Below are positions 1-64,000 of a stretch of DNA of 64,000 nucleotides, piece by piece. The notes below the pieces were generated by a model. That model was not told the origin of the DNA, did not search any database, and saw nothing but the letters and a program-made list of their open reading frames with translations. A program made the translations under genes and the position numbers. Positions within the stretch are counted from its first letter, which is position 1. The number at the start of each line of letters is the position of its first letter. This stretch comes from Myxococcota bacterium (GTDB lineage: Bacteria > Myxococcota_A > SURF-8), in NCBI GenBank assembly GCA_963674735.2, contig CAXXQS010000002.1:320001-384000 (forward strand). The letters are read 5' to 3'.

Positions 1-1824
1 GGCATTCCCGCCACCATCCTTTTATTGATTCTTATTCTCACCAAAGGAGCCAATATCGGCGTCTCCATGCTGTGGGCGGTCGCCGTGATTCTGGCCATAT
101 CGCTGCTGATGTTTTTCATGGGTGAGCCGCTTACCGCCCAACCGGAGTTGAACATTCTGGCGCGAGTGGAAAACGCCGACGGCTTTTTCTACGTCTTCGC
201 CATCGTTTTTCCCGCCTTCACCGGCATGACCGCCGGAGTGGGATTATCGGGTGATCTGAAAAACCCGCGTCGCGCCATTCCTCTCGGCACCGTGGCCGCC
301 ACGCTGTTCGGTATGGTCGTCTACCTGCTGGTCATCGTTAAAATGGGCCGCAGCGCCAGTCCGGCCGACCTCGCAGGCGACCCCTTCATCATGGGCAAAA
401 TCGCCATCTGGGAACCCATCATCTACATCGGCCTGGGCGCCGCCACGCTGTCGTCTTCCATCGGCTCGATCCTGGTGGCGCCGCGCACCTTGCAGGCTTT
501 GGCCGGCGACCGCGCCTTCGGCAACGCCGCCGTCAACGACGCACTGGCACGCGGCAAAGGCGCGTCCAACGAACCGCTCAACGCCACCCTGTTCACCGCC
601 GTCATCGTTTTGGCCGTGGTATCGCTGGGCAACATCGACTTCGTGGCTCAGATCATCAGCCTGTTTTTCATGGTCACCTACGGCGCGCTTTGCTCCATCA
701 GCTTTCTTCAGCACTTTTCCGGCAGCCCCTCCTATCGGCCCACCTTCCGCACCAAGTGGTATTTTTCCCTGGTGGGCGCGGTAGCCTGTCTGGTGATGAT
801 GTACCTCATGCAGCCGTTGTACTCGGTGCTGGCGCTGTTTGTCATGGCCCTGATTTACCTGTGGATGAAACGGACCATGAGCGGCGACCGCGACCTTTCC
901 ACGCTTTTGGCCGGGGTGCTGTCGCAGATCGTGCGCAATCTGCAACTGCTGCTTCAAAAACGCCATACCACCGACGACGCGGCCAACTGGCGTCCCAGCT
1001 TCATCGCCATCTCGGCGCAGTCGTTCAAACGCCTGGGGGCCTTTGACCTTCTGCGCTGGATTTCGCAATACCAAGGGTTCGGAAGCTATATTCACTATAT
1101 TGAAGGACCGCTCACCCGCGAAACCAACGAAGACGCCAAGGCGCTGCTTTCGCGGCTGATCGAACAAAGCCAGGCCAGCCGGGCGGGTATTTACGTCGAC
1201 ACCATCATCTCGCCCAGCTTCAAAACCGCCGTCGCCCAGATCGTGCAGATTCCCGGCATCTCCGGGATGGACAACAACAGCATTTTGTTCGACTACACGG
1301 CGGACGACAGCGAGAAAATCATCACCGACATCGTGCATGGCAGCCAGTTCGCGTCGGTGGCGGGTTTCAACGTCTGCGTGCTGCGTTCGTCCAAGCGTCA
1401 TTTCGGCTACAAGCGCCGCATCCACATCTGGTTCACCCCCGGTGATTACCGCAATGCCAACCTGATGATTCTGCTGGCCTACATCATCGTCGGCCACGAA
1501 GAATGGCACGACACCGAGATCAAAATTTTCGCAGCCTTCACGGAGGAGCGCCTGGAAAGCGGCGTGCAGCACCTCAACGATCTGATCGCCAAGGGGCGTC
1601 TGCCGATTTCGCCCAAGAACATCGAGCGTATCCCCATGCAGGACGACGGCGAATTCGAGTCGCTGGTCAATCGTCATTCGGAGAGCGCCGATCTGGTCGT
1701 CACCGGGTTATCGCTCGATAAAATGCACGAGGACGGCGGGGCTTTTCTCACCCGTTTCAACGCGGTGAACGACCTGTTGTTCGTGTGGGTGGGCCAGCGC
1801 ATTCTCATCGCCGACGAAAGCTAG
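1..1824 (+). CDS. Amino acid permease / SLC12 (cation-chloride cotransporter)-like protein, 5'-truncated by the window
   Basis: Many TM helices, FPAFTGMTAG...SGDLKNP motif, soluble C-terminal domain starting NWRPS. The frame is open from base 1. Confidence 0.85.
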   Translation, partial: GIPATILLLILILTKGANIGVSMLWAVAVILAISLLMFFMGEPLTAQPELNILARVENADGFFYVFAIVFPAFTGMTAGVGLSGDLKNPRRAIPLGTVAATLFGMVVYLLVIVKMGRSASPADLAGDPFIMGKIAIWEPIIYIGLGAATLSSSIGSILVAPRTLQALAGDRAFGNAAVNDALARGKGASNEPLNATLFTAVIVLAVVSLGNIDFVAQIISLFFMVTYGALCSISFLQHFSGSPSYRPTFRTKWYFSLVGAVACLVMMYLMQPLYSVLALFVMALIYLWMKRTMSGDRDLSTLLAGVLSQIVRNLQLLLQKRHTTDDAANWRPSFIAISAQSFKRLGAFDLLRWISQYQGFGSYIHYIEGPLTRETNEDAKALLSRLIEQSQASRAGIYVDTIISPSFKTAVAQIVQIPGISGMDNNSILFDYTADDSEKIITDIVHGSQFASVAGFNVCVLRSSKRHFGYKRRIHIWFTPGDYRNANLMILLAYIIVGHEEWHDTEIKIFAAFTEERLESGVQHLNDLIAKGRLPISPKNIERIPMQDDGEFESLVNRHSESADLVVTGLSLDKMHEDGGAFLTRFNAVNDLLFVWVGQRILIADES

Positions 1825-1902
1825 GAGCGTATCGAATGGACATCCTTCTCCTCTTTGCCCTCCCGGTTGGTTCAGGTCTCAGATAGTAGCGACTGTTATC
1901 GG

Positions 1903-1908
1903 TGTCAA
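1903..1908 (-). promoter_or_regulatory. -35 box (TTGACA) of the IS circle-junction promoter
   Basis: Joining the ends gives TTGACA-ccgataacagtcgCTtg (17 nt)-TATTAT. Confidence 0.85.
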
Positions 1909-2840
1909 GCGAAATTCGGGTTCCAGGCTTCGTTTTTCCGCATCATCGTGTTGAGAATGAGGACCAATTTTCGCATGCAGGCCACCACCGCCGTCATCTT
2001 CGGTTTGCCGCGTCCGACCAGCCGCTGGTAGTGTCCGCGAATCACCGGGTTGTGTTGAATCGCCACCAGCGTCGGCATGTAGAGCGCCGTGCGCAGGCGA
2101 TGACGACCGCCGCCGGTCATGCGTTTACCCCGAAACGTTCCGCTGTCCCGATTCATGGGCGCCACGCCGATCAACGCCGCGATCTGCCGCCGGTTGTAGA
2201 TCCCCAGCTCCGGCAGATCCGTCACCAGAAGATTCGCCGTGCACGCGCCGACGCCCGGCATCGTTTGGAGCCGCGCGGCCCGGTCGCTGCGCTCCCGATC
2301 CGATGCAATGGCCGCCGCGATGGCCCGATCCAGCCGCTCGATTTCCCGTTCGATCACCTCCAGAATGCGGTGCAGGCTTTGTCCGATCGTCCGATCGCCC
2401 ACGTGTTCGGTGCGGTTTTTCTCCATCGTGCGCATGGCGACCAGCTGCCGCCTCCGTGAAGACAGGGCTTTTAACAGGAGGGCGGTTTCGCCGAGCGTTT
2501 CGTTCGGTGCGGGACGCATGGCGGCTGCGTAGCGTGCGATGATGCCCGCATCGAGTCGATCCGTTTTCGCCATCACGCCGACGGCGCGGGCATAATCCCG
2601 GATGCGCCGGGGATTGACCACCGCCACCGGCCAACCCGCTTTCTGAAGACGTTTGCACAGCTCCCGTTCGTAGCCGCCGGTGGCTTCCATCACGACGCCC
2701 TCCACCTCGATCCGCTTCAACGAACGGACGAAGCGTGTCATGCCGGCTTTGGTGTAAGCGTAGCGGACGCACGTGCTTTCGCCGTCGACGGCGACATCGA
2801 AAACGGCTTTGCTGACGTCGATCCCGATCCATTTCTTCAT
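1905..2840 (-). CDS. IS110 family DEDD recombinase (transposase)
   Basis: GIDVSK, VMEATG and KTDRLDA supply the DEDD residues. C-terminal PGVG and RDSG (catalytic Ser-like) motifs. Confidence 0.96.
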   Translation of the reverse strand: MKKWIGIDVSKAVFDVAVDGESTCVRYAYTKAGMTRFVRSLKRIEVEGVVMEATGGYERELCKRLQKAGWPVAVVNPRRIRDYARAVGVMAKTDRLDAGIIARYAAAMRPAPNETLGETALLLKALSSRRRQLVAMRTMEKNRTEHVGDRTIGQSLHRILEVIEREIERLDRAIAAAIASDRERSDRAARLQTMPGVGACTANLLVTDLPELGIYNRRQIAALIGVAPMNRDSGTFRGKRMTGGGRHRLRTALYMPTLVAIQHNPVIRGHYQRLVGRGKPKMTAVVACMRKLVLILNTMMRKNEAWNPNFA

Positions 2841-3049
2841 GGCGCACCCTTCCTTGCCAATACGGGCTCATTTCGATTACAATGGCCCCTGCGACTGTTC
2901 GGGTTTTCCCGGACGAAACGGACGGCGGATCCGGCTACAAAACGGGCTCATCAGGCCCCAGGATGGGACGATCTCGCCGCCCACCACGGCCTCCCGCTTG
3001 CTACGGGAGGTCGTTTCATCTTATCATCACAAACGATGACAGTCGCTTG
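2841..3049 (-). ncRNA. Predicted bridge RNA of the IS110 element
   Basis: Stem-loop at 3012-2988. Target guides CCCATCCT (2967-2960) and GTAG (2938-2935). Donor guides AACAGTCGC (2899-2891) and CAAG (2856-2853). Each guide pair flanks an internal hairpin. The ends are approximate. Confidence 0.85.
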
Positions 3050-3055
3050 AAAGGG

Positions 3056-3061
3056 ATAATA
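3056..3061 (-). promoter_or_regulatory. -10 box (TATTAT) of the IS circle-junction promoter
   Basis: Lies 2 nt inside the left-end core. It pairs with the right-end -35 only after circularisation. Confidence 0.85.
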
Positions 3062-3065
3062 CAAG

Positions 3066-3412
3066 GATGGGCAACTTGTTGCCCATCGCGATGCCTAGAT
3101 GGAAGATCGAACAGAAAGTAGGTCGGACAGATTTTTGAGTGTTGGAGCGCGTCTGCGACGGGCTCCCGGCTTTGTTTTTTTCCTAATACAAGCAGGTCAG
3201 AGACCTGCTCGAACGGAAAGAGACCTGCTCGAACGGAAGGAGACCCCGTCTTCGCTTCTCCCGGAATCGTAACCTCACCCGCCCGCTTCGCGGACCCTCT
3301 CCCACAGGAGAGGGCAAACCCGCCGTTGGAGCGCGTCTCCCGACAGGCTCCAATCTTGAAAGAGGTGCCGTGTTGGCACGCATGAAGACGGGCAACAAGT
3401 TGCCCATCCTAC
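3066..3412. repeat. BIME-like mosaic of REP palindromes
   Basis: Interrupted REP 3066-3087, GTAGGTCGGACAGATTTT 3118-3135, GTTGGAGCGCGTCT..CGAC.GGCTCC at ~3141 and ~3325, 20-bp tandem AGAGACCTGCTCGAACGGAA x2 (3199-3238), CCCTCTCCC...GGAGAGGG hairpin at ~3295-3313, inverted REP 3387-3412. Confidence 0.8.
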
Positions 3413-3521
3413 TTCTTTTTGTATGGTTTTCTGTTTGCTTTCTTTATCGCGTTGACACGCTGGCTGGGACAATAGCGAAAGATTTTGTTTTGCTGGAGCG
3501 CGTTGCAGGCAGACTCCCGCT

Positions 3522-4301
3522 TCAGCGGCGCGCCAGGAGATTGACCACCGCTTCGGGTTGACGCAAGTAGGCCGGAATGGGCGGTTCACCACTGTCACCG
3601 CAGGCCAGACGTGCCAGCAGACGTCGCCCCAGAATTTCGGCGTGCGGATGCACGAAAGCATCGTCGGCCAAAATGGTCCAGGCGGCGCGCGTCGGTTCGC
3701 GTTGCATGGCCGCCTCGATTTCGGCGCGATACGCCAGCGCCCCTTCTCCCACCAGCGCCAACGGACGACCGGCCTGCTGCGGGTCCAGCTCGTTGCAGAC
3801 TTCCGCGCTTCGTTCCAACCATTCGGAAAGCGGCATGACCGTCGGTTCGATGAAAAAGGGGTTAAGCGGGTCGTCCAGGCGACACAGGGCGGCATACACC
3901 TCGCCTTTGCGCGCATCCATCAAGGGCATGGCCCATTCGTAAGCCGGGGAACCGTCGGCGCGCGCGGCATTGCCGGCCAGCGTTTCGAGCGTGGAGAGGG
4001 CGTAAAGCGGCACCGAACGGGCGAAGGCCAACCCGGCGGCGGAGGCCAGTCCGATACGCACCGAGGTGAAGCTGCCGGGCCCGCGTGTGGTTCCCACGGC
4101 GGAGACGTCGGTCATGGTCAGCCCGGCGCGCGTCAGGACGCTTTTCACCATGGGCAACAGCGTTTCACTGTGATGGCGCTTGGGATCGTGTAAAAAATCC
4201 GCCGCCGCGCAATCGCCATCTTGAAAAACGGCCACCGACACACAGCGGGTGGAGGCTTCGAGCGCCAGAAAAACGGTCGGGATGGACATGGCGGCGCTCA
4301 T
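3522..4301 (-). CDS. tsaB: tRNA threonylcarbamoyladenosine biosynthesis protein TsaB
   Basis: LALEAST, HSETLLP, GPGSFTSVRIG, DARKGEVY and P.YLR motifs. Start overlaps the rseP stop (ATGA). Confidence 0.93.
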   Translation of the reverse strand: MSAAMSIPTVFLALEASTRCVSVAVFQDGDCAAADFLHDPKRHHSETLLPMVKSVLTRAGLTMTDVSAVGTTRGPGSFTSVRIGLASAAGLAFARSVPLYALSTLETLAGNAARADGSPAYEWAMPLMDARKGEVYAALCRLDDPLNPFFIEPTVMPLSEWLERSAEVCNELDPQQAGRPLALVGEGALAYRAEIEAAMQREPTRAAWTILADDAFVHPHAEILGRRLLARLACGDSGEPPIPAYLRQPEAVVNLLARR

Positions 4302-6229
4302 CCGAAAATGCGGTCCCAATAGCGTTCCAGGTCGTTTTTGAACACCAGGGCCATCAAGGTCATCAACATGGCGAAGCCTACCATCAGGGCACGTTCCTTG
4401 AGCTTTTGATTCAGCGGACGGCGCGTGATCGCCTCGATGGTGAAGAACATCAGGTGCCCGCCGTCGAGCACCGGGATGGGCAGCAGGTTCAAAAGACCCA
4501 GGTTGATCGAAATCATGGCCATGATCCACAGGTAGCTCTGCCAGCCGCGTTCGGCGGCGCGCCCGGCCACATCGAAAATCATGATCGGACCGCCCAGCAT
4601 CTTGAGCGCAATGTCGCCCGAGAACAGCTTGACGAACACCCGGATTTCCATCAGCGTGATTTCCATCAAGGTACTGGTGGACGCACTCACCGCGAAAGCG
4701 AAGCGGCCGCGAATGGGAATGCGCTCGCCATCCAGCCAGTCGCCGGACGAAATCGCCGGAAACGCGCCGAAGCGGTAGCGCGTGACATCCTCGTTCATTT
4801 CGCCCTTCACCACCTCCTTGACTTGCGAAACGACCACCTCGCGGGTCTGGCCGTCACGCAACAACGTAAAGGTGATGGGCGCCTCGCGCTTTTCGCGCAA
4901 CACCAGCTCCAGCGACAGCCAGGCCGAAATGCGGCGGCCATCCACCGCCAGCACCACATCACCCGACTGGAAGCCCGCCAAAGCGGCGGGGGAGCCTTCA
5001 TCCAGTTTTTTCACGATGACATCGGCCGAGTACAAACCGCTGACAAAGCCCATCCCGTCGGGACTCGGCTTGGGAACGAGTTTTACCTGGCGCGTCGTCG
5101 TCTCGCCCGCTTCGTTGCGCCGCTCCAGATCGAGCAGCAAGGCCCGCCCCGACTCGTGCACTTCAGCCAGCAACCGGTCGAGTTCCCAGATGTAGCGGAT
5201 CGGCTGACCATTGACCGCCGTCAATCGGTCGCCCAACCGCACCCCGGCCTTGGCGGCGGGCGAGGCGCTTCCGTCGGGACCAACGATGGCCGGAATGGTG
5301 CTCGACGTGATGCCGATGCGCCCCTGGCTGACTTCGTCGCCGATCATGTTGCGGAAGGTCGACAGATCGGGCGTGATGCTGCGGGTGAAAGTCTGGCCGT
5401 CGCGTTCGACGGTCAACGCGAGGTTCTCGCCGCCGCGCTCGGCGATCAGTTCGGCCATGTCGGACCAATATTGCGTCTCCCGGCCGTCCACCGCCATAAT
5501 GAGATCGCCCGGCTGAAGACCCGCTCTTTCACTCGGCGAGTCCGCCAGCACCTGCCCGATGCGGGTGGAGGGCAGATCCGTAATCGCCATAAAATAGACG
5601 AAATAAATCAAGCCGGGAAACAGCAGGGAGGCCAGCGGACCGGCCAGTACGACCAAAAATCGCTGCCACACCGGCTTCTGGAAAAAGGCGTGTTTAATCA
5701 ACTCGGGGTGATCGCCCACCGACAAACCGAGGTCGGGGAATTCCATGCCACCGGAGCGTCCGTTGGCCTGTTCGGGCAATTCCATCCCCACCGCCGGATC
5801 GTCCAACGGGATGGAGAAAGCCAGGGTTTGGCCCTCGCGCTCGATCTCCATGGAAATCGGACGCAGCGGCACATCCTCCAGCAGATCCTGCACGTCGGTC
5901 CAGTTCTCGACCGGCTGTCCCTGCACCTTGAGAATCAGGTCGTTTCGCCGCAACCCGGCCAGATAAGCGGGCTCGGCGGCTTCCACGTTCAGAACGCCCG
6001 GCGGAATCGGCTCGGACGATTCCTGGGCCAGCAGTTTGACATACCCGCCCAGCGGAATGGCCGAAATGGCATATTCCGTCTCGCCGAAGGTGAACTTCAC
6101 GAGGCGTGGACCGAAGCCGATGGAAAAACGGATCACCTTGACGCCGGTGAGCTTGGCCACCACGAAATGGCCCATTTCATGCGCCAGCACCAAGATGCCG
6201 AGTAAGAGCAATGCCCAGAAAAACCACAT
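4298..6229 (-). CDS. rseP: RIP metalloprotease RseP with four PDZ-like domains
   Basis: HEMGH, FSIGFGP, PLGGYV and NLLPIPVLDGG motifs. RBS GAGGAG precedes the ATG at 6229. Lies downstream of dxr. Confidence 0.93.
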   Translation of the reverse strand: MWFFWALLLLGILVLAHEMGHFVVAKLTGVKVIRFSIGFGPRLVKFTFGETEYAISAIPLGGYVKLLAQESSEPIPPGVLNVEAAEPAYLAGLRRNDLILKVQGQPVENWTDVQDLLEDVPLRPISMEIEREGQTLAFSIPLDDPAVGMELPEQANGRSGGMEFPDLGLSVGDHPELIKHAFFQKPVWQRFLVVLAGPLASLLFPGLIYFVYFMAITDLPSTRIGQVLADSPSERAGLQPGDLIMAVDGRETQYWSDMAELIAERGGENLALTVERDGQTFTRSITPDLSTFRNMIGDEVSQGRIGITSSTIPAIVGPDGSASPAAKAGVRLGDRLTAVNGQPIRYIWELDRLLAEVHESGRALLLDLERRNEAGETTTRQVKLVPKPSPDGMGFVSGLYSADVIVKKLDEGSPAALAGFQSGDVVLAVDGRRISAWLSLELVLREKREAPITFTLLRDGQTREVVVSQVKEVVKGEMNEDVTRYRFGAFPAISSGDWLDGERIPIRGRFAFAVSASTSTLMEITLMEIRVFVKLFSGDIALKMLGGPIMIFDVAGRAAERGWQSYLWIMAMISINLGLLNLLPIPVLDGGHLMFFTIEAITRRPLNQKLKERALMVGFAMLMTLMALVFKNDLERYWDRIFG

Positions 6230-6252
6230 ATTAATCGATCTCCTCGCAATCG

Positions 6253-7425
6253 TTAGCGGGAACGAATCACCCGTACAGCTTCCCGTCGCGCCCAAGCGTC
6301 GATGGCCCGAACGTCGGCCAGGCTGTCCGCCCCTTCCCCCAGCCGCGCCGCCACGGCGCGCCGCAAGACCTCTCCATTAGTAGAGGCGATTCGGGTAAAA
6401 GGCAAGTTTCCATTGAGAAATTCCGCCACGCTCACCTCGTTGGCGGCGTTGAGGGCGGCCGGATAACCCGCCCCGGCCTCAAGGGCGTCGTAGGCGAGCC
6501 ACAGACACTTATATCGACTCGCTTCAGGCTCGAAAAATTCCCAGGTTCCAAGGGTTTGCGCCGGAAACGGCAGCAGGCCGGGCAGGCGCTCGGGATAGCT
6601 GAGCGCATAGCCGATGGGTCCGCGCATGTCGGGCGCACCCGCCTGAGCCAACAAGGCCCCGTCGCTCAGCGCCACCAACGAATGAACGACGCTCTGCGGA
6701 TGAATACGCACCTCGATGCGCTCGGCCGGCCAGTCGAACAGCCAGCGCGCCTCGATGACCTCCAACCCTTTGTTCATCAACGTGGCGGAATCCACCGAGA
6801 TTTTCGGACCCATCGTCCACGTGGGATGGGCAACGGCTTCCTGCGGGGTGACGGACTCCAGCGTGTCGAGGGGACGTGTCCGCAGCGGTCCGCCCGAAGC
6901 GGTGAGGATCAGACGATCGATCTGCTCGCGCGCAACCCCTTGCAAACACTGAAATATCGCCGAGTGTTCCGAGTCTACCGGAATGATTTCAGCCTGATAA
7001 CGCGCCGCCGTGGCCATCACCAGCGCTCCGGCGGCCGCCAGAGATTCCTTATTGGCCAGCGCCACCCGCTTCCCCGCCGCACAGGCTGCCAGCGTGGGAG
7101 CCAAACCGGCAAACCCGACGATGGCCGACAACACCACGTCGGTCCGAGGATCCGCCGCAACCGCGCACACGCCCTCTTCCCCGCTCATAATTTCCGGGGC
7201 GTCGTCGCCGAGACGCGTGCGCAACCGGTCGGCCGCCTGCGGGTCGGCCAGCGCCGCGCAGACGGGCCGGTGAGTCCGAATCTGCTCCGCCAGCGCCGCC
7301 TCATCGGAACCCGCCGCCAATGCGACGACCTCGATACGCTCGGGATAACGGGCCGCGACGTCCAGGGCCTGGCGACCGATGGAACCGGTGCTGCCCAAAA
7401 TGGCGACGCGGACGGGAGCGGTCAT
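6253..7425 (-). CDS. dxr: 1-deoxy-D-xylulose-5-phosphate reductoisomerase
   Basis: ILGSTGSIG, LANKES, PVDSEHSAIFQ, TASGGP and MGPKISVDSATLMNKGLE motifs. Confidence 0.97.
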   Translation of the reverse strand: MTAPVRVAILGSTGSIGRQALDVAARYPERIEVVALAAGSDEAALAEQIRTHRPVCAALADPQAADRLRTRLGDDAPEIMSGEEGVCAVAADPRTDVVLSAIVGFAGLAPTLAACAAGKRVALANKESLAAAGALVMATAARYQAEIIPVDSEHSAIFQCLQGVAREQIDRLILTASGGPLRTRPLDTLESVTPQEAVAHPTWTMGPKISVDSATLMNKGLEVIEARWLFDWPAERIEVRIHPQSVVHSLVALSDGALLAQAGAPDMRGPIGYALSYPERLPGLLPFPAQTLGTWEFFEPEASRYKCLWLAYDALEAGAGYPAALNAANEVSVAEFLNGNLPFTRIASTNGEVLRRAVAARLGEGADSLADVRAIDAWARREAVRVIRSR

Positions 7426-9752
7426 GGACGATCATCCTTCGGCGGAGACGGCGGAGACGGCGGGAAGATCGCGAAGCCGCTGGGAAGGCGATCCGCCAGA
7501 TGCTTGGGCTTTTCTTTGGGACTCATCAGCCACAGGCAGGCGGGCAGATAGATCATGGTTCCCACCAGCGAGAAGATCACCGCCGCCGAGGTCAGCAGCC
7601 CGAAGTGTTTGATGGGGGGAAAATTGGAGAAACCGAAGCTGATGAAACCCGCCACGATCACGACCGTACTGACCACGATGGCGCGTCCGGTGACGATCAG
7701 CGAATACTGCAGCGAGTCTTCCAGGTCGGCCTTGGCATCGAGTTTTTCCATGAAATGCTGGAAGAAATGGATGGTGGCATCCACCGAAATACCCAATACC
7801 ACGGCGGCAATCATGATGGACCCGATATCGAGCTTGATGGACGCGAAGGTCATCAAGGTATACATGAGCAGGATGGCGAACAGGGAAGGCAAGAGCGAAA
7901 TCAGGGCATAGGTGATGCGCCGGATCACGACCACGAAAACGAAAAAGACCACGATCAGCGTGCTGCCGAAACTGGAGAGCAGCGTGTCGAGCAGGTAGAC
8001 GGTAATCTGGGAGGTCAGCGGAGCCATGCCGGTGAGCGTGAGTTGGACGTTTTCGAAGTCGGGGTTGGCCTCCACGAAATTCGACCAGACCCGGTTGAAC
8101 ATCTGGTTGAGCCGGGTGAACACGTGGAAGTCCACGCTTTTGGTAATCGCCGAAATACGCAGGGCATCGAATTCGGGCGACACGAAGTTGTTCCACATAT
8201 CCTGTTGCGACACCGCCATGATGTACTTGGAAATGGCGAAGTTGCTCTTCGGGAAATCGTCCTGCCCGTTCTCGATGAAGTTGGCCATGCGCAACATGGT
8301 GCTGGCCGACAACAGGCTCTGGACGTCGGGGGAGAGATTGACGGTGTGCTCGAAGGCCTGCAGACGGCGCAAGGAGTCGGGATTGCTGAACTGGCCTTTC
8401 TCGCCCTTGAGCATGACTTCCATGCTCAACAGCCCCATCAGGTTGTTCTCGACCCACACGGTGTCCTGATAGAGACGGTTTTCCTTGTCGAGATAGTTGA
8501 GCGTGTTGGTTTCGAACTGCATGCTGAAGAAGGAATGCAGCGCGAAGGCTCCCACCAGGGTCATGCTGAGCACCAGGCTTTTGCGCCACCAGTAGGTGTA
8601 GGTGGGAATACCCGCCAGGATGGGATCGAACATCTGCAGACCGACTTTGCTGTCCTGCTGGCCGGTGGGCGGCTTCAGCAGATCCATCAGCACCGGGAAG
8701 AGCGTGAAGCTGACGATGTAGCTGATGACCAGCCCGGCCGCCACGAACAAGCCCAGGTCGCGCACCGGCGTGACCGGCGAAAAGGCGAAGGAACCGAAAC
8801 CCACCGAGGTGGTGAACACCGAGTACCAGCAGGCGCGCCACTTGTGGGTCAAAACATCGGTGAGGTGTTCGCGGGTGGAAAGCTCGACGGGCTTGCGCAC
8901 GTACCCCGAGTACAGATGCACCACCGTCTCGATACTCACCACCATGACCATGGCGGGCAAGATACCCGAGACGAGCGTCAGCACCGACCCCGAGAGTTCC
9001 ACCATGGCGATGCAGAAGGCGATGGAGACCAGCATGGCGATCAACACCGCCAAAACGCCACGGAAGCTGCGGTATAGAAACCAGATAAAGCCCATGGAGA
9101 ACAACAACAGGATGGGCATGAAGATCAGGCCGATCTCGAAATTGGAGCGGTCGAACTCGTAATTGATGTAGGGCTGCCCCACCTTGCGCACGGCGATAAA
9201 GGGCGAATCGGAACTGTTTTCAAAGGGATCGAGAATGGCGTTGCAGGTTTCCACCACTTCGGTGCGCTGGGCCGGAGTTTTGGTTTTGAGTTGCAGGATG
9301 ATGGTGAAGGAGCGGTCGGGCAGCACCAGGCCCTGGTAGTTGAAAAAGGGCGTGGATAAGGTGAAATTGCGAAACTTTTCGCGCCAGCTCGGTTCGTGGG
9401 GATTGAACAGGGGCTGAATCTCGCGATACAGCGAAATCATCGAGCGCGAGTGAGCCAGGTAGGGTACCTTCTGCATCTGGCGCTCGATTTCGTCCACGGA
9501 CGTGAGGAAGCGCTCGGAATAGATGTCCTTGCCTTCCAGCGCGAACAGGATGAATTCGTCGGAGCCGAACACGCGCCGGAATTCCTCGAAGACCTCGCGC
9601 CCCTCGTCGCCGGGCACCACCATGCGGTCGAGCGAGTTGTCGGTCTGCACGCGCGCGGCGAAAATGGCGGCGGGAATCAGGAGCGCCACATACAAGCCCA
9701 AGACCACCCAGCGGTATTTGAACATGTTCGCGAAGAGACCTCGGACCATCAC
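7422..9752 (-). CDS. MMPL/RND family transporter
   Basis: Two repeats of a periplasmic loop plus TM bundle. GISVDATIH and TTSVGFGSF motifs. Confidence 0.88.
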   Translation of the reverse strand: MMVRGLFANMFKYRWVVLGLYVALLIPAAIFAARVQTDNSLDRMVVPGDEGREVFEEFRRVFGSDEFILFALEGKDIYSERFLTSVDEIERQMQKVPYLAHSRSMISLYREIQPLFNPHEPSWREKFRNFTLSTPFFNYQGLVLPDRSFTIILQLKTKTPAQRTEVVETCNAILDPFENSSDSPFIAVRKVGQPYINYEFDRSNFEIGLIFMPILLLFSMGFIWFLYRSFRGVLAVLIAMLVSIAFCIAMVELSGSVLTLVSGILPAMVMVVSIETVVHLYSGYVRKPVELSTREHLTDVLTHKWRACWYSVFTTSVGFGSFAFSPVTPVRDLGLFVAAGLVISYIVSFTLFPVLMDLLKPPTGQQDSKVGLQMFDPILAGIPTYTYWWRKSLVLSMTLVGAFALHSFFSMQFETNTLNYLDKENRLYQDTVWVENNLMGLLSMEVMLKGEKGQFSNPDSLRRLQAFEHTVNLSPDVQSLLSASTMLRMANFIENGQDDFPKSNFAISKYIMAVSQQDMWNNFVSPEFDALRISAITKSVDFHVFTRLNQMFNRVWSNFVEANPDFENVQLTLTGMAPLTSQITVYLLDTLLSSFGSTLIVVFFVFVVVIRRITYALISLLPSLFAILLMYTLMTFASIKLDIGSIMIAAVVLGISVDATIHFFQHFMEKLDAKADLEDSLQYSLIVTGRAIVVSTVVIVAGFISFGFSNFPPIKHFGLLTSAAVIFSLVGTMIYLPACLWLMSPKEKPKHLADRLPSGFAIFPPSPPSPPKDDRP

Positions 9753-10014
9753 ACCCTTCCTTCCCTATGATGCACCCCAAGCTAGCCAAGCCGGGGCCTG
9801 AAAGCAACCCTTTTTCGATGAACACCGGCCACGGGCCGAGTTGTCACCGCGCGAACCTATCAAACGAATGACACGTCAGTCTAGTCTTTTTTTCAGGAAG
9901 AAAGCCGCTTCGGCGAGGCAAAGGGAAAATGATGATGCCGTGAGCGGGTGGCCGAATTACCATAGAAGTGGGATGGGCAAGTGCTTTGCCATCATTTTCT
10001 TTGTTAGAGCAGGG

Positions 10015-10091
10015 GTAGGATGGGCAACTTGTTGCCCATCTTCCAGGAGTTAAGTCTGATATCGCGATGGGCAACAAGTTGCCCATCCTAC
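10015..10091. repeat. Inverted REP doublet (REPIN) of the GTAGGATGGGCAACTTGTTGCCCATC family
   Basis: Perfect inverted 26-mers at 10015-10040 and 10066-10091, with a degenerate copy at ~9968-9993. Confidence 0.9.
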
Positions 10092-10153
10092 TTTTCTATA
10101 AACAAAAAATCACTATATTCATTAATTATTTAGTGTTTATCATGTATTTTTTA

Positions 10154-10182
10154 TTGACATTCATGCTTATGATGCCTATATT
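10154..10182 (+). promoter_or_regulatory. Sigma70-type promoter
   Basis: TTGACA-N17-TATATT in AT-rich DNA upstream of 10228. Confidence 0.7.
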
Positions 10183-10227
10183 GGATTCAAGCGACCGGCT
10201 GGATCTCCAAAAAGGAGGCATTTTGCC

Positions 10228-10779
10228 ATGAATCAGAATTCACTGTTGACCAAACTGGAAAAAGGACTCCGCGTTTTATCGGGATTGGCTTTGCTCCTGA
10301 TCCTGTTTCAAGGGCTCGGCGTCCTCATGTATGTTCTGACCCTCTGGCCCGAAATGAGAGAGGTGCCATCAACGGGAGTCACCATTTTAGGGATCCTGGC
10401 TGTTACGGCCGCTCTCGTGAGATCCGTACTGTGGATACGGATCTACTGGAACGGCGCCGAGGTCATGTCCACCTTACGCAAGCACGGAGAATCGACCGAA
10501 TTACCGGACAGAATGGTCCCGATTCTCACGACACTAACACGACTGCTGGTCACAAGCTGCATCCTCGACATTCTTTTGCTTCCGGCCATCTTTCTGATGG
10601 ACACGTTCTTTCCCTTCAAAATTTCGAGTGTGCAACTTGGATTGGTCCAGTTGGCCATCCTGCTGTTACCCCAGGCTTTCGGTCTGGCTGCGCTTATCCT
10701 GGCTTACCTGGCCCACCAATATGGTCGGCTCATGAAGGAACGCTGCCAAATGAAAGAAGAACTGGAACTCACCGTTTAA
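10228..10779 (+). CDS. DUF2975-like membrane protein
   Basis: Four TM segments, C-terminal MKEELELTV, and the typical pairing with a downstream small HTH gene. Confidence 0.75.
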   Translation: MNQNSLLTKLEKGLRVLSGLALLLILFQGLGVLMYVLTLWPEMREVPSTGVTILGILAVTAALVRSVLWIRIYWNGAEVMSTLRKHGESTELPDRMVPILTTLTRLLVTSCILDILLLPAIFLMDTFFPFKISSVQLGLVQLAILLLPQAFGLAALILAYLAHQYGRLMKERCQMKEELELTV

Positions 10780-10789
10780 GGGTAATATC

Positions 10790-10999
10790 ATGCCAATCGT
10801 CGTCAACCTTGACGTGATGCTCGCCAAACGCAAGATGAAGCTCAGCGAGCTCTCGGAAATCGTCGGTATCTCAATACAAAATCTTTCCATCCTCAAAACC
10901 GGCAAGGCCAAAGCCATACGCTTTTCCACTCTCGAAGCGCTATGCCGCGCCCTGTCGTGCACCCCTGGCGATCTTCTGGAATATCAATCGAAGGAATAG
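10790..10999 (+). CDS. XRE/Cro-CI family HTH regulator (YozG-like)
   Basis: MPIVVNLDVMLAKRKM...NLSILKTGKAKAIRFSTL...PGDLLEY. Confidence 0.92.
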   Translation: MPIVVNLDVMLAKRKMKLSELSEIVGISIQNLSILKTGKAKAIRFSTLEALCRALSCTPGDLLEYQSKE

Positions 11000-11105
11000 A
11001 ACGGCATGTGCCTTTCCCGGTTCGTGGCGGATGTGGAGCTTGGATAAACGAGGCGGGCTGGTGGGCGAGCTATCGCCAGATGATAACCGACATCGATCCA
11101 ACGTG

Positions 11106-11852
11106 TCAGCGCGAGCGTTCGACACCGACGCGTCGGCAGTGCGGCGCGAGGCGGCAGCGGCTGCACCAGGGGGAGATGGGAACGCACAGGTTCTGGCCGT
11201 AGGCCACCAGCCAGTCGTTGATGGGAATCCAGTAGCGCTCGGGCAGGATATCCCGCAGCACCTGCTCGGTTTCGTCGGGCGTTTTCGTTTCGACGTAGCC
11301 CCAGCGGTTGGTGATGCGGTGCACGTGCGTATCGACACAGATCCCCGGCAACGCGAAGCCCAGGGTGCGCACCAGGTTGGCCGTCTTGCGGCCCACACCG
11401 GGAAAGCCGACCAGCGTCTCGATTTCGGTGGGCACGCGCCCTTCGAAATCCGCCACCAGCCGCGCGCAGACCGCCAGAATATTTTTCGCCTTGGTTTTGT
11501 AAAACCCGGCCGGATAGATGGCCGCGGCGATGTCGTCTTCCGCAAGCTTCAGCATGGCGGCGGGCGTATCGGCCAAGTCGTAGAGACGCTCGGAAGCCGT
11601 CCGCGTGACGTCGTCTTTGGTGCGCAGGGAAATCATGGTGGAGATCAGCACCTTGAAAGGGTCGCGGCGCGTCTGGATCTGTTCGGTGACCAGGGGCAGG
11701 CGGTAGGCACGGCAGGCCTCGTCGAGCAGGGCGGCGACGTCATCGATAGGGAAATCGGCATGCCCGCGCGGACGAACGAGAGCTTTTTTGCGCGACTTGG
11801 CGGCTTTCGGCTTCCGGCCCGCCGGGGGCTTCTTCGCCGCCTTCACGCTCAC
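11106..11852 (-). CDS. nth: Endonuclease III (HhH-GPD DNA glycosylase)
   Basis: PGVGRKTAN, VDTHVHR and C-terminal CX6CX2CX5C Fe-S motif. Confidence 0.93.
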   Translation of the reverse strand: MSVKAAKKPPAGRKPKAAKSRKKALVRPRGHADFPIDDVAALLDEACRAYRLPLVTEQIQTRRDPFKVLISTMISLRTKDDVTRTASERLYDLADTPAAMLKLAEDDIAAAIYPAGFYKTKAKNILAVCARLVADFEGRVPTEIETLVGFPGVGRKTANLVRTLGFALPGICVDTHVHRITNRWGYVETKTPDETEQVLRDILPERYWIPINDWLVAYGQNLCVPISPWCSRCRLAPHCRRVGVERSR

Positions 11853-12871
11853 GCCTTTTTCAGGGCTTTATAACTGCGCCGCACCGTCGCCATGCGACGC
11901 ACACCGGCTTTGCCGTGCAGCATGTCGAGGGCGAAGAACACCGCACCCAAAACCGGATCGTCCTTGAGCTTCACCACCTTCGCATTGGGATAGCGGCGCG
12001 CCAGTCCGGCGCGGATCATCTCTTCGTAAACCGCCGGTTTGGACTTCTGCAGGATGGAGCCGCCCAGCACCACCGGGATGACATCGTCTTTTTTGAACAG
12101 GCGGCGGCAGGCGGTGAGGGTGTTGAGCGTCAGTTCCTTGCCCACGCTTTTCAAAATGCCCTGCGCGACACGGTCGCCTGCGGCGGCGCATTCGAACACC
12201 AGCGGGGCGAACGCGCCGATTTCCACCGGGCGGTAGTCGTCCAGATAGAAAAAGGCGATGATGTCCACCAAGTCGGTCAATCCCAGCGCTCGGCACAGAC
12301 GGTCGTACAGCATCGTTTGCGGACCGCGTCCGTCGTAGGCGCGCATGGCGGCGATGATGGCCCGCTCGACCAGATCTTCGCCGCTGCCCGAATCGCCGGT
12401 GAAGCGTCCCAGCCCGCCGACCTTGGCCTGCTTGCCCTCGGCGTTGAAGCCGATGCAGTTGGAACCGGTGCCGCAGATGAGCGCTACGCCCACGCCGTCG
12501 GAAGTTCCGGCGCGCAGGGCGATGGTGGTATCGTTGGCCAGCAGCCAGTGACCCGCCGGATTGTGGGGCAACACGTATTCGGACACGGTATCGAAGTCCG
12601 CCTCGCGGTCGGCCCCGGAAACACCGTAAGCGCCGGTGGCCACCTGATCGGCCGAAATTCCGGCCTGCTTCAAGGCCTGGACGATGGCTTTTTCGACCTC
12701 CTGCCCGGCCGCGCCCACTCCCACACCCTGGAAATTGGTAGCGCCGGAATCCCCCACGCCGACGACCGTGCCGTCGGCTTGCGCGATCACGCAGATCGAT
12801 TTGGTTCCGCCGCCGTCGAATCCCAACACATACTCACCCTGGACGGGCGTCGCACTTTGCTTTTTTTTCAT
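11849..12871 (-). CDS. BadF/BadG/BcrA/BcrD-type ATPase, GlcNAc/amino-sugar kinase-like
   Basis: GFDGGGTKS, ND, ICGTGS and GDSGSG motifs. Confidence 0.85.
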   Translation of the reverse strand: MKKKQSATPVQGEYVLGFDGGGTKSICVIAQADGTVVGVGDSGATNFQGVGVGAAGQEVEKAIVQALKQAGISADQVATGAYGVSGADREADFDTVSEYVLPHNPAGHWLLANDTTIALRAGTSDGVGVALICGTGSNCIGFNAEGKQAKVGGLGRFTGDSGSGEDLVERAIIAAMRAYDGRGPQTMLYDRLCRALGLTDLVDIIAFFYLDDYRPVEIGAFAPLVFECAAAGDRVAQGILKSVGKELTLNTLTACRRLFKKDDVIPVVLGGSILQKSKPAVYEEMIRAGLARRYPNAKVVKLKDDPVLGAVFFALDMLHGKAGVRRMATVRRSYKALKKA

Positions 12872-12876
12872 GTTTT

Positions 12877-13359
12877 TCAGACAACTTCCAAGATCAGTTC
12901 GTCGTTGGCATAAACCCCTTCACCCTCCACATAAGCCATCCCGTCGTGGTTGGTGGCTAAATAGGTGATCAAGGCGTCGGTCAAGGTGCGGCCGTCGTCG
13001 CCGAAATCCTCCAAAACGGGGAGGGTGATGACGAAGGTCGCGGATTTCATGTGCTTGATGACACGACCGGCATCGCCCGTGTCGATCTCTTCGGCCAACT
13101 CAAGCAATTCATCCCGCATTTCGGCGAATTCGTCCCCCTCGTCGTCGCGCCAGCACTCCATCACGATCGGTTCCGGTTCCGAATTGAGCAGCAGGTTGGT
13201 CTCGTTCCAACTGGGGTTGGCGGCCTCGAAGCTTTCGTCGTCCTCTTCCTCTTCTTCATCGGGCCGCACATCGAAGCCCTCCTCGGAGAAAAAGACAAGC
13301 AGATCCTTGATCGTGGGGGGTGGGTCTTCGCGGCAAAATATCCGAACATGCTCAGCCAT
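12877..13359 (-). CDS. Highly acidic hypothetical protein
   Basis: RBS (GAGGGAG) and operon position. Contains a poly-E/D tract. Confidence 0.7.
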   Translation of the reverse strand: MAEHVRIFCREDPPPTIKDLLVFFSEEGFDVRPDEEEEEDDESFEAANPSWNETNLLLNSEPEPIVMECWRDDEGDEFAEMRDELLELAEEIDTGDAGRVIKHMKSATFVITLPVLEDFGDDGRTLTDALITYLATNHDGMAYVEGEGVYANDELILEVV

Positions 13360-13435
13360 GGTCTCCCTCTTGATGATACGAGTCGCCTTTCATTCCGCTC
13401 CGGACATACCGGCGCGGCGTGAAGGTTTGGTTTCG

Positions 13436-14623
13436 CTAAAGATCGTGCCGGGGCGACAACCACAGATCGACCGGTGTTTCCACATCGGGCCGGAACGGCA
13501 GTTCGACCCGCCGACCGGTGCCCGCCGAATGATAGGCCGCCAGCATGATTTCCAAAACGGCATCGCCGTCGGCCGCCGACTCCAGCGGTGTGCCGCCGTG
13601 ACGGATGCAGTCGAGGAAATTGCGCATTTCCTGCGGGTAGCCGTTGTTCCACAACCACTCGAAGTCGGGGTCGCTCCAGCCGCACGACTCGGAACCGCTC
13701 ACCTGCGCCCGGTTGTGCGACATTTCTGGAAAGCCCTTTTCGGAATAAGCCTTGAGCCCCATCCCGGTCAACAGGTCGCCGTAGAGCACGCCCTCGGTAC
13801 CGTAAACCTCGGCGGTGGAGGCCATGCCGCCCTTGAGCGCCCAACTCGATTCGACATGCGCCAGCGTGCCGTCGGTGAACTCCAAGGTCAGGATGACGTG
13901 ATCCTCGACTTCCGCCCAGGTGTGCAGGTACTTACCGCAGTGGGCCATCACGGATTTCACCGGTTTTTTGTTCATGAACCAGCGGCAGAATTCGATGGCG
14001 TGACAGCCCATGTCCATCAGGATGCCGCCGCCCGCGCCCTCGCGCGTCCAGAACCAGGGCGAGTAGGGTCCGGCGTGCTTCTCGCACTGCTTGACCATAT
14101 ACACCTGACCGATCCCGCCCGCGTCGGCAATCTGCTTCATGCGCACGAACTTGGGAATGTAGCACAGCTCCTCGGCGTAGCCGACCACCAGCCCGTTCGT
14201 CTTCGCCAGATCGGCGATTTCCTCGGCGTCGGCCAGCGTGAGGCACAGGGGCTTCTCGATAATGACGTGCTTGCCCGCGCGCAGGGCGTCTTTGGCCAGG
14301 GGCGCATGCAGACGGTTGGGCACCGCCACCGTCACCGCGTCGATGTCCTGGCGTTTGAGCATCCCTTTGTGGGTTTTGTAGTAGTTCGGAATCGGGCGCT
14401 CTTGGACGAATTCCTTGTGGCGCGCGGTATCGGGGTCGGCCTGCGCCACCACCTCGCAACCGCCGATCGCCTGAAAGGCGTCGTAATGCACGGTGCTGAT
14501 CCAGCCCGCGCCGATCAATCCGATGCGTAAGGGTCGGTCACTCGCCGACACCTTCGCTGCGGACTTGCCGCTACGTCTCTTCTTCGGCGCGCCTTTACGG
14601 GCGGCCGCGGTCCCCGTGGCCAT
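13436..14623 (-). CDS. Gfo/Idh/MocA family oxidoreductase
   Basis: GLIGAGWIS, HVIIEKP and GGGILMDMGCH motifs. The start is uncertain (14623 or 14662). Confidence 0.92.
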   Translation of the reverse strand: MATGTAAARKGAPKKRRSGKSAAKVSASDRPLRIGLIGAGWISTVHYDAFQAIGGCEVVAQADPDTARHKEFVQERPIPNYYKTHKGMLKRQDIDAVTVAVPNRLHAPLAKDALRAGKHVIIEKPLCLTLADAEEIADLAKTNGLVVGYAEELCYIPKFVRMKQIADAGGIGQVYMVKQCEKHAGPYSPWFWTREGAGGGILMDMGCHAIEFCRWFMNKKPVKSVMAHCGKYLHTWAEVEDHVILTLEFTDGTLAHVESSWALKGGMASTAEVYGTEGVLYGDLLTGMGLKAYSEKGFPEMSHNRAQVSGSESCGWSDPDFEWLWNNGYPQEMRNFLDCIRHGGTPLESAADGDAVLEIMLAAYHSAGTGRRVELPFRPDVETPVDLWLSPRHDL

Positions 14624-14735
14624 GGGTGCTTCTCGCTTTCGGTCTGAGTCCATCCTCTGCAAAGCCGTCCGGCTCCGCTCCCCTGAGATTGGCGGAATGC
14701 CGGACGGCTGTCAAGAATGTTTTTGGGGGAAATGC

Positions 14736-15977
14736 TTACAGCAGGTCGTCCACGTTTTTCTGAATTTTTTTAACGGCCCGCGCAATGTCGAGCACATCGC
14801 TCTTCGTTCCCATCAAATAGGGATAGTGCAACCAGACGGCTTCGTCGTAGGCGGCCTTGTGCGCCACCGGGGTATCGGCCGATTTGAAGGTAATCCCTTT
14901 TTTGTAGCGTTTTTTCAGTTGCGGGAAATCGGACATCCGCGGGTCGAAAATAGGACGCTCGTGGATCGGCTCGTAAAAATCGCCGTCGGCCATGATGCCC
15001 TCCGCCGCCAAGGCTTCCAGGAAGCGGTCGCGGTGCAGGCCCTTGAACCCGGCCGGGTCGTATTTGAAAACATACTGGTAGTGCGCGGAAACGGTCGTGC
15101 GTTTGTCGGGCCGGATAACGCCGATGCCCTCGATGGCCGCCAGCGCCTCGGTGAGCGCCGCCGCGTTCTTGGCGCGTTTTTGGGTGAAAGCCGGAAGCTT
15201 GTCCAACTGGGCGATCAGCACCCCCGCCTGAAATTCGCTGAGGCGGTAGTTGTTGCCGAAAACCGTGCCCTTGAAGGAATCGTAGCCCCACTCCTTGCGT
15301 CCGCAGTTGACGATGGACTGGGTTTTCTCTTCCAACTCCTTCTTGTTCATGATCAGGGCCCCGCCCTCACCCGAGGTCATGAGTTTGGAAGACTGGAAGG
15401 AGAAGGAGCCGAAATCGCCGTGGCTGCCGACGCCTTTGCCGCGCCACTTGGCCCCGTGGGCATGGGCGCAATCTTCGATCAACAGCAGATCGTGTTTTTT
15501 GCAGATCCGCTTCAGGCGGTCGAGATCGGCGATCGAACTGGCCAGATGAACCGGAATGACGGCGCGGGTGCGCGGCGTGATGGCCGCCTCCACTGCGTCG
15601 CAATCGAGGGTGTAGTTTTGCGGTGTCACGTCCACGAAGACCGGAACGGCGTTGACGTAGACGGCGCAACCGGCTGTCGCCAGCCAGGTGTAACTGGGGA
15701 CGATCACTTCGTCACCGGCCGTCACGCCGCCCGCCCGCAACGCCACTTCGAGAGTGACGGAGCCGTTGGCGAGGCAAACGCCGTATTTGGCATCGTGGGC
15801 CGCGGCGAAACGGCGCGCAAACTCACCCGCTTTGACATTGGGCGACGGATACCCGCCCCAATTTTGGCTGTGTAGAACCTCCAAAAGCTGGGTTTCCTCG
15901 CGTTTGTCGTAAGGGGGCCAGCTCGGATACGGCTTGCTGCGTAACGGTTTTCCACCCTTAAGTGCGAGTTTCGACAT
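14736..15977 (-). CDS. DegT/DnrJ/EryC1/StrS PLP aminotransferase (RifK/BtrR-like)
   Basis: IEDCAHAHGA, FSFQSSKLMTSGEGG (PLP Lys) and GNNYRLSEFQA motifs. Confidence 0.92.
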   Translation of the reverse strand: MSKLALKGGKPLRSKPYPSWPPYDKREETQLLEVLHSQNWGGYPSPNVKAGEFARRFAAAHDAKYGVCLANGSVTLEVALRAGGVTAGDEVIVPSYTWLATAGCAVYVNAVPVFVDVTPQNYTLDCDAVEAAITPRTRAVIPVHLASSIADLDRLKRICKKHDLLLIEDCAHAHGAKWRGKGVGSHGDFGSFSFQSSKLMTSGEGGALIMNKKELEEKTQSIVNCGRKEWGYDSFKGTVFGNNYRLSEFQAGVLIAQLDKLPAFTQKRAKNAAALTEALAAIEGIGVIRPDKRTTVSAHYQYVFKYDPAGFKGLHRDRFLEALAAEGIMADGDFYEPIHERPIFDPRMSDFPQLKKRYKKGITFKSADTPVAHKAAYDEAVWLHYPYLMGTKSDVLDIARAVKKIQKNVDDLL

Positions 15978-16202
15978 GCCCTCTCTCCTTTGTCTACGGG
16001 GTTACAACGTGTTCCCAATGCGTCATCAACGTTGGCGAGATGCTAACGAAAGGCGGCGCAAAACGCAAGTTCCTTTTTGTTTACAACGTGTTGGGAAAAT
16101 AATATTTTTTTTCAACTCGTTCTTGCGTTTGCGCGGTTCCTTTCCTAAAATGGGTCCGGCCACTTGTGGGGCCCGAACCGCATGCCTGCGAGGTAAGCAT
16201 AC

Positions 16203-17051
16203 ATGGCGACGTCGAAAATCAGTCTATCCACGCTCATGCGCAAAAAAGCGGACGGCAGCAAGATTACGATGCTGACCGCTTACGACGCTCCCACCGCGCG
16301 CGCCCTCGACGCCGCCGGCATCGACTGCCTGCTGATCGGCGATTCCGCCGCCAATGTGGTGCTGGGTTATAAAGACACGCTGCCGGTCAGCATGGACGAA
16401 ATGATCATGCTCTCCGCCGCCGTGGTGCGTGGAACGCAAAATGCTTACGTGATCGGCGACATGCCGTTCATGTCCTATAACGTCACCATCCCCGAGGCGA
16501 TCCGCAACGCCGGGCGCTTCATGAAAGAGGCCGGAACCGAAGCGGTCAAGCTCGAAGGTGGCGGCCATGTGGCCGATACGCTGCAGGCGATCGTGAAAGC
16601 CGGAATCCCCGTCGTCGGTCACCTGGGCTTGACGCCCCAGACCGCAGGCCTGATCGGGGGATATCGCGTCCAGGGCCGCACGGCCGATATCGCGATCCGG
16701 ATCGTCAAAGATGCTGAACGGCTTCAGGATGCTGGAGCCTGTATGTTGGTTTTGGAATGCGTGCCCGACCGTCTCGCCGAATTGATTTCCAAACGCCTTG
16801 CCATCCCGGTTATCGGGATCGGGGCGGGATCCGGCTGTGACGGACAGGTGCTGGTCGTACATGATCTTCTGGGAATCCGGGCGGGATTCTCCCCGAAGTT
16901 CGTCAAGTCCTATGCGTCCCTGGGCGACCGGATGCAGCAGGCGGCCGACCAATACCGCCAAGAGGTGGAAGCGCAAAGCTTTCCGGCCTCGGAACACGCA
17001 TTTGAAATGGAGGATGCTGAGCTCCGCGCTCTATTGGATATGCTGAAATAG
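16203..17051 (+). CDS. panB: 3-methyl-2-oxobutanoate hydroxymethyltransferase
   Basis: MLTAYD, LIGDS, DMPFMSY, VKLEGG, GHLGLTPQ and GIGAG..CDGQVLV motifs. Confidence 0.97.
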   Translation: MATSKISLSTLMRKKADGSKITMLTAYDAPTARALDAAGIDCLLIGDSAANVVLGYKDTLPVSMDEMIMLSAAVVRGTQNAYVIGDMPFMSYNVTIPEAIRNAGRFMKEAGTEAVKLEGGGHVADTLQAIVKAGIPVVGHLGLTPQTAGLIGGYRVQGRTADIAIRIVKDAERLQDAGACMLVLECVPDRLAELISKRLAIPVIGIGAGSGCDGQVLVVHDLLGIRAGFSPKFVKSYASLGDRMQQAADQYRQEVEAQSFPASEHAFEMEDAELRALLDMLK

Positions 17052-17248
17052 TTAAATCGCAACCGTTCGTATTCGTTGCTCAAGCGCGTGGTGCGAGGGA
17101 GGACGTCGGCTGAAGGACTTTTTGAAGCTGACAACCATCCTTGACAACCTCTGAGTTTCGCGATAGCGAGGAAGAGGGCTTTGTTGCGTCCGCAGCGGAG
17201 AATGGTGCAATGAGTGCGTAATCCTATCTGAAAACAAGGACTTATTGA

Positions 17249-17821
17249 ATGTCAGACACGAATGAATACCGCAACGAAGAAGGTGGCGGGGCCATTCATC
17301 CCACTTCCGGGCTGGCCCGGGAAGCGGAGGAGGCAACCGGCATCAACGCCATGTCCTGTTACCAGTGTGGAAAATGCTCGGCCGGGTGCCCGCTTTTCGG
17401 CATCACCGATCTGATCCCGCACGATTTGATGCGCTGCATACAGCTTGGGCTGGAAGACCGCGTCCTGCGGTCGCGTCATATCTGGCTGTGTGTGGGTTGC
17501 GAAACCTGCAACACACGCTGCCCCAATCAAATCGATATTCCACGCCTGATGGATTACATGCGCAAGCGGGCCATGGAAAAAGGGGTGGAAGCGGCCGAAC
17601 CCGGCATCAGCGCCTTTCACAACAGCTTCCTCAAAACCGTTAAACATAACGGGCGGTTGAGCGAGTTGGGCATGATGCGCGATTACAAGATGAAAACCGG
17701 CGAGTATTTCAAAGATTTCAAGCTGGGTATGGCGCTGTTCAAGCGCGGTAAAATCAAGCTGTTCTCCCGCAAAGCCGGACGCCGCGACGTACGAGCGATC
17801 TTCGAACGGAGGGGTAAATGA
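17249..17821 (+). CDS. hdrC: Heterodisulfide reductase subunit C-like Fe-S protein
   Basis: CYQCGKCSAGCP and WLCVGCETCNTRCP. Confidence 0.9.
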   Translation: MSDTNEYRNEEGGGAIHPTSGLAREAEEATGINAMSCYQCGKCSAGCPLFGITDLIPHDLMRCIQLGLEDRVLRSRHIWLCVGCETCNTRCPNQIDIPRLMDYMRKRAMEKGVEAAEPGISAFHNSFLKTVKHNGRLSELGMMRDYKMKTGEYFKDFKLGMALFKRGKIKLFSRKAGRRDVRAIFERRGK

Positions 17822-18663
17822 AACTCGCCTATTACCCGGGATGCAGCGGTCATGGCACCGGACGCGAACTGGATGAATCCACCCGCGACCTGTGCGACCG
17901 TCTCGGCATCGAATTGCAGGAACTGGACGACTGGAACTGCTGCGGCGCATCGAGCGCACACAGCATCGACGAAGGGTTGGGCGTCGCGTTGGCGGCCCGC
18001 AACCTGGCCATCGCCGACAAAACCGGCCTGGACGTCATGACGCCCTGCTCGGCCTGCTTCGCCCGGCTGGCCGGTGCACGCAAGCATGTTCTCGAACACG
18101 GCGCGCCCGAGGGTGTGGAAGACGTCACCGGACAATCCAAGGTCTTCCACGTGCTCGACCTCTTCGGCAATGAGGAATTCGTCGAGCATTTCCATGGTAA
18201 GGTGCAAAAGCCCCTCGCAGGCCTCACCCTGGCCTGCTATTACGGCTGCCTCACCAACCGGCCGCCCGAAGTCACCGGCAAAGACAACCCGGAAAATCCG
18301 CGCGAGATGGAAACGCTGCTCGAAGCGGCCGGAGCCGAAACGGTCGACTGGCCGCTCAAGACGGTCTGCTGCGGCGGCAGCCTCACCTTGAGCCGCGACG
18401 AAATCGTGGGTCAGCTCTGCGGAAATCTCTTCGACATGGCGCGCCAGGCCGGCGCACAGGCGCTGGTCACCGGCTGCCCCATGTGCTTCATGAATCTCGA
18501 CCGCCAGTGGGGCGCCGCCAACGAGCAAGGCATCGAAGCCCTGCCGGTGCTCTACTTCACGGAACTGATGCTGTACGCCATCGACCCGAGCCGTGGACGC
18601 AGCCTCTTCAAACATCATCTTAGCGATCCCACACAACTCTTCAGCGAACGGGGGCTGCCATGA
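17818..18663 (+). CDS. hdrB: Heterodisulfide reductase subunit B-like (CCG domains)
   Basis: YYPGC, WNCCGA, YYGC, CCGG and CPMC. Confidence 0.92.
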   Translation: MKLAYYPGCSGHGTGRELDESTRDLCDRLGIELQELDDWNCCGASSAHSIDEGLGVALAARNLAIADKTGLDVMTPCSACFARLAGARKHVLEHGAPEGVEDVTGQSKVFHVLDLFGNEEFVEHFHGKVQKPLAGLTLACYYGCLTNRPPEVTGKDNPENPREMETLLEAAGAETVDWPLKTVCCGGSLTLSRDEIVGQLCGNLFDMARQAGAQALVTGCPMCFMNLDRQWGAANEQGIEALPVLYFTELMLYAIDPSRGRSLFKHHLSDPTQLFSERGLP

Positions 18664-21600
18664 GCGATCGACAACCGGTAGGAGCCATCATGGTGGTGGG
18701 CGCAGGCATCGGCGGAATGCAGGCGTCCCTGGATCTGGCGGAAAGCGGTTTCAAGGTCTATCTGGTCGAACGCGACACCGCCATCGGCGGTCGCATGGCC
18801 CAGTTGGACAAAACCTTCCCCACCAACGACTGCGCCATGTGCATCATGTCGCCCAAGCTGATCGAAGTGGGCCGCCATCCCAATATCGAAATCCTGACCA
18901 GCACGGAAGTGCTCAACGTCGACGGCGAGGCCGGACACTTCGACGTGAAGCTCCAGCGCCATCCGCGCTTCGTCGACCTCGCCCGCTGCACCGGCTGCGG
19001 CGAATGCGTCAAGGTGTGCCCGATCGAGGTTCCCAACGAATACAACATGGGCATGGACGGTCGCCGCGCCATCCGCAAGCGTTACCCGCAAGCCATCCCC
19101 GGCGGCTATTCCGTCGAAAAGCGCGGAACGGCCCCCTGCCGCGACGCCTGCCCTTCGCACGTGCGCGCCCAGGGTTACGTGGCGCTGATCGCCCAGGGAC
19201 GCTTTGAAGAAGCCCTCAAGGTGGTGCGCCGCGATCTGCCTTTCCCGGCCGTCTGCGGCCGCGTCTGCCCGCATCCCTGCGAAGACGCCTGCAACCGCGG
19301 CGAAGTCGATGAACCCATCGCCATTCGCGATCTCAAACGCTTCATCTCCGATTACGAAATGAAGTCGGGCAAAAAGGCCCTGCCGGAAGTCGGCGAAGCG
19401 ACCGGCAAACGCATCGCCATCGTCGGCGGCGGTCCGGCCGGATTGTCGGCCGCCTGGTTTTTGCGCCTCAAGGGTCACGATGCGGTGGTGTACGAGTCCG
19501 CGCCCAAGGCGGGCGGCATGCTGCGCTACGGCATCCCCGACTATCGCCTGCCCCAGGACGTGCTCGACCGTGAAATCGAAACCTTCACCGATCTGGGCGT
19601 GGAAATCCGCTGCAACAGCGCCATCGGCCAGGATCTCAAACTGTCCGACCTCTACAAAGACTACGACGCCCTGTTCGTCGCCGGTGGTGCCCAGAAGGGC
19701 CGCCTGATCGACATCCCCGGTATCGACGGCGTCGGTGTCATGGCGGGTGTCGACTACCTGCGCGGCTCGGCTCTGGGCGAGCTGCCCGCCATCGGCAAGC
19801 GCGTGGTGGTCATCGGCGGTGGCGACGTGGCCTACGATGTCGCCCGCACGAGCCTGCGCCAGAACGACGGCGTCGACGGCGCCGAAACGCATCTGTGTTG
19901 CCTGGAATCGCGCGACGAAATGATGGCCTCCGCCGATGAAATCATCGAAGGCGAGCAGGAAGGCGTCCAGCGTCACAACAGCCTCGGCCCGGCCGAAGTG
20001 CTCAAAGACGCCGACGGCAACGTCACGGGCGTGGCCTTCAAGGCCTGCACGCGCGTCTTCGACGAAGACCACCGTTTCAGCCCGCAATACGACGAGGAAC
20101 AACGCACCGTCATCGAGTGCGATACCGTGATTCTGGCCATCGGCCAGCAGGCCGACACCCGCTTCGTCGAAGGCTCGGGCCTCGACGATATCGCGGCGCG
20201 CGGCTGGTTGCAGGGCGACCCGCTCACCTGCGAAACGCCCGTGCAGGGCATCTTCGCCGGGGGCGACATGTTCGCCGGTCCTTCCATCGCCATCCGCGCC
20301 ATCGCCCACGGCAAGGAAGCCGCCGAGAGCATCGACCGCTACCTGAACAACCGCGACCTGAAAGCCGATCGCGAATGGGACCGTCCCATCGCCGACCGCC
20401 CCAAAAAGCGCGTCGCCAAAGCCCCGCGCCAGCATCCCGCCCTGCGCGACGTTGCCGAACGCAAAGGCGATTACGCCGAACTGGGCGACGGACTCACCGA
20501 AGAACAGGCCGTCACCGAAGCCCAGCGTTGCCTGGCCTGCGGCATCTGCTCCGAGTGCGGCTTGTGCGAGGAGGCCTGTCAGGCCAAGGCCATCGACCAC
20601 GATATGAAAGGCTACGAGCAGACCTTGAGCGTCGGCTCGGTCATCCTCTCGCCCGGCTTCGATCAGTTCGAAGCCGATCAGCTCGGCGAGTACGGCCATG
20701 GCCGCTGGGCCAACGTGGTTACCAGCCTCGAATTCGAACGCTTCCTGAGCGCTACCGGTCCGACCGTCGGACACGTCAAGCGTCCCTCCGACAACAAGGA
20801 ACCCAAAAAAGTCGCCTGGATCCAGTGCGTCGGCTCGCGCGACGAACGCCACGACCGCAAATACTGTTCGGGCGTCTGCTGCATGTTCGCCACCAAAGAG
20901 GCGGTCATCGCCACCGACCACTCCCACGGCGAGCTGTCGACCACCATCTTCATGATGGACCTGCGCGCCATGGGCAAGGGCTTCGACGACTACTGCAACC
21001 GCGCCCAGAGCCAGTACGGCGTGCGCTATGTGCGCGCCACCATCTCGCGCGTGGACGAAGTGCCCGGATCGAGCGACATTCAAGTCACTTACGTGGGGGA
21101 AGACGGCCAGCCGGTGAAAGAAACCTTCGACATGCTGGTGCTTTCCACCGGACTGAAACCGCAAAAAGACGTCAAGGAGCTGGCCAGGCGCGTCGGGATC
21201 GAACTCGATGTCTATGGTTTCGCCAAAAACAGCCCCTATGCGCCCCTGGCCACCTCGCGTCCCGGCGTTTTCGTCTGCGGCGTCATGCAGGGGCCGAAAG
21301 ACATTCCCGAAACGGTGGCCCAAGCCTCCGGCGCGGCCGCCTTCGCCATGCGCGATCTGGCTCCCGCTCGCGGCACGGAAACCATCCAGCCCGAGATGCC
21401 CGCTGAAATCGACACCGAAAGCGGCGATCAACGCATCGGCGTTTTCGTGTGCAATTGCGGCATCAACATCGGCTCGGTGGTGGACGTTCCCGACGTCGCC
21501 GAATACGCCAAAAAACACGGCGATGTGGTGCACTCGGAAGGCGTTTTGTTCGCCTGCTCGCAGGATAACGCCGTGCATATGAAGGAGATCATCAAGGAAA

Positions 21601-23111
21601 AAGGCATCAACCGCCTGGTGGTGGCCTCCTGCACGCCGCGTACCCACGAACCGCTGTTCCAGGGCACCCTCAAGGAAGTCGGCGTCAACCCCTACCTGTT
21701 CAGCATGGCCAACATCCGCGAGCAATGTTCCTGGGTGCACGCCCAAGAGCCGGAGAAGGCCACCGAAAAAGCCAAAATGATGGTGGATATGGCCGTCGCC
21801 AACGCCCGCGAGCTGAAGCCCTTGCACAAGCGCTCACAATCGGTGGTGCAAAGCGCCCTGGTCATCGGCGGCGGACTGGCGGGCATGACGGCCGCCACGG
21901 AACTCGCCACCCAGGGATTCCCGGTAGTCCTGATCGAAAAAAGCGATCGCCTGGGCGGCAATCTCAACCGCCTGCGCGCCACCCACGACGGCCAGGACAT
22001 CAAAGGTTTCAATGAGAGCCTCATCAAAATGGTCAACGAGAACCCGTTGATCACCGTGTATCTCAACGCCAACCTGATCCGCACCACCGGATTCTTGGGG
22101 AACTTCGAAAGCACCATCGAAATCGGCCAGAACGGTGAGAAACGCCGGGAAGTCTACGAGCACGGCGCCACCATTGTGGCCACCGGCGGACACGAAAGCA
22201 CCCCCAAGGAATACGCCTACGGAGAATCGCCCGCCATCATCACCCAGATGGACATGGAAGAAAAGCTGGCCGATCCGGCCACCGATTTCGCGGCCATGAA
22301 AGACATCGTGATGATCCAGTGCGTGGGATCCCGCAATGAGGAACGCCCCTATTGCTCGCGCGTCTGCTGCGCCCAGGCGCTGAAAAACGCCCTGGCCATC
22401 AAGGAACGCGCACCCAAAGCCAACGTCACCGTCCTCATGCGCGAGATGCGCTCCTACGGACTCAAGGAAGACCTCTACAACAAAGCGCGCCGTCTGGGCG
22501 TGCTGTTCATGCGTTACGATGTCGAAAACCCGCCGCTGGTCAAGCCGTCGGACAAGGGCGCGACCGTCACCATCGACCTGCCGCGCATGGGCAAAGTGGA
22601 TATCGAGGCCGATCTGGTCGCTCTGGCGGCCGCCATCGAACCCAATAATACCGATGACGTGGCCACCATCCTCAAGCTGCCGCGCACGGCCGACAACTAC
22701 TTCCTCGAAGTGCACCAGAAGCTGCGCCCGGTGGATTTCGCCTCCGACGGCATCTTTATGGCGGGCCTGGCCCACGGTCCCAAACCGGTGGACGAAACCA
22801 TCGCCCAAGCCGCCGCCGCCGCCGCGCGCGCTTCCAGCGTGTTGTCGAGCAACGAAATGATGGTCGGCGGTCAGGTCTCGGTGGTCGATCCCGACAAATG
22901 CGCCCGTTGCATGTGCTGCGCACGGGCCTGCCCCTACGGTGTCCCCAAATTGGTGGACGGCTACGCCTTCATCGAGCCCGCCGAGTGCCAGGGTTGCGGT
23001 GTCTGCGCCTCCGAGTGTCCGGGCAAGGCCATTCAACTCCAGCACGTAACCAATAACCAGATCAGCGCCATGCTGACGATGTTGAACAACGAGGAGACGA
23101 CCCGTGGCTGA
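18660..23111 (+). CDS. hdrA: Large HdrA-like flavoprotein (HdrL type: HdrA modules plus an inserted GltD-like NAD(P)H/FAD domain)
   Basis: LDKTFPTNDC, two IQCVGSR motifs, CGRVCPHPCE, GGGPAG, GGMLRYGIP and several ferredoxin motifs. 1483 aa. Confidence 0.9.
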   Translation: MSDRQPVGAIMVVGAGIGGMQASLDLAESGFKVYLVERDTAIGGRMAQLDKTFPTNDCAMCIMSPKLIEVGRHPNIEILTSTEVLNVDGEAGHFDVKLQRHPRFVDLARCTGCGECVKVCPIEVPNEYNMGMDGRRAIRKRYPQAIPGGYSVEKRGTAPCRDACPSHVRAQGYVALIAQGRFEEALKVVRRDLPFPAVCGRVCPHPCEDACNRGEVDEPIAIRDLKRFISDYEMKSGKKALPEVGEATGKRIAIVGGGPAGLSAAWFLRLKGHDAVVYESAPKAGGMLRYGIPDYRLPQDVLDREIETFTDLGVEIRCNSAIGQDLKLSDLYKDYDALFVAGGAQKGRLIDIPGIDGVGVMAGVDYLRGSALGELPAIGKRVVVIGGGDVAYDVARTSLRQNDGVDGAETHLCCLESRDEMMASADEIIEGEQEGVQRHNSLGPAEVLKDADGNVTGVAFKACTRVFDEDHRFSPQYDEEQRTVIECDTVILAIGQQADTRFVEGSGLDDIAARGWLQGDPLTCETPVQGIFAGGDMFAGPSIAIRAIAHGKEAAESIDRYLNNRDLKADREWDRPIADRPKKRVAKAPRQHPALRDVAERKGDYAELGDGLTEEQAVTEAQRCLACGICSECGLCEEACQAKAIDHDMKGYEQTLSVGSVILSPGFDQFEADQLGEYGHGRWANVVTSLEFERFLSATGPTVGHVKRPSDNKEPKKVAWIQCVGSRDERHDRKYCSGVCCMFATKEAVIATDHSHGELSTTIFMMDLRAMGKGFDDYCNRAQSQYGVRYVRATISRVDEVPGSSDIQVTYVGEDGQPVKETFDMLVLSTGLKPQKDVKELARRVGIELDVYGFAKNSPYAPLATSRPGVFVCGVMQGPKDIPETVAQASGAAAFAMRDLAPARGTETIQPEMPAEIDTESGDQRIGVFVCNCGINIGSVVDVPDVAEYAKKHGDVVHSEGVLFACSQDNAVHMKEIIKEKGINRLVVASCTPRTHEPLFQGTLKEVGVNPYLFSMANIREQCSWVHAQEPEKATEKAKMMVDMAVANARELKPLHKRSQSVVQSALVIGGGLAGMTAATELATQGFPVVLIEKSDRLGGNLNRLRATHDGQDIKGFNESLIKMVNENPLITVYLNANLIRTTGFLGNFESTIEIGQNGEKRREVYEHGATIVATGGHESTPKEYAYGESPAIITQMDMEEKLADPATDFAAMKDIVMIQCVGSRNEERPYCSRVCCAQALKNALAIKERAPKANVTVLMREMRSYGLKEDLYNKARRLGVLFMRYDVENPPLVKPSDKGATVTIDLPRMGKVDIEADLVALAAAIEPNNTDDVATILKLPRTADNYFLEVHQKLRPVDFASDGIFMAGLAHGPKPVDETIAQAAAAAARASSVLSSNEMMVGGQVSVVDPDKCARCMCCARACPYGVPKLVDGYAFIEPAECQGCGVCASECPGKAIQLQHVTNNQISAMLTMLNNEETTRG

Positions 23112-23541
23112 TTTCGAGCCGAGAATCGTAGCCTACTGCTGCAATTACTGCGCCTTCGCCGCCGCCGATCTGGCCGGTTCGATGCGCCTGCAGTATCCCA
23201 CCAACGTGCGGATCATCCGCATCCCCTGCTCCGGCCGCGCCGAGATCAAGGAGATTCTGGAAGCTTTCTGGAACGGAGCGGACGGCGTGTTGGTGGTCGG
23301 CTGTATGGAAGGGGATTGCCACTTCATCGAAGGCAATTTCAAAGCCAAACGGCGTGTCGCCCGCGCCCGCGAATTAGTCAAAGAAGCGCGCATCGATCCC
23401 GAGCGTCTTGAATTTCACAACAATGCCGCCTCGATGGGTCCGCAACTGGCCCAGTTATTCACCGAGTTCACCGAGAAGATCCGCGCAATCGGACCATTAA
23501 ATGGGGATACTAACCTGGAGCACGTGGAGGTAGGCGCATGA
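23104..23541 (+). CDS. mvhD: Hydrogenase iron-sulfur subunit MvhD/HdrD-delta
   Basis: CCNYCAFAAADLAG, RIPCSGR and GADGV.V.GC..GDCH...GN motifs. Confidence 0.92.
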   Translation: MADFEPRIVAYCCNYCAFAAADLAGSMRLQYPTNVRIIRIPCSGRAEIKEILEAFWNGADGVLVVGCMEGDCHFIEGNFKAKRRVARARELVKEARIDPERLEFHNNAASMGPQLAQLFTEFTEKIRAIGPLNGDTNLEHVEVGA

Positions 23542-24203
23542 TAATGGCGGAACGAAAGCCGATGGCCGAGCTGGAAGCCATGCTCGAACCATTCGCGAAG
23601 ATCGCCCTGGTCGGCTGCAAAGGTTGCGTAACCGTATGCAACGCCGGCGGCGAAAAGGAAGTGGGCATTTTAAGTTCGCAGTTGAAGCTGAGCCGTCGCC
23701 AGCAGGAAAAGCCGCTCGAAATCGTCGAAGTCACCCTGGAACGGCAGTGCGATCCCGAATTCATCGAGATGCTCGATGTTCACCTGGACGGCTGCCAGGC
23801 GGTGATGTCCATGGCTTGCGGGGTGGGCGTGCAACTGTGCGCCGAGAAACTGACCGCCATGCCGGTTTTTCCGTCGCTCAACACCACCTTCATGGGCCTG
23901 ACCGAACAGCCCGGTGAATACGCTGAACGCTGCCAGGGCTGCGGCGCCTGCAAACTGCACCTCACCGGCGGCATCTGCCCGGTCACCCGCTGCTCGAAAA
24001 GCCTGATGAACGGTCCCTGCGGTGGTTCCATGAAGGGCGTCTGCGAAGTACGGCCCGACATTCCCTGCGGCTGGCAGGTGATCATCGACCGCCTCGAAGA
24101 ACTGGGGCAGCTCGATAACTACGAAAAGATCATGGACGTGAACAACTGGTCCACCTCGCGCGACGGCGGACCCCGGCGTATCGTGCGGGAGGATTTGAAA
24201 TGA
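23538..24203 (+). CDS. metV: Methylenetetrahydrofolate reductase small subunit MetV
   Basis: ERCQGCGAC...TGGICPVTRCSKSLMNGPCGG. Directly upstream of metF. Confidence 0.88.
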   Translation: MIMAERKPMAELEAMLEPFAKIALVGCKGCVTVCNAGGEKEVGILSSQLKLSRRQQEKPLEIVEVTLERQCDPEFIEMLDVHLDGCQAVMSMACGVGVQLCAEKLTAMPVFPSLNTTFMGLTEQPGEYAERCQGCGACKLHLTGGICPVTRCSKSLMNGPCGGSMKGVCEVRPDIPCGWQVIIDRLEELGQLDNYEKIMDVNNWSTSRDGGPRRIVREDLK

Positions 24204-25138
24204 TCACCAAAAGCAATCTGGAAGCGGTATTCGAAGCGGGACACTTTGCGATCACGGGCGAATGCGGACCGCCGCGCGGCTGCGATCCCGAGATCGTGAA
24301 GGAAAAGGGCTCCATTCTCAAAGGCTACGTGGACGCCTGCAACGTCACCGACAATCAGACCGCCATGGTGCGCATGTCCTCCGTGGCCGCCTGCAAATTG
24401 TTGCTGGATCTGGGCCTGGAGCCGGTGATGCAGATGGTCTGCCGCGACCGTAACCGCATCGCCATCCAATCGGACATCCTCGGGGCTGCGGCGCTGGGCA
24501 TCCACAACCTGATGTGCCTCTCCGGCGACCACCAGGTTTTCGGCGACCACCCCGGTGCGAAAAACGTCTACGACATCGATTCGATTCAGCTGGTCGATGT
24601 GGTGCGCAAGATGCGCGACGAAGAGCTGTTCCAGGGCGGCAAACCCATCAAGAAGGGCGCGCCCAAGATTTTCATCGGTGCGGCCGCCAATCCCTTCGCC
24701 GACCCCTTCGCCATCCGCGTTCCGCGCCTGGCCAAGAAGGTGGCTGCCGGAGCGAACTTCATCCAGACCCAGTGCATCTTCAACCTCGACCGCTTCGGCG
24801 AGTGGATGGAGGGCGTGCGCAAGCGCGGCCTGCACGAGAAAGTGAAGATCATGGCAGGCGTCACCCCGATGAAATCGGCGCGTATGGCCTCCTACATGGC
24901 CAACAACGTGGCGGGCATGGATGTACCCAAGGCCATGGTGGACCGCATGAAGTCGGTCGAAAAAGAAGAAATGCAGGCCGAAGGCATCAAGATCGCCATC
25001 GAAACCATCAAGCAGCTCAAGGAGATGGAAGGCGTCTCGGGCGTGCACATCATGGCCATCGAGTGGGAAAAAGCCGTCCCCGAGATGGTGAAAGGCGCGG
25101 GACTGTATCCGCGACCCGACATGAGCGGCAACGCCTGA
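24200..25138 (+). CDS. metF: Methylenetetrahydrofolate reductase MetF
   Basis: NVTDNQ, CRDRNRIAIQSD, LSGDH, KKVAAGANFIQTQ and GVHIM motifs. Confidence 0.93.
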   Translation: MITKSNLEAVFEAGHFAITGECGPPRGCDPEIVKEKGSILKGYVDACNVTDNQTAMVRMSSVAACKLLLDLGLEPVMQMVCRDRNRIAIQSDILGAAALGIHNLMCLSGDHQVFGDHPGAKNVYDIDSIQLVDVVRKMRDEELFQGGKPIKKGAPKIFIGAAANPFADPFAIRVPRLAKKVAAGANFIQTQCIFNLDRFGEWMEGVRKRGLHEKVKIMAGVTPMKSARMASYMANNVAGMDVPKAMVDRMKSVEKEEMQAEGIKIAIETIKQLKEMEGVSGVHIMAIEWEKAVPEMVKGAGLYPRPDMSGNA

Positions 25139-25162
25139 TCGTCGTCGTTTTTTGGATTTTGC

Positions 25163-25195
25163 AACGGCCGACTCCTCCGGGGGTCGGCCGTTTTT
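25163..25195 (+). terminator. Rho-independent terminator
   Basis: AACGGCCGACTCC-loop-GGGGTCGGCCGTT followed by a T-tract. Confidence 0.75.
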
Positions 25196-25250
25196 ACGGC
25201 GCTTCAATTCTACTTTTCACCGTTTTTCACCCACTATCATTCGGCTTACG

Positions 25251-25326
25251 GGGTGCCATGGGCCAAGCCTTTGGCTTGCCCATGCTGTTTTCACGGGCAA
25301 ACCTAACGGTTTAGCCCGTGCCACCC
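25251..25326. repeat. Inverted doublet of GGGTG-headed REP-like palindromes
   Basis: GGGTGCCATGGGCCAAGC..GCTTGCCCATG and CACGGGCAAACC..GGTTTAGCCCGTGCCACCC. A related doublet is at 36575-36662. Confidence 0.75.
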
Positions 25327-25464
25327 ACCATCCATCGAAGATGATTCGAGACTCAATCAAAATTGAAACGCCCTACGGCCGTTTTTACGTCACTTGCACC
25401 GACGGACAGCTTGCGGTAAGCTGGCGCTTTCGGATCATCGAACGCTTGCAGGTAGGAGGTTGGC

Positions 25465-26721
25465 GTGAAGCAGGGACACACAGGGGTTTGCCGTTGGACC
25501 GCAATTTGGATCTTGATCGTAACCACCCTGCTTTCGCTCAGCCTACTGACAAATTGCGGCGGCGACGACTCCGCAGCCGATCCCGACGGCGACACGGACG
25601 CGGAATCCGGGGGCGAGACCGACAACCCCGCTCCCAGCCCGAGCGCCTGCCCCTCGGGGATCGTCACCAACGGTTTCTCGCTGCGCTGGGAACGGCTCAA
25701 CCACCGCATCTCCTGGTACAAGCTCCATCCGTTCCTGAACGCCTGCGACCCGCCGTCCGTCGCCGGAGCCACCCTGGATGCGGCTTTCATCGGCGGCAAT
25801 TTCACCACCGGCGAGCAGATGGACGATACCCCGCTTCTCGATTACCGCTATCAGACGGCCCATTCGCCCGACATTCTGGGCTTTGCCACGGGTAAGGCGG
25901 ACTTCGCACTCAGCGCCCCCGAGAATCAAGCCGAACAGCAAGTGGATGTTTCGCTGGTTCAGGAAAGCCTCACCGGCTTCGACCACTACGCGGTGCTCGT
26001 CACGGGTGTGGAATACGACACGCGCGTGGAGCAGGGGCCCGACTACCCCGACGATTACGACCCGGCGCACGGCTACACCAGCCGTGGCATCGGTGCGTGG
26101 TGCAAGGACGTCACGCTGTCGGACGACGGCGCGACGTTGAGCTTCACCGCCGGGCTGCGCTTCGATCACGCCCCGAGCGACCGCGCCAACATGAACCGTG
26201 CCATTCCCGAGGCCAAAACCAAAGGGGCGTTGTACTACACGGTGGTGGGCGTGGAAAACGGCGCCTTGCAAACCGCAACGGTGGACTACACGCTTCGCTA
26301 TCCCGAACCGGTCCCCCTGGAAGACCAGGTGATCGAACACGCCGCCACCGACCTGCGCCGCGTCGAAATCGCGCGCGACCCCGATCTGCCCGATGCCCTG
26401 GTGGGTGTGACGGCCTTCAACTTCGTCCTCGACCCCGACGCCGAAGCGGACGCTGAGGGAGACGTTCCCATCGGCTACTACATTCGTGAGTTCGCCGTCC
26501 TGGCCGAACTGGCCGAGTGGGAGACGGGCTCGGAAACCGGCATCGTGGATTTCGACGGCTACGCCTCGAACGCCACCGGCTTTTTCGCCTTCTATCCGTT
26601 GATTTCGCAATTCACCGGCGAAGTGGCGGTCATTCAATACGACGGCGTCAGCCCTTCCACCTTCCAGCTCCAGGAAGCCTTTAGCACCGGCGCGCAGAGT
26701 TTCGAGTTGGTGGTGAAGTAG
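25465..26721 (+). CDS. Hypothetical lipoprotein with acidic linker
   Basis: Signal peptide, LTNC lipobox and DGDTD linker. Confidence 0.7.
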   Translation: MKQGHTGVCRWTAIWILIVTTLLSLSLLTNCGGDDSAADPDGDTDAESGGETDNPAPSPSACPSGIVTNGFSLRWERLNHRISWYKLHPFLNACDPPSVAGATLDAAFIGGNFTTGEQMDDTPLLDYRYQTAHSPDILGFATGKADFALSAPENQAEQQVDVSLVQESLTGFDHYAVLVTGVEYDTRVEQGPDYPDDYDPAHGYTSRGIGAWCKDVTLSDDGATLSFTAGLRFDHAPSDRANMNRAIPEAKTKGALYYTVVGVENGALQTATVDYTLRYPEPVPLEDQVIEHAATDLRRVEIARDPDLPDALVGVTAFNFVLDPDAEADAEGDVPIGYYIREFAVLAELAEWETGSETGIVDFDGYASNATGFFAFYPLISQFTGEVAVIQYDGVSPSTFQLQEAFSTGAQSFELVVK

Positions 26722-26867
26722 GTCGATTTTATTCCGTTGACTTCTCTTGAAAGTTTACATAAGCTCGCCGTGTAAATATCACCATCATGGTTTGCATAAT
26801 TCCAAATTGGGAATACCCCGCTCGGGATTTTACGGGAGGTGTTTGTCCATGCAAGGGAGGATGAACT

Positions 26868-27467
26868 ATGACGGATAAGAAACTTGCTTTCGTAACAGGT
26901 ATTTTAACTGTGATCGTAACTCTCGCCATCGGCTACGGCACACTGTGTGGCATGTTGGGCGGCATGGATCGCGATATCGCCAATCTCAAGGAAAACTTGA
27001 AAGAACTGAGGGCACAGACGACAGCTTTGGAAGAACGCATACGGGCTCTGGAAATAAAACTCCCACTGCCTAGTGATAAGGCAGCCTGCCGCTTTACAGC
27101 ACCTCTCGACGAAGCGGGAAAACTTGTGGTCCCCGAGGCTGGAACACCGTTTCGAGCTACAGTCGAATTCACTAACGTCGAATCTCTCTCGGCCGACGCA
27201 CGCCTCTACTCTGTTGTTCACGGCGGCGATCAACGCTATTACGTTCAGGACAGTCTGCCGGTGGGAGCAACGCCGAGCATTCAGATGACCTTTACGGTCA
27301 GCGAAAAAAAGCATCCTGAGTGGATTGCGGACCATGTTCTCTACGTGGTACTAGCTCGGACGGCCTCGGAGATCAACACGATGCGACAAGCGCACGGAAA
27401 GAGCCTCAGCGAGTTGCCATCCGGAACGATGCCGCTTTGTTCCATCAATGCGGTCGCGGGACATTGA
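26868..27467 (+). CDS. Hypothetical protein (TM anchor plus coiled coil), lower GC
   Basis: RBS GGAGG. Putative TTGACT-N17-TAAGCT promoter at 26737-26765. Confidence 0.65.
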   Translation: MTDKKLAFVTGILTVIVTLAIGYGTLCGMLGGMDRDIANLKENLKELRAQTTALEERIRALEIKLPLPSDKAACRFTAPLDEAGKLVVPEAGTPFRATVEFTNVESLSADARLYSVVHGGDQRYYVQDSLPVGATPSIQMTFTVSEKKHPEWIADHVLYVVLARTASEINTMRQAHGKSLSELPSGTMPLCSINAVAGH

Positions 27468-27906
27468 GTTAGAATTCGTACCTTCCCCCTTCTCATAACC
27501 TTCGCTCATAAGAAAACGGCTAGGCATCTGTTCATCAATGAATGACCCCTCATTCATCATCGATTCACTCAAGTTGGCGAAACTTCTGCCGATATCTGGT
27601 AAGGGTGCTTTTGCAGCGGCGGGAATCCCCCGTCGCCCGCTGTTCAAGTGGCGCAAAAAGGTTGACATCACGCGGTTTTTTTGGTACGAGCCAGACTGGT
27701 CTTTCCCCTGTGGCGGAATATCGGACTCCGGCTCGAAACAAAGCTTTTCGTTCCGTACAGTCCCGATCGACCCTGCTGAATTTGGATGCTGAACGGGTGT
27801 TCATCGGCACCCGCAACCGACAATTGAATGGTACCGGAAACCGACAACGATTCGTAATATCCGACTCGAGTTCCGACTCAATCGCAAACCCCGATCGACC
27901 GAGGAG

Positions 27907-29565
27907 ATGATGACCATGTCCGACCGCTATCCACAATTTTTTGCCGACCGGATCATGAGCCATGATGAAGCGCTCAAGAATTCCATCAAATCCAACATGA
28001 CCGTCGCCTCGGGTTTCGCCACGTCGGAGCCGCATTCCTTCTACGATCATTTGTGGGACTTCATCCAGAAGGAAGACATCCACGACCTGGTGATCAAGCA
28101 AGCGCTCTTTATGGCTCCCCATCGTCTGTGTCTGGGCGATGCGCTGTCGAGCAAGGGCATGTTTCACGATATGGCGGCCAACGACTCCACCTCGATCTTC
28201 GCCAACATGGCCAAGAAGGTCAACGGCGTCACCCGCAAGCTGGAAGGCTTGAAGAAACTCATCAATCATTACGAAGAGTTGAAGGAACGCCGCATTCAGT
28301 TCTGCTCGCCGTTCATCGGCGGCGCGACCAACGCCATCATCCCCGACACCACCGTCACACGCATGCTGTACCCCGATTACGTGGGCCGTAACACCACCCG
28401 CATGGGCGTCACCAACATGCAGTCGATCCATTTCCCCGACGCGGTGGATTCCATGGGCTACGACCCGGACAACAACCCGGTGGTCGACACCTTCATCGCC
28501 GTCATGACGCCGCCCGACGAGAACGGCGACATGAGCAACGGCCCCGCCAACGGCGCCAACGGCGAGATCATCGAAAAAGTGCTGGCCAATGCGGATGCCA
28601 ACCTGCTGCTGTACGTCAATCCCAAATACCCCTTCACCCGCGGCATCAGCGATGCACCCAATACGGTGAACATCAAGCAGTTCGAGAAGCTGGCCAAGGC
28701 CGGACGCCTGTTCGTCGTCGAGGACGAAGGCAAGGTTCCGTCCCTGCCCGCCGACAGCTTCAAATCGCCCAACAAAGTCGAATTGGCGGTTTCGGAGCAT
28801 GTGGTCAACCACATCGAGATGAACAAGCATTACGCCAACGGGCGCGCCATCCAGGTGGGCTTCGGTTCCACCGGCGTGCTGGCCATCAAAGGTCTCAAGG
28901 ATTCAAGCTGGACCGGCCGCAGCTACACCGAAATGATGGAGCCCTTCACCCTGGATCTGTTCGACGCGGGCAAAATCGCGGGATCGCACTTCATCGAGAA
29001 GGACGGCACGCGCACCATACTCGACGGCAAAATGGTGTGCACCTTCACCATCTGTGAAGAAAACAGCGACTTCTACGAGCGCATCAGCAACAACCCGGCC
29101 ATCATCATCTCCCCCGCCTCGCGCGTAGTGATTCCCGAAGGTTTCCACTACGGACTGGGCATCAACAACTGCCTGGCGGTGGATTTCCACGGACACGTCA
29201 ACTCGGGCGGCCGTTACCGCAACCACCACTCGGGCGTGGGCGGCGGCGCGACCATCTTCCGCGGTCTGGGCAAGGGTGGTCTGGGTTATCTCTGCCTCAA
29301 ATCCACCCACACCACCGCCGAAGGCAAACGCCGTTCCAGCATCCTGCCTTACATGCCGGTAGGTACGCCGATCAGCCATATCGGCCCCGACCTGATGGGC
29401 GGCCGCGAGGGCGCACGCTTCTTCCTGGTCACCGAATACGGCGTGGCGCGTCTGTCGGGTCAGAGCCAGCACGAGTTCATCAAGAACCTGATCTCGGTGG
29501 CGCATCCCGACTTCCGCGACTGGCTCAAGGCGCGCGCCTGGGAAGAATTCCGCGTAAGCGTCTAA
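27907..29565 (+). CDS. Acetyl-CoA hydrolase/CoA-transferase family protein
   Basis: IQVGFG, YTEM, INNCLAVDFHGHVNS, SGVGG and VTEYGVA.L.G...LISVAHPDFR motifs. Confidence 0.85.
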   Translation: MMTMSDRYPQFFADRIMSHDEALKNSIKSNMTVASGFATSEPHSFYDHLWDFIQKEDIHDLVIKQALFMAPHRLCLGDALSSKGMFHDMAANDSTSIFANMAKKVNGVTRKLEGLKKLINHYEELKERRIQFCSPFIGGATNAIIPDTTVTRMLYPDYVGRNTTRMGVTNMQSIHFPDAVDSMGYDPDNNPVVDTFIAVMTPPDENGDMSNGPANGANGEIIEKVLANADANLLLYVNPKYPFTRGISDAPNTVNIKQFEKLAKAGRLFVVEDEGKVPSLPADSFKSPNKVELAVSEHVVNHIEMNKHYANGRAIQVGFGSTGVLAIKGLKDSSWTGRSYTEMMEPFTLDLFDAGKIAGSHFIEKDGTRTILDGKMVCTFTICEENSDFYERISNNPAIIISPASRVVIPEGFHYGLGINNCLAVDFHGHVNSGGRYRNHHSGVGGGATIFRGLGKGGLGYLCLKSTHTTAEGKRRSSILPYMPVGTPISHIGPDLMGGREGARFFLVTEYGVARLSGQSQHEFIKNLISVAHPDFRDWLKARAWEEFRVSV

Positions 29566-29584
29566 GCACCTTTTCACTTCGATA

Positions 29585-29958
29585 GCTAGCGGGCGTGGGC
29601 AACCACGCCCGTTTTTACGTGGGGGGCAGCGATTCCGCTCAAACGTTGGTCGGGTGAATCTCTTGCCCGACAATTCTTTCCGGATTTAACGACGGCCGGG
29701 TGGCCTGGTTTTGAGTGGGTGCCATAGTCTCACGAACGACGTTCGGGAGGCTGTGTCTTCTTTATTTTGCACAGCTTCCCACGATCCGTCGGATCGCGTG
29801 AAACTGTGGCACCCCTTCGTTTCGCTAATCTTTCGAAGTCCGGGCATCCGGCCTGTCGCACTCAAGCCTAGGTCGGGCAAATTTCTTGCCCGACATTTCG
29901 TCTCCGCTCTCACTCTTGCGACCTTCCTCCGCCTCACCAGGGAAAGAGCGTCTCCCAG
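29585..29958 (+). repeat. ~374-bp direct repeat, copy 1
   Basis: Near-identical to 30613-30985. Includes a terminator (29590-29616), REP-like hairpins and the last 25 nt of the C45 gene. Confidence 0.93.
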
Positions 29959-29961
29959 TAT

Positions 29962-29990
29962 TGTAGGTCGGACAGATTTTCTGTCCGACA
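29962..29990 (+). repeat. GTAG REP flanking RAYT
   Basis: TGTAGGTCGGACAGATTTTCTGTCCGACA, a perfect inverted match to 30582-30610. Confidence 0.92.
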
Positions 29991-30001
29991 AAAACAAGAG
30001 C

Positions 30002-30538
30002 TTATTCTCCGGCAACATCTTCATCTGCTGGCATTCTCTCTGCATCATAATATCCCATTCGCAGATATTTATGAAAGGTTGACCATTCCCAATCGGACGG
30101 TTTTTCAACCAAACCATGCTTTACCGGATTAAAATGGACATAATCAAAATGACGAATTAAATCGTTTTCGTCTTTTATTGCATGTTCCCAAAACCTGTGT
30201 TGCCAAAATCCGGCTTCACGTCTTTTCACCTGTTTCACTGTTCGATCCGAGCGCGTATCGAACGTGTCTTTCAATTGGTAAGAAACACTTCGTTTGATTA
30301 AACTCCAGCGAATTGAAAAATCAGCATCATCCGATGGCAACGTCCAGATGCAATGCAAATGATCCGGCAATAAAACCCATGCAATAATATCAAACGGATG
30401 CGCCGAACGTACATCGTTTACAGCTGTCCTCAACGCAAGACGTGCTTCCTGTTTACACAGTAAATCCCGCTGTTTATTGGTTACGACAGTGAAAAAGTAT
30501 GTACCGCTTTCAATATAAAGTCGTCTTAGATCCTTCAT
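30002..30538 (-). CDS. rayT: REP-associated tyrosine transposase (RAYT/TnpA-REP)
   Basis: TYFFTVVT, HUH motif LPDHLH, FWQHRFWEH, DYVHFNPVKHGLV and W.WST. AT-rich and flanked by REPs. Confidence 0.95.
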   Translation of the reverse strand: MKDLRRLYIESGTYFFTVVTNKQRDLLCKQEARLALRTAVNDVRSAHPFDIIAWVLLPDHLHCIWTLPSDDADFSIRWSLIKRSVSYQLKDTFDTRSDRTVKQVKRREAGFWQHRFWEHAIKDENDLIRHFDYVHFNPVKHGLVEKPSDWEWSTFHKYLRMGYYDAERMPADEDVAGE

Positions 30539-30581
30539 GTGAGGATTGTATCATTTGGGGTAATTAAACATCAAGAGAAAA

Positions 30582-30610
30582 TGTCGGACAGAAAATCTGT
30601 CCGACCTACA
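30582..30610 (-). repeat. GTAG REP flanking RAYT (inverted partner)
   Basis: Reverse complement of 29962-29990. Confidence 0.92.
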
Positions 30611-30612
30611 TG

Positions 30613-30985
30613 GCTAGCGGGCGTGGGCAACCACGCCCGTTTTTACGTGGGGGGCAGCGGTTGCACTCAAACGTTGGTCGGGTGAATCTCTTGCCCGACA
30701 ATTCTTTCCGGATTTAACGACGGCCGGGTGGCCTGGTTTTGAGTGGGTGCCATAGTCTCACGAACGACGTTCGGGAGGCTGTGTCTTCTTTATTTTGCAC
30801 AGCTTCCCACGATCCGTCGGATCGCGTGAAACTGTGGCACCCCTTCGTTTCGCTAATCTTTCGAAGTCCGGGCATCCGGCCTGTCGCACTCAAGCCTAGG
30901 TCGGGCAAATTTCTTGCCCGACATTTCTTCTCCGTTTTCACTCTTGCGACCTTCCTCTCCTCACCAGGGAAAGAGCGTCTCCCAG
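30613..30985 (+). repeat. ~373-bp direct repeat, copy 2
   Basis: Matches 29585-29958 with a few substitutions and an indel near the ends. Confidence 0.93.
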
Positions 30986-32517
30986 GGAACGGTCACGCCG
31001 GGAGCTTCCGAGGCCAGCACACCGGGGCCGCTGGCGTGGACGATCAGGGTTTTCGTGGCGGGCTTGAAACCGATGGTGTGCACGGTGGTGGTGCCCAGTT
31101 CCACCTGGTTGACCATCCACACGATGTCGGCGAGGTCGATGACCCCATCGGCGCTGGGGTTGTCTTCGTCCTGCGGGTCGAGGCAGGTTCCCAGCGACTG
31201 GATCAACTCGCCATAGCGCCAGCCTGCACTGATCGTGTCGCTACGCTTTCTGAAATGGTTGGTGACCAGCATCGTCTCGGTGTTGTCGAGCCCGTTGACG
31301 GCCGTATCCAGCGGCGTGCGGAAGGTGGCGAAGCCGTCCGGGTGATCGGGCTGGTCGTTGGTTTCGAAACAGGCTCCGGCGTAGCGGCCCGGTTTGTGGG
31401 GCGTGACGAAATGGAAGTTGTTGCCCGAGTTCCAGGCGCTCGTTTCCAGCGAATATTCGAAGGCGGTGAAGGGATCGGAGGAACCCTCGGCGGCCAGCAG
31501 CGCCTTGCGCAGGGCATAGGAACGCGGTTCGAGTCCAGAATAGACAATGCCTGAGCCGTAACGCCTCGAATCATGAATAAAGGCCGCCTGCCCGTCGCCG
31601 TTCATGCAGCTGTGACAGCCGATCATGCCGGGCCAGGTGACCAGCACGAGCTGCCAGCTTTCGTCTTCGGGCGTTTCGCTTACGACGACGGTCCCAGTGC
31701 CCAGCATCTGGTCGGGTCCGGCGTCCCAGTCGAGATTGCGCGCAACCACGGTTTCGCCGTCGGCGGTCAGCGATCCCCAGGCGGAGGCGGACGAGCAGCC
31801 GAACATGGCGATATCGGAAATGATGTTGGCCAGCACGATGTCCTGGAAACCGAAGGTGGCGGCGGTGCCGTCGGGCAGCATGATGGCCGTATCCTGCATG
31901 GAAACCACCGCATCGGCGATGCCGTGCAGCATGGCGTCCTGCTCATCGGTCAAGTCGACCATGGCCTCGACGATCATGCGGGCCAGCGCCACGTCGTCCG
32001 CAAAATCCTGCGCCACGTAATCGAGCAGATAGGACTGGTAGAATTCCATGATCTGATCGCCGAGCACCGCGCCCAGCCGATAACCGCGCACATAGGCCGA
32101 CCCCTTCAGACGCACCACCCGCAAGCCGTCCAGCGTCACGAGCGTCTCGTCGGGAACGACAATGATTTCGGCTTCCGTCTCGGCCTCGATTTCCGCTTCG
32201 GTTTCGACTTCGGCTTCGGCCTCCGCTTCCAGCTCGGCTTCGCCGTCGCCGTCGGGCGCGTCGACTTCCGGGGCGTCTTCCTCATCAGCGCGTTCGACAT
32301 CGGCCTCGGGCTCCGCGTCGACATCCATCTCCCCCAGCGCGTCATCGGCATCGGCATCGCCATCGCCATCCGTTTCGGCGGGGTTGTCCGCGACATCCAC
32401 ATCGCCGCCCTCCACGATGGAGCACGGTTCATTGCTGTTTGCACAAGCCGCGAGCGCAAATACGAACCAGCAACAGACCGCGCAAAACCGGATTTCGACC
32501 CCTGCACATAACGACAT
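30961..32517 (-). CDS. C45 family Ntn-hydrolase/peptidase lipoprotein
   Basis: G|CSSASAWG..T.DG....ARNLDW, GCHSCMN..G and TNHF motifs. LAAC lipobox and a long acidic linker. Confidence 0.82.
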   Translation of the reverse strand: MSLCAGVEIRFCAVCCWFVFALAACANSNEPCSIVEGGDVDVADNPAETDGDGDADADDALGEMDVDAEPEADVERADEEDAPEVDAPDGDGEAELEAEAEAEVETEAEIEAETEAEIIVVPDETLVTLDGLRVVRLKGSAYVRGYRLGAVLGDQIMEFYQSYLLDYVAQDFADDVALARMIVEAMVDLTDEQDAMLHGIADAVVSMQDTAIMLPDGTAATFGFQDIVLANIISDIAMFGCSSASAWGSLTADGETVVARNLDWDAGPDQMLGTGTVVVSETPEDESWQLVLVTWPGMIGCHSCMNGDGQAAFIHDSRRYGSGIVYSGLEPRSYALRKALLAAEGSSDPFTAFEYSLETSAWNSGNNFHFVTPHKPGRYAGACFETNDQPDHPDGFATFRTPLDTAVNGLDNTETMLVTNHFRKRSDTISAGWRYGELIQSLGTCLDPQDEDNPSADGVIDLADIVWMVNQVELGTTTVHTIGFKPATKTLIVHASGPGVLASEAPGVTVPWETLFPW

Positions 32518-32635
32518 GGTTCTTCCTCATTCAATCAATCGGTCATATGGCCCGGACTCTAGCAAACCCCCTTCAGCGAGTAAAGGCCAAAGGGAAGCGG
32601 GTCAGGTTTTCACGCTCGCGCACCGGATGGACGCC

Positions 32636-33940
32636 TCAAGTCGAGGTAGAGTCCGGTGCTGTTTGGGTCGGATAAACGTCGTCGGTTTCGACACGATTGT
32701 AGCCGTTGGCCTTGGCGTTGTAGAGCGCATTGGCGGCGCGCCCGAGCAGGGAATCCACCGTGCGCATTTCGGGACGCAACTCGGCCACGCCCAGCGAAAT
32801 CGTCACCGGCGCGGAACGCGTGCCGTGTCGCACCGGTTCCAGGGCCACGGTGGCGCGCAGACGTTCGGCGATTTCGGCCGCCGTCGACAAGGATGTCTGC
32901 GGAAGAATGACGGCCAGTTCCTGACCGCCGGTGCGTCCGGCCAGATCGTAGCTGCGGATCTGCGCGCGCAAGATATCGGCCACCCGTTTCAATACGACGT
33001 CCCCCAGCTTGCGCCCGAAGCGACCGTTGATCTCTTTGAAATGGTCGATATCCACCAAAACCAGCGAGATGGACGTCTGCAAACGCCGGGCGCGGTCCAT
33101 TTCCCGTTCGAGGTTCAACACCAGGGTGGGACGATTGGTGACGCCGGTAAGCGGATCGAGACTGGCGCGTCGCCGCATTTCCTCCTGCGCCCGGATGTAG
33201 CCGACCGTCGAGCGCCAGCCCACAAAATAAATCAGCGCCAGCATGGCCGCTAAAAACACGACTAAAATTACTACCCCGGAATACCGGCCGACCACGGTCG
33301 GGGGCTGCGGGGATTCGAACGGCAGCGAAAGCGACAGACCACCGATCAAGCTCGGATGCGCGCGTGAAGGTGCATGGCATCGAAGACAACGGGGGCTTTG
33401 CGGCAGCGGGTAGATGCTGCGCAGGTAGTCCCGGCCCTCGATGGTTTCCCGGCGTTGCACGACCCGTTTCCCGCTGTTGAGATCCTCCAGCGCTTCGCGC
33501 TCGACGAAGTCGGCCACATTGCGCGGGTTGATCGGATCGAGGGCGAAAAGCCGGAGGATCCCCGTCTTTTCGCGTTTCATGCGTTCGGCAAATTCGATCA
33601 GCAAGTGATGGGCAGGCAGATGTTCGAGACGCAAGCCCGTTTGCGTTTCCAGAAACGGCGGCAGCGTTGCGTCCGGGGAATCGTCGGTCGGAGGGAACCG
33701 ATACAAGCGACCGTCGTCCTGATCCAGAACCGGCAGGGCGGTCAAGTGGTCGAAATAAGCCTGCGAACGCTGCTCGGCCTGCAGCCGGCAACTATCGAGT
33801 TCCCGGAGATGGAAGGCGGTGAAGGCCAACAGAGAGAGCAGCAACACGGCCAAGGTGAACAAGGCATAAATCCCCCGGGCGCGCCTCAAACGTTGCTTGA
33901 GACGCGTCTCGGGGGTTTGATTCGGGGGAAAAGCCGTCAT
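32636..33940 (-). CDS. DUF3365-like heme-binding sensor plus degenerate GGDEF domain
   Basis: PINPRN..DFVEREAL, CLRCH, DPLTG, DIDHFKEIN and RSYD...GGQEL. Confidence 0.85.
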   Translation of the reverse strand: MTAFPPNQTPETRLKQRLRRARGIYALFTLAVLLLSLLAFTAFHLRELDSCRLQAEQRSQAYFDHLTALPVLDQDDGRLYRFPPTDDSPDATLPPFLETQTGLRLEHLPAHHLLIEFAERMKREKTGILRLFALDPINPRNVADFVEREALEDLNSGKRVVQRRETIEGRDYLRSIYPLPQSPRCLRCHAPSRAHPSLIGGLSLSLPFESPQPPTVVGRYSGVVILVVFLAAMLALIYFVGWRSTVGYIRAQEEMRRRASLDPLTGVTNRPTLVLNLEREMDRARRLQTSISLVLVDIDHFKEINGRFGRKLGDVVLKRVADILRAQIRSYDLAGRTGGQELAVILPQTSLSTAAEIAERLRATVALEPVRHGTRSAPVTISLGVAELRPEMRTVDSLLGRAANALYNAKANGYNRVETDDVYPTQTAPDSTST

Positions 33941-33985
33941 GTTGCGCTTACCGGGTGCACGGCTGGGAAGGCCAAAGCCATGCTC

Positions 33986-34840
33986 CTAGAAGTTGTAGTT
34001 TTCGTTTTCCACGTCGAAATCGGCGTCGACCAGTCCGACGTTCACTTTGATGTCTTCGTAGCCGTAATCTTCCACCAAACGCATTTGACCATCTTCGAAG
34101 TTCCAGATCTGAACCTTGTTCGGGAGGTTCAAGGTTTTGTGCACGCAGATGTGCGCTTTCGAAGCGTAGTATTCGGGATGGGCTTTTTTATCCGTTTCCG
34201 CTTCGAAGCAATAACTGGGCGCGCCGAGAACGGTTTGTTCGCCCAGGAATTTCACCTTCGAGTTCCATTCGGGATGCGCGACGGACAACTCCACGTCTTT
34301 GGCGATCAGCTGGACGGTGTGGGGAAAACCCGCCTGCGTGATGGGGTGGCGGCTGTCTTTCATCGCCATCCAGTCGGTGGTTTTGAGGTTGACGGTGATG
34401 TCGGGGAACGAGCCTTTGTGGGCGCGCAGTTTGTTGGAATTCCAACCCAACTTCCAGATAACTTCCTGGTTGTGTTTATGCTCGCCGAGCCATTTCATGT
34501 AAACCGAGCGCGGCTTTTTGCGGAATTTCATAAACGCTTTTTCCAGCGGCAGGTCGCCACCCTTATATTCTTTCTTGTAAAAAACCGCCGTAAAGTCTTT
34601 CAGACGCGCCACCGCCGCCTTGCCCTTGCGGGTGAGATCGTAGGCTTTCTGCAGATCGGGAGACAACGCGGGTTTCTCGGCCGGTTTGGCGGCCGGTTCG
34701 GCTTTCACCGCCGCGACGTCTTTGGCGGCTTCTTTGCCCGCCTCTTTGACGACGGCTTTTGTCGGGGCCGCCTCTTGGGCCATCGCGATATTGGCCAGGG
34801 CGAACAGAACGATCATCATGAAAAGGCCGATCTTCCTCAT
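33986..34840 (-). CDS. DUF1571-like exported protein
   Basis: Signal peptide, KFRKKPRSVYMKW, SRHPITQAG and EDYGY.DIKVNVGL.DADF. Confidence 0.7.
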   Translation of the reverse strand: MRKIGLFMMIVLFALANIAMAQEAAPTKAVVKEAGKEAAKDVAAVKAEPAAKPAEKPALSPDLQKAYDLTRKGKAAVARLKDFTAVFYKKEYKGGDLPLEKAFMKFRKKPRSVYMKWLGEHKHNQEVIWKLGWNSNKLRAHKGSFPDITVNLKTTDWMAMKDSRHPITQAGFPHTVQLIAKDVELSVAHPEWNSKVKFLGEQTVLGAPSYCFEAETDKKAHPEYYASKAHICVHKTLNLPNKVQIWNFEDGQMRLVEDYGYEDIKVNVGLVDADFDVENENYNF

Positions 34841-35008
34841 TCCTTACTCCTTTCAGGCTTCCATCCGGGCATTTTGTCATGTCATGCGATTAGGCAGGCT
34901 GTATGCGCTGCAGATAACGAAAACCCTAGCATATATCCGGGGATATCGCCAAATCAAATCAGGACGGAATGATGATGAGCAGGATCGTTTCGGCGGGCGG
35001 GCGGGCGG

Positions 35009-35548
35009 TCAATCCTCTTCGTAGTACTCGGGATAATGGCGTTTCGCGCAATCGGGACACATGCCGTGGCTGAAATCGGCTTCGGAATGCTCGGAAATGT
35101 ACACTTCCAGTTGTTCCCAGGCGCCCGTATCATTGCTAATTTTCTTGCAACTCGAGCAGATAGGCAAGATGCCTTTCAAACGCTGAATTTCAAGTTGGGA
35201 GCGATGATAGCGATGATAGGTTTCGGCCAAGTGGCCGTAAGCGCGTTTATATCTGGATGTCTGGCGAATGATCACGATCATCAGGGCGAAACCCAGCGTC
35301 AGAGCGGCGATGATAAATTCGTCCAACTCCAGATGCTCATGTTCCCGAGACAACATGACCAGTTTTTCGAGCAGATCGAAGTGTGTGGAAAGGATAAAGG
35401 CAAGGACTGTCGGCAGAATTAAAAACAAGATCGCCAGGCCGGGGTCGGGACGCAGGTTTTCGATCGTTGGATCAGGCTGCGCCGCTGATGAAGGCTTTGC
35501 AACCGCCAACCGGCTCGAATGCTTGTGCGGATTATCGGAGAGAGTCAT
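35009..35548 (-). CDS. Membrane protein with a C-terminal Cys-rich (zinc-ribbon-like) signalling domain
   Basis: Two TMs, then LKGILPICSSCKKI...W.QLE.YI...FSHGMCPDC. Confidence 0.75.
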   Translation of the reverse strand: MTLSDNPHKHSSRLAVAKPSSAAQPDPTIENLRPDPGLAILFLILPTVLAFILSTHFDLLEKLVMLSREHEHLELDEFIIAALTLGFALMIVIIRQTSRYKRAYGHLAETYHRYHRSQLEIQRLKGILPICSSCKKISNDTGAWEQLEVYISEHSEADFSHGMCPDCAKRHYPEYYEED

Positions 35549-35700
35549 TCAGGCCTCCTTTGAGGATGGCTCCCAGCTGAGCATCTCCATGACAAGCCAT
35601 CTTGCCGCTATTTCAGATACCCGCTCTATATATCAATCGTCATTTTTTCCCCAAATTTCACTGTTTTTCAAATGATTGCCCTTATTTCGGATAGGATTGC

Positions 35701-36396
35701 TCAGAATCCGATGCGTTGCGGCGTGAAGTCGGTCAAGGTGTCGGGATCGCTCAGATTCTGTTCCAATGCGGCTTCGAGCGCCTGAATCAGGCGGTCATCT
35801 TCGGGTTTTACCTTGGGATGGAAGGCGGCGAAGACATTCCCGCGGCGATCCACCAGGTATTTCTGGAAGTTCCATTTGACTTTCCCCGCCACCGGGCTGT
35901 TTTTCGTCAGGTAGGTATAAAGCGGCGACTGATCGGAGCCTTTGACCGACAGTTTGGAGAACAGGGGGAAAGTCACCTTGTATTTGCCGGTGCAGAAAGC
36001 GGCGATTTCGCCGTCGGTCCCGGGTTCCTGCCATAGAAAATTATTGGCGGGAAAGCCCAACACCTCGAAGCCCTGTTCGCGATATTTTTCGTAAATACGC
36101 TGCAAACCGGCATATTGCGGCGTGTAGCCGCACTTGCTGGCCGTGTTGACGATCAGCATCACCTTGCCCTTGTAGGCCGAAAGCGCCTGCGGTTTCTGGT
36201 CGATGCGCGTCAGCGTGAATCCGTAGATCGGACTGTCCGCGACAGGCTTTTCCACCGGGATCACTTGCGCCTTGGTCGGGGCGGGCGGGACCGTTTTCGC
36301 AGCGGGCTCCGGGATCGGTTCGGCGGCGGATAGCCAGGCGGTTATAGCGGCGGTAGCCATGACCAGAAACAGGATCATCAGATTCGGGCGCGGCAT
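35701..36396 (-). CDS. Glutathione peroxidase (Cys type), exported
   Basis: VNTASKCGYTPQY, LGFPANNF..QEPG and KWNFQKYLV motifs. Confidence 0.93.
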   Translation of the reverse strand: MPRPNLMILFLVMATAAITAWLSAAEPIPEPAAKTVPPAPTKAQVIPVEKPVADSPIYGFTLTRIDQKPQALSAYKGKVMLIVNTASKCGYTPQYAGLQRIYEKYREQGFEVLGFPANNFLWQEPGTDGEIAAFCTGKYKVTFPLFSKLSVKGSDQSPLYTYLTKNSPVAGKVKWNFQKYLVDRRGNVFAAFHPKVKPEDDRLIQALEAALEQNLSDPDTLTDFTPQRIGF

Positions 36397-36563
36397 CGTT
36401 TTATCCTCCCGGTTTATGGAATCCTTATCTATTCAGTGATGCTACTCGAAGAGGAGGCATTCCGGAAATCTTTTTCACGGCGGGTGTTTGGGATGAACCA
36501 ACCTGGGGGAAAGATGGGACGGATTTAGTTCGCGAAGCCGAATTTTATCGAGGTCTCCCCCAT

Positions 36564-36764
36564 GTTGGAGCGTCGGGTGCCACGGGCCAAGCGAATGAAA
36601 TGGAGCTTGCCCGTGTTCGAAGATTATGCACATGGGCAAGCTGTGCTTCGCCCATGCCACCCCATTGATACATCGTTCAGCCCTGGTCGGGCAAATTGTG
36701 CCCGACAATTCATGTGTTGGACAGAAAATCCCCAAGTTGAAGCGCGTCTCCCGACGGGCTCCAA
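36564..36764. repeat. REP mosaic
   Basis: GTTGGAGCGTC, GGGTG doublet at 36575-36662, GGTCGGGCAAATTGTGCCCGACA at ~36685, GTTGGACAGAAAATC and GTTGAAGCGCGTCTCCCGACGGGCTCCAAC at ~36737. Confidence 0.75.
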
Positions 36765-37656
36765 CCTCCCCGTTGGTCAGGTCAAGCAGGAGCATGGCTC
36801 TGTCATGCTCCGCGCGGTTGTCTTGCTTTTTCATCATGGTTCCACAACCAGCCCGTCTTCGCCTGTGACGAATCCACCCCTCCTTGGAAAGGAAAAATCA
36901 CCGAAAAGCGATTTTTCGCCACCGGAAAGCATTGAATCAATCATGCTCCATCGACCTGAAAACGGCCCATTTCGGCCCGTTTTCGCCGTTTTCAAATGCA
37001 TTTGTTGAAATCACTGCGTTTTTCGGCGTGAAATCGGGGGGTCGGGTCGATTTCCTACCAACTTTCCGGGTTTGCCCTAATACGTCACACCTGATCGGGG
37101 GTGACATTAGCCGGAAGCCTGCTCGCCGTCGCCTCGGATGCCATCCCGCACAGGCTTGTTTATCTAAAATCATCCATTATTACAGCTAGATAGGCGGTCT
37201 AACCTAAATTCGGCGGAAGCGGAGATCCCTGTGACAGACCGGGCGCAAAGCATCTTATTAGACCTTTAGTATAGTATATTTAATATATTATACTAGAAAT
37301 ATTTAAAGGGAGCACTTTAAATTCGTTGATATCATTGGCTTTTTTCTACTTTCCCCTTTCAGCATCGAAATAGCGGACAAAAACGGCAGGGAAACCGGAC
37401 TTTTCTCGTGTAAATACATGGGGTTGGAGTCGTCAAGGGCGCGTCGTGAGGGAACGAACGACCGCACCCGACTCGAAACGAGCGCGGGAAACGACGTGCA
37501 TCAGAATGAATACATCTGCGCTTCGTGCGAGAAATTCCGGCAAACGGCCGCTTCGACGTTTTGGAAAAACCTTCACGACAATTTCATGGCGTGGGCGCAA
37601 CGATGTGCTAAACTCCGGCGGAATGAGAAACGGATGAGCATGAGCGAGGTGATTCG

Positions 37657-40107
37657 ATGAAACAAACACGCTGGCTGGCGCTTTTTTTGATCTGGGCCTT
37701 GATTTTAACGGGATGCGCCTCGAACGATTCCCCGGAAACCAGAGACGATGATGACCCCGATGGTGACGCCAGCGACGGCGACGGCGAAAACCCGGACGGC
37801 GATGAGCCCGACGGCGACACGCCCGACGGCGATAACGATACCGATGGCGATACCGACGGCGACGAGTCGGAGCCGCTTGAGCTGCCCTACGTTCCGCCCG
37901 CGATGGAAAACCCCATGGTGGACACGATTTATCTACAAGAATACAATCACACCACCAACGAAATCGAGCCGGGTGTGGGCGAATTGGTGGCGGTGGTTCT
38001 GCCGCCGGCCGCGTTCACCGATCTGGATTCGCCCTTGTGGGTCACGCCGCGGGGCGTCGTCGATCACGACACGAACGGAGCCCTGACCAGCTTCGAGATT
38101 CCCAGCGAACACGCCGATCTGATCGCCGCCGCCGTCAGCGGCGATGCCATCCTGCTCGCCTCGCCCGACTCGCTTTACGGCCTGCAAAACGACGGCTCGC
38201 TGCATCCGATCGCGGCTCCCGAATCGCTGACGATTCTCGGGTTGGCCAACGGGCCCGACCGCATTTTCGTCCTGACCGATCAGGGCATTCTCGATGTCAC
38301 ACCCGGCAAAGCTTTCGACTGGATCCCGCGCTGGCCGGACATGACGGCCGTTACGAGCAGCGCCGCTGGAACGGTTGTGGCCAATGCGAACGGCCTTTAC
38401 GTGTATCCGTCATTATCCACGCGCACCGAAACGCCGTCCGTCACGTTCGAGCCCGCCGATGGTCTGGGCGTGGGCGCGCTCAAAGCCCTGGTGGCCGACG
38501 TCTCGCTGCCCGACGCCTACGATGTGATCCTGATCGGCGAAGACGGCCTGCGCGCCGTCCGCATCGACGACGCCACCGACGCCGTGACGCTCGTCGACCC
38601 GCCCGAGTTCGCCGCCGACCGCGTCCCGTTGTTAAATCCGCGCCTCGCCGCCCGCGCCTCCGACGGCGGCTTCGTCGTCATCACGGCCGAAAGCGCGTAC
38701 CGCCTCATGGAGCGCGGCAGCGGACCCGAATGGCGCGTGTACAACTACGAACGCTGGCTGCCCTCGGACGACCTGCGCGGCCTGGCCCTGACCGATTCGA
38801 TCCCCGACAGCCCGCTGTACTTCGCCACGGCGGCGGGACCGGCCACGGTGACCGCCCGGCGCATCACCCTGGAAGAAAAATTCGACCATTTCATCCAACG
38901 AATCGTCGATCGGCACGACCGTGACGGCGCGGTGGCCGACTCGCGTCTGAGCGTGCGCGGCGATCTGGCCAGCAGCGTCTCCTACGACTCCGACAACGAC
39001 GGCGGCTGGACCTGCTACTGGGTTTTGTCGGAGTGCTTCCGCTACCAGGTCACCGGCGATGCCGAGGCCAAGGCGCATTTCGACAAATCGCTGGAGCGCA
39101 TGCTGAGCCTGCAAACGCTCACCGGCACCGATCATTTTCTGGCCCGGTCCGTCATCCGCAAAGACGGCTGCCAGCTCGACGACTGCGACGGTCCGGACGA
39201 CGGCGAATGGTTCACCAGCCCCGACGGCGAATGGTGGGTCAAGGGCGACACCAGTAACGACGAAGTCACCTCGCACATGTTCATGATGGCGCACGCCTAC
39301 GACCTCTGCGCCGACGCCGACCAGCAGGCGGCCATCCGTCAGCACGTCTCCCGGATTATCGGCGGTATCATCGACAACGGCTATCAGCTAAACGACATCG
39401 ACGGCGAATGCACGACTTACGGCCAATTCGATCCGTTTTACGTCAACGAATGGGTGGAAGGCGCGTTCGGCGACGGCGGCCGTCGCAGCGCCCAGATTCT
39501 CGCGGCGCTCAGCCTGGCCTATTACATGACCGGCGACGAAAAATTCATGGACGCCAAACGCTACCTGATGGACGAGCACCATTACGGCGACAACGTGGTG
39601 CGCGAAAGCGAATACCAGTACCGAAAGGGATCCGGCGACGGCGACGAGCTGGGTACCCAGGCCTTTTTCGTGCTGCTGCGCTACGAATCCGACCCGGAGT
39701 TGCGCGCCAAGTGGCTCGAAGGCTGGCGACGCAGCTACGGCAATACGCGCCTACAGCAGGCGGCGCTGTGGGACATGGTCAACGCCGTTTTGGGCGGCGA
39801 CGATCCGCAGTTGGAAAACGCCATGCGCTGGTTCCAACTCACGCCCATGGACATGATCCGCTGGAATCTGCACAACGAGCACCGGCAAGATCTCGTCACC
39901 CCACCCGCGTTTTACGAGGACAACGGCGCGACGCGCTCGGACGGCTACATCGTCCCCTACGACGAACGTCGCACGGAACGCTGGAACACCGATCAGTACA
40001 ACGTCGAGGGCGGCATGGGCGGCTGGCGCGAGATGGACGGCGCGGACGCCTTGATGCCTTACTGGCTGGGCCGCTACTACGGCTTCATCGTGCCGGAAGA
40101 AAAATAA
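37657..40107 (+). CDS. Large hypothetical lipoprotein (beta-rich N-half, helical hydrolase-like C-half)
   Basis: LTGC lipobox, DGD repeats, 816 aa with coding-like codon usage. Confidence 0.75.
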   Translation: MKQTRWLALFLIWALILTGCASNDSPETRDDDDPDGDASDGDGENPDGDEPDGDTPDGDNDTDGDTDGDESEPLELPYVPPAMENPMVDTIYLQEYNHTTNEIEPGVGELVAVVLPPAAFTDLDSPLWVTPRGVVDHDTNGALTSFEIPSEHADLIAAAVSGDAILLASPDSLYGLQNDGSLHPIAAPESLTILGLANGPDRIFVLTDQGILDVTPGKAFDWIPRWPDMTAVTSSAAGTVVANANGLYVYPSLSTRTETPSVTFEPADGLGVGALKALVADVSLPDAYDVILIGEDGLRAVRIDDATDAVTLVDPPEFAADRVPLLNPRLAARASDGGFVVITAESAYRLMERGSGPEWRVYNYERWLPSDDLRGLALTDSIPDSPLYFATAAGPATVTARRITLEEKFDHFIQRIVDRHDRDGAVADSRLSVRGDLASSVSYDSDNDGGWTCYWVLSECFRYQVTGDAEAKAHFDKSLERMLSLQTLTGTDHFLARSVIRKDGCQLDDCDGPDDGEWFTSPDGEWWVKGDTSNDEVTSHMFMMAHAYDLCADADQQAAIRQHVSRIIGGIIDNGYQLNDIDGECTTYGQFDPFYVNEWVEGAFGDGGRRSAQILAALSLAYYMTGDEKFMDAKRYLMDEHHYGDNVVRESEYQYRKGSGDGDELGTQAFFVLLRYESDPELRAKWLEGWRRSYGNTRLQQAALWDMVNAVLGGDDPQLENAMRWFQLTPMDMIRWNLHNEHRQDLVTPPAFYEDNGATRSDGYIVPYDERRTERWNTDQYNVEGGMGGWREMDGADALMPYWLGRYYGFIVPEEK

Positions 40108-40127
40108 CCGGGGATAAGAAGCGGAAT

Positions 40128-40787
40128 TTAAGCAGACGCCTGTCGGGCCGCCCGGATAAACGCCGCCGCTTTTTTTTCGTCAAGGAGCCCGTCCGTTCGG
40201 ACACCCGAGCAGACATCCACCCCGTAGGGGCGAACAGCTCGGACGGCCTCGGCCACATTGTGGGGATTCAGGCCTCCCGCCAGAAAAACCGGAACGTCTA
40301 CGGATTCTCGGATACGGCGGCTGATCGTCCAATCATGGATGCGGCCGGTCCCGCCCAATTCCTTGACGGCCTTGTCCGGCTTGCCCGAGTCGAGCAGAAT
40401 GGCCCGCACCTGCGGGGCGACAGCCTGTGCTTCTGCAACTGACTCTTCCCCATCGACATGAATCACCTGCACCAGGGTGATTCCCGGCAAAGCCGCACGC
40501 AACTCTCGATACGAACCGTCTTCCAATCGGTCGCAGAGCTGGATCACCGAACTGCGGCAGCGCCGTTGCTGAGCGATGATTTCCGAAGCGGATTGAAGGC
40601 TTGTCAGCAGAAAGCTGGAAACGCCGGGCGGAACCCCGTCGGCAATCTCCCGAATGGCGGTTTCGGATATGACGCCCGGCCCGCTGGGCATGGCCGAAAC
40701 GAGACCCACCGCCGAAACCCCCAGCCGAACGGCCAAAGCCGCTTCGGCGGGGGAGGAAATGCAGCAGATTTTGACCCGAACGCACAT
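40128..40787 (-). CDS. trpF: Phosphoribosylanthranilate isomerase (TrpF-like)
   Basis: RVKICCIS, LLDSG, LGGTGRIHDW, FLAGGLNP.NV and GVDVCSGV motifs. Confidence 0.85.
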   Translation of the reverse strand: MCVRVKICCISSPAEAALAVRLGVSAVGLVSAMPSGPGVISETAIREIADGVPPGVSSFLLTSLQSASEIIAQQRRCRSSVIQLCDRLEDGSYRELRAALPGITLVQVIHVDGEESVAEAQAVAPQVRAILLDSGKPDKAVKELGGTGRIHDWTISRRIRESVDVPVFLAGGLNPHNVAEAVRAVRPYGVDVCSGVRTDGLLDEKKAAAFIRAARQASA

Positions 40788-40800
40788 CCGAACGGCTCGC

Positions 40801-42741
40801 TTACTCCACGTCGTACACGCAGCCCGAGCCGTCGAGCACGCCCGCGAAACAGGCGGCCGTGGGCGTATGCACCTGGTCGGTGAGGAAGATGTGCATGTGC
40901 TTGTCGTTCGTTTCCACCTCGGGGAAATTGTATTGCTGGTGCACGCGCGTCGCGGCCGGGCCCTCGGGGTCGAATTGCATGTTGTTTTCAACCGGCGGGG
41001 TCACCGTCGGCATGCCGGTCACCGCATGATCCAGCGTAACATCCGACAGCCCCGCCCCGAAAAACCAGGCCTGCAGATCGGTGGAGGGATTGATGGCCAC
41101 CGGGTCGCCGATGGTTTCGAACAGCAACACGTGCTTGGGCGCGACGGAACGGCTTTCCTGCTTGGTGGGGTAGTTGCCGGGATCGCCGCCGTCGAGGATG
41201 CTCTGCAATTGCGCCATCAGAACGCGCGATTCGATGGCCGGACGCCCCTCGACGATATCGAGCATCATGTACTTGAACAGACCGTCCGATAACAGCATGC
41301 GATAAGGCGCGCCACCGGCGATCAGGCAGGAGGCCGACAAGGTGTCCGCCACCGCCGTGGTCAGCGTGCCGCTGATGGAGCCCATGGAATGACCGATATA
41401 GAAGGTGCGCCAGTTGTCGAGCGTCTGCGTCGCGCCGGTAATGGCATCGAGGCTGTCATTCAGGGCGGCGACGCCGGTTAAGACGGCCAGGTGGTCGGCG
41501 CTGGTCTGGCGGAAGTTGTCGCGGCTGCGTTTGGGCGAGCTGAAGTCGGCCATGGCCGCCATGCCGCCCGCGTCGCGGTCGCCGTGATACAGCAGATCCA
41601 TACCCATCACCGCCATACCCGCTTCGAGGTAGGGTTTGGCCACCATGAACAGATCGCGCTTGTAGCGCCCGCCGCCATGCTGCAAAAGCACCCAGGGAAG
41701 CGGAGGAGTTCCGTTTTTCGGCAGCGCCAGAATGAAGCCGGGAACGGTGTCGCCCTGCACGATGGGCCGTCCGGTTTCGAGATCCACGAGGATCTCGCCC
41801 GCCTCGTTCTGATAACGCGGCAGCGTGAACAGCCCCTGAATCACCGTATCGGCCATCACCGCCAGGGTGGCGGCGTCCGGGGCTTCCTCGCCATAGACGC
41901 TGAAATCGCTCACTTCCTCGGCGCTCGTGACGGTGAGGGCCGGATGAGCGGCCAGATAGCTGTAGAGTGCCGCATGCACGCCGCTGGTGCGCGACGGCGT
42001 AAAGGGTAAAGCGAGCACGAGTCCTTCCCCATGTCCGGCGTCCACCAAGGCCTGGGCGGCGGTAACATAATCGGCGTGGGCGCGGTCGCCGTCGCAGGCG
42101 GGAACGGGCGTCGCGCCATTTACAACATCCGCATTAAGCGCCAGGATGTAGCGTTCGCCTTCCTGCGGCATGGGTAGCGGCCTGGCGTAGTCGAGAATCA
42201 GCGTGCGTCCCTCATCTTCCACGGCGCAGCTTAGCGCTCCGGCATCCAGCACGCTCACCGTACCGTCGAGCCAAGCGTATAACGCCGCTCCGGCGCTGTC
42301 GCAGTCCTGCGCCTCGCCCTCCAGCGCGACGAAGAACGACGCCACCAGGGGGAAACCGTCCAGCCCACTCAACTCGGCGTACCAGTTTTCCCGCGCATCG
42401 AGCATCAACTCAGCGCTGCGGTCGTCTTCCGGCGGCGCCAGCACGACTCCCGTCAACGACTCGCCCGGTTGTTCCCATGCCGGTGTGGGAAACTGAATGA
42501 CGTTTTTAAGCGCCGCACAGGACTCGTAAACGAATTCCGGAGCGTCGCCGTCGGGGTCGTCGCCGTCGGGGTCGTCGCCATCGGGGTCGTCGCCATCGGG
42601 GTCGTCGCCATCGGGGTTGTCGCCATCGGGGTTGTCGCCGTCGACGGTTTCGCCGTCATCGCCGCCACAGGCCAACAAACCGCCGCCGACCAAAACCGCC
42701 AGTAAAAAGAGGGCGAACAAATGAAAACGGAGCTGCGTCAT
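40801..42741 (-). CDS. Alpha/beta hydrolase-like lipoprotein
   Basis: LLAC lipobox, LLQHG, D..YHG.R, RDNFRQ and YIGHSMG nucleophile elbow. Confidence 0.8.
   Translation of the reverse strand: MTQLRFHLFALFLLAVLVGGGLLACGGDDGETVDGDNPDGDNPDGDDPDGDDPDGDDPDGDDPDGDAPEFVYESCAALKNVIQFPTPAWEQPGESLTGVVLAPPEDDRSAELMLDARENWYAELSGLDGFPLVASFFVALEGEAQDCDSAGAALYAWLDGTVSVLDAGALSCAVEDEGRTLILDYARPLPMPQEGERYILALNADVVNGATPVPACDGDRAHADYVTAAQALVDAGHGEGLVLALPFTPSRTSGVHAALYSYLAAHPALTVTSAEEVSDFSVYGEEAPDAATLAVMADTVIQGLFTLPRYQNEAGEILVDLETGRPIVQGDTVPGFILALPKNGTPPLPWVLLQHGGGRYKRDLFMVAKPYLEAGMAVMGMDLLYHGDRDAGGMAAMADFSSPKRSRDNFRQTSADHLAVLTGVAALNDSLDAITGATQTLDNWRTFYIGHSMGSISGTLTTAVADTLSASCLIAGGAPYRMLLSDGLFKYMMLDIVEGRPAIESRVLMAQLQSILDGGDPGNYPTKQESRSVAPKHVLLFETIGDPVAINPSTDLQAWFFGAGLSDVTLDHAVTGMPTVTPPVENNMQFDPEGPAATRVHQQYNFPEVETNDKHMHIFLTDQVHTPTAACFAGVLDGSGCVYDVE
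42544..42642 (-). repeat. 15-bp tandem repeat encoding (DGDxP)n
   Basis: Six and a half units of GTCGCCRTCGGGGTY. Confidence 0.9.
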
Positions 42742-43138
42742 CGTCAAACCTTTCCTGAAAACTCGCTGCGGATCGCTCCACAATCGACATTTGTTATCGC
42801 TTCGAAGCGACTATTCTGGCACAAGTTTCGGAAAAGTCAACGCGGCTTGCGATCAAATCATCCGAACGGAGTGCATCACACGATAGTGCAAACCGTTTGA
42901 TTTTTGGGGTGCAAGGGCCAGGCTGCCGGCTTGCCCGTGTGCGAAACTCTCATGGTCAAACTCCGCTTCTCTTCGCTTAGCCCACGTTTTGAAGGGCTTT
43001 CGGCAATCGTCTGTCAGACACTCATCCGAGCGTGATAGAGGGGTGACCGTTTCCACTCCCCTGCTTTTTTCCTACCGATACACAGGCTTTTCCGTTACAA
43101 TGCCACCGACTCGCCGGAACTTTCTTCAGGGGATCGAT

Positions 43139-44506
43139 ATGCGTCTCATCACCCATCTGTGGTTATGCCTTCTTGTTGCGGGCGTCTGTGCGGCCTGCAC
43201 CGGCGACGACATCGAGACGCCCGCCACCGACGGCGACGGCGACGCAGACACAATCGTCGACGGCGACCGGGACGACGAACGCGAGATCGACCGGGAGGAC
43301 GACACCACGCTGGGCAGCGGCTTCGCCTGCGAACCGCAAACCTGCCGCAAGGGATTTCTGCCGCCCCCAAGTTGCCTGATGCCCGACTCGACTCTGATTC
43401 CTCCCCCGAACACGCCCGCCGTCTGCGAGTCGGCCGACGACTGCGCCCCCACCGAAACCTGCGTGGCCGCCTCTCCCGATTGGCTGTGTGTGCCCGAAAG
43501 CCTGCCCCGTTGGCTGTCCGGCTATCGCTTCGGATCGACTTGCGCCTGGGAGCTCATCGCCGAAAGCCAAAGCTCCTGCGCCATCACGGGAGTGTGGGAA
43601 AACGCGGGCGACCTCGTTTCGCTCGAATATTGCAGCGAAACCGAAACCAGCCGCCTGTGCCGCTCCGGCGACTGCCGAAACCTGGAGGAATCCCTCCCCG
43701 CCAAGACGCTGATGGACGTCGTCGCCTGCGGAATTCCCCGCCACACCTTTGTTTTGCTGCGCGACGAGTCGGAATGGCCCTACACCTACCTGCTGTATCG
43801 GGACAGCGAAGACGGCCTGGAACGGCTCAAACACATCACGAACCTAACCGACCAGTATCTGATCGACGGTGCCTCCGCCCATTTCCTATGCGGATCGGCC
43901 GGACGCCTGTTCGCCATCACCCCCGGCGAAGTCCTGCATTATCGCGACGGCGCATTCCAGTCTTTCGTCACCCTCGACGAACTGCGCAACCAACTGGAAA
44001 GTCAGGAATTGTGGGGCGCTTTCGACGGCGCGGCCTTCGATCCCGATCATCCCGAGCGCCTGCGCCTGGGCGCGGCCGGGGATTACCAGACCTGGCGCTT
44101 TATCCTCGACGCCGACGGTTCGCTGATCGATGCGCGCCGCAACGAGATCGATAGCTGGCAAACCCGCATCCTGCCGCTTTTCGGGAGCGATTGGCTGATC
44201 GGCGAAGGCAAAAACCTGAAACGCTACATCACCGGCGAATCCTACCTCGACCTCTTCACCCTGGCGGAAAACGAAACCCTGATCGGCGTGGACGGCCAAG
44301 GCGGCCTGCTCACCCGCACCCTGAGCCGTCTGTTTCGCTATCCCTTAAGTGCGGATGCACTGCCCGTCGCCGCGGACAGCGGGCTGCCGTTCCCGGCCGA
44401 TTACCCCGGCTATCTGCCCGCGATCCGGCAAGTCTTTCTGCATGCGGAGCTGGGCGATTCCCCCGCTTTCCTGTGGATGCAGTTCCGACCCGTAAGCGAT
44501 TTCTAG
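43139..44506 (+). CDS. Hypothetical Cys-rich lipoprotein
   Basis: Signal peptide, CAAC lipobox-like site, DGDGD linker and Cys-rich region. Confidence 0.65.
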   Translation: MRLITHLWLCLLVAGVCAACTGDDIETPATDGDGDADTIVDGDRDDEREIDREDDTTLGSGFACEPQTCRKGFLPPPSCLMPDSTLIPPPNTPAVCESADDCAPTETCVAASPDWLCVPESLPRWLSGYRFGSTCAWELIAESQSSCAITGVWENAGDLVSLEYCSETETSRLCRSGDCRNLEESLPAKTLMDVVACGIPRHTFVLLRDESEWPYTYLLYRDSEDGLERLKHITNLTDQYLIDGASAHFLCGSAGRLFAITPGEVLHYRDGAFQSFVTLDELRNQLESQELWGAFDGAAFDPDHPERLRLGAAGDYQTWRFILDADGSLIDARRNEIDSWQTRILPLFGSDWLIGEGKNLKRYITGESYLDLFTLAENETLIGVDGQGGLLTRTLSRLFRYPLSADALPVAADSGLPFPADYPGYLPAIRQVFLHAELGDSPAFLWMQFRPVSDF

Positions 44507-44751
44507 CCATTGACGCCGACATTCCCCCTTCGGCTTTCCACGGACTCATTCGCTCTAATCTACCGGTTTGCAGTGGTATACATGTTTTCTCGTATTTACA
44601 GGCTATTTATCGATTATACAAAGCTATTTCCGTTGTTTTATCTGACATTTTTGCTTGCCTTCCACGGATGTGACAGGTATTCTGATCGTCGTAGAAGACA
44701 TGGCGGGCCATGCAGTCCCGCCCTGAAAACACTCAACCCTGCTCGCACTCA

Positions 44752-45480
44752 ATGAACACCACTATGGATTTGAAGGTCAAACCGGTCAACCTGTTCGTCG
44801 GTAATTACGGAAGCGGAAAAACGGAAGTTTCCGTCAACCTGGCGCTGGCGCTGGCCGAAAGCGGATCAACCGTCGAAATGGCCGATCTGGACGTGGTGAA
44901 CCCCTATTTCCGCAGCCGCGAAGTCCGCCATCTTCTCGAAAAGCAGAATATCCGCACGGTTTTACCCGACGACGGTCTGCTCAACGCCGACCTGCCCATC
45001 GTGGTGCCGGGCATCCGCGGTTTGATCCAACGCCCCCGAGGCGTCGCCATCCTCGATGTGGGCGGCGACGACGTGGGTGCAACGATTCTCGGCAGTCTGC
45101 GCGATGTGCTGCTGGCCGCCGATCACGACATGCTGCAAGTGGTCAACGGCTACCGGCCCTTCACCGACACGGTGGAAGGCACGGTGGCGATTACACGTGA
45201 AATCGAAGCCGCCGCGCGGCTTTCCGTCACCGGCGTGGTGGGCAATCCTCATCTCATGGAGGAAACCACGCTTGACACCATTTTGAACGGGTACGCGTTC
45301 ACCTGCGACGTCGCGCAGGAACTGGGCTTGCCGGTGCTCTTCATCACCTGCCCGGAAGCCTTGATCGACGCCCTTTCGCCGGACGCCGTTGCCTGTCCGG
45401 TATTGCCGATCCGACAACGCCTGCTGCCGCCGTGGAAACGCCGCCAGGCACTGGGCCCGAAGAAATTCCTGTTGTCCTAG
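44752..45480 (+). CDS. P-loop ATP-binding protein (MinD/CobQ-like) associated with an oxoacid oxidoreductase operon
   Basis: GNYGSGKTE, DLDVVNPYFRSRE and DVGGDDVGA motifs. The start is uncertain. Confidence 0.8.
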   Translation: MNTTMDLKVKPVNLFVGNYGSGKTEVSVNLALALAESGSTVEMADLDVVNPYFRSREVRHLLEKQNIRTVLPDDGLLNADLPIVVPGIRGLIQRPRGVAILDVGGDDVGATILGSLRDVLLAADHDMLQVVNGYRPFTDTVEGTVAITREIEAAARLSVTGVVGNPHLMEETTLDTILNGYAFTCDVAQELGLPVLFITCPEALIDALSPDAVACPVLPIRQRLLPPWKRRQALGPKKFLLS

Positions 45481-45509
45481 ACCGTCAAACGGATCAGGAG
45501 GTATAGTGG

Positions 45510-46505
45510 ATGCCTGAAGTTATCATCGATCGAGACCGCTGCAAGGGTTGCGGCCTGTGCGTGGACGCCTGTCCCAAAGACGTTCTGGGCATGAGCACGG
45601 ACATCAACGCCAAAGGTTACTTCTACTCCGAAGCCCAACGTCCCGACGACTGCATCGGATGCAAAACCTGTGCGATCACCTGCCCGGATGTGGCCATCGT
45701 CGTCAAAAACAAGCGCAAGGGCGAAGATGAGGAGCGGGTGGTGTTCCAGCGCCCGGAATCCTTAACGGAAAACATCACCCATTACTGCCCCGGCTGCACC
45801 CATGGCATCATCCATCGTCTGGTGGCCGAGGTGCTCGACGAACTGGGCCTGCGGGAACGCACCGTGGGCGTCGCCCCGGTGGGTTGTGCGGTTTTAGCTT
45901 ACAACTACTTCAACTGCGATTTCCTCGAAGCCGCCCACGGCCGCGCCCCGGCCTTCGCGACCGGACTCAAGCGTGTGCGCCCCGATCTGATCGTGTTTAC
46001 CTACCAAGGCGACGGCGATCTGGCCTCCATCGGCGGCAACGAGATTCTGCACGCCGCCAATCGCGGCGAGAAATTCACCACCATCTTCGTCAACAACGCC
46101 ATTTACGGCATGACCGGCGGTCAGATGGCCCCCACGACCCTGCCGAACCAGGTCACCACGACCTCCCCCATGGGTCGCAACGTGGAAGAAGTCGGATACC
46201 CGCTGAGGGTGGCCGAACTGCTCTCGACCCTGCGGACTCCGGGCTACGTGGCGCGTCAGTCGGTCCATACGCCGAAGAACATCATCCGTACCAAACAAGC
46301 CATCAAAAAGGCCTTCACCTACCAGATGGAGGGTCGCTGCTTCTCCCTGGTCGAAGTGTTGTCGACCTGCCCGACCAACTGGGGCAAGACCACCCGGGAA
46401 GCCTGCACGTGGCTGGAAGAAAACATGATCCCGTATTACCCGCTCGGTGAATTCAAAAATCCCGATTCGGACGCGGATACGGCCAGCGACACCCAAACGG
46501 CGTAG
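45510..46505 (+). CDS. Fused 2x[4Fe-4S] ferredoxin and 2-oxoacid:ferredoxin oxidoreductase beta (TPP) subunit
   Basis: CKGCGLCVDACP and CIGCKTCAITCP, then HYCPGC.HG, YQGDGDLASIG and NNAIYGMTGGQ. Confidence 0.9.
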   Translation: MPEVIIDRDRCKGCGLCVDACPKDVLGMSTDINAKGYFYSEAQRPDDCIGCKTCAITCPDVAIVVKNKRKGEDEERVVFQRPESLTENITHYCPGCTHGIIHRLVAEVLDELGLRERTVGVAPVGCAVLAYNYFNCDFLEAAHGRAPAFATGLKRVRPDLIVFTYQGDGDLASIGGNEILHAANRGEKFTTIFVNNAIYGMTGGQMAPTTLPNQVTTTSPMGRNVEEVGYPLRVAELLSTLRTPGYVARQSVHTPKNIIRTKQAIKKAFTYQMEGRCFSLVEVLSTCPTNWGKTTREACTWLEENMIPYYPLGEFKNPDSDADTASDTQTA

Positions 46506-46518
46506 GAGGAAGGCGATC

Positions 46519-47061
46519 ATGCAAGCGGAAGTGATGTTCGCAGGATTCGGCGGTCAAGGCATTATGCTCAGCGGCAAAATCTGGGCGGTGGCCGCCATGG
46601 CGGCCGGACACGAAGTGGTGTGGATTCCCTCCTATGGCCCGGAAATGCGGGGAGGAACGGCTTACTGTACCGTGGTTCTGGCCGACCGGCCCATCGGGTC
46701 ACCGGTGATCAGCTCACCGGGACACTTACTGGTCATGAACCGCCCCTCGCTCGAAAAATTCGCCCCGGTGATGAAGCCCGACGGCGTGTGCATGGTCAAC
46801 AGTTCGCTCATCCCCATCGAGTCGGGGCGCGCGGACATCGACGAGCTGCGTGTCCCCTGCAACGATCTGGCGATTGAACTGGGCAACCCGAAGGTCGCCA
46901 ACATCATCGCGCTGGGAGCCTTCGCGGCGCGCGCCGATCTGCTGGATTTCGAACTGGTGCGCGAAGCGGTACGCAAAACCTTCGCCGCCAAACCCAAGCT
47001 GATCCCGCTCAACATGGATGCACTGGACCGCGGCAAGCAGGTTGCTCTCGATAACCAATGA
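46519..47061 (+). CDS. 2-oxoacid:ferredoxin oxidoreductase gamma subunit
   Basis: AGFGGQG and PSYGPEMRGGTA motifs. RBS AGGAGG. Confidence 0.92.
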   Translation: MQAEVMFAGFGGQGIMLSGKIWAVAAMAAGHEVVWIPSYGPEMRGGTAYCTVVLADRPIGSPVISSPGHLLVMNRPSLEKFAPVMKPDGVCMVNSSLIPIESGRADIDELRVPCNDLAIELGNPKVANIIALGAFAARADLLDFELVREAVRKTFAAKPKLIPLNMDALDRGKQVALDNQ

Positions 47062-47103
47062 CCTTTCCGGGGGCGCCCCCCGTAGATGCAGGCGGAGGAT
47101 TTC

Positions 47104-48162
47104 ATGGCGAAGAAACTGATGAAAGGCGCGGAAGCCATCGGCGAAGCCGCAATCTGGGCCGGATGTAAAACCTATTTCTGTTATCCCATCACCCCGCAAA
47201 CCGAAGTGGCCGAATACCTGGCACGACGCATGCCGCAGGCGGGCGGGGTCTTTTTGCAGGCCGAAAGCGAGCTGGCAGCCTCCAACATGCTGTTCGGCGC
47301 CGCCAGTACCGGCGAACGGGTGTTCACCTCCTCGTCCTCTCCCGGCATCAGTTTGATGTCGGAGGCGATTTCGTATATCGCCGCCGCCGAACTGCCGGTG
47401 GTGCTCATCAACATCGTGCGCTCCGGCCCCGGTCTGGGCGGCATCCTGCCCGCGCAGTCGGATTATTTTCAGGCTACCAAGGGCGGCGGACACGGCGATT
47501 ACCGCCTGATCGTACTGGCCCCCTCAACCATTCAAGAGGCGGTCGACCTCACCATGGCCGCTTTCGATCTGGCCGACCAATACCGCAATCCGGTGATGGT
47601 GGTGGGCGATGGCTTGATCGGGCAGATGATGGAACCGGTGGAGTTCCCCGAAGATTACAAGCCCGCCCGCGTGGACTCCAGCGACTGGGCCACCACCGGC
47701 GCCAAAGGGCGGAAACCCCACTTGATCAAAACCTTGTTCCTCGATCCGAACCTCTGCGATCAACACAACATCAAGCTCGCAGAGAAATACCAACGCATCA
47801 CCGACGCCGAGCAGAAATCCGAAAGCATCAACCTGGATTGCGACTACGACATTCTGCTCGTCAGCTACGGCACCATGAGCCGCATCTGCAAAACCGTCGT
47901 CGAAGACCTGCAGGCCGACGGTATCAAGGTCGGCATGATCCGCCCCATCACGCTGTATCCGTTCCCCTATCAAGCCGTTGCCGAAGCGGCCAAACGGCCC
48001 TCCTGCAAAGCCGTTCTCAGCGTCGAGATGAGTATGGGCCAGATGGTCGAAGACGTGCGTCTGGCGGTCGAGGGAACCAAGCCCGTCCACTGGTACGGTC
48101 GCGCAGGCGGCGTGATCCCCACCACCGAGGAAGTCATCGGCAAGATCAAAGAGCTTCTGTAA
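47104..48162 (+). CDS. vorB: 2-oxoacid:ferredoxin oxidoreductase alpha subunit (VorB-like)
   Basis: YPITPQ, QAESE, TSSSSPGISL, R.GPGLG.I.PAQSDY and GGGHGDY motifs. Confidence 0.88.
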   Translation: MAKKLMKGAEAIGEAAIWAGCKTYFCYPITPQTEVAEYLARRMPQAGGVFLQAESELAASNMLFGAASTGERVFTSSSSPGISLMSEAISYIAAAELPVVLINIVRSGPGLGGILPAQSDYFQATKGGGHGDYRLIVLAPSTIQEAVDLTMAAFDLADQYRNPVMVVGDGLIGQMMEPVEFPEDYKPARVDSSDWATTGAKGRKPHLIKTLFLDPNLCDQHNIKLAEKYQRITDAEQKSESINLDCDYDILLVSYGTMSRICKTVVEDLQADGIKVGMIRPITLYPFPYQAVAEAAKRPSCKAVLSVEMSMGQMVEDVRLAVEGTKPVHWYGRAGGVIPTTEEVIGKIKELL

Positions 48163-48184
48163 CGCTCTCCACTCCTATCCATCC

Positions 48185-48214
48185 TCCCCCCGACCGATCG
48201 GGGGGATTTTTTTT
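48185..48214 (+). terminator. Rho-independent terminator
   Basis: TCCCCCCGA-loop-TCGGGGGGA plus a T-tract. Confidence 0.8.
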
Positions 48215-48478
48215 GAGCCGTCTCGCCGCCTCCCGCCGGGAAATCCGTTGGACCGGCTTGCCGAGGGGTACCGTGAGCATCCCGGCGTCAAATCCGCATC
48301 TCCATCCTTAATTGCGGTGTGCAGAAGGTCAGGCCGGCTTTCCGGCAAGGGGTTCCGAAACGCGCACAGCTTTCCTCTGGACTCACCCATTGCGGAAGTG
48401 GGAAAAACCCAGCAAAAACACGGCCAATACTCCACTAAATATCTTATATTCAATAGTATTTTTGAACAGTTAAGGCGA

Positions 48479-48539
48479 GTGACAATTTTCGTCACCCCTA
48501 CGGTGGCAAGACGGCAAGGACGGTGGCAATTTTTGTCAC
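48479..48539. promoter_or_regulatory. Two palindromic putative enhancer (PilR-type) sites
   Basis: GTGACAATTTTCGTCAC (48479-48495) and GTGGCAATTTTTGTCAC (48523-48539), upstream of the sigma54 promoter. Confidence 0.6.
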
Positions 48540-48625
48540 TTCGCATGATTTCACCGCGCCGAAAATGAGCGGATTTATTTATTTTAGCAATGGATTCGGC
48601 TAGTTAAAAGAATAATAGGGAAAAT

Positions 48626-48641
48626 TGGCACAGGGCTTGCT
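48626..48641 (+). promoter_or_regulatory. Sigma54 (-24/-12) promoter of pilA
   Basis: TGGCAC-AGGGC-TTGCT. Confidence 0.88.
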
Positions 48642-48710
48642 TTACTATCCGGTAACTCCACACACGGAGGAATTTTTTAGGGTCATAACACAGCTTTAAG
48701 GAGACACGTT

Positions 48711-49130
48711 ATGAAAAAAGGTTTTACGTTGATTGAGTTGATGATCGTCGTGGCCATTATTGGTATTCTGGCCGCCGTCGCCATTCCGGCTTATTCCGAC
48801 TATGTCAAGAAGAGCCGTGAAGCTGAAGCCATCAATGCTCTCGGTGACATCCGCACCGCCCAGATCGCTTACAAAGACGATCCGGCCTCCGGCGCTGGCG
48901 CCTATGCCGAGAACATCGTTGAGCTGAAATGGCACATCGACAGTGGCGAAGCTGGCGGCGGCGTGGGCGGCACCATCGGTCGCGGTCCTGCGTACTTCAC
49001 CTATGAGACCGGCCAGGCCCTCGATCCGGGTCAGTATGCCATGACCACCACCGGCAATGCCGCGCAGGTCATCCATCCCTCGATCGAAGTCCATCACGAT
49101 GGCAAACTGGTTTACGCCGACACCCTGTAA
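48711..49130 (+). CDS. pilA: Type IVa major pilin
   Basis: MKKG|[22 protein letters not shown] class III signal. Has its own sigma54 promoter and terminator. Confidence 0.92.
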
Positions 49131-49169
49131 GAACCGACCTGTCGCTTAACGCGACTTTGGGAGGCCTCG

Positions 49170-49200
49170 GAACCCCCACCTTCGGGTGGGGGTTTTTTTT
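49170..49200 (+). terminator. Rho-independent terminator
   Basis: AACCCCCACC-TTCG-GGTGGGGGTT plus a T-tract. Confidence 0.9.
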
Positions 49201-49370
49201 AAGTTCCGAACCGCCAATCGACAGTCGGACGTCACAAGGTCGCATCGTTACCGGAAAAATCGACCGTTTCCCGACTAGCCGTCAACGCGAAACCGTGACT
49301 CCTCCACATTTCTCTTGACACAAATCGATTCGAATTTAGTTTAGTACGAGTATCTTAAGATTAAGGTTAT

Positions 49371-50267
49371 ATGGAGTCCGGGTTTCAGATGCGTCATCGT
49401 CACCACATCCTCTGGATACTGATTCTCGCCATTCTTCTGGGCGTTTATGCCATTATTGAAACGAATCTGCGGGACAAAGTGGCCGCCGATTCCCAATCCG
49501 CCACCTTCCACGTCTTACCCGAAAAGAAAATCGCTCCCGTTTTATCGTTGGGCTTTCAAAATCTCTGGGCCGACGTTCTGCTCCTGCAAACCCAGATCTA
49601 TTCCTACGATCACCGCGAAAATATGACGCTCGAAAGAACTCACCAGCTCAAATCCATGGTCGATTTAATTCTGGCGCTGGATCCGCATTACACCGTCGCC
49701 GCGCGTTTCGGCCACTTCGTTTTATCCTCATTCGGCGATTTGATGGGCATCGTGGAAGCCAACGAAATTCTTTACAAAAGCTGGAAACGAAATCCGGATG
49801 AATACCGGTTGCCGATGTACATCGGTTTCAATTATTATCTGAACGCCGAGGCGCCCAACCAAGTCGTGAAATGGTTTCGGGTGGCGCTCGAAAACCCCGA
49901 AGCCCCGCGTCGCCTGATCTGGATGGTGGACATGATGCTGCGCAGCCAATCCGGCGATCCCAAAAATTACCGCATTCACAAACAGGCCATGTGCAGCATG
50001 TGCGAAGAAGCGGAAGATCCCCTGCAAATTCGTCACCTTTGCGGACGCTGCAAACTATACGACATCCTCGTCCAGCTAAACGATCTGGCGCAGCGTTTCC
50101 GCTCCGAACAGAAACAGCCGCTTGAAACCCCCCAGGATTTCGTTCGAACAGGTTATCTGGCGGAACTGCCGCCCTGTCCGGAAGGGGGCCGCTGGTACAT
50201 TCGCGAGGATGGCGTTATCGATTCGACAGCCAATATTGATGCGGTTACGAACGTGGACCGGAGATGA
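49371..50267 (+). CDS. Pilus accessory TPR-like protein (Myxococcus PilG / Geobacter Xap-like)
   Basis: LSLGFQNLWAD, LDPHY, YIGFNYY and LP.CP.GG motifs. Lies between pilA and the ABC genes. Confidence 0.65.
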   Translation: MESGFQMRHRHHILWILILAILLGVYAIIETNLRDKVAADSQSATFHVLPEKKIAPVLSLGFQNLWADVLLLQTQIYSYDHRENMTLERTHQLKSMVDLILALDPHYTVAARFGHFVLSSFGDLMGIVEANEILYKSWKRNPDEYRLPMYIGFNYYLNAEAPNQVVKWFRVALENPEAPRRLIWMVDMMLRSQSGDPKNYRIHKQAMCSMCEEAEDPLQIRHLCGRCKLYDILVQLNDLAQRFRSEQKQPLETPQDFVRTGYLAELPPCPEGGRWYIREDGVIDSTANIDAVTNVDRR

Positions 50268-51211
50268 ACATGCAAGCAGCGATCGACGTTCAAAACATCG
50301 GTAAACATTTCAAATCGAACTTCCTGCTGCGCACGATCAGCGCTTTGCAGGACGTGAGTTTTTCGATTCAGGAAGGCGAAGTCTTCGGCCTGATCGGACA
50401 CAACGGAGCCGGGAAAACCACCCTGATCAAGATTTTGACCGGCCTGATTCGTCCTTCCACCGGCCAAGCCGCCCTTTTCGGCCATCCGGTCGGGGACATT
50501 CAAGCCCTCTCGCAGCTCGGGTTTCTACCGGAGCGACCCTATTTCTACGAATACCTCACCGGCCGCGAAGCCCTGAATTTTTACGGCCGCTTAGCCGGTT
50601 TATCCGCCAACGCCATCGCCCGCCGCAGCTCGGAATTGCTGGCGATGCTCAAGCTGGAAGAGGCCGCCGACCGACCCATGCGACTCTACAGCAAAGGCAT
50701 GCTGCAACGCCTGGGAATGGCACAAGCCATTTTGCACGATCCGCCGCTGGTTTTGCTCGACGAACCGATGAGCGGCCTGGACCCGCTGGGGCGCGGTCAA
50801 ATAAAGGATATCATTCATCTTTTGAAAAAGCAGGGGAAGACCATCCTCTTTTCTTCGCACATCCTCTCCGACGTGGAGGAGCTTTGCGACCGCGTGGCCG
50901 TTCTGGCCAACGGACACTTGCGCTACGAAGGCGACCTTGAAACACTCACGGCGACATACAAAGAAGGCGTTGAGATCGTCATTGAGAACGTAGCGGACGA
51001 GCACATGGCCGGCCTTTCCGATCTGGGGGCCGAAATAACGCAGCAAAACGGGCGCGTCAAACTCTTTCTGTCGAACGATCAAGATGATCAGCGTGTCATC
51101 AAACAATTGATCGAGCAAGGTTTTCACATCGACCGCATGATACCGAAGCGGATGTCGCTCGAAGAAATCGTGGTCCGCCAATTCCAATCGGGGAAGGAGG
51201 AAGGTCGATGA
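50264..51211 (+). CDS. ABC transporter ATP-binding protein (PilH-like)
   Basis: GHNGAGKTT, YSKGM and LLDEPMSGLDP motifs. Confidence 0.92.
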   Translation: MNMQAAIDVQNIGKHFKSNFLLRTISALQDVSFSIQEGEVFGLIGHNGAGKTTLIKILTGLIRPSTGQAALFGHPVGDIQALSQLGFLPERPYFYEYLTGREALNFYGRLAGLSANAIARRSSELLAMLKLEEAADRPMRLYSKGMLQRLGMAQAILHDPPLVLLDEPMSGLDPLGRGQIKDIIHLLKKQGKTILFSSHILSDVEELCDRVAVLANGHLRYEGDLETLTATYKEGVEIVIENVADEHMAGLSDLGAEITQQNGRVKLFLSNDQDDQRVIKQLIEQGFHIDRMIPKRMSLEEIVVRQFQSGKEEGR

Positions 51212-51975
51212 AAATCCTGATCATCGCGCTCAATACCTTCCGGGAAGCCGTGCGCAACAAAGTTCTCTATACTTTGCTGTTTTTCTCCGTCGTCTTTTCG
51301 GCGTTCAGCATTTCACTCTCGACGCTCGTCCTGGGCGAGTACACTCACATGCTGACCAATGCGGGGTTGGCCATTATCGAAATATTCGGCACCTTGATCG
51401 CCATATTCGTGGGCATCAACCTCGTATACAAGGAACTCCAGCTCCGCACCATTTACACGATCATCACCCGGCCCATCCGCCGCTACCAGTTCATTTTGGG
51501 CAAATACCTGGGCCTGATGGCCACGCTGTTTGTACAAGTGCTGCTGATGACGGCGATTTTCTTTGCCATCCTGCTTCTTTTCGACGGCCAGGAGCGCATC
51601 CCCCTCCTGCTTCCGGCCATCTGGCTGATTTTCATGAAATTGGCGGTGGTGACGGCCTTCGCCGTCCTGTTCTCCTCGATTTCGACGCCGATTTTATCCG
51701 GCATGTTCACCCTCGGTTTCTACGTGATCGGGTCCACCTCCGGCTACCTGCCCATGCTCATCAACCCGGCCGAGTCGCCCTCGGCGGCGACGTTGATTCG
51801 CTGTTTGAACTTCCTGCTACCCGATTTCCGTTTCCTCGATGTCAAAGCTCAGGTCGTTTACAAACAGGCTGTCGAGCTCGGATATTTGTTCCAATCCAGC
51901 GCCTACGCGCTCTTCTATCTGGCGATTTTGCTGGTCTTGTCGATCCTGATTTTCGAACAACGCGACATGAAATAG
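51208..51975 (+). CDS. ABC-2 permease (PilI-like)
   Basis: [28 protein letters not shown] and FEQRD motifs. Confidence 0.88.
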
Positions 51976-52055
51976 CGTAAGCCATCGCCATCCTACCGGA
52001 TTTGTTTGTTTTTTTTCTTCAGCGCGAATCGGTTTGTTTTCCGGTCGTGCAACGC

Positions 52056-52084
52056 TTGACAGCCTCCGGCTTTGCCGTTATTCT
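52056..52084 (+). promoter_or_regulatory. Sigma70-type promoter of guaBA
   Basis: TTGACA-N17-TATTCT. Confidence 0.65.
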
Positions 52085-52180
52085 CCATTAACTTTTTCGG
52101 CGGGCGGGACACTTTATGCAGACGCCGCACATCGGCTGCCGGGAATGGTTTATCATCTCTCAGTAAAGGAGGATCGGTAC

Positions 52181-53647
52181 ATGCTGGAAGATCAACTGCC
52201 GTTGGGATTGACATTCGACGACGTTCTTCTGATGCCCGCTTATTCAGAAGTTCTGCCTTCCGAAGTCAATCTGACCGCGCGTTTGACCCGGACCCTGACC
52301 ATCAATATTCCGATTCTTTCGGCGGCCATGGATACCGTAACCGAGTCCCGCACGGCGATCTGTCTGGCCCGTGAAGGCGGAATCGGCATCATCCACAAAA
52401 ACATGTCGGTCGAGCAGCAGGCCATCGAAGTCACGCGCGTCAAAAAGTCCGAATCGGGCATGATTGTCGATCCGGTAACGATTTCTCCGGAGAAGACGAT
52501 CAAAGACGCCCTCGCCATCATGGACCATTACCACATCAGCGGCGTTCCGGTGACGGTGCGCCGGAAGCTGGTCGGCATCCTCACCCACCGCGACTTGCGC
52601 TTTGAAAAAAACCTCACCCGCAAAGTCAAGGAAATGATGACCTCCAAAAACCTGATTACGGTATCGGGCGAGGTTTCGCTGGAGGAAGCCAAGGTTATTC
52701 TGCATAAACATCGCATCGAAAAGCTGCTGGTCGTCAACGACAAGCAGGAATTGATCGGACTGATCACCACCAAGGATATCGAAAAAGCCCGACGTTTCCC
52801 CAACGCCGCGAAAGATAAAAAAGGACGTCTCCTGGTCGGCGCGGCGGTCGGAACCGGCAAAGATCGCGCCGAGCGCGTCAAAGCGCTGGTCAAGGCCGGA
52901 GTCGATGTGATCGTGCTGGATACGGCCCACGGCGACAGTAAAAACGTCATCACCGCACTCAAAAGCATCAAACGCAGCTACCCCAAAATGCAGGTCATCG
53001 CCGGAAACATCGCCCGCCCCGAAGCCGTCGAGCGGCTGGTCAAGGCCGGTGTGGACGCGGTGAAAGTCGGCATCGGCCCCGGTTCCATCTGCACCACGCG
53101 GGTAGTGGCGGGCGTCGGCGTGCCGCAATTGACCGCCATCGCCGAATGCTCCAAAGTAGCGGCCAAATACGACGTCCCGGTTATCGCCGACGGCGGAGTC
53201 AAATACAGCGGCGACCTGGTGAAAGCCCTGGTAGCCGGAGCCGACACCGTGATGCTCGGCTCCATGTTCGCCGGGATCGACGAAGCCCCCGGCGACACCA
53301 TCATGTTCCAGGGCCGCTCCTACAAGGTCTATCGCGGGATGGGATCCATCTCGGCCATGGCCCAGGGTTCGAAAGACCGCTATTTCCAGGAAAACGTCAA
53401 AGACGAGCGCAAGCTTGTTCCTGAAGGTATTGAAGGGCGCGTCCCTTACAAAGGCAGCCTGTCGGGGATCGTTTACCAGTTGGTGGGCGGCTTGCGCTCC
53501 GGCATGGGCTATGCGGGTTGCAACACCATCGAACGGCTGAAAAAGGAAGGGCGGTTTGTACGCATCACCCAAGCCGGGTTACGCGAATCGCACGTCCACG
53601 ACGTGATCGTCACCAAGGAGGCCCCCAACTACCGGGCCGACTCCTGA
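52181..53647 (+). CDS. guaB: IMP dehydrogenase
   Basis: [20 protein letters not shown] pair, [11 protein letters not shown] and YRGMGS motifs. Confidence 0.98.
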
Positions 53648-53734
53648 GTCCGACACCGACGGCCGCACTGCAATGCGGCCGTTTGCTTTTCCACCATAAC
53701 CGCGCGCCGCTGGCGACGCCCCTGAAAACCGGCA

Positions 53735-55330
53735 ATGACCATGAGCATGCATGAACAGATTCTGATTCTCGATTTCGGTTCCCAGTACACCCAGTTGATC
53801 GCGCGACGCATCCGCGAACTGAACGTCTACTGCGAGATTCATCCTTGCACGATCGGCCTCGACGCCATTCGCGCCCTGACCCCAAGCGGCCTGATTCTGT
53901 CGGGCGGGCCTTCGTCGCTTTTGGATGCCGATGCGCCGCAAGCCCCCGCCGGGCTGTGGGATCTGGACATTCCCATGCTGGGGATTTGCTACGGCATGCA
54001 GCTGATGGCCCGCGACCTGGGCGGCGAGGTGGCCCACGCCGAACGGCGCGAGTATGGGCACGCCGAGATTGCCGTCGAGGGCGCAAGCCGCTTTTTCGAC
54101 GGAGTAACCGGCATCGACGACCACGAAAAAGAACGGACCGAAAGCGGCTTCAACTCTCCGCGCATCGCGCCCGTCTGGATGAGCCATGGCGATCAGGTAG
54201 CGCGCCTGCCGCAGGATTTCCGCGCGATCGGAACCACCCATAATTGCCCCGTGGCCGCCATGGAAGGCCCCGGCCATCGCTTCGGCGTGCAATTCCATCC
54301 GGAGGTGACCCACACCCCCGAAGGCACGCGCATGCTGGAAAATTTCGTGAAGCGGGTGTGCGGGTGTGCGGGCGACTGGACCTCGGAAAGCTTCATCGAT
54401 GAAACCATCGAGCGCCTGCGCGCCCAGATCGGCGACGGCCAGGTGGTCTTGGGACTGTCGGGCGGCGTGGATTCCGCCGTCGCGGCGGCGCTGCTCGACC
54501 GCGCCATCGGCCGCCAATGCACCTGTATCCTGGTGGACAACGGACTCATGCGCAACAACGAAGCGGATGAGGTAGCCGAGGTTTTCCGCAACGGTTTCTC
54601 GCTCAACCTGCTCGTGGTGGACGCCGCCGACCGCTTTCTCGGCGAGTTGGCGGGTGTGACCGACCCGGAAGAAAAACGCAAAATCATCGGCCGCCTGTTT
54701 ATCGAGGTCTTCGAGGAAGAAGCCCACAAACTCGGCCAGGTCGATTTTCTGGGACAAGGCACCATCTATCCGGACGTTATCGAATCGGTTTCGTTCAAGG
54801 GTCCATCCGCCACCATTAAAAGCCACCACAATGTGGGCGGCCTGCCCGAACGGATGAAGATGACCCTGGTCGAACCGCTGCGCGAACTGTTCAAGGACGA
54901 AGTGCGCCGCATCGGCCTGAAACTCGGCCTGCCTGAAAAGCTGATCATGCGCCATCCCTTCCCCGGTCCGGGTCTGGCGGTGCGCGTGTTGGGCGAAGTC
55001 ACCCGGGAACGCTGCGACATCCTGCGCGAAGCCGACCAGATTTTCATCGACGAAATCCGCGCGGCCGACTGGTACGACCGCATTTCGCAGGCATTCTCGG
55101 TGCTTTTGCCGGTCAAATCCGTCGGGGTCATGGGGGATGAACGCACCCACGAAAACGTTCTGGCCCTGCGCGCCGTCAACACCAACGATTTCATGACGGC
55201 TTCCTGGACTCACCTGCCCTACGACCTGCTTGGCCGTATTTCCAATAGAATTATCAACGAAGTACGCGGCATCAATCGCGTGGCTTACGACATCTCCTCC
55301 AAACCGCCCGCCACCATCGAGTGGGAATAA
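53735..55330 (+). CDS. guaA: GMP synthase (glutamine-hydrolysing)
   Basis: [31 protein letters not shown] and KPPATIEWE motifs. Confidence 0.98.
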
Positions 55331-55586
55331 ACGCCTGCCAAAAATGAAAACCGTGTGGGGGTTGAATATTCGGACCGGCCCGGATGTCTTATGAACATGT
55401 AAACGAGGGCATCGGCGACATGTTGGGGCCGTGGGTTTGTTTACAAACCCATTTGAACTTGACTTCGCTCATTCGAGGTGATATCTTGGGTAGTAAGGGC
55501 AAAACATTAAAATATTTCAATATGTTGCGACGCATTTGGGCTTTGGGAAACAGGGCGTCGAATAGGACGGCGAAGGGAGGCATTCG

Positions 55587-56417
55587 ATGAACGGCCTGCG
55601 ATGGGTCTTGACACTCGGACTGTGGATCCTGATGGCGCAGTTCGCCTGGGCGGACGACGTCGTGGAGACGATCGGCCAAGCAAGCGTGAACTGGACAACC
55701 GGGTTTATGGTGTTCACCGGAGACGGCGCGCCGAACCTGAAAGCGCCCAACGCCGCAGCGGCACGGCTTGGGGCCGAACGCGCCGCCCAGTTGACGGCCT
55801 TGCGTAACGCTCTGGAAACCTTGAAAGGGTTAAAACTCAGCGCCGGCATGACCGTGGGCGAGCATCTGCAAAAAACGCCCGCCATGCAAGCGGAAGTGGA
55901 AGGGGTGATTCGCGGATTCATCGTCGCGGAAACCCGCTACTACTCCGACGGCGGCGTGCAGCGCGACCTCAAAGTGCCCGTCAACGGCGTTTTGAGCCAA
56001 ACGCTCTTGAAAGGCCAATTCGGAGCGACACCCGGCAAGCCCTGCGCGGACAAGGGCAAACAGCCCGCCGCCGCCAAAACGGAAAAGCCCGTCACCGGTC
56101 TGGTTGTCCTGGCCAAGGGACTGGCCGTCATGCCCGCCCTGGCTCCGAAGGTTCTCGACGAGAGCGGCCAGGATGTTTACAGCGTCGCCATGGTTGCGGA
56201 AGCGGACTTGAAAAACGGTGTCGCCCGCTACATGAAGGAAGAAAAAGTCGCCGGGAACGACCCACAAGTGGCCGGGAATCCGCTGGTGGTCAAGGCCGTC
56301 AAAGCGGATAACAGCGTCGATCTGGTGGTGTCGAACGTCGACGCCGAACGCATTCGCAAAGCCGCCGCCGCCGCGTCGTTTCTGACGCAGGGCCGCGTGA
56401 TCATCGTTAAGGACTAA
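55587..56417 (+). CDS. Exported protein with an LPP20-like N-terminal domain
   Basis: Signal peptide, VNWT.G....G.G, A.RAA...A.RN.LE and TGLVV.AKGL...PALAPKV.DE.G. Confidence 0.6.
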   Translation: MNGLRWVLTLGLWILMAQFAWADDVVETIGQASVNWTTGFMVFTGDGAPNLKAPNAAAARLGAERAAQLTALRNALETLKGLKLSAGMTVGEHLQKTPAMQAEVEGVIRGFIVAETRYYSDGGVQRDLKVPVNGVLSQTLLKGQFGATPGKPCADKGKQPAAAKTEKPVTGLVVLAKGLAVMPALAPKVLDESGQDVYSVAMVAEADLKNGVARYMKEEKVAGNDPQVAGNPLVVKAVKADNSVDLVVSNVDAERIRKAAAAASFLTQGRVIIVKD

Positions 56418-56431
56418 GGGGGACGGCCACC

Positions 56432-57631
56432 ATGCAAACCAAACACGATAACCTGAACGTGACGGTGTTCACGCTGCTGCTTACGGCGCTGATCCTTTTC
56501 GCACCCTCGCTCTACGCGCAGGATGGAACCACTGTCGTCGTCAAAGGCGAAGGCGTCATTTACAAAAACGACCGCGCCACCGCGAAAGAAAAAGCCATCG
56601 ACCAGGCTCTGCGCCTGTCGGTCGAGCAGGTGGTGGGCAGCCACATCAAATCCTCCACGCTGGTAAAGAACTTCGTCACCGTCAACGACAAAATCCTCAG
56701 CCAGTCGAAAGGCTACGTCACCGGCTGGGAGGAATTATCCACGCAGGTCGAAGGCGGGGTGGTGATCGTGGAACTGAAAATCACGGTGAAAAACGCCAAG
56801 CTGAAAAGCGACCTCGACGCCATTGAGTGGGCGCTGATGAAGCGCAATTATCCGCGTATGATGCTCATGATCGCCGAACAGAATATCGGCCAGACCGGCT
56901 ATTCGTATTGGTGGGGCACCACCGCCGGAAGCGTCAGCCTGGGACAGGTGGAAAACACCTTGATCGATGAGCTGTCGAAGCTGGGCTTCACCCTCATCGA
57001 TCCGCAGGTGTTGTCCGGTAAAATCAAGATGAAGAAAGCTTACGAAGTCACCACCGGAGCCGTCAGCGACGAGGCGGCAAACGAGATCGCCCATCTTACC
57101 GACGCTCAGATCGTCATCGTGGGCAAGGCGATCGCCACCGACGCCGGACCGGTGTCCGAAGGCTCCAAACTGCGTTCCGGCCAAGCCGATGTAACCGTAC
57201 GCGCCATCAATACCGACAACGGCGAAGTGATCATGACGGCCAGCCTGAATGCAGCGGAACCGCATATTTCAGCCACCACCGCCGGAAACAAAGCCTTTAT
57301 CAAGGCCGGGAAAGCGCTGGCGAAAGAAATCGTCGACAAACTCGTGGACAAATGGCTCGCCTCGTCGGCGACCGTCACCCTGCAAATCAGCGGGTTGACC
57401 GACTATGCCATGCTCGACGCATTCAAGACCGCGCTGACCCATCAGGTGAGCGGCGTAACGGGTGTGATGGAACGTAAAATGATGAAGGACAAGGCCCAGG
57501 TGGATTTGTACTTCGAAGGACAAACGAGCCTGCTGGCCAAAGAACTCAACCAAAAAAGCTTCGACGGGTTCTCGGTCAAGGTGGAGGCCGTAACGGCCAA
57601 CCAGCTCACGTTGAACCTTTCGAAGAAATAG
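56432..57631 (+). CDS. FlgT N-terminal-domain envelope protein
   Basis: A...AI..ALR..VEQVVG..I.S.T.V.N.....D.I...S.GYV, followed by a CsgG/TolB_N-like domain. Confidence 0.65.
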   Translation: MQTKHDNLNVTVFTLLLTALILFAPSLYAQDGTTVVVKGEGVIYKNDRATAKEKAIDQALRLSVEQVVGSHIKSSTLVKNFVTVNDKILSQSKGYVTGWEELSTQVEGGVVIVELKITVKNAKLKSDLDAIEWALMKRNYPRMMLMIAEQNIGQTGYSYWWGTTAGSVSLGQVENTLIDELSKLGFTLIDPQVLSGKIKMKKAYEVTTGAVSDEAANEIAHLTDAQIVIVGKAIATDAGPVSEGSKLRSGQADVTVRAINTDNGEVIMTASLNAAEPHISATTAGNKAFIKAGKALAKEIVDKLVDKWLASSATVTLQISGLTDYAMLDAFKTALTHQVSGVTGVMERKMMKDKAQVDLYFEGQTSLLAKELNQKSFDGFSVKVEAVTANQLTLNLSKK

Positions 57632-57646
57632 GGAGTCGCCGACGAC

Positions 57647-58249
57647 ATGCGCGGATGGATGAAATGGCTGCTGGTCTTGGGGGTCTTGGGCGCACAGGCT
57701 TCCTGTGTGGTGCCCATGGCCGACGAGTACTGGCAGACCCCCGACTACGATCGGTACAAAATCCAAACCGTCACCGTGCTGCCGGTGCGAACCGAAGCCA
57801 TCGACATCCGCGGCCAGGGGATCGTGCGCGGCATGGTTTACGAAAAGCTGCCGGAACGCGGCTATGCCTCGACGGGCGCGGCCCATGTGGATCAGGTGTT
57901 GGTGGAGAAATTCGGCATCACCGATCCGGGACAGATCCATGCCGCCACCCCCGAAGAATTGTGTCAGGCCTTCGAATCGGACGCGCTGCTCTACGGCAAC
58001 ATCCTCGATTGGCGCACCCTCACCCTGGGCGTCCACAACAAGGCGCTGGTGAAGGTCCGCTTCTCGCTTTGGTCCTGTCGGGAAAACCGGGAAGTGTGGT
58101 GGGCGGAAGATGAAGAGGACGAATCGACCGTCGATATCAATCCGGCATCGGCCGCCGCCAACACGCTGGCAACTCTGCAGGCAAGCTATCATCTGTTGGC
58201 CGAGGAAGTCGTTTACAATTGTATGGACAGTCTACCGGCCTCGAAGTAA
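57647..58249 (+). CDS. DUF799/GNA1162-like lipoprotein
   Basis: Lipobox ASC, V.VLP, L..RGY, VD..L...GI and DALLYG.I. Confidence 0.65.
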   Translation: MRGWMKWLLVLGVLGAQASCVVPMADEYWQTPDYDRYKIQTVTVLPVRTEAIDIRGQGIVRGMVYEKLPERGYASTGAAHVDQVLVEKFGITDPGQIHAATPEELCQAFESDALLYGNILDWRTLTLGVHNKALVKVRFSLWSCRENREVWWAEDEEDESTVDINPASAAANTLATLQASYHLLAEEVVYNCMDSLPASK

Positions 58250-58284
58250 GGCGGGTTTTGAGTGATTGCAAAGGAGACTGTGAG

Positions 58285-59223
58285 ATGATCAGATTCGGGA
58301 TGAAGGCGATGTTAATGCTGCTACTGCTCGCATGGATGAATGCCTGCGCCACCAAGCAACCGGTTGCCCCGGCCCCCGCGACCCCGCCGCCGGAAGTCCA
58401 GGCCGAGAAAGCCGCCGCCACGATGCCGAAGCTGAAAATCGCCGTGGCGCGTTTCGAAGACAAAACCGCCTACGGACGCGGACGTCTGGGTGATAGCGCG
58501 ACGGATAAGCTGACCTCCATGCTGGCCAATACCGATGCCTTCATCATGGTGGAACGTGCCGAATTGACCCGCGTGTTGAACGAACAAGCCCTGACCCTCT
58601 CGGGCGTGATCCAGGATGAGAAAGCGGCCGAAGTCGGCAAGATATTGGGCGTTTCGGCCCTGATTTTCGGCTCCGTCTCCGAATTCGGCGTCAACACCGA
58701 GAGCACCGTTTACGGATTGGGAGCCAAAAAGACCCAAACCGCCCGTGCCAGCGTCACCCTGCGGGCCGTGGATGCGACCAGCGGCGAGGTGCTGTTCGCC
58801 CAGGAAGGCGTTGGCGAAGCCTCCACCGAAGCCACCCAGGTACTCGGCATGGGCAAATACGCCGGTTACGACGAAACGCTGGCGGGTCGCGCGCTGGATG
58901 CCGCACTCGGCAAACTGGTGGGCAACATCATCGACAACATGCGCAAGATCGAGTGGGCGGCCAAGGTCGCCGAGGACAAGGACGGCCGCATCATCATCAA
59001 CGCCGGACGCAAAAGCGGGCTGACGGTCGGCATGCCGCTGGCCGTGCACGAACCTTCGGATATCGTCCTCGATCCCGACTCGGGCAAGCCGATTCTCGTT
59101 CCCGGCGCAATGAAAGGCCGAATCTCCATCACCCAGATGCTCGGCGAAGACGCGGCCATCTGTGAGGCGGTGGACGGCATGGGGTTCGAGGCGGGCGACG
59201 TCGTCAAGATGTGCAAGCCGTAG
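58285..59223 (+). CDS. CsgG/HfaB family lipoprotein with an FlgT-C-like C-terminus
   Basis: KIAVARF, F..VER..L..VL.EQ.L..SG, G.ILGV..LIFGSVSEF and INAG..SGL..G. Confidence 0.8.
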   Translation: MIRFGMKAMLMLLLLAWMNACATKQPVAPAPATPPPEVQAEKAAATMPKLKIAVARFEDKTAYGRGRLGDSATDKLTSMLANTDAFIMVERAELTRVLNEQALTLSGVIQDEKAAEVGKILGVSALIFGSVSEFGVNTESTVYGLGAKKTQTARASVTLRAVDATSGEVLFAQEGVGEASTEATQVLGMGKYAGYDETLAGRALDAALGKLVGNIIDNMRKIEWAAKVAEDKDGRIIINAGRKSGLTVGMPLAVHEPSDIVLDPDSGKPILVPGAMKGRISITQMLGEDAAICEAVDGMGFEAGDVVKMCKP

Positions 59224-59305
59224 CGACGACGCGCCGGTCGTAATGAAGATGTACAAGCAGTAAAAGGAGTGATCGATCGTTTATTAACCGGCAAGGGGAA
59301 GGATC

Positions 59306-59626
59306 ATGCAACGGGTTTTAAAAGTCGGTATTCCGGCAATCATCGTAGCATGCTTCATCGTCGGTTGTGCTCATACGCAAACGCGCCAGGTTGAGGAGTA
59401 TGGGGGACTGGTCGTAAATTGCGGTGAGGGTGATGCCCAGGTTTACGTGGAAGAAATGCTGATCGGCGAAGCCGACGACTTCATGAGCAACAGCTGCGCT
59501 TACCCGCTGGAATCGGGTCGCAGTTACATCGTGAAGATCGTGAAAGAAGGCTACAAGCCCTACAGCGAAGAGGTCTACGTGACCGGCGGCAGCATCAAGG
59601 TTGATGCTAAGTTGAATAAGCTGTAA
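59306..59626 (+). CDS. PEGA-like domain lipoprotein
   Basis: IVGC lipobox, A.VYV....IG and V.IVKEGY.PY. Confidence 0.65.
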   Translation: MQRVLKVGIPAIIVACFIVGCAHTQTRQVEEYGGLVVNCGEGDAQVYVEEMLIGEADDFMSNSCAYPLESGRSYIVKIVKEGYKPYSEEVYVTGGSIKVDAKLNKL

Positions 59627-59652
59627 TGAGCAGGTAACCGAAAGGAAGCCGT

Positions 59653-60396
59653 ATGAGACACGCGAAGGGAATGGCCGCGTTGGCGGCGGTGGCGCTTTGG
59701 TGCATCGTTGCTTTGGGTTTCGTTTTTGCAGAGGAAACCACAGCCGATCAGACCGCTCAAGTGGGCCAGGTGACAGGAAAAGCGGACGTCCGCAGCGATG
59801 ATGGCGGCGAGTGGAAAAGCATCGCGAAAGGAGACCGTCTTACGGCCAAACAGACCGTGCGGACCGCAAAGGGCTGCCGCATGGAGCTGCTGCTGGCCGA
59901 TGGCTCGGTGCTGCGCATCGCTCCACGTTCGCGTGTCAAGCTCAGTAGCCTGCTCGGCAAAGGGCAGGACAAAACCGCCGAAATGGTCTTCAAGATCGAG
60001 GCGGGCAAGGTATGGGCCAACGTGGCCAAAAAAGTGAAGGGTGAGCGCAAATTCGAAGTACGCACCAACAACGCGGTTGCGGGCGTGCGCGGCACGGTCT
60101 TCCGGGTGGACGTGGAAAGCGACGCGGCCACGGTGGTGAAGGTCTTCGCCGGGGCGGTGGCCGTCTCGAATGCGCCGCTGTATCAGAAAGCCCCCGAAAA
60201 GTCCCAGGAGCGCGTCCAGGTGCCCGGCCCGCAGCAAGTCACCAAAAAGCAATGGGAAGAGTTGGTGGCCAAGGCCATGCAGGAAGTGCGTGTGGCGGCC
60301 GACGGCAAGCTGGCCCTGCGCGCCTTCGACGCCAAAACCGAACTCGACGACTGGACCACCTGGAACCGCAAGCTGGACGAAGCCATCCCGCGCTAA
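59653..60396 (+). CDS. FecR-domain exported protein
   Basis: DGSVLRI, FEVRT.NAVAGVRGT.FRV and V.VF.G.VAV motifs. Confidence 0.85.
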   Translation: MRHAKGMAALAAVALWCIVALGFVFAEETTADQTAQVGQVTGKADVRSDDGGEWKSIAKGDRLTAKQTVRTAKGCRMELLLADGSVLRIAPRSRVKLSSLLGKGQDKTAEMVFKIEAGKVWANVAKKVKGERKFEVRTNNAVAGVRGTVFRVDVESDAATVVKVFAGAVAVSNAPLYQKAPEKSQERVQVPGPQQVTKKQWEELVAKAMQEVRVAADGKLALRAFDAKTELDDWTTWNRKLDEAIPR

Positions 60397-60420
60397 ACCA
60401 TCCTCGACGCATCTCCACAC

Positions 60421-60446
60421 CCCGCCTGAAAAGGCGGGTTTTTTTG
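60421..60446 (+). terminator. Rho-independent terminator
   Basis: CCCGCCT-GAAA-AGGCGGG plus a T-tract. Confidence 0.85.
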
Positions 60447-60805
60447 TTGGAACTTTCGGCTGTCCCCGCTGCAAGACGGTCGAGCAGCCAAGACCACCGT
60501 CGAGCACCGGCGAGATACGTTCACCACCTGCGCCAAACCGGCGCAAGGAAAGGTTCATAGATATTCAAATTTGTTAATTTAAAAAAATCTCCCTCGATTT
60601 TTTATTCCTGATCGATTTTTTCATAACCGATGACCCCATGTTGTAATCATATTAAAATAGCTATTCTCCTTTATTTACTGTTTCCTTTTACGACACAGCA
60701 AGGTTAAATATATTTAATAGACTATAACCCATTAATATGACTAGATTAATAATCTTGACTTATCTGGTAATAAATAGTTCAATAATCAAAGAAAGGACCC
60801 GCGCC

Positions 60806-61465
60806 ATGGCAAACGAGAATGGTCAAAATGTCGTAACTCTTTCCAGTCTACCCGACGAACTGGACGAAACCCTGAAGGCCAAGCAGGCCTACGAGGCGCA
60901 AGAACTTTCTCTTCTCAAACAATTTCAATCTCTTTCGGCTGAACACCAAAGCGTGAAACTCTCGCTGGAGGCTGAAACCGCCAAGAAAGAACACGACCCC
61001 CAAAACGCGTCCATCCGTCTGATCACCGACCTCACCCAACATGAGGCCGAACTCGCCATCAAACGCCATGAGATCCATTCAAAACTGATGGAAACCCGCA
61101 CCGCCTTCGATGGTGAAACCGCCAAATTCGACAAGCTTTACAAGCCCTTATCGCGAATCGCCTACACCAACAATCAACGCGCGGTCGCATCGGATATCAG
61201 CCCCGAGCGTCAACGCATCCTCGACCGGCTTCCCAAGCCGCCCCGTGTGGAACCTCCCAAAATCACACCGAAGACCAAAGACGTCATGCTGGCCTTGCTG
61301 GAATGGTATGGCCGACCTCTGGCGAGCACCCAATTATACGAAGCCTTGCTTGACCAAGGCTTGAAAGTCACGTTGGCCAATGTTAAGTCGACCATCTCCC
61401 AGTCGGACGAATTCGTGCGGGTGGGTAAAACGTCGACCTACTTTATACGTGATGTAAAGCTGTAA
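60806..61465 (+). CDS. Hypothetical protein (coiled coil plus probable C-terminal winged helix)
   Basis: RBS GAAAGGA. Heptad-rich N-half and a helix-helix-helix-wing-like C-terminus. Confidence 0.6.
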   Translation: MANENGQNVVTLSSLPDELDETLKAKQAYEAQELSLLKQFQSLSAEHQSVKLSLEAETAKKEHDPQNASIRLITDLTQHEAELAIKRHEIHSKLMETRTAFDGETAKFDKLYKPLSRIAYTNNQRAVASDISPERQRILDRLPKPPRVEPPKITPKTKDVMLALLEWYGRPLASTQLYEALLDQGLKVTLANVKSTISQSDEFVRVGKTSTYFIRDVKL

Positions 61466-61556
61466 TCGGGGCCGTAGGCACTGCGATTTTCTCCCTTCCG
61501 TCTGCGTCCGACAATTTTCCGCCGGGTTTAACTTCTGAGACCATGTAGGTGATCAC

Positions 61557-62060
61557 TTGGGAATGAATAGCCTGCGCCTAATCAAAGAACGCCGCAAACG
61601 GTCCGAGCGGCGTAAAAAAGAACAGCGCAAGCTGGAACGGCGTCAAGGTCCGCGCCGCGAGGAGGAATCGAGCCGCGATCAAAATCACCAAACACAAGAT
61701 TCTTACAACACTGCGACACACACCAACGCTGGATTGGAAAACACAATCCGTAACGATCTAGCCCAGACTATCGCACAATCACTTAAAATTTCGATTGATT
61801 TGGGAGAGGAAATTGTCGTGATGCAAAAACATAAACTGATTCAAAAAAACGAATCTTCCATCACCGCCTTTGCCACCTGCTTCGGGCTTTGCTTGTTTGC
61901 CATGCTGGAAGCATTCTCGCCCGGCTCCGTGCATCCTTTGGGTATCCCGGATGTCTTGTGGAAAGCATTTTTCATGATGATCATGGCTGTGACGCTTATC
62001 CCTTCGCTTAAATTCGCCGTCAACATTGCCCGCAACTACTTTCACAAATCCAAGCCATAA
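61557..62060 (+). CDS. Hypothetical protein (basic N-terminus, two C-terminal TMs)
   Basis: ORF fills the gap before gltX and has two hydrophobic helices. Confidence 0.5.
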   Translation: MGMNSLRLIKERRKRSERRKKEQRKLERRQGPRREEESSRDQNHQTQDSYNTATHTNAGLENTIRNDLAQTIAQSLKISIDLGEEIVVMQKHKLIQKNESSITAFATCFGLCLFAMLEAFSPGSVHPLGIPDVLWKAFFMMIMAVTLIPSLKFAVNIARNYFHKSKP

Positions 62061-62239
62061 ACGTCGTAGTCCGGCGAACCGCCCGCTGCCGCGTAAACGC
62101 CCCTCGCCGAGACGCCCTTCTCGCCTCATTTTCGCCTTTGATTTCATCCCCTTTCACCTGCAGGCTTGCGCCTCAAGCGGTTCTCTGTTATATGATGGGG
62201 CCGTCGTCCATTGGCGGACGCGCCGCAAAGGAGAGCATC

Positions 62240-63685
62240 ATGTCGGAAACCAGAGTCCGTTTCGCCCCGTCCCCCACCGGTCACCTGCACATCGGCAGCG
62301 TGCGCACCGCCGTCTACAATTGGCTGCTGGCGCGCCAGAAAAAGGGAACCTTCGTTTTACGCATCGAAGATACCGACCGCGAGCGTTCCACCGAGGAATC
62401 GGTCCAGGCCATTTTGGAAAGCATGCGCTGGCTGGGTCTCGACTGGGACGAAGGCCCCGAAGTGGAAGGCCCCAACGGACCCTACTTCCAAACGCAGCGT
62501 TTCGACATTTACCGCGAATATATCGACAAAATGCTGGCCGAGGGCAAGGCCTACCGCTGCTACGCCACGGCTGAAGAACTGACCACCCTGCGTGAACAGG
62601 CCCGGGAACGCGGCGAAACCTTCAAATACGATCGCCGCTGGCGCGACAAGGGTCCGGACGACTGGCCGGAGGACAAGCCCTATTCGGTCCGCTTCAAAGC
62701 CCCCCTCGACGGCGAGGTGGTGGTCGAGGATCTCATCAAAGGGCGGGTGGTTTTCGATGTCGCCCAGCACATCGACGATTTCATCATCATGCGCTCGGAC
62801 GGTACCCCCACCTACAATTTCACCGTGGTGGTGGACGACGTCACCATGAACATCACCGACGTCATTCGCGGCGACGACCACCTGAACAACACCCCCAAGC
62901 AACTGCTGCTTTACGAAGCCCTCGACTTTCCCGTGCCGCGCTTCGCCCATATGCCGCTGACGCTCGGCCAGGACAAAACCCGCCTCTCCAAGCGCCACGG
63001 CGCGACCTCGGTCATGGCGTACCGGGAAATGGGCTACCTGCCGCACGCGCTACTCAACTTCCTGCTGCGCCTGGGCTGGTCCCACGGCGATCAGGAGATC
63101 TTTAGCGTCGAGGAAATGATCCGGCTGTTCAGCGTGGAGAAAATCGGCATCTCGGCGGGCATCTTCAACGCCGAGAAGCTCGCCTGGGTGAACCAGCAGT
63201 ACATCATGAACGACCCGCCCGAATCCATCGCCAAAGAACTGCCGTACTACCTCGATAAGCTGGGCATCCAGGCAACGGTCGACGAACGGCTGGTGGGGAT
63301 CGTCAAGGAACTGAGCAAACGCGCCAAAACTCTGGTTGAAATGGCGGAAGGCGCGCGGATGTTTTTCAAGGACGACTTCGAGTACGTGGAGAAAGCCGAC
63401 CGCAAGTTCTTGAAAAAAGAGAGCCTTCCGGTACTGGAATTCCTACGCGACGGTCTGCGCGAGCTCGACGCCTTCAGCGTGGCGGACGTGCAAGGCGTCT
63501 TCGAAGCCGCCATGGAACGGTTCGAGTTGAAGCTCGGCAAAGTCGCCCAGCCCATGCGCGTGGCCCTGACCGGCAACACGGTCAGCCCGGGCATCTACGA
63601 AACTGTTTACCTCATGGGCCGCGAACCCGTCTTGGCTCGTCTGGAACGCGCCATCGCCCACATCAACGCCAAACCGGCCGAATAA
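62240..63685 (+). CDS. gltX: Glutamate--tRNA ligase
   Basis: RFAPSPTG.LHIG, LRIEDTD, IRGDDH and LSKRHG motifs. RBS AAGGAG. Confidence 0.97.
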   Translation: MSETRVRFAPSPTGHLHIGSVRTAVYNWLLARQKKGTFVLRIEDTDRERSTEESVQAILESMRWLGLDWDEGPEVEGPNGPYFQTQRFDIYREYIDKMLAEGKAYRCYATAEELTTLREQARERGETFKYDRRWRDKGPDDWPEDKPYSVRFKAPLDGEVVVEDLIKGRVVFDVAQHIDDFIIMRSDGTPTYNFTVVVDDVTMNITDVIRGDDHLNNTPKQLLLYEALDFPVPRFAHMPLTLGQDKTRLSKRHGATSVMAYREMGYLPHALLNFLLRLGWSHGDQEIFSVEEMIRLFSVEKIGISAGIFNAEKLAWVNQQYIMNDPPESIAKELPYYLDKLGIQATVDERLVGIVKELSKRAKTLVEMAEGARMFFKDDFEYVEKADRKFLKKESLPVLEFLRDGLRELDAFSVADVQGVFEAAMERFELKLGKVAQPMRVALTGNTVSPGIYETVYLMGREPVLARLERAIAHINAKPAE

Positions 63686-63704
63686 GCGACGCATGAAAGC
63701 TTCT

Positions 63705-63730
63705 CGGACGGCCTGCGGGCCGTCCGTTTT
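63705..63730 (+). terminator. Probable terminator
   Basis: CGGACGGCC-loop-GGCCGTCCG plus TTTT. Confidence 0.65.
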
Positions 63731-63868
63731 CGTTTTATGCACCGCTTGCGTTTCAAGGCTGAAACCGCCTCGGGCAAAGTTGCGCTCCGGGAACGAAGCG
63801 GGTACACTGGCGAGCGACGGCTCACCGATAACGCCGTTTTCGATCATCCATCGAGAGAGGGGAGGCGC

Positions 63869-64000
63869 GTGACTGGTCCGCGCAAAAACATGACGCTCCG
63901 CTTGGCCCTGGCAATCTGGGTGGCCTTCACCCTTTTGTACGGATTCTTCAACTACGGCGGCATCCGGTCTCCCGATATCGAAGTCATCTTCCGGGTCGCC
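63869..64000 (+). CDS. Start of a membrane protein, truncated by the window end
   Basis: RBS GGGGAGG, GTG start, open frame with a hydrophobic helix. Confidence 0.5.
   Translation, partial: MTGPRKNMTLRLALAIWVAFTLLYGFFNYGGIRSPDIEVIFRVA

Follow-up and report, generated by a model that had tools for sequence, protein, structure and literature searches.

The window, by which we mean the whole 64,000-nucleotide stretch of DNA that was analysed, holds an IS110-family element on the minus strand at 1888-3065, 1176 bp long with one core counted. On that strand it begins at a CT (3065-3064) and ends at a CT (1889-1888); these boundaries were set by the point at which the flanks of its eight genomic copies diverge and by the ends of related elements. 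The element has no terminal inverted repeats, inserts site-specifically, and carries a dinucleotide core at both junctions; its left end is 225 nt and its right end 17 nt (core included in both), a layout that its relatives repeat. The earlier note had placed a CT-bounded element at 1886-3087, and the CT bounds stand, but that extent includes, besides the element proper, a repeat of 22 bp (3066-3087) and the adjoining AC (1887-1886). The excision product that it gave, GTAG|GATGGGCAACTTGTTGCCCATC on the plus strand, is what the sequence reads once the element is removed.

The genome contains eight copies of the element that are 100% identical, with zero differences in 8 x 1178 bases, and CT lies on both sides of all eight. 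All are inserted at one site, the common target being GATGGGCAACAAGTTGCCCATC-CT-AC, or equivalently GTTGCCCATC-CT-AC; the proposal that every insertion should lie at CCCATC-CT-AC, offered in the earlier note as a test of its reading, is thus borne out by 8/8 genomic copies, all in one repeat family. The genome holds no IS110 paralogue beyond the element and no copy of the bridge RNA outside the eight copies. In assembled contigs from the three public runs found to contain the stretch, which belong to one study and of which none is recorded as RNA, the element appears as a collapsed repeat contig (1886-3087) with a depth of 79-91, compared with 5-12 in its flanks. Large segmental duplications bounded by the copies were considered and ruled out, the shared flanks being only 61 and 41 bases, that is, small repeat modules.

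The gene of the element (1905-2840, minus strand) encodes a recombinase of 311 aa that matches PF01548 (3e-22) and PF02371 (8e-19) in Pfam, scores 218 bits against a cut-off of 140 for NCBIfam NF033542, 'IS110 family RNA-guided transposase', and aligns over residues 4-300 with the solved recombinases of ISCro4 (PDB 9t56; E 3.2e-37, the best match in the structural database) and IS621 (1e-34). Both domains of bridge recombinases are present: the N-terminal RuvC-like DEDD domain (PF01548; D8, E52, D94 and D97) and the C-terminal Tnp domain with its catalytic serine (PF02371; S233-G234). These residues align with D11/E60/D102/D105/S241 of IS621 in the numbering of PMC11208158, S233-G234 falling on S241-G242, and the 33 homologues compared all retain the DEDD and Ser residues, R231, D232, S233 and G234 being likewise invariant. 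The recombinase was earlier called compact; the length of 311 aa is correct, but the contrast is overstated, since the IS621 recombinase has 326 aa (PMC11208158). Thousands of relatives of the 311-aa protein are present in the databases, the nearest being 64% identical, and members of the clade occur in Myxococcota, Zixibacteria, Desulfobacterales and Planctomycetota.

Upstream of the gene, the 225-nt left end folds into a structured RNA of about 200 nt that consists of a 5' hairpin followed by two stem-loops with internal loops, with a fold energy that beats 200/200 shuffles (z = -3.5). The 5' stem-loop (CCTCCCG / CGGGAGG) lies at 2990-3010, the target-binding loop at 2920-2982 and the donor-binding loop at 2846-2904, all on the minus strand. 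The outer stem of the target-binding loop pairs 2982-2975 and 2973-2970 with 2931-2920, and its inner hairpin is at 2958-2944; the outer stem of the donor-binding loop is ACCC/GGGT and its inner hairpin is at 2888-2864, and the loop overlaps the ribosome-binding region GGAAGG. We examined this structure in 34 related elements, 17 of 51 element groups having been left out beforehand because the end patterns missed one or both of their ends. The two-loop structure is paired in 86.9% of cells, compared with 31.9-50.8% when the partners are slid, a comparison that favours the structure in that it was drawn from the element's own sequence. Compensatory changes on both sides are found in 26 of 35 pairs, and the observed values were reached by 0/500 shuffles. 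By helix, the 5' stem-loop (helix 1) is paired in 68.6% of cells with both-side changes in 6/7 pairs, helices 2 and 3 of the target-binding loop in 90.4% and 97.1%, and helices 4 and 5 of the donor-binding loop in 84.6% and 90.7%. The two-loop non-coding RNA that the earlier note described upstream of the recombinase, with its hairpins in the order given there, is thereby backed by covariation. An Rfam search of the region found no family matching on the strand of the RNA; it gave only two hits, both below threshold, of which sX15 is on the strand opposite the RNA and whalefall-1 falls beyond the element. As a separate observation, the Rfam sX15 family maps antisense to a bridge-RNA homologue: Xanthomonas sX15, an orphan sRNA in Rfam, sits opposite one.

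The guide segments occur along the RNA in the order first noted from the sequence, namely CCCATCCT, a hairpin, GTAG, AACAGTCGC, a hairpin and CAAG. The left target guide CCCATCCT (2967-2960) reads the same as the top strand at the left target, GCCCATC-CT, and the right target guide GTAG (2938-2935) is the complement of CT-AC, the right target. The left donor guide AACAGTCGC (2899-2891) and the right donor guide CAAG (2856-2853) match the element's own joined ends, AACAGTCG-CT-TG; the left donor AACAGTCG (1890-1897, minus strand) belongs to the right end, lies directly 5' of the CT core (1889-1888), and matches its guide over 9 nt including the core C. The matches are short: that of the left target guide is 8 nt, with a T/G mismatch at the ninth position, and those of the right guides are 4 nt each (CAAG to CTTG for the donor). 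The last base of the donor guide is A against the core T, and the same position in 34 representatives is T in 13, A in 12 and C in 9.

Across 30 elements the target guides match their own flanks at 242 of 300 positions, whereas the maximum in 10,000 permutations was 184, so that 0/10,000 reached the observed value, and this covariation spans 22 different left targets and 10 different right ones. The right guides match in five elements whose right target is other than CT-AC (L043, L066, L069, L072 and L087); a poor match between guides and flanks is seen in L018, L022, L065, L073 and L082. The clade shows almost no variation in its donor, and donor covariation accordingly rests on three elements, L059, L082 and L087, in which donor guide and right end are altered together. 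Together, the matches in the element and the covariation in its relatives uphold the earlier assignment of target and donor guides. In addition, the right target guide is followed by the dinucleotide CC (2934-2933) and the right donor guide by GA (2852-2851), which we read as handshake dinucleotides: GA pairs with the target TC and C2934 with the donor G, C2933 is unpaired against the donor C, and neither first base pairs with its own substrate. Under the published rule, each such dinucleotide pairs with the opposite substrate and stays unpaired against its own (PMC11208158), and the pairings of GA with the target TC and of C with the donor G fit it.

The two ends of the element also appear to hold the halves of a promoter. 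A -35 hexamer TTGACA (1903-1908, minus strand), which overlaps the TGA stop codon (1907-1905), lies 15 nt from the end of the core; when the ends are joined, these 15 nt together with TG (3063-3062) form a 17-nt spacer before the -10 hexamer TATTAT of the left end (3056-3061, minus strand). The joined-end sequence therefore contains the TTGACA-N17-TATTAT that had been ascribed to circularisation, and TTGAYN-17-TANNNT spans the junction in 28 of 34 related elements, which thus keep the split promoter. We infer that the circle junction rebuilds a strong promoter from these halves. In the integrated copy, TATTAT is instead paired with a weaker -35 supplied by the repeat (TGGGCA, 3085-3080), the combination TGGGCA-18-TATTAT scoring 9/12, and because this -35 is only weak, expression should remain low before excision.

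The site occupied by the element is a palindromic repeat, GATGGGCAAC-AA-GTTGCCCATC (3066-3087, minus strand), whose 3' arm GCCCATC (3072-3066) is the left target; the right target AC (1886-1887, minus strand) directly follows the core, as it does in 8/8 copies. Three intact target 11-mers in the window had been pointed out, and we locate them at 3402-3412 on the plus strand (GCCCATCCTAC, at the edge of a repeat copy) and, as the left and right members of an inverted repeat pair, at 10015-10025 on the minus strand and 10081-10091 on the plus strand. The window holds four repeats against 0 expected (100 shuffles), and the genome holds 40 copies at three or fewer substitutions, 21 of them perfect. 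Besides the eight occupied sites, the genome has 16 intact GCCCATCCTAC 11-mers, every one within this same repeat family. With several pairs inverted and spaced 39-47 bp, the family has the REP trait of a short, imperfectly conserved multi-copy palindrome that often occurs in inverted pairs. As to the associated RAYT (Y1 transposase), the genome has five PF01797 matches, and no repeat copy lies within 1.5 kb of any of them. A repeat copy in the window lies 64 bp past the stop of a 599-aa frame; across the genome, stop-to-stop frames of 35-435 codons span the 24 sites, in a G+C-rich genome and with frames drawn without a gene caller. The repeats may serve as 'safe harbours' for insertion, as the earlier note suggested.

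Given this combination of recombinase, guides, promoter halves and target, the locus is best read as an autonomous insertion sequence of the IS110 group, mobilised through bridge-RNA-guided recombination in the manner of IS621, a reading to which we assign a probability of about 0.9 on the strength of sequence analysis. It would be a small and, as the identity of its copies suggests, recently active mobile element whose own guide RNA directs insertion into one short palindromic repeat. In the proposed cycle, the excised element would close on itself at the CT core, giving a circle with the junction AACAGTCG-CT-TGTATTAT, i.e. AACAGTCG-CT-TGTA; the joined TTGACA and TATTAT, 17 nt apart, would then drive transcription of both bridge RNA and recombinase gene, and a recombinase tetramer holding the RNA would bring an unoccupied repeat site into pairing with the circle junction and exchange strands at CT. 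The target hairpin may act as an added structural check, as reported for ISPpu10.

Since the target is a hairpin, specificity could lie partly in recognition of structure or by the protein, and the alternative that we weigh first takes this further: the recombinase would choose its target mainly by recognising the repeat hairpin, through DNA structure or sequence, while the RNA would be chiefly a translation-regulating 5' leader and its target matches secondary. In 16 of 33 related elements the left target forms the 3' arm of a hairpin with 6 bp or more of perfect pairing, compared with 0/33 when flanks were shuffled and 0/29 in the mirrored right flank; the second loop encloses the ribosome-binding region, and the ISPpu10 target stem-loop is reported to add specificity (preprint 10.64898/2026.03.19.712850). 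Against this, guides vary with their flanks far beyond permutation, over the 22 left and 10 right targets, and they still match in the 17 of 33 relatives that have no perfect hairpin; the ISPpu10 preprint itself, in its account of the hairpin, treats it as a layer atop RNA pairing and not as a substitute. We therefore regard hairpin recognition as the main determinant of target choice as improbable. Less probable still, and scarcely credible, is an element that was recently amplified and is now immobile (through masking of the RNA by its 5' donor-like segment, for example, or missing host factors), its copies reflecting a past burst or gene conversion: the minimum-energy fold does pair the 5' segment with the left donor guide, and the three public runs contain no circle-junction or empty-site contig (a weak point, as contigs drop rare forms), but the eight copies do not differ, the reading frame is intact with all catalytic residues, guides and promoter halves are intact, 16 free sites remain, and gene conversion would not put copies at identical sites on two contigs.

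Bridge-guided movement of the IS621 type, as first proposed for this locus, is also what the recombinase family, the catalytic residues and the homology to the solved IS621 and ISCro4 recombinases support. With IS621 of Escherichia coli the element shares the two protein domains with aligned catalytic D-E-D-D and Ser, the CT core, the long left and short right end, an RNA of 5' hairpin, target loop and donor loop (Durrant et al. 2024, PMC11208160; Hiraizumi et al. 2024, PMC11208158, the sources for the bridge-RNA architecture), guides of 8-9 nt on the left and 4 nt on the right with the core in both, handshake dinucleotides, a putative promoter rebuilt at the circle junction, and a target at the 3' shoulder of a palindromic repeat with CT-AC as its end; in PMC11208160 the printed E. 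coli repeat queries finish in ...GGCCTAC. The IS621 architecture being matched in every feature, we consider the element an instance of the bridge-RNA system already described and not a new kind, a clear natural example that leaves the known mechanism unchanged. It differs from IS621 in its distant protein (E 1e-34, 311 vs 326 aa), in its target (GCCCATC, not the E. coli repeat arm) and donor (AACAGTCG), in a stop codon that falls within the -35 box and leaves just 15 nt of right end after it, and in an 11-nt inverted donor copy at the 5' end of the RNA. The comparison with ISCro4 was made at the level of recombinase sequence.

ISPpu10 and ISPpu9 of Pseudomonas putida are likewise described as IS110 elements in palindromic repeats, with convergent repeat pairs and a left target that is the 3' arm of a stem-loop (PMC12288879, 10.64898/2026.03.19.712850), and ISPpu10 as having a junction promoter; host, repeat and guides differ from those of the present element, and ISPpu9 is described with an AG core and without a junction promoter. 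The IS1111 group (seekRNA) has the same recombinase family and RNA-guided principle, and the sub-terminal inverted repeats seen here are typical of it, but IS1111 elements are described as having the RNA downstream of the gene and a long right end (PMC11208160, PMC12288879); because its RNA is upstream and its right end is 17 nt, the element belongs to the IS110 group. Bridge-RNA predictions covering thousands of IS110 elements are tabulated in the supplement of PMC11208160, where the 311-aa clade may already be represented. This large, little-studied clade could supply recombinases orthogonal to those of IS621 and ISCro4. The present genome, in which 8 occupied and 16 free sites coexist with directly readable target and donor guides, lends itself to studying how targets are chosen, how a repeat family becomes saturated and what part the target hairpin plays.

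One feature of the RNA could bear on a further layer of control. At its predicted 5' end, CAAGCGACTGT (3039-3049, minus strand) repeats the junction donor ACAGTCG-CT-TG in inverted form, as a sub-terminal inverted repeat, and its sequence complements that of the left donor guide. In 3 of 34 relatives the two segments share 7 or more contiguous Watson-Crick pairs, and degenerate forms occur at the same place in others. It is conceivable, if rather doubtful, that the 311-aa clade has two brakes on its guide RNA, self-masking of the donor guide and an antisense small RNA, neither previously tied to bridge recombination. In the first, the initial ~11 nt of the RNA, which reproduce the donor bottom strand exactly, could act as a pseudo-substrate that fills the left donor guide until processing or binding of the RNA; in the second, an antisense small RNA arising within the donor-binding loop, a counterpart of sX15, could titrate the bridge RNA or trigger its processing. 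If true, the two brakes would make guide availability, besides recombinase level, the controlled step of transposition. In ISPpu10 and ISPpu9 an antisense small RNA (Asr10 and Asr9, respectively) is reported just upstream of the gene; its counterpart here is only predicted, from a promoter-like site in antisense orientation at 2854-2883, and an antisense RNA is predicted in 11 of 34 relatives.

Read on the minus strand, a copy of the repeat GATGGGCAACAAGTTGCCCATC (3087-3066) runs directly into a CT core (3065-3064), after which the sequence continues as TGTATTATCC... through a 225-nt non-coding stretch to an ATG at 2840; the recombinase frame that follows has 311 codons and ends with TGA at 1907-1905, and 3' of the stop codon come CACCGATAACAGTCG, a second CT core (1889-1888), AC, and then unrelated sequence. 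The element proper is thus 1888-3065 (minus strand), and the span of 1886-3087 given by the earlier note takes in this element together with the repeat that precedes it and the AC that follows; the motifs listed in that note were all found on the minus strand by direct reading, in the order described. Between the insertion sequence and the next repeat copy lies a tandem duplication of a unit of about 22 nt (CTCCTTCCGTTCGAGCAGGTCT / CTTTCCGTTCGAGCAGGTCT; 3200-3260, minus strand).

The genome of this bacterium (3 contigs, 5.26 Mb in total) contains eight copies of the element, spread over two contigs and each 100% identical over 1178 bases. Each of the eight has ...GATGGGCAACAAGTTGCCCATC-CT at one end and CT-AC at the other, so the expectation that every insertion would lie at CCCATC-CT-AC is borne out in this genome. 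The 11-mer GCCCATCCTAC is intact at 16 further places, each on the margin of another copy of this palindromic repeat, and therefore 8 of 24 exact sites are occupied. With up to three substitutions allowed, the repeat family comprises 40 copies, of which 8 are occupied, 22 carry a CTAC tail and 10 lack one; several are arranged as inverted pairs separated by 39-47 bp, their targets pointing outwards. Such REP sites may serve as a 'safe harbour' for the element. No other IS110-family gene was found in the genome, and since similarity between the flanks of different copies reaches only 61 and 41 bases, nothing points to large duplications with the element at their borders. In contigs from three public runs of one study, none of them recorded as RNA, the element is a collapsed high-depth repeat contig; neither a junction nor an empty-site joint appears in these contigs, which drop rare forms. 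A second short repeat family, GGAGCCCGTCnnAGACGCGCTCCAAC (3141-3153, 3325-3337 and 36736-36765), whose 13-nt core matches about 63 times in the genome, often adjoins the palindromic repeat and the IS copies. The window also holds a weak Y1 transposase (PF01797) match of 26 bits in a 182-codon frame (30140-30490, minus strand; G000:C2:350140-350490, where G000 is the genome); the repeat flanks none of the five PF01797 matches in the genome (three weak, two strong), and so no RAYT can be linked to it.

The non-coding stretch carries the guides. The left target guide CCCATCCT matches GCCCATC-CT over 8 nt and the right target guide GTAG is the complement of CT-AC; on the donor side, the left guide AACAGTCGC matches AACAGTCG-C and the right guide CAAG is the complement of CT-TG. 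The handshake rule requires the dinucleotide that follows each right guide to pair with positions 6-7 of the opposite substrate and forbids it to pair with its own (PMC11208158). Here GA after CAAG pairs with target TC, and the first C after GTAG pairs with donor G, the second C being without pairing; neither of the first handshake bases pairs with its own substrate.

We compared the element with 80 related loci taken from a genome-contig collection, in which 265 of 277 candidate stretches were confirmed in the scan. The eight own copies and the related loci with a complete recombinase gene and left end make up 51 element groups. Both ends were located in 60 loci by the patterns CTTGTAT near the left end and ACAGYYRCT after the stop codon, giving 34 groups with one representative each; the other 17 of the 51, cut by contig ends or divergent at their ends, are excluded from all counts. 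For the 30 of 34 representatives with full-length flanks, guides were scored against their own flanks at 7 positions 5' and 3 positions 3' of the core, and they agree at 242 of 300 positions, the best of 10,000 pairing permutations reaching 184. The left guide matches its own flank at a mean of 5.63 of 7 positions versus 3.43 for the flanks of others, and the right guide at 2.43 of 3 versus 1.56. Among these 30 elements, 22 different left targets and 10 different right triplets occur. Where the right target is something other than CT-AC, the guides match in five of six elements (L043, CTGAC; L066, CTCA; L069, CTGTCCC; L072, CTCAG; L087, CTGAGCG), the sixth, L052, having a guide without a match. 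Left-side matches are poor in L018, L022, L065, L073 and L082, some of which may reflect alignment shifts, wrongly set ends or off-target insertions. The left guide CCCATCCT also occurs in L017, L059 and L039, and all three sit at ...GCCCATC-CT. The donor is nearly constant within the clade, and where it varies the right end and the donor guide differ together (ACAGCCG in L059; ACAGTTG in L082 and L087). As a separate observation, the related element of L065, from a Phycisphaeraceae genome, lies inside a CCCTACA/CCCCACA heptamer tandem array and not at a hairpin.

The left end folds at -94 kcal/mol, beating all 200 shuffles (z = -3.5). Aligned left ends of the relatives show a variable 5' hairpin followed by two blocks, which in the element read GGGCGGCG-A-GATC / GT / CCCATCCT / hairpin / GTTTT / GTAG / CC / GATC-CGCCGTCC and ACCC / G / AACAGTCGC / A / hairpin / GTATTGG / CAAG / GAA / GGGT; this is the layout given for 103 IS621 relatives, a 5' stem-loop and then two internal-loop stem-loops, the first variable and the second conserved (PMC11208160). 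The structure so named has 35 pairs in 5 helices. It is paired in 86.9% of alignment cells versus 31.9-50.8% when partners are slid by 1-3 columns, a comparison in which it has an advantage because it was drawn from the element's own sequence; the stronger evidence is the compensatory change on both sides at 26 of the 35 pairs. None of 500 shuffles reached any of five structure measures.

The recombinase matches Pfam DEDD_Tnp_IS110 (3e-22) and Transposase_20 (8e-19), and scores 218 bits (cut-off 140) with NCBIfam NF033542 'IS110 family RNA-guided transposase', an NCBI annotation model that already calls such proteins RNA-guided transposases. Only two solved structures match it, ISCro4 (9t56, 3.2e-37) and IS621 (8wt6, 1.3e-34), each over residues 4-300. 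In the structure-database alignment, where IS621 chain numbering is offset by two, D8, E52, D94, D97 and S233-G234 align with the reported IS621 active site, D11, E60, D102, D105, S241 and G242 (PMC11208158), and all six are invariant across an alignment of 33 homologues. In a protein database search 7955 of 8000 scored candidates passed an E of 0.001; the closest non-self protein among the 8000 has 64% identity, and most of the best 120 matches are exactly 311 aa long.

If the element ends are joined at a single CT, TTGACA (1908-1903), which overlaps the stop codon, comes to lie upstream of TATTAT (3061-3056) with a 17-nt spacer; direct reading bears out the putative promoter TTGACA-N17-TATTAT that the earlier note gave for the circle. 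Of the 34 representatives, 28 have a split TTGAYN-17-TANNNT across the junction and one a version with a 19-nt spacer; the pattern used finds none in the other five. In the integrated copy the repeat supplies TGGGCA with an 18-nt spacer (score 9/12). This would fit weak expression while the element is integrated and strong expression from the circle, a pattern reported for IS621 and ISPpu10 (PMC13626964; PMC12288879). A perfect hairpin of at least 6 bp with the left target as its 3' arm is present in 16 of 33 representatives, versus 0 of 33 shuffled flanks and 0 of 29 mirror-image right flanks. Its geometry is that of IS621 in E. coli repeats (PMC11208160), and also fits the 'target stem-loop' described in a 2026 preprint as an added specificity layer for ISPpu10 (10.64898/2026.03.19.712850).

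All the defining features of the IS621 architecture that lend themselves to in silico testing are present in the element; from homology and the identity of the eight copies, it would be predicted to be expressed, to form a circle and to depend on its RNA. Its differences from IS621 are only of degree: the protein is distant and somewhat shorter, target and donor are its own, the right end is down to 15 nt with the stop codon within the -35 box, and an 11-nt inverted donor copy stands at the predicted RNA 5' end. This last segment, CAAGCGACTGT (3039-3049, minus strand), reproduces the junction donor ACAGTCG-CT-TG exactly as its reverse complement, and in the minimum-energy fold it is base-paired to the left donor guide. 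Among the 34 representatives, 3 can form 7 or more contiguous pairs between 5' segment and donor guide, and others carry degenerate versions. The segment could act as DNA, in the form of a sub-terminal inverted repeat, or as a stretch of RNA with which the molecule masks itself. Published work already covers bridge RNAs and how they covary with thousands of natural targets, as well as repeat targeting, junction promoters and handshake guides; the element is of interest mainly as a neat natural case and as a way into a large clade.

On the strand opposite the bridge RNA (2854-2986, plus strand) there is a match to Rfam sX15 (RF02234, listed as a Xanthomonadaceae sRNA), and the same holds for 4 of 16 related loci searched (L019, L065, L073, L087); these matches cover the full model length at a sub-threshold 23.5-40.4 bits (gathering score 55). 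A covariance model, R1, was built on the two-loop core that the 34 representatives share; of 15 related loci outside its training set, 14 give a full-length match immediately upstream of the recombinase gene. The locus where sX15 was first described, on Xanthomonas plasmid pXCV183, is matched by R1 on the minus strand (L093 1892-2028, 53.6 bits, E 1.9e-13) and by sX15 on the plus strand (L093 1879-2037, 150.9 bits). The sequence downstream of the R1 match begins with MNGIGIDVCKAKL, which is like an IS110 N-terminus; tblastn with the window protein gave no significant match there, so this gene appears truncated. With sX15 and asX7 reported as complementary transcripts with 10 homologues in Stenotrophomonas maltophilia (Schmidtke et al., PMC3300014), and R1 matching opposite sX15, sX15 looks like the antisense counterpart of a bridge RNA, in the manner of Asr9/Asr10 of ISPpu9/ISPpu10 (PMC12288879); the titles and abstracts found on sX15 in Xanthomonas and on antisense to IS110 bridge RNA do not mention this link. 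In the element, the donor loop contains on its antisense strand a promoter-like TTGCCA-18-TACAAT (10/12; 2854-2883, plus strand), which may drive a similar antisense RNA; 11 of 34 representatives have a comparable site. Upstream of the related IS of L026, a Desulfobacteraceae contig, are two Acido-Lenti-1 RNA matches in inverted orientation (781-825, minus strand; 939-983, plus strand), at 38 bits versus an Rfam gathering score of 37.
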